39,403 bases of DNA from Candidatus Saccharimonadota bacterium (GTDB taxonomy: Bacteria; Patescibacteriota; Saccharimonadia; CAILAD01; BJGX01): NCBI GenBank assembly GCA_009691435.1, contig SICO01000002.1, positions 1 to 39,403 of the forward strand, read 5' to 3'. The position numbers and the translations under genes are program-made. This document shows, in pieces, positions 1-39,403 of the stretch (its first letter is position 1; each line of letters opens with the position of its first letter). The notes below the pieces were generated by a model. That model saw nothing but the letters and a program-made list of their open reading frames with translations. It was not told where the DNA came from and searched no databases.

Positions 1-240
1 GCCCATAATTTATTGGTACAAGTATTTTTTTGTTCACTAGAAATTAGTTCGGTCTATTCTGGGCTTAGTTGTGCCCTTTGGTGCATAGCCTTAAAAGGCA
101 CAGCAGTGCGTTGTTGAGGCTAATAACCTCCATATGGTTGGCATATAAGTAAACGCACGTTTAAACCTCCTAGGGCATTGCTAGCAATCTAGAACCAACA
201 GAATCTTTTAGCTACATGCCCCTACAGATCAATAACTATC

Positions 241-283
241 AAAAAAAGACCATATGGCTCTCTGCGAGCCGTTGGTCTTTTTT
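241..283. terminator. Bidirectional rho-independent hairpin; terminates ssrA on the minus strand
   Basis: Two-step stem AGACCA-tat-GGCTC-tctgc-GAGCC-gt-TGGTCT. It is flanked by an A-run (241-247) and a T-run (278-284) and sits directly 3' of the tmRNA CCA end. Confidence 0.7.
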
Positions 284-679
284 TGGTGGAGCTGGTGGGA
301 ATCGCACCCACGTCCGCTAAACTTTTATAACATGATATCTACGAGTGTAGTTGGCCTAAATTTGTTTAACAAGCTCTTAGGCCATAAAAGCCAGCCTAAA
401 TAACCTTAGCACTTGCTTGCTAATTGTAGTCTTATTCAACACCTAGCAAGAAATGTTGCTGCAACCTGATAAATGACGCCGATAACCCCCTATCAGGTAT
501 CAAGGGATCGACGGCTAATGACAATTAAGCAAAAGCTGGTGCGAACTTTGGTGCAAAAGCATTACTAATTCGCGATACAAACGATTTTGCATTTGTAGTT
601 TTTTGAGAACAGCTAACGTGTATTCTCAAACCGACTCGCAATCATATTTCAAGATTCAACGTCGAAGCTTGTCAGCCCC
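284..679 (-). ncRNA. ssrA: tmRNA (transfer-messenger RNA)
   Basis: The minus strand starts 5'-GGGGCTGACAAGCTTCGACG (from 679). It ends GGACGTGGGTGCGATTCCCACCAGCTCCACCA-3' (at 284). These are the canonical tRNA-Ala-like acceptor and T-arm halves of tmRNA. An internal frame (590..525, minus) reads GCA AAA TCG ... GCT TTT GCT TAA, giving a candidate tag AKSFVSRISNAFAPKFAPAFA. Confidence 0.9.
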
Positions 680-747
680 ATAACAAGAAACTATACCATA
701 AAAAGGACAATTACGCTAGTACTTCTATGGCACCTGTTACCTTATAA

Positions 748-1992
748 TTAACTACCAAGTAGCTTATGCTTTTTGAGCATTATAAACTGATAAATGCCAT
801 ATGCACCGACTAGCCCACCAGCGATAATCATTACTGAGGCTGGACTTATTAAATCGGCGGTAATACCCGCTAAAAGCACCGGCAGAGTTGCCGCAAGGTT
901 CATCATCATGTTCAGTGTACCAAATATCTTACCCCGCTCATCATCACTAGAATGAACCTGTAAAAGTGTCTGCGCCGAAACGCCAACCATGGCATTAGCA
1001 AGGCCTAGCCCGAAAGCTAAAATTACGACGATATAAGTATAGGTAGCTAGGCTACTGAAGTTTTTTGCAATACCGATACCAAGCAACGATACAGTTGCAA
1101 TTAGAATACCAAAATTAATTAACTGCACCTTACGAACATTGCGAAGTAGCTGCCCCACTAGCACCGAGCCAATAATCAACCCTAGGGCGACTGGCAATAT
1201 CAACTTATAGCTAACACTTGCTAGGCTCTGCCCAAATAATAAGATTGCCAACCCAGGTGCTACGACAGCTATAATGCAAATTATCATTTGCCCAATGGTC
1301 AAGTTGACTATTGGGATCAACAAAGCTGGAGTTTTAATTATTTTGGTAGTAGTCTGGCGAATCATTACGAAAACATCACGATTAATGTTCCTAATATTTA
1401 GCCCTTTCTGGCTAGCCTGTAGCTTTGGCAGCCCAAGGCTTAGTAGTGCGGAAATAGCAAAGGCCACCGCCGTAACCCAATACACGGAGTTAGTGCCCCA
1501 GGTGGAAATAATTGGTCCGGCCAAGCTATACCCAAGTATAAATGAGCTATACAGCGTGAATAAGAACAGCGAGTTAGCAACAACCAACTGCTTTTTATTG
1601 ACCAGCTTAGGTAGTGCAGCCGCTTCTGCTGGGGTAAAAAACTGTGAAAAAATCGAGATAGCAAAGACTAGTAGATAGACTAGTATTAGATTACTTTCAA
1701 AAAGTAAAAAACCCAAGACTAGAATTGCCCGAGCAACATTTGTTATGACCAAAACCTTCTTACGATCTAAGTAATCAACATATGCCCCAGCTAACACCGC
1801 GAAGACAACTGCTGGTATGGCAAATGATAAAATCAATAAACTAACCGCTATATTGGCATACTCAGTGTTAGCTGAAAGCTCAAAAACTCTAATAATAAGC
1901 GCAAAATTTAATAAATTAGCAGCCAGTTGCGAAAACAATTGAGCTAACCAGTTTTTAAGAAAATTGCGATTGGTTAAAACACTCTTATACAT
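748..1992 (-). CDS. MFS-type transporter (about 12 TM helices)
   Basis: 414 aa ORF, hydrophobic throughout with repeated TM-length segments and short basic loops (DRKK after TM2), typical of major facilitator proteins. Confidence 0.7.
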   Translation of the reverse strand: MYKSVLTNRNFLKNWLAQLFSQLAANLLNFALIIRVFELSANTEYANIAVSLLILSFAIPAVVFAVLAGAYVDYLDRKKVLVITNVARAILVLGFLLFESNLILVYLLVFAISIFSQFFTPAEAAALPKLVNKKQLVVANSLFLFTLYSSFILGYSLAGPIISTWGTNSVYWVTAVAFAISALLSLGLPKLQASQKGLNIRNINRDVFVMIRQTTTKIIKTPALLIPIVNLTIGQMIICIIAVVAPGLAILLFGQSLASVSYKLILPVALGLIIGSVLVGQLLRNVRKVQLINFGILIATVSLLGIGIAKNFSSLATYTYIVVILAFGLGLANAMVGVSAQTLLQVHSSDDERGKIFGTLNMMMNLAATLPVLLAGITADLISPASVMIIAGGLVGAYGIYQFIMLKKHKLLGS

Positions 1993-2224
1993 GGTTTATG
2001 ATTTATACTGCATGATTATTATTGGCACGGGTTGCTTTGTCATATGCGACCGATGTCCGCATATAGTATATTAGCAGTTTATGGCTACCTGAACCAAATT
2101 TACAAAAATATTATTTACTAGGCTGGCGCCTTAGTTGGCTTGCAACGCCAGTAGAAAATATAGAATTTATACTTATTTTAGTGCGTCAAAACAAATTTAA
2201 TGACATAATAGACTAGATTAGTTT

Positions 2225-3253
2225 ATGAAAAAACTCTACACCATCAATGTAATATCCGATAGTGCGTTCACCGTTCAGGGCCATGGCGTGCATACCGCTT
2301 ATACCGAACATCTCGCTGGACTCAAGAAATACTCACCAGCATTTGAGGTGCACACCAACCAAAAAAATTTCCATGCCGACATCGTACATATTCATACAGT
2401 AGGATTCTATGGGCTTAGATTCCTACTATCTCGTGGGGGTTTAAAATTTGTTTCAGCGCATGTTGTGCCAGATTCATTTATAGGAAGTTTGGTAGGGGCA
2501 AAGCTTTGGTACCCTCTAGCTAAATGGTACCTTAGATGGTTCTATAACCATGCTGATGGCGTCTTTGCAGTCAGCCACGAAGTAGCTGGCCAGCTTAAGC
2601 AATTACGGGTCACTAAGCCAACCTATGTTGTGCCCAATATGATCGAGACTGCGGAGTTTGCTAATTCGACTGATAAAAAAGCCAGCGCTAGGAGAGATTT
2701 AAAGATAGGAAAAGATAAGTTTGTGGTGGTTTGTAGCGGCCAAGTACAGCCGCGCAAACGAGTCGATAGCTTTATGGCCTGTGCTAAAAATCTCCCCGAG
2801 ATAGAATTTATTTGGGTGGGTGGCATCCCCTTCAAGCGGGCGGCGGCAAACTACAAGGAAATGCAAAGACTAATGGATACTGCTCCGCCAAATGTCCACT
2901 TTACAGGAGTCATAGAACACAAGGATGTTATTGCCTACTACCTAGCCTCTGATATGTTCTTCTTGCCATCCGAACAAGAAACCTTTGGTATAGTAATAAT
3001 TGAAGGTGCGGCGGCTGATTTGCCAGTACTGCTCCGCGATAACGAGCAGTATCATATCACTTTCAAAGATTGGTACGAGAAGGCCTCCAGCGACCAGGGC
3101 TTTACTGATATCATTAAAAAGTTATCTACTGATAAAAATTACTACCTAAGGGCCCAAACGAAAGCCAAAAACATTGTTAAGGCCTATGATACTAAAAATG
3201 TAATGCTTGAAATTAACAAAATCTATCTAGAATATCTGGAACAAACAAAATGA
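2225..3253 (+). CDS. GT4-family glycosyltransferase, CpoA-like (possible glycolipid synthase)
   Basis: 342 aa. The N-terminus INVISDSAFTVQGHGVHTAYTE resembles CpoA-type diglycosyl-DAG synthases. The C-terminal EQETFGIVIIEGAA is the GT4 E-x7-E region. The stop overlaps the next GT4 start (ATGA). Confidence 0.7.
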   Translation: MKKLYTINVISDSAFTVQGHGVHTAYTEHLAGLKKYSPAFEVHTNQKNFHADIVHIHTVGFYGLRFLLSRGGLKFVSAHVVPDSFIGSLVGAKLWYPLAKWYLRWFYNHADGVFAVSHEVAGQLKQLRVTKPTYVVPNMIETAEFANSTDKKASARRDLKIGKDKFVVVCSGQVQPRKRVDSFMACAKNLPEIEFIWVGGIPFKRAAANYKEMQRLMDTAPPNVHFTGVIEHKDVIAYYLASDMFFLPSEQETFGIVIIEGAAADLPVLLRDNEQYHITFKDWYEKASSDQGFTDIIKKLSTDKNYYLRAQTKAKNIVKAYDTKNVMLEINKIYLEYLEQTK

Positions 3254-4485
3254 AAATTGGATTTTTTACAGACCGCTATTACCCGCAAGTAGATGGTGTC
3301 GCTGTTTCGGTCGAGCTGTTTGCTAAGGAACTCATAAAACTTGGCCATGAGGTGGTAATCTTTGCACCACAGTCGGCGGATAAGAAACAAGTTGATCCGC
3401 CGTACGTCATACGGTTTCGCTCGTTCCCTAGCATTTGGTATGAGGATCACCGCGATACCATGCCGTTCACCCCGTCGACTATAAAAAGAGTCCATGAACA
3501 AAATCTAGATATTGCCCATATCCATACTCCCGCCCAAATAGGCGTGCTAGGGATGCGAGTTGCTAAAGAAAGTGGGATACCAATGGTAGCAACTCACCAT
3601 TGTGATATTGAACAATACGTAAGGGTTTATAAAAAAATGCTAATAGGGGTTTTGGTGGGCATTTTAATTGCGCCGGCCCTAGCAAAATCAACTGATTCAT
3701 ACAAAGAGCTTTTGCCATATCTAAAGCCACAAAAATCTATTAAGGTCTGGAATCATAAGCTGATTCTAGAAAGTGTAGGGATCTTTTATCATCACTGCAA
3801 TGCTGTTATTGCCCCATCTGTCAAAATGGTTAATTCACTCAAGGACTACGACACAATTAATAATGTCTATCTCCTGCCAACTGGCGTGGACTTCAAAGCG
3901 ACCCAAATAAAAACCGATTTTAACCCAAAACAATATTACCAAATAGACGATAATTGTCCCCTCCTGCTTTTTGTTGGTCGGCTCGGTAAAGAAAAAAATG
4001 TCCAATTAATTATCCGTAGCATGCCAAAAATCCTCGAGAGAAGTCCTAGTACTAAGTTATTAATAGTTGGCGATGGTCCTTACGCCCAGGAGCTAAGTGA
4101 GCTAGCTGAGTCCACTGGAGCTAGCCCGAGCATTATATTTACAGGCATGCTGGATAGAGCCCGAACCCTGGCCTGCTTTAAGGCTGGTGACATTTTTTGC
4201 TTCGCTTCCCTAACTGATACCCAAGGGTTGGTGCTCAATGAAGCCGCCGCCGTAGCTAAGCCGATGGTCTTTGTGGACCCTGCCATATCCGCCCTAGCAA
4301 CAGATAAAGTTACTGGCATACTAGCAAATGCTTCTGCCTCAAGCTTTAGTAGTGCTTGCATCAAACTCATTAATAACAAAGCTCTGGCTGAAACTTATGG
4401 CAAAAAAGCCAAAAGTTTAGCTCTAACCATGACTATTGCCAAACAAGCCAAAAAACTCCTCAAAATATACCTTGATATAGTTTGA
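3250..4485 (+). CDS. GT4-family glycosyltransferase, alMGS/Spr0982-like (possible monoglycosyl-DAG synthase)
   Basis: 411 aa. The N-terminus MKIGFFTDRYYPQVDGVAVSV...LGHEVVIFAP is the typical GT4 N-terminal Rossmann start. FVGRLGKEKN and TDTQGLVLNEAAA motifs are present. Confidence 0.7.
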   Translation: MKIGFFTDRYYPQVDGVAVSVELFAKELIKLGHEVVIFAPQSADKKQVDPPYVIRFRSFPSIWYEDHRDTMPFTPSTIKRVHEQNLDIAHIHTPAQIGVLGMRVAKESGIPMVATHHCDIEQYVRVYKKMLIGVLVGILIAPALAKSTDSYKELLPYLKPQKSIKVWNHKLILESVGIFYHHCNAVIAPSVKMVNSLKDYDTINNVYLLPTGVDFKATQIKTDFNPKQYYQIDDNCPLLLFVGRLGKEKNVQLIIRSMPKILERSPSTKLLIVGDGPYAQELSELAESTGASPSIIFTGMLDRARTLACFKAGDIFCFASLTDTQGLVLNEAAAVAKPMVFVDPAISALATDKVTGILANASASSFSSACIKLINNKALAETYGKKAKSLALTMTIAKQAKKLLKIYLDIV

Positions 4486-4527
4486 GTAATATAGCAATCG
4501 ACCTAAAAGCTTGCTAACATAAGAGGT

Positions 4528-5631
4528 ATGAGCCCAACAGCAAAACAAGCCCAGCCATCTAATAATTTCCATCAAAATATAAAACATACCAGCAAGTCAA
4601 CCAAAGTTGCCTTTGACGATTCCTTTATTGATTATGTAGCCTGCCAAATAAAGACCGAGGGAGCAAACCCCGATGACGCCTGGCAATGCAAGGCCGTTAT
4701 ACTAGATGTTGAAGGGGTAGAGACAGAAATTAGGCGTGATTACATCTTTGATGAATACGTAATAATTTCGCCCGGACGAGGTAAGAGACCATATGATACT
4801 CACAAAAACCGGCATCCCTTAATAGAGACTGCCGATAGCCCCAGACTTGATAAAGAAAAAGAGGTATCTAGCATCAAAAGTGGAGGTGACTGGCTGGTGA
4901 AGGTTGTCAAAAACCACTTTCCGGCGTTAACTATGGAAAATCCTAAAGCTCACGGTCGACAAGAAATAGTAATAGATACGCCACGAGCCAATACTCCATT
5001 TGCTATGCTTTCTGTGGCACAAATTGAGCGGGTTTTAAAAGTTTATCAGATGCGGACTACAGAACTACTACGCCAAAAAGGCATTGCATATGTGCTTGTT
5101 TTTCGTAATGATGGCTTTGAAGCTGGGGCTAGTTTAGCACATGCTCATAGCCAAATTTTTGCCCTGCCAATTATTCCTAAGAGATTTGTCGAACACTCTA
5201 AACATATCGAAGAATATTTTATAGATAAGAAAAAAGAGCCAATTGAAGATATTATTGCCTTTGAGAGAGAGAAAAAAAAGCGCGTTATTGCCGAAGATGA
5301 ACACTTCATCGTTATCTGCCCCTATGCTTCGCAGTACCCTTTTGAAACTTGGCTGATCCCTAAAAAACATACTATTAACTTTAACCAGCTCAATGGATCC
5401 CAGCTAGAGTCCTGTGCCCAACAACTCAAACACCTGACTCAAAAACTAACTAGCGCTCAAATTAGTTATAATTTTTTTATTGAGAATGGCAGTAGCCCCC
5501 ACAATCGTTGCATTATAAAGCTCTACGGCCGGAGTAGCATCTGGGGTGGGTTTGAGGTTGCTACGGGCATGGTTATTAACACTGTACCCCCAGAATCGGC
5601 TGCACGCTGGTACCGTGAGGGGCTTAAGTAA
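4528..5631 (+). CDS. GalT-like nucleotidyltransferase (HIT superfamily, galactose-1-P uridylyltransferase / ADP-glucose phosphorylase branch)
   Basis: 367 aa. The active-site-like motif is SLAHAHSQIFALP (H-x-H-x-Q), with a two-half GalT-like architecture. The N-terminal ~70 aa are an unrelated extension. No CxxC zinc motif was seen in the first half. Confidence 0.6.
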   Translation: MSPTAKQAQPSNNFHQNIKHTSKSTKVAFDDSFIDYVACQIKTEGANPDDAWQCKAVILDVEGVETEIRRDYIFDEYVIISPGRGKRPYDTHKNRHPLIETADSPRLDKEKEVSSIKSGGDWLVKVVKNHFPALTMENPKAHGRQEIVIDTPRANTPFAMLSVAQIERVLKVYQMRTTELLRQKGIAYVLVFRNDGFEAGASLAHAHSQIFALPIIPKRFVEHSKHIEEYFIDKKKEPIEDIIAFEREKKKRVIAEDEHFIVICPYASQYPFETWLIPKKHTINFNQLNGSQLESCAQQLKHLTQKLTSAQISYNFFIENGSSPHNRCIIKLYGRSSIWGGFEVATGMVINTVPPESAARWYREGLK

Positions 5632-5708
5632 CCAAAAACTTTTTATAGTTGTTATGCTTGCTTTTCGCTTTTTGTTTGTATAATATGGTTATAAACAAGG
5701 GGGTTGCA

Positions 5709-7205
5709 ATGCTAGCTAAGGTAAATACTATTACTAATATCGGTCTTGATAGTCAATTAATTGAAGTTGAGGCCGATATGAGCAATGGCCTGCCGGGATT
5801 TATTGTGGTGGGGCTTGCCAATAAGGCTGTTGATGAAGCTAAGGAGCGCGTTCGTTCGGCAATTAAGAACTCTGGGCTGAACCTTCCGCCAAGAAAAATA
5901 ACACTCAATCTAGCTCCTGCTGATTTGCCTAAAAATGGCTCTGGTTTTGACTTAGCAATGGCCATAAGCCTGCTGGTAGCAAGTAAGCAGATTGAGCCAA
6001 TTGCTCAATCTTCAGCTTTTCTAGGTGAACTCGGGCTAGACGGAACTATGCGAGCTGTTCCTGGAGCACTAGGAGCTGCTCAAGCCTGCAGACACAATAA
6101 AATTACAGATTTATACATATCATCTGCCGTTGCTAGCCAGGCCGCGCTAGTAAAAGGCATCAACATCTACCCAGTTGATTCACTCAATAATCTGTATAAG
6201 CACCTAATTAATGAAAAGCCCATTGCCCCACTACCACCAACGCCAATCAAGGCCATACAGCCCACGGCGGAGGTAGATTTCAATGAAGTCTACGGGCAAG
6301 AGCAAGCCAAACGAGCCATTGAGATTGCCGCCAGCGGGAATCATAATATTCTGCTAAGTGGCCCGCCAGGATCTGGTAAATCGATGCTAGCTAAGTCGTT
6401 AGTTGGGCTATTGCCAGCACCAAGCTACGAGGAATCACTTGAAATCACTAAAATTCATAGCTTAATAGGACAAAATAGTGGTGGCATTATCTCTACCAGG
6501 CCGTATCGCCATCCTCACCATACCGCCAGCAATATAGCCCTAATTGGCGGTGGGCAGTGGCCAAAACCAGGTGAAATTAGCCTGGCCCATAGGGGTGTGC
6601 TGTTCCTAGATGAACTCCCCGAATTCGCCCGCAATGTTTTAGAGGTATTAAGACAGCCTCTCGAGGAAGGTTCTGTAACGATTGCCAGGGCAGCATCATC
6701 GCAAAGCTATCCAGCCCGTTTTTTGTTAGTAGCAGCTCAAAATCCCTGCCCTTGTGGTTATGCTGGCGACCAAGACGCTATCTGTAGCTGCTCACCATCC
6801 CAAATCCAAAAATATAGCAATAAAGTCTCTGGGCCATTACTAGATAGGCTAGATTTAATTGTGAATGTCGGTAGAGTAAAAAAAGCCCAGCTAATCGACA
6901 CTAAAACTTACGAATCTACCGGCCAAGTTCGCCAGAGGGTTATTAAGGCGCGGGTTATTCAGGAACAAAGATTTGCCAAAGAAGCTATTAAAACAAATAA
7001 TGAAATGAATAATAAACAAATTAAAAAATACTGTGCCCTCGAAGCTGATGCTAAATTATTGCTAGAGCAAGCCCTAACGAATCTCAAGCTTTCTGCCAGA
7101 GCCTACATGAGAGTTCTAAAGGTCAGCCGTACTATTGCCGACATTGAAGCAGCAATTAGTATCAAGCCTCACCATATCGCTGAAGCGCTACAATATAGGA
7201 TCTAA
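5709..7205 (+). CDS. comM: Mg-chelatase-like AAA+ protein YifB/ComM
   Basis: Motifs: N-terminal GLPGFIVVGL, Walker A LSGPPGSGKSML, Walker B GVLFLDELPEF, and the CPCGY...CSC zinc motif. The start is moved to M21 (5709), which has an AAGGGGG SD 6-13 nt upstream. The ORF-track start at 5649 adds a non-homologous hydrophobic extension. Confidence 0.88.
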   Translation: MLAKVNTITNIGLDSQLIEVEADMSNGLPGFIVVGLANKAVDEAKERVRSAIKNSGLNLPPRKITLNLAPADLPKNGSGFDLAMAISLLVASKQIEPIAQSSAFLGELGLDGTMRAVPGALGAAQACRHNKITDLYISSAVASQAALVKGINIYPVDSLNNLYKHLINEKPIAPLPPTPIKAIQPTAEVDFNEVYGQEQAKRAIEIAASGNHNILLSGPPGSGKSMLAKSLVGLLPAPSYEESLEITKIHSLIGQNSGGIISTRPYRHPHHTASNIALIGGGQWPKPGEISLAHRGVLFLDELPEFARNVLEVLRQPLEEGSVTIARAASSQSYPARFLLVAAQNPCPCGYAGDQDAICSCSPSQIQKYSNKVSGPLLDRLDLIVNVGRVKKAQLIDTKTYESTGQVRQRVIKARVIQEQRFAKEAIKTNNEMNNKQIKKYCALEADAKLLLEQALTNLKLSARAYMRVLKVSRTIADIEAAISIKPHHIAEALQYRI

Positions 7206-7525
7206 ATTTTAATATTAATTAAGCCGTAAAACGAATTAGAAATATTTTGGTTCGACATGAGCATCATCAGCACCACAAAAATACCAATAATCATTACCAA
7301 TAAAAATAAGCTATATTTTACATCCGATAATACTGCACTATTGCTGTATTTTTTGTCTGGCATAGCTACTGGTTTTGTTTTTGGCTCATCCTTAACGGTA
7401 GCCATTGCTGTTGCTGTCTCATGATTTGCTGTCTCTAAAGTGTTAGTTGTAGTTTTTACTACACCGCTACTTTGATGTCGTTTGTTTCTTTTTTTCTTAT
7501 GCTTTTTACGCTTTGACATAATCAT
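7202..7525 (-). CDS. Hypothetical small tail-anchored membrane protein with a highly basic N-terminus
   Basis: 107 aa: a KRKKHKKKRNKRH N-terminus, a Thr/Ala-rich linker and a single C-terminal TM (LFLLVMIIGIFVVLMMLM). It is convergent with comM, with a 4-nt overlap of ORF ends. Confidence 0.5.
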   Translation of the reverse strand: MIMSKRKKHKKKRNKRHQSSGVVKTTTNTLETANHETATAMATVKDEPKTKPVAMPDKKYSNSAVLSDVKYSLFLLVMIIGIFVVLMMLMSNQNISNSFYGLINIKI

Positions 7526-7567
7526 CTCTCCTTTGTATTAATAATATAGTAATCCTATAATCAAAAG

Positions 7568-7597
7568 TTGCCAAGTTCCCTACCTTAAACGTATAAT
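7568..7597 (+). promoter_or_regulatory. Sigma70-like promoter for the DUF4446-bactofilin operon
   Basis: TTGCCA (7568-7573), 18-nt spacer, TATAAT (7592-7597). An AAAGGGG SD follows, then ATG at 7618. Confidence 0.5.
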
Positions 7598-7617
7598 GTT
7601 TTTTAAGAAAGGGGCGT

Positions 7618-8082
7618 ATGGAATTTATATTATTTTTAGTACTAACCATAACTATTGGCCTGGCTGGCTATACCTTTTGGCAACAGCTTAGCTTACAGAA
7701 AAAATATGGCCAATTCTTAAAAGGGGCCGAGGCTAAAGGCATTGAGACTGCCATAAAAAATTATTCTAAGGATGTTGATAAAGCTCTATCCCAAATAGAT
7801 GAGCTAGCTGGCTTTGCTGCTAAAATGCACAAAACCCAACAGCTTGCGATATCAAAAATCGGGCTGGTACGATTCAATCCGTTTGGTGACACCGGCGGGG
7901 ATCAAAGCTTTTGCATTGCCCTACTAGACCACACCGATAGCGGGATTGTTATATCCGCCATCCATGCCAGATCTGGCACCAGGGTTTATGCTAAGGATAT
8001 TATAGAGAGCAAGTCCCCCCACAATTTATCAAAGGAAGAAAATAAGGCAATCCTAGAAGCTGCCAAACTAAAAAGCAAATGA
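7618..8082 (+). CDS. DUF4446-like protein (N-terminal TM anchor)
   Basis: 154 aa with an N-terminal TM. The core RFNPFGDTGGDQSFCIALLD...GIVISAIHARSGTRVYAK matches my memory of the DUF4446 signature. Confidence 0.5.
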   Translation: MEFILFLVLTITIGLAGYTFWQQLSLQKKYGQFLKGAEAKGIETAIKNYSKDVDKALSQIDELAGFAAKMHKTQQLAISKIGLVRFNPFGDTGGDQSFCIALLDHTDSGIVISAIHARSGTRVYAKDIIESKSPHNLSKEENKAILEAAKLKSK

Positions 8083-8447
8083 TGATAGATAAGACAAAAA
8101 AGGGACATATCTCAGATTTAGTAGGTTTTTCGGGGTTTTATATTGGCACCGAAGTTATTGCCACTGGCGATATTAAAAGCGAAGAAGATATATTTATTGA
8201 CGGCAGCTACAAAGGCACTGTCAAAACTGCTGGAGCTGTTGAAATAGGCAAAAACGCTAATGTCATCGGCAGTATCGAGGCTCGCTCAATAACCATAGAA
8301 GGTCAAGTCAAGGGTGCTATTATAGCGCTAGATGATATTACGGTGGCGAGTTGCGGTGAACTAACCGGTAGTGCTGAAGGTAAAAATATCAATATAGATT
8401 TAGGTGCTTTAGTAAAAGCCCGGATTACTTCAGGTAGAAATGTATAA
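8079..8447 (+). CDS. Bactofilin-family polymer-forming cytoskeletal protein
   Basis: 122 aa with beta-helical repeat character (IFIDGSYKGTVKTAGAVEIGKNANVIGSIEARSITIEGQVKGAI). 4-nt overlap with the upstream gene. Confidence 0.7.
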   Translation: MMIDKTKKGHISDLVGFSGFYIGTEVIATGDIKSEEDIFIDGSYKGTVKTAGAVEIGKNANVIGSIEARSITIEGQVKGAIIALDDITVASCGELTGSAEGKNINIDLGALVKARITSGRNV

Positions 8448-9240
8448 ATATATCCAGAATAGCCTCTCGCAAACTAAAATTGATGAGCAGTTAACTAACA
8501 AAATCCATGCCGAGCTCATTAAGCATCATATAGATTCTGAATTTTTATCCTTTAGCTCCGAGAAAGAGCTCACAAATTTACTCAACTCAATAGACAAAGT
8601 AAGTACTAGCACGCTAGTGATTATCGGTGACGATAATGATTTTAATATTCTTATTGGGCTAATCGGGAAACTTGGAGCAGACCCCGCAATCGGCTACCTG
8701 CCAATTGCCAAGTCGGCAGTAGCGAAAGCCCTACAGATTCATAATTATCTAGACGCCGCACAAGCCTTGGCGCAAAGAAAAATTATAGAAAAAACAATAT
8801 ACTCTATATCTTCTAGGTATTTTTATGATGAAATACACTTACATACGGAGCCAAACGGCACGGGTACCAAGGATAACAGCATGAAGATAAAAACAGAAAC
8901 CGGCCTAGAGCTCTCCCTGCCTGCCTCAAGTCTTAAATTTGAAAACCTCAATGAAGATCGCTATCTAAATGATACCCCGATACAAATCAATGCTTACTCT
9001 CCAGCCAATAATATCCTTCATAGCAAAGGCTTAAAAGCTAAAATTATAAATATTTTGATAAAAAATCCTCAACCACTAGGAAAATCAATGTTAAACCTGC
9101 ACGCAAAAATGTTTAAGATAGAAAGTACCAATAATCTTGTCGATAATTTGGGTAGAAAATATAAAAATACGTTAATTATTGGCAAACATAATAGTAAAAT
9201 TAGACTCATTGCAAAAAAACTAACTAAAAAAGCAAATTAA
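8440..9240 (+). CDS. Hypothetical protein; possible degenerate DAGK/YegS-like lipid-kinase fold
   Basis: 266 aa. LVIIGDDNDFNILIG...IGYLPIAKSAVAKAL aligns by eye to the DAGK_cat GGDGT...P.GT.N segments, but the catalytic glycines and threonine are replaced. 8-nt overlap with the bactofilin gene. Confidence 0.35.
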   Translation: MYKYIQNSLSQTKIDEQLTNKIHAELIKHHIDSEFLSFSSEKELTNLLNSIDKVSTSTLVIIGDDNDFNILIGLIGKLGADPAIGYLPIAKSAVAKALQIHNYLDAAQALAQRKIIEKTIYSISSRYFYDEIHLHTEPNGTGTKDNSMKIKTETGLELSLPASSLKFENLNEDRYLNDTPIQINAYSPANNILHSKGLKAKIINILIKNPQPLGKSMLNLHAKMFKIESTNNLVDNLGRKYKNTLIIGKHNSKIRLIAKKLTKKAN

Positions 9241-9261
9241 AATGACTCTTGCTACCAGCTC

Positions 9262-9290
9262 TTGCCAACCGAGAAATTACATGTTAATAT
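9262..9290 (+). promoter_or_regulatory. Sigma70-like promoter for infC-rpmI-rplT
   Basis: TTGCCA (9262-9267), 17-nt spacer, TAATAT (9285-9290). Confidence 0.5.
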
Positions 9291-9318
9291 TATTCGGAGC
9301 TTTTATGGAGATATCTAA

Positions 9319-9885
9319 ATAAAAAAACGACTCAGGCTTAATCATCAAATATCGGCATCTACCGTTAGATTGCTTGATGCTGACTCTAAGCAAATCGGGG
9401 TTGTAGCGATTTCTGAAGCACTAAATATCGCTAGAGATCAAGGCTACGACCTAGCAGAGATATCGCCCGGTGCGGATCCTCCTGTATGTAAGTTGCTCGA
9501 TTGGGGCAAGTACCTCTACGAGCAAGATAAGCAAGCATCTAAAAACCGTAAAAAGCAACGCACCATTGAGATTAAACAGATTAGAATGGGCCTTAAAATT
9601 GGCCGGCATGATGTCGAAGTTAAACAGCGAGCTACGCGTAAATTTCTAGAGGCAGGCAATAAGGTTAAATTAACCGCCCGTTTCAAAGGAAGAGAAATGG
9701 CCCGCCCAGACTTAGGTCAAGCCGTGCTAATGAAATTTTTTGAAGGCTTATCTGATGTTGCAATTATCGAACAGCCACCAGTGATGACAGGCCGAGATAT
9801 GTCAATGGTCATCAATCTTTCCAAGCAAGCTACTAATCAGCCAAAACAACCTGAACCAAAGGACCAAGTAAATGCCCAAAATTAA
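9319..9885 (+). CDS. infC: Translation initiation factor IF-3, probably starting at a non-canonical ATA codon
   Basis: The conserved IF3 N-domain motif (RLNHQISASTVRLLDADSKQIGVV) lies upstream of the ORF-track TTG start at 9370. The frame is open only back to ATA 9319, because an in-frame TAA lies at 9316-9318. GGAG at 9307-9310 sits 8 nt upstream of the ATA. Confidence 0.85.
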   Translation: MKKRLRLNHQISASTVRLLDADSKQIGVVAISEALNIARDQGYDLAEISPGADPPVCKLLDWGKYLYEQDKQASKNRKKQRTIEIKQIRMGLKIGRHDVEVKQRATRKFLEAGNKVKLTARFKGREMARPDLGQAVLMKFFEGLSDVAIIEQPPVMTGRDMSMVINLSKQATNQPKQPEPKDQVNAQN

Positions 9886-10066
9886 GACTAGCAAGACAAC
9901 AGCCAAAAGATTCAAAATTACAGCCAGCGGCAAAATACTACGCCGTAAGGCTACTCGTGGCCATCGGAAAACTATCAAGTCTGCTGCCCGTAAAAGAGCC
10001 TACAGCCTTGAGCACCCCGCCTCTGGTGCCGATGTAGCTAATATTAAGAAAGTACTAGGAGTTTAG
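9872..10066 (+). CDS. rpmI: 50S ribosomal protein L35
   Basis: 64 aa, [27 protein letters not shown]... is a canonical L35. It overlaps the infC end. Confidence 0.95.
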
Positions 10067-10067
10067 T

Positions 10068-10409
10068 ATGAGAGTAAAACGTGGCGTTACCGCCAGAAAA
10101 CGACATAAAAAAGTTCTTAAATTAGCTAAGGGCTACTCAAAGAGCCGTCGTAGTTCGTTTAGAAAAGCGAATGAAGCTGTTATTAAGGCCCTAAGCTACC
10201 AATACCGAGATAGGCGCAACAAAAAAAGAGACCTGCGTGGCCTTTGGATCACCAGAATATCAGCTGCTGCTAAAATAAATGATACTAATTATTCGGCGCT
10301 AATTGCTGGGCTTAAAAAATCTAATATCGAGCTTAATCGTAAAATGTTATCTGAAATTGCCGTATCTCAACCAAAGGCTTTTGCAGAAATAGTTAAGTCA
10401 GCTAAATAA
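10068..10409 (+). CDS. rplT: 50S ribosomal protein L20
   Basis: 113 aa, [23 protein letters not shown]...[14 protein letters not shown] is a canonical L20. Confidence 0.95.
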
Positions 10410-10430
10410 CTGCTAACACGATCATTTAAG

Positions 10431-10469
10431 AAAACCCAACCTGCCGGTACCAATAAGTTGGGTTTTTTT
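10431..10469. terminator. Bidirectional intrinsic terminator between rplT and the convergent ABC permease
   Basis: Stem AACCCAAC (10433-10440) / GTTGGGTT (10457-10464), followed by T5 and preceded by an A-run. Confidence 0.75.
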
Positions 10470-10483
10470 AATTGTAGATTTAT

Positions 10484-11731
10484 CTACAGGGCCTTAAGAG
10501 CCTGAATAGGATGCTTTCTAGCGGCTTTAATGGCCGGTGCGACTCCGAATATAACTCCCACGAACAAACTCACTCCTACAGCGAGTACAAGTGCCTTAAG
10601 GCTAAATACTGGCGTGATACCAGCGAACTTGCTTACCAACATGCCTACCAGGTAGCTCAAAGCTAAACCACACAAACCGCCCATAATCGAAAGTATCATA
10701 GCCTCTATCAAAAACTGACCCAAAATGTTGCTACTAGTAGCCCCGATAGCCTTACGTATTCCAATTTCGCGAGTCCGCTCGCTAACAGTTACTAGCATAA
10801 TGTTCATGATACCAATCCCCCCTACAAGCAAGCTAATCGAAGCGATTGCTACGATAAAAGTAGTTAGCAAATCTAGAATTGTATTAAAGGTCGAGAGCAA
10901 ATCTGCTTGAGTTAAAACGCTAAAATCCTCCTGGCCACCATGGTTGCTTTTTAACGTTTTATTAATAGCTTCTTGAGCATTTGATATATTTTCTGGGCTA
11001 TCTACCTGCGTAATAATCCTAAAGACTTGGTTCAAGCCAGTAATTTTATTGGCGGTATTAATTGGCATATAAATCATATCATCAGCATTGGCACCAAAAC
11101 TAGTACCGCCATCAGACTTCTTGGTGACGCCTAGGACACTAAATTTCTGGCCGCGGATGGTTATTTGCTTACCAATTGCATCTGTCTCGCCAAATAAATT
11201 GTGCTTGGTATCCTCGCCTAGCACAATAACATTATTCCTTGCATCATTATCCTGCGGAGTAAAAAACCCACCGGCAGAATATTTTATTTGGGTAATATCA
11301 TCATAATTAGAAGTGGTGCCCACGATAAAGGGTGAGCTAGTTGATAGCTGGCCGTAGGTTACTACAGAAGATATGATATTATACGGTGCGGTGTGAATAA
11401 TGTGTGGGGTGCCTTCGATTGAAATAACGTCATTTTGAGTTAAGGTTGAGCTACCAATAGTGCTGGCGATATTAAAGCCCCCGCCAGAAGATTTTTGCTG
11501 CTGGCCATTTTTGGCACTACTCTCAGAGCCAATTTTGCCCGAATAAACAACCAATAAATTAGCGCCAAGGCTCGAAACCTCACTAGAAACCTGTGATTTT
11601 ACGCCGTCACCGATGCCAATCATCAGCAGTACTGCAAAAACTCCAATTATAATACCTAGCATAGTCAAAAACGATCGCATTTTAGCCGATTTGATACTAA
11701 TTAAAGCCATTTTGATATTTTGGAATATCAT
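10484..11731 (-). CDS. MacB/FtsX-type ABC transporter permease
   Basis: 415 aa with an N-terminal TM, a large periplasmic domain (MacB_PCD-like) and a C-terminal FtsX 3-TM bundle (ERTREIGIRKAIGAT). Confidence 0.85.
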   Translation of the reverse strand: MIFQNIKMALISIKSAKMRSFLTMLGIIIGVFAVLLMIGIGDGVKSQVSSEVSSLGANLLVVYSGKIGSESSAKNGQQQKSSGGGFNIASTIGSSTLTQNDVISIEGTPHIIHTAPYNIISSVVTYGQLSTSSPFIVGTTSNYDDITQIKYSAGGFFTPQDNDARNNVIVLGEDTKHNLFGETDAIGKQITIRGQKFSVLGVTKKSDGGTSFGANADDMIYMPINTANKITGLNQVFRIITQVDSPENISNAQEAINKTLKSNHGGQEDFSVLTQADLLSTFNTILDLLTTFIVAIASISLLVGGIGIMNIMLVTVSERTREIGIRKAIGATSSNILGQFLIEAMILSIMGGLCGLALSYLVGMLVSKFAGITPVFSLKALVLAVGVSLFVGVIFGVAPAIKAARKHPIQALKAL

Positions 11732-12423
11732 GCACTTGCCTGCTTTTTATGTAGTAGGCCATCTCGAACTAAAACTGTATTTTTAGCGTAATGAACGACC
11801 TCTGGGTTGTGAGTAACAACAATAATTGTTACTCCCTGGCTATTGAGAGACTTGAGTAGGTTCATTATCTCAATGCCTGTTTTTGTATCAAGGTTGCCCG
11901 TTGGCTCGTCTGCCAAGATAAGGCTCGGGCTATTAACTAAGGCTCTCGCAATTGCTACTCTTTGTACCTGCCCACCGCTAATTCGGTTAGGCCTGCTTTT
12001 AATCTTGTCTTCGAGCCCAACTTGCCGTAAAACTTCCCTGACCTTTCTTTTTCTGTCGCTTGATTTAATTTTTTTATAAATTAGCGGCAATTCAACATTT
12101 TGCATAATATTAAGCCTTGGCAATAAATTAAAATTCTGAAACACAAAACCAATTTTATCTCGTCTGAGCTTAGATAGCTGCTTGCTGCTGAGTGTCTCGG
12201 TATCAACTCCATTGAGTATGAACTTGCCACTAGTAGGCCTATCGAGTAAACCAATGATATTCATTAGCGTCGATTTGCCGGACCCAGAAGGTCCCATAAT
12301 TGCCAGGAAGTCTCCTTCTAAAACAGTTAGGTTAACTTTTTTTAGTGCATCATAAACCCCTGCATCATCATCATAGCATTTAGCCAGATTATTAATTTCA
12401 ATTATTGGTTTACTTTGCTTCAT
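11728..12423 (-). CDS. ABC transporter ATP-binding protein (MacB/LolD-type)
   Basis: Walker A GPSGSGKST, signature ISGGQVQR, Walker B LILADEPTGNLD. 4-nt overlap with the permease. Confidence 0.92.
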   Translation of the reverse strand: MKQSKPIIEINNLAKCYDDDAGVYDALKKVNLTVLEGDFLAIMGPSGSGKSTLMNIIGLLDRPTSGKFILNGVDTETLSSKQLSKLRRDKIGFVFQNFNLLPRLNIMQNVELPLIYKKIKSSDRKRKVREVLRQVGLEDKIKSRPNRISGGQVQRVAIARALVNSPSLILADEPTGNLDTKTGIEIMNLLKSLNSQGVTIIVVTHNPEVVHYAKNTVLVRDGLLHKKQASA

Positions 12424-13837
12424 AAATTAAACTTAAGAAAACATCCCTATCAATTGTTTTATTATACACAACTGGATTGCCTAATGATAATAAATCTTGC
12501 TTATTTGATGCTAATAATTGCCAGCTACCTGGTACCAAGACATTATTTGTTAGCTCGTAGGACCAGCCACCATTTTGTAGCTGTACGTAAGAGTTGAAAT
12601 CAACAACTCCAGTGTTGGCCAGCTTAAAGGGCAAGGTGTAGTTAAAGCTATATTCAGATGGTTTAAGTGGCTCTAGCTCACTTGCAAATTGATAAACATC
12701 ATAGCCCCTCTCAATACCCTTATACTCTTGATTGATTGTAGTATTACCATCAATTTTGCTCCCTCTTGGTATAGCAAATTTTATAAAACTTTTATTGGGC
12801 TTGATTAAGAATGTATAGCCTCCATTGGCTGGATCAATATAGGGATAAGACTGCTCCAAAGTTTGAGTTCTGGTAATCTTAACGCCTATACTGACCGAGC
12901 CATCCTCTCGGATACTGGCCGTACGCTCCAATTGCCTATCTATAAAGCCATTGCTTTTATCAATACTCATATTGTTCTCCGCCAAAACAAAATAATCTCC
13001 CGCAAAGGGTACCAATGAGCCGTCATACTTAATATTCTCAAGGCTTTTTGCCAAATCATCATTAGTCCCAAAGAGCAATATCTGTCTCTGATCAGCTAAG
13101 TCCTTTAGCCCGCGCGCCAATTCGGCTAGCTCGACAAGAGTTTTTTCAGATAACCTACGCAGTATTTCATTAGCTACGCTAGATAGGATTGTCTTTGGGT
13201 CGCTCCCCGCAATCTTATCGCGCCCGTATTCAATTTCTGCCTGCAGAATTTCGGTAATATTGCCCGATGTAATAGTCAGGTTATAATCGGCAAGCACAAC
13301 AGGGCCGGTTTGGTTTAAAAAGTACTTGAGTACTTCTGGGGTCATAGCAACCACTATATCGACACCGAGACCCGATTCCTTCTCAAAAATAATTTTAGCC
13401 CTTTCAAGATTAGTACTACCGTTCAGGTTGCGCCCACTATTTCTCAAATTGAGGTATTGCTCATACTCCATAGGGTCAGCAAATTTATCAAGATAGCCAA
13501 TCGCCTCATATTTATAATCATAATAATAGACTGAGCGTATCGGCTCAGGAGTAATTTTACCTTGATCGACCGATAGGTACCCGACTGTGCCAATAAACCC
13601 GCCTCCATACCTTGCCTCGGCATTGTTCATAAAAAGAATGAGTATATTTTTTTTACCATTCATGCCCAGTAGACTCTCACTCAACAGCTTATAATCATTA
13701 ATTTTTGTAGTTTTATTTACAACTCTATTGCTTAAACTACTAAGATTTTGGGCAAGAAATAGTATGGCGAAAATAATAGTTGCTACAGCTATACTTCTGC
13801 TTAAATTACCCCTTTTGGTTGATTTTCCCAATGACAT
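12410..13837 (-). CDS. DUF4012-like extracytoplasmic protein with N-terminal TM anchor
   Basis: 475 aa with an N-terminal TM. LILFMNNAEARYGGGFIGTVGYL resembles the DUF4012 N.E.R..GG.IG signature. It overlaps both neighbouring genes. Confidence 0.55.
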   Translation of the reverse strand: MSLGKSTKRGNLSRSIAVATIIFAILFLAQNLSSLSNRVVNKTTKINDYKLLSESLLGMNGKKNILILFMNNAEARYGGGFIGTVGYLSVDQGKITPEPIRSVYYYDYKYEAIGYLDKFADPMEYEQYLNLRNSGRNLNGSTNLERAKIIFEKESGLGVDIVVAMTPEVLKYFLNQTGPVVLADYNLTITSGNITEILQAEIEYGRDKIAGSDPKTILSSVANEILRRLSEKTLVELAELARGLKDLADQRQILLFGTNDDLAKSLENIKYDGSLVPFAGDYFVLAENNMSIDKSNGFIDRQLERTASIREDGSVSIGVKITRTQTLEQSYPYIDPANGGYTFLIKPNKSFIKFAIPRGSKIDGNTTINQEYKGIERGYDVYQFASELEPLKPSEYSFNYTLPFKLANTGVVDFNSYVQLQNGGWSYELTNNVLVPGSWQLLASNKQDLLSLGNPVVYNKTIDRDVFLSLIYEAK

Positions 13838-14936
13838 ACCCTCCTAGCTCACTCAAAAACCTATCTTCTGAAAACATCCTAGCTCTTTTTACTATTATCT
13901 CCTTGTCAAAACTTGTCTTTTCGAATTGCTGGATTGCTTGTACTAAACTCTCTACTGATTGCTTATCATAAATTACGCCAGTTTTACCATCTATGACCGT
14001 CTCTGTAGCCCCGCCTTTACCAAAACAGATCACTGGCTTGCCGGCCGACATTGCTTCTAAAGGAGTAATGCCAAAGTCCTCTAGGCCAGAGAAGATTAAT
14101 GCTTTTGACGCCAGATAGAGAGAGTCAACCTTATCATCTGTCGGGCTGACAATAAACTCAATGGTGTCGCCAGCGATTTTTTGGAGATTTTTAAGTTCTG
14201 GTCCTCTACCTGCAACTATCAGCTTCCTGCCAAGCTCATTGCAGGCCAAAATAGCCAAATCGACTCTCTTGTAGGGTACTAACCGAGAGACAACTAGATA
14301 GTAATCCCCGACTTTGGCGTGCCTATAATCAAACCTCTTAATATTAACCGGTGGGTTAATAACCTCACTCTCCCTGCCATAATATTTTTTAATACGCCCA
14401 GCTACAAGATTTGAGTTGGCTATCAAAAAATCTGACCTTTGGGCGGCAGCAAAATCCCATATTCTTAATTTTCTAACCATTGAAGGCATCAATAATCTGA
14501 CCAGCGGATTTAATACTCCAAAGCCAGGATGAGCTAGGTAGCGCTGATACCCACTCCAATAATATCTGACTGGCGTGTGGATATAGCTAATATGCAAAGT
14601 TTCGGTTGAAGTAATTACTCCCTTAGATTCAGCACTGGAACTAGAAATTACCAGATCATAACTACTTAAATCTAAACTCTCAAAGGCCAACGGCCTGATA
14701 CTAGCGAAAAACTGATGTTTACGCTTGGCAAGGGGCCAACTTTGCAAAAATGTCGTGTGGACCTTTCTACCCTTAAAAATCGTTAACTTCGTGCTATCAT
14801 AGACGCTAGTATACAGCTCGGCCTGAGGGAATAGCTTCAGCATACTCTCTACTACTCTCTCAGCGCCACCGACCCCTGTAAGCCAATCATGTACTATTGC
14901 GACCTTTAGATCAGATAATTGTCTTTTATATTCCAT
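13806..14936 (-). CDS. GT4-family glycosyltransferase
   Basis: 376 aa: LKVAIVHDWLTGVGGAERV at the N-terminus, and EDFGITPLEAMSAGKPVI (E-x7-E) at the C-terminus. Confidence 0.85.
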   Translation of the reverse strand: MEYKRQLSDLKVAIVHDWLTGVGGAERVVESMLKLFPQAELYTSVYDSTKLTIFKGRKVHTTFLQSWPLAKRKHQFFASIRPLAFESLDLSSYDLVISSSSAESKGVITSTETLHISYIHTPVRYYWSGYQRYLAHPGFGVLNPLVRLLMPSMVRKLRIWDFAAAQRSDFLIANSNLVAGRIKKYYGRESEVINPPVNIKRFDYRHAKVGDYYLVVSRLVPYKRVDLAILACNELGRKLIVAGRGPELKNLQKIAGDTIEFIVSPTDDKVDSLYLASKALIFSGLEDFGITPLEAMSAGKPVICFGKGGATETVIDGKTGVIYDKQSVESLVQAIQQFEKTSFDKEIIVKRARMFSEDRFLSELGGYVIGKINQKG

Positions 14937-16347
14937 TGCGCCTGAATATAGCCTGTCGGATTGTCTTAAGAATTATTTTAATGTCTAACCACAGCGACCA
15001 GTTCTCAATATAAAAAAGGTTAAGCCTATTTCTATCGGAATATTCTAAATCATTCCTACCAGATGTCTGCCACATACCTGTGATACCTGGCCTGATAGTA
15101 ACTATCCTAGCTAAACTAGCTTCGCCACCTGCCAATGAAAGCTCTGATTTTGGTAGCGGCCTGGGGCCAACTAAACTCAAATCTCCCCTTAGTACATTGT
15201 AAAGCTGGGGCAATTCATCTAGGCTTGTTCTCCTTAAGAATTGGCCTAATCTGTTGACCCTAGGGTCATGCTTGATTTTGGCAGTTAGTCTAAATTCGTC
15301 AGCCTTATCTTTTGGCAGGCCTTTCAGCACTTCCTCAATAGTTCTACCGCCAAACTTGGCACCCAAACAATACTTAGCTTGCATTGTCCTAAACTTATAG
15401 ACATTTATCCGTATTCCGCCACGGCCATAACACTCATGCTTATAAATGGCTGGACCGGGGTCATTGAACCTGATAACGAAGTATATGATGAGCTGTAATG
15501 GTAGGCTCAAGATGGCAATTATAGTTGTAATTGTTACATCAAATAACCTTTTTAGAACCCTCCCCCAGCCCTCTAGCGGGGTTGGCTTAAGCTCTAAAAT
15601 TGGGATCTCACCTATTTGAATTGTAGCTATCTTTGAGGTATAAAGACCAGCGATAGTTGGAACGAATTGATACCCTATATGGCTAGTCTGGCAAAAAGAC
15701 AAGACATCCAAGGCTCGTTCCTCACTATTGGTATTATCTGCCACCATTACCATATCAATCTGATGTAGCTTATGTAATTGTGCCAACTGAGAGGTTGTAG
15801 CATCAGCGAGGCTAGCTAAATTAGCCACCACGCGGTAGCGTTTTTTGAGGGTTTTTAATGCCAGCAGTAATTCATCTGCAGCGCTCCCCTCTCCTATCAG
15901 AAGCACTCTATAAACACCAATCCCAAAAATAGACAGTGTATGCTGCAATATACCCATTAATATTCTGCCCAGGCTGACTAGAACTAGCGCAAACATAAAG
16001 CCATAGACAGGTATGATTTTTGCTGGGAATATTGGGCTAGGGCTCATAAAGTCGATTACAATCAATACCATTACTCCTGATGAGCAGGCGGCCAAAATAT
16101 TACCAAAATCTATCAAATTCCTTCTGTCGGATCTCATTTTGTAAAGTCCAACGCTAGCAAATATCAAAAGCCAAATAGGCAAAAATACCAACATAAAGTT
16201 CAAATAACTATGTCCTGAGATAGCCACAGAAAATGGCTTACTGCTGCCTTCTCGGATTAAATACGCTAACACAAAGCTGATAACTAGCATTAGATAATCG
16301 ACTGGTATCTGCAGGGCTGTTATGAATAATTCACTTCGTTTTCTCAT
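14926..16347 (-). CDS. Polyprenyl-phosphate glycosyl-1-phosphate transferase (WcaJ/WbaP-like initiating sugar transferase)
   Basis: 473 aa with N-terminal TMs. The C-terminal bacterial sugar transferase domain carries RFNDPGPAIYKHECYGRGG...DELPQLYNVLRGDLSLVGPRP. Confidence 0.88.
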   Translation of the reverse strand: MRKRSELFITALQIPVDYLMLVISFVLAYLIREGSSKPFSVAISGHSYLNFMLVFLPIWLLIFASVGLYKMRSDRRNLIDFGNILAACSSGVMVLIVIDFMSPSPIFPAKIIPVYGFMFALVLVSLGRILMGILQHTLSIFGIGVYRVLLIGEGSAADELLLALKTLKKRYRVVANLASLADATTSQLAQLHKLHQIDMVMVADNTNSEERALDVLSFCQTSHIGYQFVPTIAGLYTSKIATIQIGEIPILELKPTPLEGWGRVLKRLFDVTITTIIAILSLPLQLIIYFVIRFNDPGPAIYKHECYGRGGIRINVYKFRTMQAKYCLGAKFGGRTIEEVLKGLPKDKADEFRLTAKIKHDPRVNRLGQFLRRTSLDELPQLYNVLRGDLSLVGPRPLPKSELSLAGGEASLARIVTIRPGITGMWQTSGRNDLEYSDRNRLNLFYIENWSLWLDIKIILKTIRQAIFRRNGI

Positions 16348-16406
16348 AATATTATTGTACCATCTAATAGATAGTACCCGCTCTAAACAAGCGAATGCTA
16401 TCTATT

Positions 16407-17050
16407 GCTATTAGCTAGCTATAAGCCGAATTTTGTACCCAGCACCTTTGTACCTATCAATCCATAGTAAAATAGTTGGGATTGAGCCGTAACTGCGTAC
16501 CCAGACTGGCTCAAATTGATATACACAAAGGTGTTGGGCGATGACCATCTATCTTAATACCTGCTAAAAGCAGGCACTACCTCCCGCCAATTCAGAGCTC
16601 CAAAATGGCTTGATGCGCTAAATTGGCGGGATGACGCGATATACCCTATAAAAAGACGAGAAGTCTCTCTGCCATAAAGGCAGAAGGGCCCATAATCTTG
16701 CAGCCGGTAGGGTTTACCTCCCACGATAGTCACCTATCATGGCTGGGGGCTCTTAACCCACTCTTTTCACCCTTACCCAGCACCTTTTTTAGCTATCAAA
16801 TCAGCTCTGCTACTGGCTGTAACTGATATTCAAAAAAGATGCTGGGCGGTATAGTTTCTGTGGCACTTTCCCTAGGATCACTCCTGGTTGTAATTAACAA
16901 CTACCGTTACTCTATGCTGTTCGGACTTTCCTCCCAGCACCTTTATACCTATCAAGTCAGTTCTAATATTGCCACTAAGGGCAAGGCTAGCCTGCCTTAT
17001 TCGAATTGATATGCATAAAGGTACCGGGCGATCATCCACTAGCTAATAGC
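16407..17050 (-). ncRNA. rnpB: RNase P RNA, bacterial type A core with large insertions (about 644 nt)
   Basis: The minus strand carries these elements.
- P1: GCUAUUAGCUAG / CUAGCUAAUAGC.
- P4 5' strand: GGGAGGAAAGUCCGAAC.
- GUGCCACAGAAA...ACCGCC.
- GGUAAGGGUGAAAAGAGUGGGUUAAGAGC.
- GGUAAACCCUACCGGCUGCAAG.
- P4 3' strand: ACAAAAUUCGGCUUAU.
All are in the same order as in E. coli M1 RNA. Confidence 0.92.
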
Positions 17051-17082
17051 CCGCATATTATAATATATTTATGCTTATATGT

Positions 17083-17493
17083 CTATTTTTGGCTATCTAG
17101 AACCTGGTTAACTATAGCGTCAGCTAATGTATTATCCTCACGATAAATATGGGTAAAGGTCAGGCTTAAGCCTGCTCCGAGCGCCTTAACCTTAGCATTA
17201 AGTGGGATAATATTGGCATTTTTAACCCGATATTGACCGTTGAGTTGCCTAACGATGAGCTGGCTATCCAAAAAGAAGTCGGCTTTTTTGATGCCCAATT
17301 CGTGCATTTTTTCGAGTGCGACAATCACAGCGCTGTATTCGGCATAGTTATTGGTCTGAATACCGAGATATTTACCTACTTCCTCAATAACTTCATTGTT
17401 CTGATTAAGAATAGCTACCCCCGAAGCCGAAGGCCCGGGATTGCCCCGAGAGCCACCGTCGCAAAAGACTATCACTGAGTCATTTTTATTCAT
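17083..17493 (-). CDS. rnhA: Ribonuclease HI
   Basis: 136 aa: VFCDGGSRGNPGPSASGV, NNYAEYSAVIVAL, FLDSQLIV and REDNTLADAIVN, giving the DEDD residues in canonical order. Confidence 0.85.
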   Translation of the reverse strand: MNKNDSVIVFCDGGSRGNPGPSASGVAILNQNNEVIEEVGKYLGIQTNNYAEYSAVIVALEKMHELGIKKADFFLDSQLIVRQLNGQYRVKNANIIPLNAKVKALGAGLSLTFTHIYREDNTLADAIVNQVLDSQK

Positions 17494-17494
17494 T

Positions 17495-18277
17495 TCATCT
17501 CCTTATGAACCAAATTGCTATAACCGAAAAGCCTAGCACAAATCTGTAAAGCACAAATATCAACAATGTGTGCTTCTTGAGGTAGCCAAGTATCCAGGTA
17601 ATGACTGCTAGACCAACCCCAAAAGCTATCACAATACCTAGAATCGTTAGCATAATTGATACATTGCCTTGTGGTGCAGTAACAATTTGGTTAAGTTTAT
17701 AAAGCCCAGCGCCAAGCGAAATTGGTGTGGCCAAAAGAAAACTAAAGCGTGCCGCCGACTCTCGGTTGAGCCCCAACAGCTCACCGGCAGAGATTGTGAT
17801 ACCCGAACGAGAAGTGCCAGGCACTAGAGCTAAAACTTGTGTAAAGCCTATGATTAGAGCGTTCTTGGGACCAATATGGCTCATGTCTTTGCTAAGCTTG
17901 GCGGTCTTGTCGATGGTGTACATCACAATGCCATAGAATATCAATCCGATACCAATGATTAGCGGAGCGGAGCTTGATTGATGGAAGTATTTATCAATAA
18001 ATTGGTCGCCCAAGTACCCAGCTAGGGCAGCTGGCACCGAGGCAATCAAGATATACAACAATAATTTATCGCGTTTTTTTGCTAAAGCGTAGAAATCTTT
18101 CCAAAAGAATGCTACTAGTGCCAAGGCTGTCCCAATATGGATTGCAGCATCAAATGCTAGCCCAGGGTCAGGAACATTAACGGCCCATGGCAATAAAAAA
18201 AGATGGGCCGAGCTAGATATCGGCAAAAACTCTGTTATACCCTGAAGAATTGCCAATATTACAACAATTAAAATCAT
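17495..18277 (-). CDS. uppP: Undecaprenyl-diphosphate phosphatase
   Basis: 260 aa polytopic protein. GITEFLPISSSAHL and PGTSRSGITISAG are the BacA/UppP signature motifs. Confidence 0.92.
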   Translation of the reverse strand: MILIVVILAILQGITEFLPISSSAHLFLLPWAVNVPDPGLAFDAAIHIGTALALVAFFWKDFYALAKKRDKLLLYILIASVPAALAGYLGDQFIDKYFHQSSSAPLIIGIGLIFYGIVMYTIDKTAKLSKDMSHIGPKNALIIGFTQVLALVPGTSRSGITISAGELLGLNRESAARFSFLLATPISLGAGLYKLNQIVTAPQGNVSIMLTILGIVIAFGVGLAVITWILGYLKKHTLLIFVLYRFVLGFSVIAIWFIRR

Positions 18278-18278
18278 T

Positions 18279-18707
18279 TTATAGCTTTACCCCGCCAAGG
18301 GAAGTAATATAATTTTTTATTTTTTCAGCTTCAATCGCCAGTTCCTCTGTCTGCGAAGCTTTAGCGCTAGTATGGTCTATATCGCCAATTTTAAACAAGG
18401 AATAAACATGTATATGGGCGTGTGGGACCTCAAAGCCGACACTTGCTAAACCTACTTTTGGAGGGTGATAGACAGCTTTTATAGCTTTAGCAAAAAATTG
18501 AGCGACCTTCATCAGATGGTCAAAAAGAGCTGGCTCCAAATCTTCCCAGTTACTAACCTCGTCGATTGGTATTACTAACAGATGCCCTGGGTTATGCGGC
18601 CGAACAGATAAAATCACAAAACAATACTCATCTTGATATAAAATTTCACCAGGTAACTCTCCTAGCCTGACTAATGTAAAGACCGAGTTTGGCATAGCGA
18701 CTATCAT
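18279..18707 (-). CDS. HIT-family (histidine triad) protein
   Basis: 142 aa: NPGHLLVIP and the histidine triad VPHAHIHVYS. Confidence 0.85.
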   Translation of the reverse strand: MIVAMPNSVFTLVRLGELPGEILYQDEYCFVILSVRPHNPGHLLVIPIDEVSNWEDLEPALFDHLMKVAQFFAKAIKAVYHPPKVGLASVGFEVPHAHIHVYSLFKIGDIDHTSAKASQTEELAIEAEKIKNYITSLGGVKL

Positions 18708-21103
18708 ACCCCCTGGAGATCGTTAATATCAAGCGTAAGCTGGGAGCCTGGCTTGAGTTCCCCGCTTAACAAGCGCTTGGCGACAACATTTTCAACCAAT
18801 CTAGAAATTACCCTACGCATTGGCCGAGCACCGAGCCGCGGGTCGTATCCCAGCTCTACTAGGTGTGCCAAGGCTGCTGGAGTCAAGGTGATGGAAACTT
18901 TTTTGCCCTGAAGCTCTTCATTGACACTACCTATAATCAAATTGGCGACTTGCAAGAGCTCCTCTTTGGTAAGTGGCCTAAATAGTACTAGCTCATCAAA
19001 CCTATTGATTAGCTCGGCCCTAAAAATATTTTGATCAATTAACCTGTTAATAAATTCATCCTCAAAATCCTCTAAATTCTTGCCAGCTGTAATCTGAGCC
19101 CTAATCTCATTGGCGCCAGCATTAGAGGTGCATATGATAATAGCTTCCTTAAAACTTACTTTGTGCCCAGCCGTATCTGTTAATATCCCTTCATCTAGCA
19201 TTTGCAAAAGTAAGTTCAAAATGTCAGGGTGAGCCTTTTCTATTTCATCAAGCAAAACTATGCTAAAGGGGTTCTGGTTGATCTTTTGCAAGAAACTACT
19301 ACCTACATCCTCTTTGCTAGCCGAAGCCAGCAAACGGGCTACATCGCCATTACTTTGATATTCGCTCATGTCTAATCGATTCATACTATTTTCGTTCTCA
19401 AAATATGTGGCTGCTAGAGATTTGGCAAGTTCTGTTTTACCGACACCAGTTGGCCCTAAAAATAAAAAACTTCCTACCGGTCGATTGGTATTCCTAACCC
19501 CTGCGCGCGATCTTCTGAGGGCATCCGAGACCACCTGAACAGCACGGCTCTGATTAATCATACGCTTATGAATTAAACCCTCTAGATTCATTAACTGAAC
19601 TTTTTCTTCAGCTGAGGCTTGGTTGACTTTAGTATTAGTGATCATTTCGGTAGCTTTTGCAACGGATTCTTCAGTAATGTAATGCTCTATAGGATAATTC
19701 ATGCTATCGCTCAGCAAATCAATGGCTTTAGCTGGCATCGCCTTATTGTGCAAATACCTTTCCGATAGATCATAAGTGGCCTGAAGCGCCTTAAAAGTGA
19801 CTATGGCATTAGTTTTTTTCTCTAAGTTAATAGAGATGTCCTGCAAGATACTGATTGTTTGGTCTCGGTCTGAAGGCTCAATATCAACTCTGACAAACAA
19901 GCTTGCTAGACTAGGATTGACAGTATTCAGCTTATGCCAATCATCTAAAGTAAAGCTGGCAATTAAGCTAATATTAGATGATTGCAGTGCTGGCAAGAGA
20001 ATACTCGCAACATCAACCTCGCCACTACCACTCCCAAAAAATAACTGGGCCTCATCAAAGTACAAAATAATATTACCTGCCCTAGAGGCATCATTAAGAA
20101 TCCCATTAAAAATTGCCTCTAGGCTTGCCTGCTGGCCAATCGCGGCAGATAACATACCAGAATCTATCTGCACTACTTGCCTATACTTTAAGTTGCCCAG
20201 CACGCCCTTTCCATCAATAAGTTTTTCAGCCAAGCTGTAGACGAGCGCCGTCTTGCCCACTCCAACTTCCCCCACCATAGCAAGATTACTGCGGCCCTGC
20301 TTATTTAAATTAACCAGCATCTGTTCTAAGACATGCCCCCTTTTGACGCTCGAAAAGTCCAAATTACCTTCTACGATAGCCAGGCTAATATTCTGACCAT
20401 ACTGATCTAATACGGGTGTAAAGCCAGCCGACCAATCCCGGCCAATCCCCCCGTACTGGGATCGGTCTTTTGGTTTCAAGACCCGTTGCCACAAAGACTC
20501 CTCCCACATCAAACCACCAATAATATCCTGAATATCCATACCGTGGGAGCCTAACCATTCAGCCATTTTAGGATTCTCTAAAATCATAGCTACTACCAAG
20601 ACCCCAGCCGAAATCTCTTTAACCGGAGTCTGGCCGGCAATCAAGAAAGCTCTATTCCAGACTGCCTGTGACGCTACTAGCTCATCTGAGAGTGTCGTAG
20701 TAAGCTGAGCAGGTACTAGCTGGTAGCGTTTAAAGATAAACAGCGCCTGCCAACTATCTAAAATTGCCGAGAGTATCTGCCTAGGGCTTTGCTTGTCGTT
20801 AATTAAAAAAACAATATCATTAGACACGAGACTATCTAGGGCTATCTCTGAAATATCCTTGTTGTAGGTGGCAGGGTTATCAGACAAATCCCACTTCAGC
20901 CAGAAGCCAAACATCAAGCCTACGATACCTACACCCACAAAGAGGCTAGCTGGTTTAATATTGGCAAATAAGTATGCACACACTCCAGCTACTATTAAAA
21001 TCCAGGCTATTATAATTATAACTTTTGCAAAACCGTCCTGAAAATAACTCACAAAACGTGCTTTTCTAACCCGTGTCGAATTGGAATAGGTGATAGGCTT
21101 CAT
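18704..21103 (-). CDS. Membrane-anchored double-AAA+ Clp/Hsp100-family ATPase
   Basis: 799 aa.
- Two N-terminal hydrophobic helices: VIIIIAWILIVAGVCAYLF and LFVGVGIVGLMFGFWL.
- D1: Walker A GEVGVGKTAL, Walker B ILYFDEAQ.
- D2: Walker A GPTGVGKTELAK, Walker B IVLLDEIEKAHPD, sensor-2 GARPMRR.
- No IGF/VGF-type ClpP loop tripeptide was seen. Confidence 0.85.
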   Translation of the reverse strand: MKPITYSNSTRVRKARFVSYFQDGFAKVIIIIAWILIVAGVCAYLFANIKPASLFVGVGIVGLMFGFWLKWDLSDNPATYNKDISEIALDSLVSNDIVFLINDKQSPRQILSAILDSWQALFIFKRYQLVPAQLTTTLSDELVASQAVWNRAFLIAGQTPVKEISAGVLVVAMILENPKMAEWLGSHGMDIQDIIGGLMWEESLWQRVLKPKDRSQYGGIGRDWSAGFTPVLDQYGQNISLAIVEGNLDFSSVKRGHVLEQMLVNLNKQGRSNLAMVGEVGVGKTALVYSLAEKLIDGKGVLGNLKYRQVVQIDSGMLSAAIGQQASLEAIFNGILNDASRAGNIILYFDEAQLFFGSGSGEVDVASILLPALQSSNISLIASFTLDDWHKLNTVNPSLASLFVRVDIEPSDRDQTISILQDISINLEKKTNAIVTFKALQATYDLSERYLHNKAMPAKAIDLLSDSMNYPIEHYITEESVAKATEMITNTKVNQASAEEKVQLMNLEGLIHKRMINQSRAVQVVSDALRRSRAGVRNTNRPVGSFLFLGPTGVGKTELAKSLAATYFENENSMNRLDMSEYQSNGDVARLLASASKEDVGSSFLQKINQNPFSIVLLDEIEKAHPDILNLLLQMLDEGILTDTAGHKVSFKEAIIICTSNAGANEIRAQITAGKNLEDFEDEFINRLIDQNIFRAELINRFDELVLFRPLTKEELLQVANLIIGSVNEELQGKKVSITLTPAALAHLVELGYDPRLGARPMRRVISRLVENVVAKRLLSGELKPGSQLTLDINDLQGV

Positions 21104-21465
21104 AGGAATATCCCCGCGACCGATAAAATGACCAAAATTGGTGCTAGTGGCCAGCAGATTATAAAAATTAAACTAACTACCCCGATAAATACCACGCAGA
21201 CAACAGCCGACAAGATCGTAAGCAGCCGTACTACAAAACCAACTAGCCTTGAAACCATGTTATCAACCATTGCTCTCCCCATGCCCTGCAGGGATTTATT
21301 AGTATCGGTCGTTATCCGGCGCCAGGGGTCAAACATTGTTCTAATCAGCGCTGTTACTGAAAATTTTCTCCAGATTGTTTTAATATAAAAGCCAACCTTA
21401 ATAAAAAGTTCTGTAAAGCCTCGACCATACCACCAAGTAATAAACTCGAAAAATAACATAAGCAT
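21100..21465 (-). CDS. Small membrane protein, translationally coupled to the AAA+ ATPase
   Basis: 121 aa with an aromatic N-terminus (FEFITWWYGRGF) and two C-terminal TM helices. ATGA overlap with the downstream AAA+ gene. Confidence 0.6.
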   Translation of the reverse strand: MLMLFFEFITWWYGRGFTELFIKVGFYIKTIWRKFSVTALIRTMFDPWRRITTDTNKSLQGMGRAMVDNMVSRLVGFVVRLLTILSAVVCVVFIGVVSLIFIICWPLAPILVILSVAGIFL

Positions 21466-21782
21466 ATTGTATCAAGCCTTGAGCTATACTTCCATATTAG
21501 ATAGTATGCTAAAGTGTAAAATTGCATTACGATATTGCTTCTCCTGAACGATTTTTAGAAACCAAGCCCCATGGCTGATTCGTAAATCGAGAGCAGAAAC
21601 GCGACGCAAGCTGGCAGTTTTGAAGTAATCGAAACGAGAAGCTGCAATTGAGATTGTTTCTTCCACGATGGGACAAACCAAGACCCCCGAAGTCTGTTTG
21701 TTACATCGAGAGGAAGACAAGCTACGACAATTAAAGCAAAATTTGTTAAAATTATGCGTAGATTAAAGTAGTTGTCTGACGA

Positions 21783-21858
21783 CGGGGTGTGGCGCAGTTG
21801 GTAGCGCGTACGGCTGGGGGCCGTGAGGTCGCAGGTTCGAGTCCTGTCACCCCGACCA
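21783..21858 (+). tRNA. tRNA-Pro (anticodon GGG), CCA encoded
   Basis: Cloverleaf: CGGGGTG / CACCCCG acceptor, GCGC D-stem, anticodon arm TACGG-CTGGGGG-CCGTG, T-arm GCAGG-TTCGAGT-CCTGT, discriminator A, CCA. Confidence 0.93.
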
Positions 21859-21883
21859 GAAAAAATTTTTATAATTTATAAAA

Positions 21884-21912
21884 TGCGATTGAAGTATCAG
21901 TCGTATTTTTTT
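21884..21912 (+). terminator. Intrinsic terminator after tRNA-Pro
   Basis: 9-bp stem TGCGATTGA / TCAGTCGTA (two G-U pairs), AGTA loop, then T7. Confidence 0.65.
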
Positions 21913-22031
21913 ATTCCAACAGATACAGATAAAGATAATTCAATAAAGTTTGGCTAAAGGTATTTACATAACTGTTATGCTATGACACAATCTTTATGTA
22001 ATAAGTAATTTATGTGTGCTAAATACTCCCG

Positions 22032-22574
22032 ATGAGCCCCAATTCTAACAAAACGGCCGAAATATTAAGGCTAATTCAAACCAAAAAAGTCGCCACCCTA
22101 GGCGACTTGAGTTCTAATAAGCATTTATTGGGGCTTTTCACGGCATCTAAAAAAGCCACGCCAAGGCGGCGCATTATAGATACCGCTGCTCTACTGGCCC
22201 GGCAAGGCTATGTTAGCGTTGGCTTACTTGATAATGAAAAGGTTTTTAAAATTACCGCCAAAGGGCTAGATCGACTTAAGGCTCACCAGGTTAGCCAAGA
22301 AGGGCTTAACATGACTGAACGCTGGGATGGGCGCTGGTATCTCATAACCTTTGACATCCCAGAAAGTAAAAAGGTCATCAGGAACCAACTCATCCTGACC
22401 CTCAAGCGACATGGTTTCATCAATTATACTAAAGGACTTTGGCTTATCCCCTACAACCCAGCCAAATTAATTATTAGTATCCGCAAGCAGCTCGGTCTTA
22501 AGGATGAACTTCGGCTAATTGTTGCTCAAGCTATCGACGCAGATAGCAAATATCGCAAGCACTGGGGCATCTAA
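22032..22574 (+). CDS. PaaX-like / wHTH regulator-like protein
   Basis: 180 aa. The N-terminal wHTH-like segment is followed by RWDGRWYLITFDIPESKKVIRNQLILTLKRHGFINYTKGLWLIP, which matches the PaaX/Cas2-fold W.G.W..v.fdiPe...R..l...L...Gf pattern. Confidence 0.5.
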   Translation: MSPNSNKTAEILRLIQTKKVATLGDLSSNKHLLGLFTASKKATPRRRIIDTAALLARQGYVSVGLLDNEKVFKITAKGLDRLKAHQVSQEGLNMTERWDGRWYLITFDIPESKKVIRNQLILTLKRHGFINYTKGLWLIPYNPAKLIISIRKQLGLKDELRLIVAQAIDADSKYRKHWGI

Positions 22575-22579
22575 ACCAC

Positions 22580-23209
22580 CTAGAAAGCTGGTTGGCCGAG
22601 GATGCTTGTGGCAATTGAACCAACAATCATCGTAAAAACTGGGTCAATAAATCTAAAGAATATAAATATAAAAGCAAATACCGCTATTAAGCCATACTGC
22701 TCGATTTTATCTAATACATCCATTAAAGCTGGCGGCGATACTGCATAGAGCAATCTACTGCCGTCCAAAGGCGGGAATGGAATCATATTAAATACAAAGA
22801 AGGCTACATTGACCAGTACGAACTGGAGCAAAAACTTCCCGCCGAGTCCCGGTACAGTTACGAATCTTAAATAGAGACCAATAATTAGCGCCATTAAAAT
22901 ATTACTGGCCGGACCTGCAAAAGCCACCAAAGCGGCTCCCCATTTGCCATAACGAACAGCGTAGGGGTTAAATGGTACTGGCTTGGCGGCACCAAACACC
23001 ACGGGGCTACCGAGCAGAATTAGCCCCAGAGGCAAAAGTAGCGTCATAAAAGGATCGATATGCTTTACCGGGTTAAGGGTTAACCGACCTTCATTCTTAG
23101 CTGTCATATCCCCAAGCATATGCCCGGCCCAGGCGTGGCTGAATTCATGCACAGTTAATGCAATAACCAAGATCACTAAGTACATTATTAGGGTAGCAAA
23201 AATATCCAT
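22580..23209 (-). CDS. Site-2 protease family (M50) membrane metalloprotease
   Basis: 209 aa polytopic protein with an HEFSHAWAG (HExxH) motif in TM1 and FNMIPFPPLDGS (the NxxPxxxLDG second metal-ligand motif). Confidence 0.82.
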   Translation of the reverse strand: MDIFATLIMYLVILVIALTVHEFSHAWAGHMLGDMTAKNEGRLTLNPVKHIDPFMTLLLPLGLILLGSPVVFGAAKPVPFNPYAVRYGKWGAALVAFAGPASNILMALIIGLYLRFVTVPGLGGKFLLQFVLVNVAFFVFNMIPFPPLDGSRLLYAVSPPALMDVLDKIEQYGLIAVFAFIFIFFRFIDPVFTMIVGSIATSILGQPAF

Positions 23210-23240
23210 AGTTTAATTTTAACATGATATAAAAGCGATA

Positions 23241-23269
23241 TTGATTAAACCCAACTAATATGTTAATAT
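23241..23269 (+). promoter_or_regulatory. Sigma70-like promoter for rpmB (implies a very short or absent leader)
   Basis: TTGATT (23241-23246), 17-nt spacer, TAATAT (23264-23269). Only 9 nt separate the -10 box from the ATG at 23279. Confidence 0.45.
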
Positions 23270-23278
23270 ATTCGGGTT

Positions 23279-23503
23279 ATGTCATATAGATGCGAGCTAA
23301 CAGGCAAAGGAAAACAATTTGGTAACCATGTGAGTCATTCGCAAAGGCATGTTAAGCGTACCTGGAAGCCCAATCTACAGACAAAAACCCTCGTAATCGA
23401 CGGCCAAAAGGTCAAGCTCCGCCTCGCTGCTAGCACTATTCGCACTCTCAATAAGTACCAAAAGCAAATCGACCAACCGGCAGTCGAGCCAGCCAAGCAA
23501 TAA
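23279..23503 (+). CDS. rpmB: 50S ribosomal protein L28
   Basis: 74 aa, MSYRCELTGKGKQFGNHVSHSQRHVKRTWKPNLQ is a canonical L28. Confidence 0.95.
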   Translation: MSYRCELTGKGKQFGNHVSHSQRHVKRTWKPNLQTKTLVIDGQKVKLRLAASTIRTLNKYQKQIDQPAVEPAKQ

Positions 23504-23527
23504 CCCCTCTCTCGAGGGGTTATTTAG
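23502..23527. terminator. Bidirectional hairpin between rpmB and the convergent gene
   Basis: AACCCCTC-tctc-GAGGGGTT followed by ATTT. It lies between two convergent stops. Confidence 0.6.
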
Positions 23528-23551
23528 TTAGATCTGAAAGATTAATAATAA

Positions 23552-24079
23552 CTATTTAAGTATGACTAACTGCTGATTGTCTAACGGCAAATCTTTTTTG
23601 CTGACCTTATACTTATCAATCGGTTCGGTGTCTTTACCGAATTCGGCTTTAATTTTGGCTAGCTCCAGCTCGGCGGCCATGATTGGTATCAAAACCTTCG
23701 GCTCTACCTGTGAGATTATCTTATTCATCAAATCTGCCTTGTTGTCTTGGACCGATATAATCAATATATCTACTCCGTCCATGCGCTCGAGCTGGGCATC
23801 TGTCAGGGTTGTTTCGAGACCGATGGCATAGGTTACGTGCATATCGTCTACCACTAGGCTGTAGGCGGTATTGCTGGCACTTATTTCTACACCATCGACC
23901 ATTATCCCCATTACCTCATACTCACCTGGTCCATAAAATGACTTCTCGGGCACAGCTTTAGCACTAGAGCCAGTAAATAGTAGCAGGTCGGCTTTAGTGC
24001 CAGCGCTAGCATTAATAGCTACATCGGCACCTTTGCCAGATATTTTAATGGTATTTTTATTAGAGAAAGTAATATCCAT
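23552..24079 (-). CDS. Hypothetical protein (possibly a degenerate MBL-fold protein lacking the HxHxDH motif)
   Basis: 175 aa ORF with good coding appearance. It weakly resembles short UPF0173/MBL-like proteins, but no metal-binding His cluster is visible. Confidence 0.45.
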   Translation of the reverse strand: MDITFSNKNTIKISGKGADVAINASAGTKADLLLFTGSSAKAVPEKSFYGPGEYEVMGIMVDGVEISASNTAYSLVVDDMHVTYAIGLETTLTDAQLERMDGVDILIISVQDNKADLMNKIISQVEPKVLIPIMAAELELAKIKAEFGKDTEPIDKYKVSKKDLPLDNQQLVILK

Positions 24080-24121
24080 AGATTTAATTGTACCAAATAA
24101 AGGCCCTACAGCGCCAGATAA

Positions 24122-24805
24122 TTATAGTGTTGGCTCAACATTAGACGCTTCTTCGCTGGTAGCAACGCCAACAGTAGTAGTTTCTGCCTGACCAGCCGTG
24201 TCTTTAGCGAGAGTTTTGCTAAATACGCCAAGTCTATCGACTAGGATCATCTTATTTTCATCTAGTATATCCGTCAAAAACCTATCATTAAGGTTGCGCC
24301 GATAATCAAAATCTTCAATTGTCATTGCTGCGTAATTCAGCTCTCGGTTCATCTCCTTCTCCATATCCCCAATGACTTTAGCCAACTGAGATTTGTTCAT
24401 ATCTCCAACGATAAATATATCTATCTGCTGGTGGCTACCACGCACAAAAGCGCCGGTCAGGAAAGCCATGCGAACGTTGCCTGCTCTCTGCAACCCCTTT
24501 AAAACATGGTCTTCCTCTTTGGTCTGTTTAAGCATTTTCGCTTTAGCAGGAATCCGTTGAAAAATAGACTGCAACTCTTTATGAAACTTATACTTGCTAT
24601 TCACTTCATAATAGAGCCGATTACTTTGGCTAACTGAACGAACTATCCCAATGTTTAGTAAGTTCTGAAGCTCACGGCGCACAGAATTAATCTGCTCATC
24701 AATTTTGCGGGTAATTTCACGAACATAAAAAGGGCGGTCTGGGTTATTATAAAATAAGCTTAATAACTTAACGCGTGTCTTCGATCCAAACAATTGTTCA
24801 AACAT
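24122..24805 (-). CDS. Winged-helix (ArsR-like) transcriptional regulator with C-terminal extension
   Basis: 227 aa. The N-terminus FGSKTRVKLLSLFYNNPDRPFYVREITRKIDEQINSVRRELQNLLNIGIV is a typical wHTH. Confidence 0.55.
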   Translation of the reverse strand: MFEQLFGSKTRVKLLSLFYNNPDRPFYVREITRKIDEQINSVRRELQNLLNIGIVRSVSQSNRLYYEVNSKYKFHKELQSIFQRIPAKAKMLKQTKEEDHVLKGLQRAGNVRMAFLTGAFVRGSHQQIDIFIVGDMNKSQLAKVIGDMEKEMNRELNYAAMTIEDFDYRRNLNDRFLTDILDENKMILVDRLGVFSKTLAKDTAGQAETTTVGVATSEEASNVEPTL

Positions 24806-24911
24806 TTTTACCTCCCCTAATTCCTAAAAATTGTATTCTATTAACAATTTACAGGTTATAAAAGCTATTATACGAGCAATTGAATAATAAATCTACCCCA
24901 TAGTGAATAAA

Positions 24912-25634
24912 TTATTGTGGTCTTTTTAGAGAGCTCGCACGGGCTCTATTCTCTAATGTATTACTCAACGCTTTAAGTTGGATTGACTGAGAAGACTTTG
25001 CGATTGCCTTTGCTATTAACCAATCACAGACTCGCGGGTTCTTCGGTAAAAATGAGCCATGCATGTATGTTCCTATGGCATTACGGTATATTATGCCCTC
25101 TAGCATATCATCTGGGTTATTGCCATAGCCTCGTTTCACTACCCCTAGTGGCTGGGCCTTACCAATATACTCAGTAGAGCCACTGTGGTTCTCAAAGCCG
25201 ATTAGCTCACCAAACTTCTCTGAATGAACTACAATATTACCTATCATTCTAGTGCTTGTCCCCTTAGAAACAACATTAAAAAGGCCGGTACCCTGTAGTT
25301 GGCCATATTCACTACTAATAAAATACTCCCCAAGTAGCTGGTAGCCACCGCAGACTGCCAGGAGTGGTCCGCCAGCCTCTACAAAATCCTTAATCTGCTT
25401 GGCTTTTGATGCCAAGTCTTCAGCTACAATCACCTGGCCCTTATCCTGCCCACCTCCAATAAATAATAAATCGGCATCTTTTGGTATACTTACTCCCGCC
25501 TCAATATTCTCGACAGTATTTTTTATCCCCCGCCATTCCATACGCTTACTTAGGGCAATTATATTACCATAATCACCATATATACTCATGCGTTCTGGAT
25601 ACAAATGGACAATCTTGATAGGCCTCACTGCCAA
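24912..25634 (-). CDS. gatD: Lipid II isoglutaminyl synthase, glutaminase subunit GatD (CobQ-type GATase)
   Basis: 240 aa with the catalytic-Cys context LLAVCGGYQLLG and the C-terminal His context TYMHGSFLPKNP. It overlaps murT by 10 nt. Confidence 0.85.
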   Translation of the reverse strand: MAVRPIKIVHLYPERMSIYGDYGNIIALSKRMEWRGIKNTVENIEAGVSIPKDADLLFIGGGQDKGQVIVAEDLASKAKQIKDFVEAGGPLLAVCGGYQLLGEYFISSEYGQLQGTGLFNVVSKGTSTRMIGNIVVHSEKFGELIGFENHSGSTEYIGKAQPLGVVKRGYGNNPDDMLEGIIYRNAIGTYMHGSFLPKNPRVCDWLIAKAIAKSSQSIQLKALSNTLENRARASSLKRPQ

Positions 25635-27022
25635 TACTCCTTTAAAACTTCATCGCTGGCTACAATTTTACCCCTCACTGATAGCATCGCAGTATATGTA
25701 GGCAAAATAAATATCTTACTGCGCCTGGTCGTATGCTTTAGAATTAATTTTAACAACAGCTCTTCGTTGGGTTCAGATAAAACATCCTTTTTCCCAGCGT
25801 ATTTTAACCTTAGGGCCATATCATCCGCCCTAGAGCCTCCAACCATTATTTTACCCTTATACTTTGATAAATCCTCGAGTGCAGAATCCCATAGCCAACT
25901 GATGTCACGGCCATCGGCGTAGTTATCATTAATTATAAATACCAACAACCTATCGTTTTCGCTTAATAAATAGGTTTGAATAACCTGATTAAGGCCGGTT
26001 GGGTTCTTAATTAGTAGCATCAAGACTTCCCGGCCATCATAGTTGAGAACTTCCGAGCGTCCAAAAGCTGCCGAAGCACCAGATATTGCCTTGATAATCA
26101 AATCATCCTCAAAATTTAGGGCTGCCTTAATAGCAGAATAAGCTGCTATGGAGTTATAAACGTTAAAAATACCAGGGATATTAAGCTTTACGGGCTGATT
26201 AGAGTTATTAATATTAAACTCAATAGTAAGGCCACTTTGTTTCAGATTATTAGCTTGATAATCCGGCTTTGGCCTTCTAAAAGCACCGCTTTTGCCACGA
26301 TATTTGCCCATATGGCTAAAGTATTGTTGTGTATAATACAACTTCTCTTGAGTAAAGGGGTCAAAAATACTATCAGCAGTCCTATCATGTGCTAATTTTG
26401 GACCAGTATAGTCCCCTATGCCAAAATAAGTTACCTTTTTTTTGTTTTCTAGCCCATAACCCAGGCTCGCAACCAAAGGATCGTCGGCGTTTAAAACTAA
26501 CTGGGTAGAGTCTAATTCCTCGATTAGATCCCTAAAGTTTTTGGCTATCCTGTCGAGTTCTCCATACCTATCTAGCTGGTCTCTAAAAAGATTATTTACT
26601 AAAAGTATATCAGGCTTAATAGCCCTGCAAATCTTTGGTACAAAAGCCTCATCTACCTCAAAAATTCCTACCTCGGCAGAAACCTTACCTGCTATATTTG
26701 ATTCCATAGCCATAGATGCAATAAGCCCCCCTTCCATATTCGAACCAGTCCGATTATGTACATAACTGACAGCATTAGCCTCTAGGATATCTGCTATCAT
26801 CTTAGTTGTAGTAGTTTTGCCGTTTGTACCAGTGACCACAATGGTACCCCTTGGAAAATTATTATTAACCAATTTTTGCAAAATATCTCTATCTATCTTT
26901 TGAGCAATAACCCCCGGCAAGGAAGTTCCGCCTGTACCTGTCAGCCGGTTAATTCTAAAGACGGTCTTAGCCGCTAGTATCGCTAATAAACTACGCATAA
27001 GCTCTATTGTATCAGATAACAT
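25625..27022 (-). CDS. murT: Lipid II isoglutaminyl synthase, Mur-ligase-like subunit MurT
   Basis: 465 aa with P-loop VTGTNGKTTTTKMI, LLVNNLFRDQLDRYGE, and the C-terminal DUF1727-like INDNYADGRDISWLWD. Confidence 0.88.
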   Translation of the reverse strand: MLSDTIELMRSLLAILAAKTVFRINRLTGTGGTSLPGVIAQKIDRDILQKLVNNNFPRGTIVVTGTNGKTTTTKMIADILEANAVSYVHNRTGSNMEGGLIASMAMESNIAGKVSAEVGIFEVDEAFVPKICRAIKPDILLVNNLFRDQLDRYGELDRIAKNFRDLIEELDSTQLVLNADDPLVASLGYGLENKKKVTYFGIGDYTGPKLAHDRTADSIFDPFTQEKLYYTQQYFSHMGKYRGKSGAFRRPKPDYQANNLKQSGLTIEFNINNSNQPVKLNIPGIFNVYNSIAAYSAIKAALNFEDDLIIKAISGASAAFGRSEVLNYDGREVLMLLIKNPTGLNQVIQTYLLSENDRLLVFIINDNYADGRDISWLWDSALEDLSKYKGKIMVGGSRADDMALRLKYAGKKDVLSEPNEELLLKLILKHTTRRSKIFILPTYTAMLSVRGKIVASDEVLKEYWQ

Positions 27023-27881
27023 TTAAATATTCAGAGCAAACCTTGTCGGCCTCTGAAAAATTTTCAACCCAGATGATATGCTTATTGCGCTTGAACCAAG
27101 TTAATTGTTTTTTTGCCAAATCAGAGGTGGCTTTATTGATATTTCGGCTAAGTTCTTGCTTACTGATCTTATTGTCAAGATAATTACCAACTTGCTGGTA
27201 CCCAATAGTTGCTAAAGCCTTACAATCTAGGCCATAGTTATTACGTATACTCTCAACCTCTTGTATAAATCTATTGTCCAACATTTGACTTGTCCTGATA
27301 GCAATATTTTGCTTTAACAAAGGGGGTTTTACTTTTAAGCCAATTATTTTACAGTCTATTTTTATAGACTCTCTATCGTCAACATTGGCTGGTCCTAACA
27401 ACAAAAGCTGGTCTATCCTACGAATATTTTTGGTGCCAATACGGAGCATGTCGCGGGGGTATAGTTTTTCTGCCATTTCAACCTTTTGCATGGTACTTAA
27501 ATTCGTAATATCCAGATTAGACTGGGCTTTTCTGAACTGATAATCATATAAAATAGCATCAATATACATGCCACTACCCCCAACCAATATCGGTATATTG
27601 CCTCTCTTGCTTATTTCTGCCATAGTTTTTAGGCAAAGTGTTTTAAATTCTACAACGCTGAATGATATATTTGGGTCAACTATGTCGAGTAAGTGGTGGC
27701 GAACTTCACGTTGGCCCGAAATAGATGGCTTAGCTGTACCAATATCCATACCCTTATAAATAGTTCTAGAATCAACACAAATTATCTCGCCACGATACTT
27801 TTTGGCTAGAGCAATGGCTAGCGGTGTCTTCCCAGATGCAGTTGTACCTAGTATTACTATTGTCTTGGCAGTTTTTGGCAT
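27012..27881 (-). CDS. miaA: tRNA dimethylallyltransferase
   Basis: 289 aa with P-loop ILGTTASGKTPLAIALA, then VDSRTIYKGMDIGTAKPS. Confidence 0.9.
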   Translation of the reverse strand: MPKTAKTIVILGTTASGKTPLAIALAKKYRGEIICVDSRTIYKGMDIGTAKPSISGQREVRHHLLDIVDPNISFSVVEFKTLCLKTMAEISKRGNIPILVGGSGMYIDAILYDYQFRKAQSNLDITNLSTMQKVEMAEKLYPRDMLRIGTKNIRRIDQLLLLGPANVDDRESIKIDCKIIGLKVKPPLLKQNIAIRTSQMLDNRFIQEVESIRNNYGLDCKALATIGYQQVGNYLDNKISKQELSRNINKATSDLAKKQLTWFKRNKHIIWVENFSEADKVCSEYLNVI

Positions 27882-27908
27882 AGTATTTTATATTACAATT
27901 AAATCTAG

Positions 27909-29717
27909 CTAGTTCTGGCGGTTGGTAATATCTGCTAACAGCATTTTGATCGTATCCTGCAATGCTTGTGGCCCTTGGTCCCCAACGGAATGCTTACGAA
28001 CCGCAACTGAACCTGCCTCCTGCTCCTTTTGGCCAACTATCAGTAAGTACGGGACCTTTAGCTTCTCAGCACCCAGGATTCTCTTACCTAGTGATTCCGA
28101 AGTGTTATCTAGTGAAGCTCGAACTCCGTTTTTTAGTAAATTATCTAGCACTTCTTGCCCATAAGCATCAAATTTCTCCGAAATTGGTATCACTCTTACC
28201 TGCTCCGGTGCCAGCCACAACGGAAAGGCTCCGGCAGTGTGCTCGATATAAACACTCAGGAACCGCTCTATCGAACCGAGTGATGCGAAATGCACCATCA
28301 TCGGCACCTGATCGCTGCCGTCGCTATCAGTATAGCTAAGGCCAAATCGTTCGGGCTGAACAAAGTCGAGCTGGGCAGTGGCCACTTGGTGGGTTCTACC
28401 GATTGAGTCCTTGGCCATAAAGTCTATTTTGGGGCCGTAAAAAGCCGCTTCACCTGTTTCTTCGTAGTATTCGAGAGCATGATTGCTAGAAACATTCCTC
28501 AGAATCATCTCGGCATCTTTCCACAAGTCCTTGTCGCCTAGATAGGTATCCGAGTCGTCGCGCAAGCTCAGACGAGCCGTGAAGTCCATATCGAAAGTGC
28601 GGTAAAACTCTTTGGTGATATCTAGTAGCATTCCCAAGACCTCCTCGACCTGCTGAGGCCTACAAAATACATGGCTATCGTCCTGCGTGACCGAGCGAAC
28701 TCTCGATAACCCCTGAAGCTCACCCTTCTTTTCGTCGCGATAGACAGTGGTTGTTTCGAGGTATTTTACAGGCAAATCACGGTAGCTCCTGGGCTTGCTG
28801 GCAAAAATCTGGGCGTGGTGCGGGCAATTCATGGGCTTTAGAGCAAACTCATCGCTCGATTCTTGGCTTTTGACCAAAAACAGTTCGTCACCGAACTTGT
28901 CCCAGTGTCCAGAAAACTTATAAAGGTCGGTTTTGGCAATGTGAGGTACCCAGACCTTCTCGAAACCAGCCCTCAACCGTAATGACTGCGAAAAGTCGTT
29001 GAGTAGATCCCTCAAGACCGTTCCTCTGGGTGTAAATAGTGGCAGCCCAGAGCCAACCAAGTCCGAGAACACAAACAGGTCGAGCTCGGCACCGAGTTTG
29101 CGGTGATCGCGTGCTTCGGCCTCTTGCATCATATTCAGATGCTGGCCGAGTTCTTTGGCCGACTCAAAGGCCAGCCCGTACAATCTCTGCATCTGGGGGT
29201 TGGTTTCCTTGCCTCGCCAGTAAACTCCGCTAAGTTTATTAAGCTTAAAGCTATTAGGTGATATTGCTGAGGTACTAGCAACATGGGGCCCACGGCACAA
29301 ATCAATAAAATCGCCTGTTTTGTAAATGCTAACTTCCGTTACGCTCGCCCTGGACCCTTCTATAAGATCGGTATCACCCGCATCTGAAACAGCTGTTGAT
29401 CCTTTTGTTTTAAGGTCTTTTAGCAATTCAACCTTAAACTGCTGTTTGTTAGATTCAAAATACTCAATTGCCTTATCAATCGGCCATGTTTCGTGCTCAA
29501 ATGGTAGATTCTTGGCGATGATTTCTTGCATACCAGCCTGAATTGAGCTCAAATCCTCTTCAGTAAAGTTTTTATCAACCAAAACATCATAGTAAAACCC
29601 ATTCTCGATAGCCGGACCTACCCCAAAGCTAGCTTCTGGCTTCAGCTGTTTAATAGCAATAGCCATAATATGTGCTAGGCTATGCCTGATTTTATGTAGA
29701 TTTTCTTGGTTTGCCAT
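27909..29717 (-). CDS. thrS: Threonine--tRNA ligase (no N-terminal TGS domain)
   Basis: 602 aa. It starts directly at the editing-domain RHSLAHIMA...GPAIENGFYYDV segment. CRGPHV, the class II motifs (KPMNCPHH, RVRSVTQDDSHVF, GEAAFYGPKIDF) and the C-terminal anticodon-binding domain are all present. Confidence 0.95.
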   Translation of the reverse strand: MANQENLHKIRHSLAHIMAIAIKQLKPEASFGVGPAIENGFYYDVLVDKNFTEEDLSSIQAGMQEIIAKNLPFEHETWPIDKAIEYFESNKQQFKVELLKDLKTKGSTAVSDAGDTDLIEGSRASVTEVSIYKTGDFIDLCRGPHVASTSAISPNSFKLNKLSGVYWRGKETNPQMQRLYGLAFESAKELGQHLNMMQEAEARDHRKLGAELDLFVFSDLVGSGLPLFTPRGTVLRDLLNDFSQSLRLRAGFEKVWVPHIAKTDLYKFSGHWDKFGDELFLVKSQESSDEFALKPMNCPHHAQIFASKPRSYRDLPVKYLETTTVYRDEKKGELQGLSRVRSVTQDDSHVFCRPQQVEEVLGMLLDITKEFYRTFDMDFTARLSLRDDSDTYLGDKDLWKDAEMILRNVSSNHALEYYEETGEAAFYGPKIDFMAKDSIGRTHQVATAQLDFVQPERFGLSYTDSDGSDQVPMMVHFASLGSIERFLSVYIEHTAGAFPLWLAPEQVRVIPISEKFDAYGQEVLDNLLKNGVRASLDNTSESLGKRILGAEKLKVPYLLIVGQKEQEAGSVAVRKHSVGDQGPQALQDTIKMLLADITNRQN

Positions 29718-29892
29718 TTTTACCTGCCTTTTTTAACAAAAACCCGCCTATCTCTGCCAAGTCCCAAACATTTTGGGAGGTTCCACTTGGCTTATCCGGG
29801 CGGATCGCTTTTTTGCCCTGTACGACCAGGCTTCGGAGCTCGCCATAAGCTGGTTAGGCTTTAGCTCAAACGCTCATAATTGATATTTTATC
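29718..29892 (-). promoter_or_regulatory. thrS leader with a T-box-like antiterminator core and a hairpin plus U-tract
   Basis: On the minus strand (29791..29756) helix A1 is GCCAAG/CUUGGC and the 7-nt bulge UGGAACC equals the T-box UGGNACC consensus. Helix A2 is UCCCAAA-AUG-UUUGGGA. This element is nested in an outer CCGCC/GGCGG stem (29803-29799 / 29748-29744), followed by UUUUUGUU. A small upstream hairpin AAGC-CUAACCA-GCUU displays the Thr codon ACC. Confidence 0.55.
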
Positions 29893-29921
29893 ATTTTAAT
29901 CCAAAAGCCTACTTTAATCAA
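29893..29921 (-). promoter_or_regulatory. Sigma70-like promoter for thrS
   Basis: Minus strand: TTGATT (29921-29916), 17-nt spacer, TAAAAT (29898-29893). Confidence 0.5.
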
Positions 29922-29979
29922 GGTACCTTTTTAATTTAACGCCCTAAAATACTAGTTTCGTTGTATTTTTGGCTACAAA

Positions 29980-30699
29980 CTAGTTTTTAATTACCGCGAA
30001 TGCGGCAAAGCGGGCTTCTTTTTCGCCAGTGGCAAGGCTGCGACGATGCGAAAAATAATTTTTATTTGTAAAAGTGTCGATAGCGCTAATTGTGATGTTG
30101 TTTTTGGCTATACCAAGCTCTAAAGCTTGCTCGACCAGCTTGTTTTTGGTGTCCATATGGTATTTCTTATCTGATCCATAGGCTAGATTGCCGGCCCAAA
30201 AGTCGGTGTCTATTTCTGTTGTATTATCAAACACATACGATTCTGGCGCTATTGCGGGGCCGGATTCGATGATAATATCGTTGGGGTTAGAGCCTTTTTG
30301 GACCATTTGCTTGACTGCTGAGCCCAAAATGTTGAGCTCGATGCCTTTTCGGCCGGCATGTACAAGTGCCAATATCTTGAGCCTGGTGTCATAGGCCACG
30401 ACCGGAATACAGTCAGCAACAACCATAAATAGCGTGAGGCCTGGTGTTGAAGTCATTAGGCCATCGGCTGTTATGGTGTCTTGTTGGTCTTGGTTTAGCA
30501 AGCTGCCGGCATCGTCATTGGTAACTTCGACCACTAAATTGCCGTGCACTAGCGATACTACTACGCCGCGAGTTGGGTCAATGCCCTGCATAGATAGGTA
30601 TTTCGATCTAGAAACTGATACTTCTGCCGGCAATCCTTTGATGTAGCTCAAATTGCCGTCTGAGGCCGAAGAAAAGCCAATTTTTAATCCTTTTATCAT
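29980..30699 (-). CDS. pgeF: YfiH/PgeF-family (DUF152, laccase-domain) peptidoglycan editing factor
   Basis: 239 aa: MVVADCIPVV and LVHAGRKG motifs with the conserved C-terminal SHRR. Confidence 0.8.
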   Translation of the reverse strand: MIKGLKIGFSSASDGNLSYIKGLPAEVSVSRSKYLSMQGIDPTRGVVVSLVHGNLVVEVTNDDAGSLLNQDQQDTITADGLMTSTPGLTLFMVVADCIPVVAYDTRLKILALVHAGRKGIELNILGSAVKQMVQKGSNPNDIIIESGPAIAPESYVFDNTTEIDTDFWAGNLAYGSDKKYHMDTKNKLVEQALELGIAKNNITISAIDTFTNKNYFSHRRSLATGEKEARFAAFAVIKN

Positions 30700-30703
30700 A
30701 ATA

Positions 30704-31576
30704 TTATCTTTTATTTTTACTCATGAAGTTATGAATAGCACTAGATAAATCTGGGTCCTCAAGCGCCACATCCAAGATGGCCTCCAAATATTTCTCCTTG
30801 TTGCCAGTGTCGTGCCAGTTGCCCTCTATCTTTATGCCATAAAGGTCATTTTTTGTGGCATATTCTTGAATTGCTGTCGTCAAATAAACCTCTCCTTTGC
30901 TATCTGGCCCTAGCCCGGCAAGAAGCTTAGTGACTTTGGGAGTTAGTATGTAACCACCGACAGCTGCGTAGTTGCTAGGCGATTCGCCCTTCGCGGGCTT
31001 TTCTGTGATACCTTTTAGTTTAAAGGTTGAGTCATCTAGCCTCATATCTACCTCGACCATACCGTATTTTGATGTGTCTTCATCTGGCACCTCGATTAGG
31101 CTTATGACTGGTGCCTGCAACCTCTCGTAGGCCTCCACCAGCTGCTGGGCCCGTGGCTTTTTACCCACCACAAAGTCGTCGGCCCACAACACAAGAAATG
31201 GTTCATCTTCGCCGATTAGGTGCGAAGCATTCAATATTGGAGTTCCGTTACCATAACAACCTTTTTGTCTGACATATATAAAATTAGCCATATCTCCGAT
31301 GCGGTGGATCTCTTTAGCCAAATCCTCCTTACCGGTCTCGATAAGCCGAGCCTCCAGCTCAGCATTGTAATCAAAATGGTCCTCAAGCGAACGCTTGTGC
31401 ATGCCTGTAACTATTATAATATCGGTAATTCCTGCAGAAACAGCCTCTTCGACCACATACTGAATAATCGGCTTATCTATTATAGGTAGCATTTCTTTGG
31501 GCATAGCCTTAGTTTGGGGCAAAAACCTCGTACCAAGACCTGCGGCTGGAATTATTGCCTTTGTAATCTTTTTCAT
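30704..31576 (-). CDS. galU: UTP--glucose-1-phosphate uridylyltransferase
   Basis: KAIIPAAGLGTRFLPQTKAMPKEMLPIIDKPIIQYVVEEA is canonical GalU. The start is set to M17 (31576) because the longer ORF-track start (31624) runs through tRNA-Val. Confidence 0.9.
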   Translation of the reverse strand: MKKITKAIIPAAGLGTRFLPQTKAMPKEMLPIIDKPIIQYVVEEAVSAGITDIIIVTGMHKRSLEDHFDYNAELEARLIETGKEDLAKEIHRIGDMANFIYVRQKGCYGNGTPILNASHLIGEDEPFLVLWADDFVVGKKPRAQQLVEAYERLQAPVISLIEVPDEDTSKYGMVEVDMRLDDSTFKLKGITEKPAKGESPSNYAAVGGYILTPKVTKLLAGLGPDSKGEVYLTTAIQEYATKNDLYGIKIEGNWHDTGNKEKYLEAILDVALEDPDLSSAIHNFMSKNKR

Positions 31577-31584
31577 ACTTTTAT

Positions 31585-31661
31585 TGGTGGGTCCTAGGGG
31601 ACTCGAACCTCTGACCTCTTCCACGTCAAGGAAGCGCTCTAGCCAACTGAGCTAAGGACCC
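31585..31661 (-). tRNA. tRNA-Val (anticodon GAC), CCA encoded
   Basis: Minus strand: GGGTCCT-TA-GCTC-AGTTGGCTA-GAGC-G-CTTCC-TTGACGT-GGAAG-AGGTC-AGAGG-TTCGAGT-CCCCT-AGGACCC-A-CCA. There is one A-C mismatch in the T-stem. Confidence 0.88.
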
Positions 31662-31740
31662 ACGATTGCCTGATTTTAACCTATTTCAGCCCTATTTTCA
31701 ATCTAGGACTAAGCGGAACTAGCAAAGACTTAAGCTATGG

Positions 31741-33054
31741 CTATAAATAATGCTGTTTATCTGTCGGGTTATGAGTTTCTCGTATTAAATCGCCAGCAAA
31801 ACCAACTCTATTCAGATTAATGCGCCCAGCAGAATAGCTACTAAGAGGTATAATCGTATCTTTGCCATACTTATTATTGATTTTATCTATGGCCGAGCTT
31901 AGCTGTAGCTCAGAAGTTTTCTCGAATAAGTTAAAAGTTAATTGATCTGAATCGACTATATTAAACAGAGTTATACTAATCTTAGTAACTTTTGAGGTAA
32001 TCTTCAGTTTTTTTAACAACATTTTCAATAATATAATGATTTCAGCGTCTGACCTAAAGAAAAGTACTCTTTTAAAAGAACACTCTTGCCAATTACCGTC
32101 TAAAAATCGGATATATAGCGCTATGCCGCTAGCTACTAGCCCCTTCTTTCTGAGCCTACTACCTAATGTAATGGCTATTTTACTTAAATATGTTGTAATT
32201 TCTACAGAGCTACTGGGTGGATTAGGCATGGTCGTAACCTGGTGCGAGATAGATTTGTTAGCTTTGAGCTTCACTATATCTACCTCAAAACCCCTTAGTC
32301 TTAAATACCACTTGCCTCCGTTAATGCCTAATTTATTATTAAGGTATTTCCAGCTAGCATTATAAAAATCAAGTGGGTTTTGGATACCTATAGCATGCAA
32401 GTTTTTAACCATACGCCAGTTAATACCTGTTAGGTCAATCAATGATAGCCCTTGGTAGAACTCGGCTATAGCAGCCTTGTCAATCATTACTAAGCCATCT
32501 GGTTTTTGGCTATTTGAAGCCATCTTAGCTAGCCATACATTGCTAGCAACACCTACGGAACATAGGATGTGTCCCCCGTAAAGATCCAGTAGACTCGATT
32601 TGATACCTGCTACTAAATTAATAACGCCAGGCCTTGTGCGTAAATAGGATGGAACCTTAAGATAAGCCTCGTCAATACTTTTGGCTCGGACATAACAAGG
32701 CGTAGCATGTAAAATATCCATAATTTGTCTATGAATACTTCGATAAGAGTTGGGGCTATCATGCACAATAGCAATATCCGGGCATATCAGGCGGGCCTCT
32801 GCTACTTTGATGCCTGTTTTAATACCTACACACTTCGCCTCAATAGAAGCCGCTATAATGCTACCTCCGGCACCAGGAGAGGTTGCTACCCCGACAGGTT
32901 TACCGCGGAGATTCGGATTGTAAAACTGCTCGATAGATGCAAAAAATGAATTCATATCAACATAAATGGTTGAGTACTCGATAGGTTGGGACTTAAGAAA
33001 ATTTTCTGGCAACATACAATAAGTATATGTGTTTTTAGATTTAAAGACAAACAC
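31741..33054 (-). CDS. dinB: Y-family DNA polymerase (DinB/ImpB-like)
   Basis: YVDMNSFFASIEQ (catalytic Asp motif), SIDEAYL and helix-hairpin-helix-like regions. The true start may be the second Met at 33015 (MLPENF...). Confidence 0.82.
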   Translation of the reverse strand: MFVFKSKNTYTYCMLPENFLKSQPIEYSTIYVDMNSFFASIEQFYNPNLRGKPVGVATSPGAGGSIIAASIEAKCVGIKTGIKVAEARLICPDIAIVHDSPNSYRSIHRQIMDILHATPCYVRAKSIDEAYLKVPSYLRTRPGVINLVAGIKSSLLDLYGGHILCSVGVASNVWLAKMASNSQKPDGLVMIDKAAIAEFYQGLSLIDLTGINWRMVKNLHAIGIQNPLDFYNASWKYLNNKLGINGGKWYLRLRGFEVDIVKLKANKSISHQVTTMPNPPSSSVEITTYLSKIAITLGSRLRKKGLVASGIALYIRFLDGNWQECSFKRVLFFRSDAEIIILLKMLLKKLKITSKVTKISITLFNIVDSDQLTFNLFEKTSELQLSSAIDKINNKYGKDTIIPLSSYSAGRINLNRVGFAGDLIRETHNPTDKQHYL

Positions 33055-33157
33055 TATGCGAACAATATTCTATAAATTTTCAATAAAAATGCAGGAATCC
33101 ACACCCCAAGATAGTTTTCCACTAGCATTTTTAATAGTAATATGACAATATATAGAC

Positions 33158-33604
33158 ATGATATGCCCTATTTGTGGCTCTAAAGGCCTAAATACAACCA
33201 ATTCTAGGACAACCAGATCAGGCACTCAAACCTGGAGACGTAAAGGCTGTAAGGTCTGCTACTGCTCTATTACTACCTATGAGAAGCCAGATATGGGATG
33301 GCTTAGTATTAAAAATACCCACGGCAGTAGCCTTAATGCCTATAAAAAAGGTGTTTTATATAAAAGTATCATTGCGGCGTTAGACGATAAGGAACTCACT
33401 AAAATTGATGTAGATAATTTAATTGATTCTATTGAACAAAAAATTATTTCAACTCACAAGACAATAATAGAAAAAAATGAACTAATAAAAATTGTGCTCA
33501 ATACAATAAAGCCCGTTAGCCTTTCGGCCTATATAAAGTACCTATCTAGCCACATGGCACTAGACAACAAAAGACAACTCAACAAACTACTAAAAGATAT
33601 TTAA
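33158..33604 (+). CDS. nrdR: NrdR-family transcriptional repressor (zinc ribbon + ATP-cone)
   Basis: 148 aa. MICPICGSK...SR...RRKGCKVC...TTYE is the NrdR zinc ribbon. It is followed by an ATP-cone-like segment (GSSLNAYKKGVLYKSIIAAL...SAYIKYLSS). Confidence 0.75.
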   Translation: MICPICGSKGLNTTNSRTTRSGTQTWRRKGCKVCYCSITTYEKPDMGWLSIKNTHGSSLNAYKKGVLYKSIIAALDDKELTKIDVDNLIDSIEQKIISTHKTIIEKNELIKIVLNTIKPVSLSAYIKYLSSHMALDNKRQLNKLLKDI

Positions 33605-33750
33605 ACCTGGAAATCTACTAAAAAGGTAGGGGGGTTTTATCTATATAGTCATTGTCTAGTTCCGGGCTAATCGCCCACCGTTTATATATTATGAATTAAA
33701 AAATGAATAAAAAATGTGCTTTAGGCTTACTGGCTAGCCCTACTACACTA

Positions 33751-33787
33751 AAAACTAAAGCCCTATGGCGTAAATGCACAGGGCTTA
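33751..33787 (-). terminator. Intrinsic terminator after rplY
   Basis: Minus strand: AAGCCCT-gtgcatttacgccat-AGGGCTT followed by TAGTTTTT. Confidence 0.6.
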
Positions 33788-33808
33788 TTAGCTTTCTAAA
33801 ATTGAGTA

Positions 33809-34564
33809 TTATTTAGATTGCGGGTGGTCTTTGGTGCCGCCTCCAGCTTCTGGCTGGGGCATCTCGCCTGGTTGAGTTTCATCTGTGCTACCTTCAGCTA
33901 CTTCTTCGCCTTCAGCACCTTCAGCTACTTCTTCGCCTTCAGCACCTTCAGCACCTTCAGGTATAGTATCGCCAATGGCCTCATCTAGAGCTGCAATTTC
34001 TTCTTCGCTTCTAGGTGGCTCTACTTTACATATTAACTGATCTGACTCTGTTAGTATCTCGACACCTTCCCCTACTTTAAGGCTAGAAACATGGATAGAC
34101 TTAGTAAAATCATCTAAGCCAGAGATATCTACCTCTATATGAGAAGGCAAATTAGCAGGCAGGGTCTCAACCTCGACTTCTTCAATATTCTTAAATAGTG
34201 AGCCTTCTTGCTGAAATACTGCGGGGGCTTCCCCGATAAAATGGATTGGCACTTCGGTGCGAATGGCTTTACTCATATTGATTCTCAATAAATCAGCGTG
34301 GGAAACCTCATTGGTGAGTGGATCCGTGTCGATATCATGAATTAAAACATTTTCACCGCCATGGTCATCTATCTTAAGCTCTACAATGGTGCTATAACCA
34401 GCAGCAGCAAAAACTTTATTGAACTCCTTCTCATCTACAGCGATGGAGATATTGTCTTTTTTATTACCATAAACAACGGCCGGTAACTGACCCTCGCTTC
34501 TGATGGTAGTGAGTTTTTTACCAAAAACATCACGGGATTTTGCTGATATATGAATTGTTTCCAT
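33809..34564 (-). CDS. rplY: 50S ribosomal protein L25 / general stress protein Ctc, with an acidic repetitive C-terminal tail
   Basis: 251 aa. The N-terminus (R..GK...R..G.LPAVVYG pattern, here SRDVFGKKLTTIRSEGQLPAVVYGN) and the two-domain Ctc form are present. The tail is EGAEGAEGEEVAEGAEGEEVAEG. Confidence 0.9.
   Translation of the reverse strand: METIHISAKSRDVFGKKLTTIRSEGQLPAVVYGNKKDNISIAVDEKEFNKVFAAAGYSTIVELKIDDHGGENVLIHDIDTDPLTNEVSHADLLRINMSKAIRTEVPIHFIGEAPAVFQQEGSLFKNIEEVEVETLPANLPSHIEVDISGLDDFTKSIHVSSLKVGEGVEILTESDQLICKVEPPRSEEEIAALDEAIGDTIPEGAEGAEGEEVAEGAEGEEVAEGSTDETQPGEMPQPEAGGGTKDHPQSK
33892..33960. repeat. 27-nt in-frame tandem repeat (about 2.3 copies) inside the rplY 3' end
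   Basis: CTTCAGCTACTTCTTCGCCTTCAGCAC occurs at 33892-33918 and 33919-33945, then a partial copy follows. It encodes AEGAEGEEV units on the minus strand. Confidence 0.9.
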
Positions 34565-34595
34565 TAATTTCCTTGCTATAAAAGATACTTTTAGG

Positions 34596-34949
34596 TTACT
34601 TAGATTTTTTAAACTTCGTGGCTTGAGTGAGTCGCAGATGAAAAGAAGCTATCTCTTGTGAACTAATTGGGCCTCTCTCTATAAACTTAGCTCTTTCTCG
34701 GTAGCCAAGATCTGCTTTGCGACCAAGCTTAGAGCTATTCTGACGGCTAGCTCGCTCCAACTCTGACTGCAAAAATACAGTAGCCAACACAGGCAATGAG
34801 CAATCATGACAAGTGAGCTGCATAAAACAATGCTCCTCAACTTTTCCTAAAAAAGCTATATCGTCATGAATATAACTAGAGCCACAAGATGGGCACTTGT
34901 AAAAAACTTGTAAATTCTTGATCAAATCCTGAAGGTTTTTACTTTTCAC
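34596..34949 (-). CDS. Hypothetical zinc-ribbon protein
   Basis: 117 aa with CPSCGS...CHDCS (CxxC...CxxC) and a basic C-terminal half. Confidence 0.5.
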   Translation of the reverse strand: MKSKNLQDLIKNLQVFYKCPSCGSSYIHDDIAFLGKVEEHCFMQLTCHDCSLPVLATVFLQSELERASRQNSSKLGRKADLGYRERAKFIERGPISSQEIASFHLRLTQATKFKKSK

Positions 34950-35027
34950 GTTTTAATGTATTCCCTCTTGGTAGCAATCATACCATATCTGGAATAGTCG
35001 GTCAATTAACTTTATTATTATTTTTAT

Positions 35028-36083
35028 CTAGCCGAGCTTTCTTTTTTTGGCATAAGTTAACCCCACCAATAATAAAGCCATCACAACCAACATAGCAATA
35101 ATGCCAATAACTTTTTGGTGAGTAGAGCCTAATATCCCTATCAAGCCAAATATCAAGCAAATCATATAAATACACAGTACGGCCTGGCGTTGAGAAAACC
35201 CAGCATCTAAAAACATATAGTGTAAATGCCCCCTATCAGCAGTAAAGGGTGATTGCTTATGGGCTAAGCGCCTAACTACTGCCCAGATAGCATCTAGAAT
35301 TGGTAGGCCCAGCACTAATGCCGCGGTAGCCAGCTTGGCACCCGAGAATATAGCTAGTATACCAAGTGTCATACCTAAAAAATATGCTCCGGAGTCACCA
35401 TTAAAAATCTTAGCTGGATAAAAATTATAGATTAAAAACCCTAAACACGAACCCATTAATATAATTGCTATCATGGCAGTTTCGGGCTGATTAACTTTTT
35501 GACTAACTGCGAGCAAAAATATCACACCAGCTGCTATTGCCGAAACACCTCCAGACAAACCATCTATACCATCCAAGAAATTAATAGTATTAGTCATGCC
35601 AACTAGCCAAAATATAGCTAGCAATACAGCTACCCAGTTAAAGCTCAGGCTTAAGCCAAGTAAAGCGATGTTTACATTGGGCTGATAAAAGCTTAGGGTC
35701 TCTCCCAGTGGATTAGTAATGCTCTCGATTGTTATCCCAAAACCAACACTGGCTACGATTGCCGCTAAGACCTGCACGGAGAGCTTAAGCCAAGGACTTA
35801 GGCGCTTAATATCATCTACCAAGCCAATTGCTAGGACCATCGTGCCAGCCACTACAAGACCTATAAACTGCCTAGAAAAGCTACCCATTAGTGCTATGGA
35901 AACTAAAATAAAGGCTACATATATTGCCAGCCCCCCCGCTCGGGCTATTACGGTCTTGTGGAGTTTTCTAGCAGATTCTTCAGGGTTATCAACGGCACCA
36001 ATTTTAATAGCAAGGCGTTTAACTATAGGGATCAATAAGGCAGATACTAAGAAAGCTATACCGAGGCCGAGGATATAGTTCAT
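35028..36083 (-). CDS. MraY/WecA-family polyprenyl-phosphate N-acetylhexosamine-1-phosphate transferase
   Basis: 351 aa polytopic protein with NTINFLDGIDGL and the AKIFNGDSGAY motif characteristic of the family. Confidence 0.82.
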   Translation of the reverse strand: MNYILGLGIAFLVSALLIPIVKRLAIKIGAVDNPEESARKLHKTVIARAGGLAIYVAFILVSIALMGSFSRQFIGLVVAGTMVLAIGLVDDIKRLSPWLKLSVQVLAAIVASVGFGITIESITNPLGETLSFYQPNVNIALLGLSLSFNWVAVLLAIFWLVGMTNTINFLDGIDGLSGGVSAIAAGVIFLLAVSQKVNQPETAMIAIILMGSCLGFLIYNFYPAKIFNGDSGAYFLGMTLGILAIFSGAKLATAALVLGLPILDAIWAVVRRLAHKQSPFTADRGHLHYMFLDAGFSQRQAVLCIYMICLIFGLIGILGSTHQKVIGIIAMLVVMALLLVGLTYAKKRKLG

Positions 36084-37777
36084 TTTTTAACTGCCTTTTC
36101 AGTTACATCAAAAACTTTTGGATAACGACCGAACATTAGCCTAGTTTGGGCATTAAGGGCTGCTGCTGAGCCAAAAAATATCGAAGTAACAGGTACTAAA
36201 ACCCACTGCAAAACCATGAAAATAACTTTAGCCCTATGGTAGTGCTTAGGGCGAGGAGGCAACATCAATAAACTCAATAGGATCGTGATAAACTGCCCTA
36301 TAAGTGCAAGAGTTAATATCCTTGATGCTATTACTGGCAACTGATGGGCGAGCACCTGTCGGTTAAATTCTTGATTTAAAAATAGTGGTGCCCAAGCCGC
36401 AAATGTCAGTATTAACGGAGCTGTTGCCCAGCTAATATGGCCCTCTAGGAGCCTAAAAAATTGAAGCCATTTTTTACCAAAAGCAATGTGCTTATTTTTA
36501 ATATTATTGGTGATTACAAAAGGGATATCACTAGCTCCGTATGCCCATCTACGCAGTTGCTTGTATTGATTGACAAAGGTTTTACGGTAATTATCTGCCA
36601 ACACAGCATCCTGATAGATAGGGACATAAAGCGGTGCTACCATGTGGTCGCCATCATAAGTAAAAAAGGTCCGCCAATACTGGTGCCCGTCTTCTACTAT
36701 TGTTGTAACCGACCAAAAATCAGTATCAATTAAGGTCCGTAGGCTCTGGGCATGGGCCGCAAAGTTACGGAGTCTATTGTGTCGAACGCTCTCCATCATC
36801 AGCCAAAATGAATTACCGGTGGCAATTACGCGCATTGGCGCTGGGGCATCCCAAATATTATTAAAAAACATTGCCATCGGCTGGTAGCTAAAATGAATAC
36901 GACTAGGGTTAATGCAGTATTCATAGGTTAAATAAGAGAGGTACTTCTTATCAGGCCTATGGTCAGCATCAAGGGTAGTTACAATCACATTCTCGGGTTC
37001 AATATTTTGCTCCTGAAAATAAGTTTTAAGAATTCTGCCGGCATAAGTAATATTGGCGCCTTTTCCTGGCAGTTCTCCTGGGGTATTCTCAGGATGGCAA
37101 ATGCTCATATAGCCACCAAATTTATGAGAAAACTCTTTTTCTAAAACCTTGGCAGTTTGGGCGGTATTGGTACCACCACTCTGCTCATAGGCCAATACAA
37201 AAATAATATTTTTAGAATCATATTCAGAGGCGAGGACAGATTCTAATGAAGGCCTAAGGACACCCAGAGATTCATTATAAACAGCTGTGATAATAACATG
37301 CGTAATATCGTCTGGGTGGATCAGTGTCCTTTGGTGTTGAGTGATTTGTTCTAGCCTATCAACTTCTGCTCGCATCTGGTGAAATTGTTTTTTATTACTA
37401 CTTAATTTTACAAGCCCCAGAAAACCTGGCCTTGATACCCCTTCAAGCTTCTGCTTAGCCTCAGAGAATGCTTCTTCTATATTGCCTAGCTGGCCTAACC
37501 TCTGATCCCAATCAATCTTTTGGGCCCGTTTGATGGCACGATAACCTTCTACTAGCCCAAAGCTCATCCGTACTGATTTCAATAACCAAAATAGGTCAAA
37601 GGCTATAATAAAATAAGCCACCGCAATCGGCCAAACCAAGCTTAAGATAATTGGACTTGCGAGTAATGACCAGCTTATAAGCCCCGGCATCACCTCCCAT
37701 ATCCTATAAAACCATCCTTTATCAACAAGCCCTACGCCGAGAGTACTATAAGCTCCTGTATGGTTAGTTTGTGCCAT
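36080..37777 (-). CDS. Membrane-embedded GT2-family processive glycosyltransferase (synthase-like)
   Basis: 565 aa with N- and C-terminal TM bundles, TLDADHRPD (D,D,D-type motif) and QLRRWAYG (Q-x-x-R-W). 4-nt overlap with the downstream transferase. Confidence 0.75.
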   Translation of the reverse strand: MAQTNHTGAYSTLGVGLVDKGWFYRIWEVMPGLISWSLLASPIILSLVWPIAVAYFIIAFDLFWLLKSVRMSFGLVEGYRAIKRAQKIDWDQRLGQLGNIEEAFSEAKQKLEGVSRPGFLGLVKLSSNKKQFHQMRAEVDRLEQITQHQRTLIHPDDITHVIITAVYNESLGVLRPSLESVLASEYDSKNIIFVLAYEQSGGTNTAQTAKVLEKEFSHKFGGYMSICHPENTPGELPGKGANITYAGRILKTYFQEQNIEPENVIVTTLDADHRPDKKYLSYLTYEYCINPSRIHFSYQPMAMFFNNIWDAPAPMRVIATGNSFWLMMESVRHNRLRNFAAHAQSLRTLIDTDFWSVTTIVEDGHQYWRTFFTYDGDHMVAPLYVPIYQDAVLADNYRKTFVNQYKQLRRWAYGASDIPFVITNNIKNKHIAFGKKWLQFFRLLEGHISWATAPLILTFAAWAPLFLNQEFNRQVLAHQLPVIASRILTLALIGQFITILLSLLMLPPRPKHYHRAKVIFMVLQWVLVPVTSIFFGSAAALNAQTRLMFGRYPKVFDVTEKAVKK

Positions 37778-38150
37778 AATTGATTACCGTGAAACCAATC
37801 AAAATAGCGGTGGCTAATATTGCGCACATTAGGCCAGCCATCATTAAAAATATGCTAATTAATCTGTTGCGGCTATGCAAAAGGTTTGCCAGCGCGAAGT
37901 TTGCGAGAGGTACCAAAACAGCGATTATTGGTATTTCATAAAGGTGATACCAGCTACCTAGCTGGTCAAAATTAGTTAGGCTAGAAAAACGAACTGGGAT
38001 CTGGACTTGAGTCTGTTTAATATTGATAAGTGCCCAGATGATATTAAAAAGTACAACTCCTAAAGTCAGCATACACAGACTCAAAAACCAGCCATCTTTA
38101 TAAATTGAATGGCTGGCGATTTGTAACTTGGGGTTAGCTTTAGTATTCAT
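37764..38150 (-). CDS. Small polytopic membrane protein, first gene of the synthase operon
   Basis: 128 aa with about 3 TM helices. It overlaps the GT2 gene by 14 nt. Confidence 0.5.
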   Translation of the reverse strand: MNTKANPKLQIASHSIYKDGWFLSLCMLTLGVVLFNIIWALINIKQTQVQIPVRFSSLTNFDQLGSWYHLYEIPIIAVLVPLANFALANLLHSRNRLISIFLMMAGLMCAILATAILIGFTVINYGTN

Positions 38151-38164
38151 TGCTTGGTAGGTTT

Positions 38165-38173
38165 ATTATACCA
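38165..38173 (-). promoter_or_regulatory. Extended -10 element (TGGTATAAT) upstream of the synthase operon
   Basis: The minus strand reads TGGTATAAT, matching TGnTATAAT. Only 14 nt separate it from the ATG at 38150, and no SD is visible. Confidence 0.4.
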
Positions 38174-38202
38174 GAATACACCCGCTTTTAGGTAGCTACG
38201 AA

Positions 38203-38289
38203 GGCCGATGAGTGGGATTGAACCACTGGCCTATGCTTGTGCGGAAGCATCGCTCTACCTCCGCTAGCCAGCGTGTGAGCTACTGATCT
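38203..38289 (-). pseudogene. tRNA-Thr-derived tRNA-like element (no 5' acceptor strand, D-loop insertion, non-canonical anticodon loop)
   Basis: It aligns to the adjacent tRNA-Thr.
- Shared with tRNA-Thr: D-stem GCTC/GAGC, variable AGGCC, T-arm AGTGG-TTCAATC-CCACT and 3' acceptor CATCGGC.
- Different from tRNA-Thr: the 5' acceptor position reads AGATCAG (1/7 pairs) and the D-loop is 21 nt with a CGCT-GGCT-AGCG mini-hairpin.
- The anticodon arm is ATGCT-TCCGCACA-AGCAT (8-nt loop) and no CCA is encoded. Confidence 0.6.
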
Positions 38290-38304
38290 AACCTAAAATT
38301 AAAC

Positions 38305-38380
38305 TGGAGCCGATGAGCGGAATCGAACCGCTGGCCTACGCTTTACGAAAGCGTCGCTCTACCAACTGAGCTACATCGGC
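38305..38380 (-). tRNA. tRNA-Thr (anticodon CGU), discriminator U, CCA encoded
   Basis: Minus strand: GCCGATG-TA-GCTC-AGTTGGTA-GAGC-G-ACGCT-TTCGTAA-AGCGT-AGGCC-AGCGG-TTCGATT-CCGCT-CATCGGC-T-CCA. Confidence 0.93.
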
Positions 38381-38381
38381 G

Positions 38382-38455
38382 TGGTGCGAATGATGGGAAT
38401 CGAACCCACACCTCAACCTTGGGAAGGTCGCATTCTACCACTAAACTACATTCGC
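38382..38455 (-). tRNA. tRNA-Gly (anticodon CCC), CCA encoded
   Basis: Minus strand: GCGAATG-TA-GTTT-AGTGGTA-GAAT-G-CGACC-TTCCCAA-GGTTG-AGGT-GTGGG-TTCGATT-CCCAT-CATTCGC-A-CCA. It is separated from tRNA-Thr by 1 nt. Confidence 0.88.
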
Positions 38456-38621
38456 CTGCTACTAAAGTGCTCAGGCAGGTACTACCAATGTACTTTTTGC
38501 TCACTAACCAAGCGCGAAAAAGTACAATCTAACGAACCTAGCCTCACGACACAAGTATAATTCATATTTGCTATTTAAAACATATGGTAGATAATTTCCC
38601 CTACCACGCAAAAGAATAATC

Positions 38622-38654
38622 AAAAAGTGCACCATAGCTAGATAGTGCACTTTT
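38622..38654 (-). terminator. Intrinsic terminator after the 81-aa gene
   Basis: GTGCAC (38627-38632) / GTGCAC (38645-38650) stem with a 12-nt loop, flanked by A5 and T4 runs. Confidence 0.55.
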
Positions 38655-38703
38655 AAGCAATTAGGCAGACCGTTCAAGGCAGCCTATAGGTAGTGGAGAC
38701 TGC

Positions 38704-38949
38704 TTAAATTAGTTGTTTTTTAAGCTGGTCTGATAGTTTGCGCCATCTATCATATTCGCTAAGCTGGCTATCTGCTCGGCTTGCAAAAAAGGTAGAGCCA
38801 AAACTAGAAACTTGAGCCTTCTTACGGGTGTCTACCACATTACCGGTACACAAATACGGCACATGGGCATGCGCCTTGACCACCCTCACTTTTATTTTTC
38901 GTGGTCTTGATACTTGATAATATGTTAACATTGCAGATTTTGAATACAT
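38704..38949 (-). CDS. Hypothetical small basic protein
   Basis: 81 aa with an AAAGGA SD about 8 nt upstream of the ATG and a terminator downstream. No family was recognised. Confidence 0.5.
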   Translation of the reverse strand: MYSKSAMLTYYQVSRPRKIKVRVVKAHAHVPYLCTGNVVDTRKKAQVSSFGSTFFASRADSQLSEYDRWRKLSDQLKKQLI

Positions 38950-39204
38950 TTTTAATTCCTTTTTGTTTTTATACTTTTGTTTTTTGTAAAAAATAACCCA
39001 CTTCCTCCTAATATAGTATGAAGTGACTTACTACCTGATGGTCTCCACCTACCAGATAAGGCTATATACTAGCAAACATAAGTACTAATGTCAAGCATAA
39101 AAGGCGTAATATGACTAAAAGATTGAATAATAAGAGCTTTTTTGCTAAGATAATCAGGTTAATTTAGCTTATTAGCAGATTCAAGCATATTACCATTAAG
39201 CCAA

Positions 39205-39280
39205 GGGCCCGTAGTGAAGTGGTTATCACGCCTCCCTGTCACGGAGGAGATCGCCGGTTCAAATCCGGTCGGGCCCGCCA
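39205..39280 (+). tRNA. tRNA-Asp (anticodon GUC), CCA encoded
   Basis: GGGCCCG-TA-GTGA-AGTGGTTA-TCAC-G-CCTCC-CTGTCAC-GGAGG-AGATC-GCCGG-TTCAAAT-CCGGT-CGGGCCC-G-CCA. Confidence 0.93.
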
Positions 39281-39287
39281 TAAAAGA

Positions 39288-39314
39288 AGACCACCGAAAG
39301 GTGGTATTTTTTTA
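39288..39314 (+). terminator. Intrinsic terminator after tRNA-Asp
   Basis: ACCACC-GAAA-GGTGGT stem-loop followed by ATTTTTTT. Confidence 0.8.
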
Positions 39315-39403
39315 TGATGAGCGCTCGGCGATTTGAACCGGCTCTAGAGAGCGTAGCGAACGGGCCGGTTAGACAGATGCTCCGGCAATCTGTCGCTATC
39401 CGG

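Follow-up and report, generated by a model that had tools for sequence, protein, structure and literature searches.

Three long hairpin cassettes with a shared 12-bp foot in a Saccharibacteria RNase P RNA gene

Hairpin insertions in other systems

Intervening sequences (IVSs) are carried by 23S rRNA at helices 25 and 45 in Salmonella, Yersinia, Leptospira and Campylobacter. The rnpB gene described here, which lies in a 39.4-kb stretch of a Saccharibacteria genome (the window, meaning the whole of the DNA analysed), resembles these cases in that an extended hairpin of ~70–150 nt replaces the tip of a surface helix in a stable RNA, the stems are long and near-perfect, and the insertions are sporadic among close strains and gene copies. 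Moreover, in a metagenomic 23S gene, the helix-45 site itself is occupied by a hairpin with the same foot. Unlike the rRNA elements, the hairpins studied here have RNase P RNA as their host, where a single gene of 644 nt carries them at three positions, and their foot is common to several RNAs and phyla. IVSs are defined by their excision by RNase III, a step that the rnpB cassettes may or may not undergo.

A second comparison is with the Correia/NEMIS elements of Neisseria, MITEs (ERIC, RUP, BOX) and the Rickettsia palindromic elements, the last of which sit inside genes, RNA genes included. All are short and non-coding, have terminal inverted repeats and form hairpins in transcripts. Like them, the hairpins described here occur in many copies in operon intergenic spacers, as in Kaiserbacteria-type contigs, and survive in genes only where the product tolerates insertion. 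The rnpB cassettes differ in having no visible target-site duplication or transposase, in having unrelated interiors with only 12–13 bp in common, and in that copies in this genome were found in rnpB only (39.4-kb window). REPINs, which are REP doublets that form hairpins and are mobilised by RAYT transposases, also consist of inverted conserved short sequences around a less conserved spacer of ~70 nt, giving hairpins of ~100 nt in many copies. However, each REP is a small palindrome with a GTAG head, while the conserved sequence found here, CCCAGCACCTTT, is not palindromic.

In heterocyst-forming cyanobacteria, STRR repeats reportedly occur within P12 of RNase P RNA. The likeness is that members of a genome-wide repeat family sit inside a peripheral helix (P12) of a functional bacterial RNase P RNA and vary from one strain to the next, but STRRs are tandem heptamers in a single helix, whereas three palindromic cassettes of 70–100 nt occupy P3, P12 and P19 here. 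A hairpin between the 3' strands of P2 and P4, at the position that we take to be the one named P19, is shared with type B (Bacillus-type) RNAs; unlike those, the window RNA is otherwise type A (P13/P14, with RF00010 as best family) and its helix at this position reaches 102 nt. Finally, the 16S and 23S rRNA genes of CPR bacteria are said to carry insertions. Here the organism group is the same and extra sequence is likewise placed at variable helices of stable RNA genes, but the reported insertions concern rRNA, are often much longer and in some cases encode homing endonucleases. We know of no 12-bp foot described in that context that links rRNA, RNase P RNA and operon spacers.

The rnpB gene and its long hairpins

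The gene is located on the minus strand (16407–17050). In an Rfam cmscan search it matched RF00010 (bacterial RNase P class A), the best family of its clan, over 16407–16998 with 154.6 bits (E 4e-48; gathering threshold 100) and full coverage of the model (1–367). The 5' end given by cmscan is wrong, as it falls within the P3 hairpin. The true ends are defined by P1, whose strands GCUAUUAGCUAG (17039–17050) and CUAGCUAAUAGC (16407–16418) are paired at 12/12 positions (17050–17039 with 16418–16407), and result in a length of 644 nt. P2 was read from the sequence as GAUGAUC (17030–17036) closing with GGUCAUC (16540–16546), the latter also aligned to the P2 3' strand in relatives. Both universal P4 strands aligned to RF00010 (GAGGAAAGUCCG ... 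ACAnAAnnCGGCUUA), with the 5' strand region AGGAAAGUCCGAAC of the universal core (16919–16932) matching the invariant GAGGAAAGUCCG and the 3' strand ACAAAAUUCGGCUUA (16422–16436) matching ACAGAACCCGGCUUA, and the type A helices P13 and P14 aligned with high posterior probability.

Upstream of P1, a promoter scan detected a sigma-70-like promoter, TAGACA-17-TATAAT (17085–17057, minus strand; 11/12 matches), that ends 7 nt before P1 and whose TATAAT box is conserved across relatives. A terminator-like hairpin (16366–16406, minus strand) directly follows the gene, with a similar one after the gene in relatives, and the arrangement RNase H-like gene, rnpB, sugar transferase is conserved in all relatives. 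We conclude that the gene looks like that of a working type A RNase P RNA of a Saccharibacteria (TM7, CPR) bacterium, with its universal core intact, and the ribozyme would presumably function as usual despite its cassettes. The original prediction of a type A RNase P RNA of excessive size is borne out: the Rfam model has 367 positions and the genes of sister lineages measure 385–397 nt, both far below the 644–675 nt of rnpB in the window clade.

The excess of ~260 nt consists of three long, paralogous hairpin cassettes, and the gene is too long because three outward-pointing helices each carry one of them. The P3 cassette (97 nt, 16933–17029) has 26-nt arms that are 81% complementary; that of P12 is short (72 nt, 16776–16847) and was marked by cmscan as an insertion in P12; the third (102 nt, 16438–16539) occupies the P2/P4 junction, between the P2 3' strand (16546–16540) and the P4 3' strand (16436–16422), and all are read on the minus strand. 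Folding gave −41.3, −32.7 and −39.4 kcal/mol for P3, P12 and the P19 position, respectively, with z-scores of −5.5, −6.1 and −4.9. The three modules had been located correctly from the outset, including the placement of two of them at P3 and P12. A further hairpin of 50 nt in the P15–P18 region (16582–16631, minus strand; arms of 22 nt, 82% complementary) is without the 12-mer shared by the three cassettes; it is lineage-variable and much shorter in L124, L127 and L130 (lineages are denoted by L numbers).

The site of the third module had been called non-canonical. Its location was right, but a hairpin at this place is not novel: it was observed between the 3' strands of P2 and P4 in 10/10 other distinct Saccharibacteria rnpB genes fetched by synteny, at lengths of 15–102 nt. 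RF00010 has ~16 unpaired consensus columns at the P2/P4 junction, and the 16-nt hairpin of L130 aligns there. These comparisons indicate that the P19 helix is ancestral in this Saccharibacteria clade and that its length alone is new.

Whereas rnpB measures 644–675 nt in the window clade, it is 475 nt in L129, 397 nt in L132 and 385 nt in L130 and L253, and the P3, P12 and P19 hairpins of 72–102 nt in the window gene compare with 15–26 nt in relatives. Among close relatives, between one and three of the sites are without a long hairpin. In L259 a large cassette is found in P3 only, and the L183 lineage has one in P12 only and is without any P19. The 'empty' state of a cassette site in rnpB is a short hairpin, not a bare site, and in the small genes of L130 and L132 the 15–26-nt hairpins of P12 and P19 are near-identical within each genome. 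This variable presence among relatives shows that the long hairpins are labile cassettes that are gained and lost.

The shared foot and the turnover of cassettes

All three hairpins contain the exact 12-mer AAAGGUGCUGGG (RNA). Its plus-strand form, CCCAGCACCTTT, has three exact copies in the window, at 16438, 16776 and 16933, as originally predicted, compared with a mean of 0.03 in shuffled sequence, and 0/100 shuffles reached three. With up to two mismatches, the only further matches in the window were the three complementary arms of the same hairpins; at this tolerance the six matches, against 3.3 expected, are not significant alone, whereas the exact-match test is. The cassettes are described here as palindromic hairpin elements defined by a 12–13-bp foot, CCCAGCACCUUU / AAAGGUGCUGGG. 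Among Saccharibacteria the shared cassette arms reach ~24 bp, and the window modules consist of 16 bp, a small internal loop and at least 6 bp. Aligning the common base as a 23-nt consensus requires a 1-nt indel, since the gap between the 12-mer and CTATCA is five bases in P12 and four in P3 and P19. The interiors of the three window cassettes are mutually unrelated; that of P12 is unique, and that of P3 is unique to the genome and unrelated to the cassette types A and B described below.

The 5' arms of the window hairpins differ by four transitions, of which three result in G.U wobbles and one in an A.C mismatch. The notion that these strands keep pairing through wobbles and compensatory changes consequently holds for the G.U part; double compensatory changes are absent from the window rnpB because the 3' arm never varies. 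This asymmetry follows from base composition: the 3' strand of the 12-mer is G/U-rich, so that any transition there breaks a pair, while the 5' strand is C/A-rich and tolerates C>U and A>G changes because they yield G.U wobbles. Across lineages, one base pair reads stepwise as C-G (L120), U.G (L121) and U-A (L122), and 16/22 modules fold better as the sense than as the antisense strand. The wobble-only substitution pattern, together with this one stepwise compensatory change, indicates that the hairpins are kept as helices of the sense transcript.

Type A interiors were found at P3 in L120, L121, L122, L160 and L167 and at P12 in L122, L160, L167 and L125, and type B interiors at both P19 and P12. 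L120 has the same interior at P12 as at P19 (score 144/144). The P19 interior of the window is of type B in the forward orientation, homologous to both L120 copies (score 88), and matches the P19 interiors of L121, L122, L160 and L167 as their reverse complement (scores 47–59). When type B was compared with the same four lineages, scores were 86–93 reversed and at most 22 forward, and the relationship is therefore that of a reverse complement only. L121 and L122 are 98.9% identical over 14 kb, and eight assemblies of their species showed 0 differences in the 324-nt core, the P3 interior and P19. At P12, by contrast, these assemblies carry one of two cassettes, type B of 98 nt or type A of 101 nt, so that strains with identical ribozyme cores carry unrelated P12 cassettes.

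The arms of P12 and P19 are more similar within genomes than between genomes (permutation test, p = 0.00015 with 11 lineages and p = 0.0028 with only the 7 from outside the window clade). The P12 and P19 feet of L120 extend to 22 consecutive base pairs, L125 has two foot variants in one gene, and diverged feet (CCCAGCCCC, CCCAGCUCC, CCCCUCACC and UCCGCC) are found in sister Saccharibacteria lineages. The distribution of interiors shows that the same cassette type moves between the three rnpB sites and between strains, and that one type has been inverted between lineages.

Outside the window, the pattern CCCAGCACCTTT-N45-75-AAAGGTGCTGGG was detected at ≥120 metagenome loci, and the foot is shared by at least 95 distinct hairpins. 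Nine loci among the matches listed are rnpB, and the remainder of those listed fall inside 16S/23S rRNA genes or, in Kaiserbacteria and Omnitrophota, between genes; hosts among these matches include Kaiserbacteria, Peribacteria, unclassified Patescibacteria and Omnitrophota. Across phyla the foot is the only common part, and interiors and flanks show no relationship, although arm conservation in this set is biased because the search required exact arms. The flanks show that these loci are not contamination or chimeras with rnpB fragments. Among the matches listed, 16S and 23S genes contain 2–3 copies per gene, and some copies are in rRNA genes that also bear group I introns. One metagenomic 23S copy ends at approximately E. 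coli 23S nucleotide 1181–1186, corresponding to helix 45, a classical IVS site. All copies seen in Saccharibacteria and Peribacteria are in stable RNA genes. A Kaiserbacteria-type contig (L155) has three exact copies in 7.8 kb and five with up to two mismatches per arm, and oriented intercistronic copies run in the direction of the flanking genes in all clear cases.

A control search with a relaxed pattern gave 0 matches in 870 kb of unrelated genome loci, and the hairpin pattern had 0 matches in viral contigs. Outside rnpB, the remaining 38.7 kb of the window contain 0 copies of the foot, as do 345 kb of largely overlapping Saccharibacteria loci; the many additional copies expected of a generic element are thus seen in metagenomes but not here. 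No common duplicated flank was visible at the hairpin copies, and no transposase, RAYT, recombinase or RNase III gene was found in the 39.4-kb window. Intergenic and intercistronic copies gave nothing at the Rfam gathering threshold; a search at a permissive E-value, made for L155 only, gave one weak P26 match. Saccharibacteria 16S probe strings were found in none of the hairpin-bearing 16S genes, and the hosts proved to be Peribacteria-like. Two approaches were rejected. A scan of genome contigs with GATAGN{3,6}AAAGGTGCTGGG, in which 17 specified bases are too few, gave 119 single chance matches in unrelated taxa, and its two Patescibacteria matches were without an RNase P gene. Conservation of arms versus interiors in orthologous intercistronic copies was dropped as a sign of constraint, both members having been ascertained by exact arms. 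In Kaiserbacteria-type contigs, a motif conserved by eye in the intercistronic interiors, TTGCYC-17-TATYAT, has −35/−10-like spacing; a reading of these interiors as promoters was abandoned, as the motif fails the promoter-scan threshold.

Origin of the cassettes

We give roughly even odds to the cassettes being hairpin elements of the IVS or MITE kind that peripheral helices tolerate, that recombination keeps alike and that are maintained as RNA helices. In RNase P structures, P3, P12 and P19 point away from the catalytic core. The cassettes replace the tips of these three helices and would behave like rRNA intervening sequences or MITE/Correia-type elements; their spread and exchange would go through the identical arms, by ectopic conversion, by transformation and recombination or by some enzyme, and they would last only in structured RNAs that can accommodate a long projecting helix. 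Three origins had been put forward in the original prediction, namely internal duplication, a shared ligand and a hairpin element comparable to the CPR rRNA insertions. The last fits best, and simple internal duplication is inadequate because other phyla carry the same foot in rRNA genes and between genes. Several observations sit uneasily with IVS- or MITE-like elements: dispersed copies are absent from the window and from the 345 kb of Saccharibacteria loci, target-site duplications are not visible and mobility genes are lacking in the window, and >40 same-locus pairs from different samples show no flipped interior. In addition, the 15–26-nt twin hairpins at P12 and P19 of L130 and L132 are too short for mobile elements, and sharing of the foot alone across phyla fits the recognition site of a trans-acting factor at least as well as a transposon end.

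Such a factor is the basis of the next explanation, which we consider somewhat unlikely. A single trans-acting factor, for example an RNA-binding protein, a chaperone or a processing enzyme, would recognise the foot in RNA, docking at three places on RNase P RNA and elsewhere on rRNA and operon spacers, and the hairpins would co-evolve because the ligand does. Conservation of the exact foot over four phylum-level groups despite unrelated interiors and flanks is consistent with this, as are the transcribed nature of most contexts, the match of oriented intercistronic copies to gene direction in clear cases, the confinement of the Saccharibacteria and Peribacteria copies seen to stable RNA genes, the maintenance of the helices on the sense strand and the fact that even the 15–26-nt P12 and P19 hairpins are twins within a genome. 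However, the modules are dispensable, being missing at one to three sites in close relatives, and their interiors swap or invert while the core is unchanged. Feet have diverged in sister Saccharibacteria whereas the 12-mer is unaltered in distant phyla, and a ligand passed on by vertical descent would lead one to expect the opposite; L125 carries two foot variants in one gene, and no candidate protein was found in the window.

Alternatively, the hairpins may be true IVSs that are cut at their feet by RNase III or a related double-stranded RNA nuclease, leaving a mature RNA of up to four paired fragments. We regard this as unlikely. The duplex feet are long (22 bp in L120; 16 bp followed by ≥6 bp in the window modules), one copy of the foot caps 23S helix 45, others share their rRNA genes with group I introns, and the distribution between close strains is sporadic. 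The M1 RNA of E. coli tolerates being broken in P3 and P12 and can be rebuilt from separate pieces, and CPR rRNA insertions are reported to be absent from transcripts. On the other side, helix maintenance by wobbles and compensatory change is expected with or without later removal of the hairpins, no RNase III gene is present in the window and, to our knowledge, an IVS has not been described in any RNase P RNA. More doubtful still is a wider proposal in which a single RNA-processing (or recombination) activity, present in CPR bacteria and Omnitrophota, would recognise the foot CCCAGCACCUUU/AAAGGUGCUGGG across phyla and cut hairpins from RNase P RNA, 16S/23S rRNA and polycistronic transcripts.

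A purely internal origin, by duplication within rnpB and intragenic gene conversion, independent of any sequence elsewhere, would account for the identical P12 and P19 interiors of L120, for arm similarity that is greater within than between genomes and for the lack of other copies in the window. It is improbable, since the foot occurs well above chance in rRNA genes and in intergenic and intercistronic spacers of other phyla, no two of the three window interiors are related and P19 is older than the long cassettes.

We consider it very improbable that the inverted 12-mers are recombinase sites of invertible DNA switches whose interiors flip within a population. The type B interior is indeed reverse-complemented between L120 or the window and L121, L122, L160 and L167, and the interior motif of the Kaiserbacteria-type intercistronic copies has −35/−10-like spacing. 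Nevertheless, flips were seen in 0 of >40 same-locus pairs from different samples, the P19 orientation is the same in 8/8 assemblies of one species, the promoter scan rejects the interior motif and no recombinase gene is nearby. An interior of 45–75 bp is also very short for recombinase synapsis. This candidate was rejected because both orientations were never seen at one locus, the sole flip seen being between lineages. An assembly artefact or a decaying pseudogene is hardly credible: three repeats within 650 nt could confuse assemblers and the cmscan score is 154.6 versus 221.6 bits in small relatives, but the same architecture is present in independent NCBI, ENA, JGI and Logan assemblies, the arms (≤~26 nt) are shorter than the k-mers that assemblers normally use, no damage is seen in the core, promoter, P1 pairing or terminator, and the lower score is due to the insertions and the mis-threaded 5' end.

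Strains that have identical cores and different P12 cassettes amount to a natural swap experiment, which suggests that P3, P12 and P19 are freely extendable. One short stem ties together extra sequence in RNase P RNA, in 16S/23S rRNA and in intergenic spacers over four phylum-level groups, and the foot offers a searchable handle on the insertions in CPR stable RNAs, on their nature, their spread and their removal from RNA. If the hairpins are bound, the foot would point to a new RNA-binding factor. If they are excised, the RNase P ribozyme would be a non-covalent assembly of up to four RNA pieces, and would be the first fragmented bacterial RNase P RNA.

An intact RNase P RNA gene with three long hairpins

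Rfam cmscan matched the window to the class A RNase P model, RF00010, at 16407-16998 on the minus strand with 154.6 bits (E 4e-48), above the gathering threshold of 100 bits and in line with the type A identity given in the original prediction. The scan puts the 5' end of the model inside the first hairpin. On a direct reading, 17050 is the first position of the RNA, which is closed by P1 (17050-17039, GCUAUUAGCUAG, with 16418-16407, CUAGCUAAUAGC, minus strand; 12/12 paired) and, from a reading of the sequence, by P2 (17036-17030, GAUGAUC, with 16546-16540, GGUCAUC, same strand), so that the claimed length of 644 nt stands. A promoter scan located TAGACA-17-TATAAT (11/12) upstream, its end 7 nt before the gene, and a terminator-like hairpin lies immediately 3' of it. 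We conclude that the window rnpB is an intact type A ribozyme gene and a member of RF00010.

Each of the three modules folds into a long hairpin, as predicted (z -5.5, -6.1 and -4.9). The first (16933-17029) occupies the expected P3 place, the second (16776-16847) is an insertion in P12 according to the Rfam alignment, and the third (16438-16539) lies between the 3' strands of P2 and P4 (ACAAAAUUCGGCUUA). The 12-mer CCCAGCACCTTT, reported as invariant in all three, occurs exactly three times in the 39.4 kb, always within rnpB; shuffling gave a mean of 0.03 exact copies and reached three in 0 of 100 shuffles. At up to two mismatches, the only extra matches in the window were the complementary arms of the same hairpins, and no other long hairpin on this foot was found outside rnpB in the whole 39.4 kb. 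A longer consensus shared by the modules also holds, but the P12 copy requires a 1-nt indel. A fourth, lineage-variable hairpin without the shared foot lies in the P15-P18 region (16582-16631, 50 nt, 22-nt arms), its counterpart being only 15-25 nt in the relatives L124, L127 and L130 (L-numbers designate fetched comparison loci).

Elsewhere in the window, the tmRNA gene (284-679, minus strand, 129 bits) departs from the Rfam model by several insertions, none with the hairpin foot, and its predicted tag peptide, AKSFVSRISNAFAPKFAPAFA, is long. A 43-nt inverted repeat at 39253-39342 (74% complementary) matches the 3' half of tRNA-Asp (39205-39280) to a partial copy that lies downstream in inverted orientation; on the opposite strand there, ARAGORN called no tRNA.

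Variation among Saccharibacteria

The window gene order is ClpB-like ATPase, HIT, UppP, RNase H-like protein, rnpB, sugar transferase, GT1 glycosyltransferase, DUF4012 and a MacB/FtsX pair. Contigs of relatives were fetched through graded UppP homologues, from 95% down to 55% identity; those homologues bearing a name are from Candidatus Saccharibacteria, gene order was identical in all contigs, and rnpB always lay in the same gap. The small RNase H-like gene (Pfam RVT_3/RNase_H; 17083-17493, minus strand), directly upstream of rnpB, adjoins it in every fetched Saccharibacteria locus, the L257 call being only 70 residues long. Together with rnpB loci from a metagenome scan, the comparison set held 16 distinct sequences including that of the window. 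Beside the 644-nt window gene, lengths were 669 nt (L120, L121), 672 nt (L122), 674 nt (L167) and 675 nt (L160), these forming the window clade, and 475 nt (L129), 397 nt (L132) and 385 nt (L130, L253). L129 alone among the relatives has a near-perfect palindrome, CAAGGATTACCCTTGTGCAAGGGTAATCCTTG, between the RNase H gene and rnpB; it begins and ends ~40-75 nt into that gap (locus ~11260-11300), upstream of the promoter.

The third module had been placed at a non-canonical site, a claim that we abandon. All ten other distinct Saccharibacteria rnpBs have a hairpin at this junction, which corresponds to the place where type B RNAs carry helix P19; the hairpin measures 15 nt in L130 and L259, 17 nt in L253, 25 nt in L132, 43-45 nt in L124 and L127, 71 nt in L129, and 95-102 nt in L125 and the window clade. 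Rfam aligned the L130 hairpin (GUCCGCCUCAGGCGGA) to ~16 unpaired consensus columns at the P2/P4 junction and, since the model itself has these columns, extra nucleotides there are nothing out of the ordinary for a type A seed sequence. In a distant lineage (L183, L207, L224, L246) the junction is UAA only, yet a 76-nt P12 hairpin has the same foot. P19 is ancestral in the lineage of the window rnpB.

Interiors were compared with the 13-nt arms removed and both orientations scored. One interior, type A, occupies P3 of L120, L121, L122, L160 and L167 and P12 of L122, L160, L167 and L125. Type B lies in forward orientation at P19 of the window and L120, and also at P12 of L120, with an interior identical to the one at P19 (144/144); in L121, L122, L160 and L167 it matches only as the reverse complement (86-93 reversed versus at most 22 forward). 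Interiors at P3 and P12 of the window, P3 and P19 of L125, P3 of L259 and P19 of L129 are unique. In L125, the type A cassette at P12 stands on a CCCAGCACC foot, and P3 and P19 carry unrelated interiors on a CCCAGCCCC foot. Over 14 kb, L121 and L122 share 98.9% identity, and eight assemblies of their species show 0 differences in the core (324 nt), in the interior at P3 or at P19; P12 holds a 98-nt type B cassette in L121, L265 and L268 and a 101-nt type A cassette in L122, L123, L264, L266 and L267. One, two or all three sites are without a long cassette in L124, L127, L129, L130, L132, L253 and L259, so that the presence of the modules, which it had been proposed to follow in relatives, varies by site and lineage. 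Cassettes have therefore been gained, lost and exchanged between sites and between strains, with one inversion. Active DNA inversion was not seen in more than 40 same-locus pairs (0 flips), which leaves an invertible switch unsupported.

Over the first 12 nt, P12 and P19 arms share a mean of 9.1/12 positions within a genome versus 7.0/12 between genomes (permutation p = 0.00015 for 11 lineages, 0.0028 for the 7 outside the window clade). The likeness extends to short hairpins: GUCCGCCUCGGCGGA and GUCCGCCUCAGGCGG in L130, and P12 and P19 both on CUCACCAU/AUGGUGAG in L132. The arms of P12 and P19 evolve in concert. The invariance noted for the 3' strand is real, but a special role for it is unneeded: the four arm substitutions in the window all fall on the C/A-rich 5' strand and are transitions, three giving G.U and one A.C, and because any transition in the G/U-rich 3' arm breaks a pair, pairing chemistry accounts for it. 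One P3 base pair follows a compensatory path, C-G (L120), U.G (L121) and U-A (L122), and the sense strand folds better than the antisense in 16 of 22 modules (mean advantage 2.7 kcal/mol), indicating that the hairpins are kept as helices of the rnpB transcript, maintained at the RNA level.

The foot in other genes and phyla

A first genome scan with a looser pattern gave chance matches only, and its 870 kb of unrelated loci were reused as a control. With CCCAGCACCTTT-N45-75-AAAGGTGCTGGG (24 specified bases), the metagenome scan found the foot hairpin in at least 120 loci; 124 hairpins were listed, 95 of them distinct and with interiors mostly unrelated to each other, and among these listed matches RNase P core motifs stood beside the hairpin in only 9 of the loci. 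One copy lies 70-152 nt into the 16S rRNA gene of L154, in helix 6, and others lie in 23S rRNA genes (L179, L169, L249), that of L179 ending at about E. coli nucleotide 1181-1186 in helix 45, a classical site of intervening sequences (IVSs). A large class is intercistronic, as in the S3/L16, S17/L14 and L14/L24 ribosomal protein gene gaps of L155. Exact-protein clusters assign hosts to Kaiserbacteria (L164, L189, L196), Peribacteria (L223, L232) and unclassified Patescibacteria (L182); the proteins of L150 group with those of Omnitrophota, so that the foot also occurs beyond CPR. When each arm was allowed up to two mismatches, single rRNA genes had two to three hairpins with related interiors and L155 had five copies in 7.8 kb, compared with 0 in the 870-kb control and rnpB copies only in 345 kb of largely overlapping Saccharibacteria loci. 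Viral contigs held 0 copies, copies in intergenic or intercistronic DNA matched no Rfam family at the gathering threshold, and the window genes include no transposase, recombinase or RNase III. The 12-bp foot is common to hairpins of rnpB, of rRNA genes and of intergenic or intercistronic regions in other phyla.

In Kaiserbacteria-type contigs, the foot hairpin is the middle one of a three-hairpin intercistronic element of ~190 nt (L155 730-827, 2059-2153 and 2603-2699; also L147, L163, L164, L187, L227 and others), oriented as the flanking genes in all clear cases. The upstream hairpin follows the stop codon immediately; its stem co-varies, and its conserved loop, AGGAGC.NAGCGAC, contains the only Shine-Dalgarno-like sequence, ~170 nt upstream of the next start codon. 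The downstream hairpin, whose stem likewise co-varies, has a loop, CUAACUCGCUUCGCUCAUAAC, complementary to that of the upstream hairpin, and is followed by that start codon. An interior motif with -35/-10-like spacing, TTGCYC-17 nt-TATYATCC (L155 2085-2120; equivalents in L187, L164, L227, L163 and L215), was rejected as a promoter by the promoter scan because its first hexamer matches only 3/6. A second intergenic class combines the same foot with an AT-rich interior (~50 nt) and with small flanking hairpins whose stems co-vary (..ACUUAYGGAG..CRUAAGU..), as at L150 4142-4216 and L157 3463-3537, and in L178, L205, L212, L226, L229 and L236.

Peribacteria-type 16S and 23S rRNA genes have two to three hairpins each, of 63-84 nt, whose foot is either unchanged or compensated (CCCCGCACC/GGUGCGGGG) and whose interiors are related (GGUAACC...GGUUACC), an echo of the three paralogous rnpB hairpins (L169 276-358, 979-1061 and 1344-1427; L232 6974-8125; L154 1048-1130 and 2722-2784; L223 1992-2074 and 2405-2487). 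Group I introns occur in metagenomic 23S genes that bear the foot hairpin, three in L203 (2713-3680) and one in L179 (3962-4236). A few matches fall within very long open reading frames, 777-1171 aa in length (L137 4850-4947, L192 3405-3502, L222 3181-3260); AAAGGTGCTGGG in frame would read K-G-A-G, and these may be coding, in-frame insertions or chance matches.

Nature of the cassettes

The three cassette-type extensions sit in peripheral helices, and we infer that they are hairpin elements of an IVS/MITE-like kind, persisting where a long protruding helix is harmless; their identical arms would serve as a substrate for exchange between sites and strains. The closest known systems are 23S rRNA IVSs, Correia-type MITEs and REPINs, and Rickettsia palindromic elements, with further likenesses in the STRR repeats of cyanobacterial RNase P RNA P12, type B helix P19 and CPR rRNA insertions. 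In structure and in distribution the cassettes agree with IVSs, but excision, which defines IVSs, is only putative here; they share the inverted repeats of MITEs, but not, on present data, the many copies in the same genome. Four weak points of the IVS/MITE-like reading are all compatible with recognition of the foot by a trans-acting factor: no other copies were seen in this genome (window), neither a target-site duplication nor a mobilising enzyme was found, very short P12 and P19 hairpins are twins too, and the foot alone is conserved across phyla. We consider such a factor rather unlikely. A sub-case, putative excision of the hairpins, would leave a fragmented RNase P RNA and is more doubtful still.

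Overall, exchangeable hairpin cassettes have colonised three helices of this bacterial RNase P RNA, and their foot links rnpB to hairpins of rRNA and of operon spacers in CPR and Omnitrophota.
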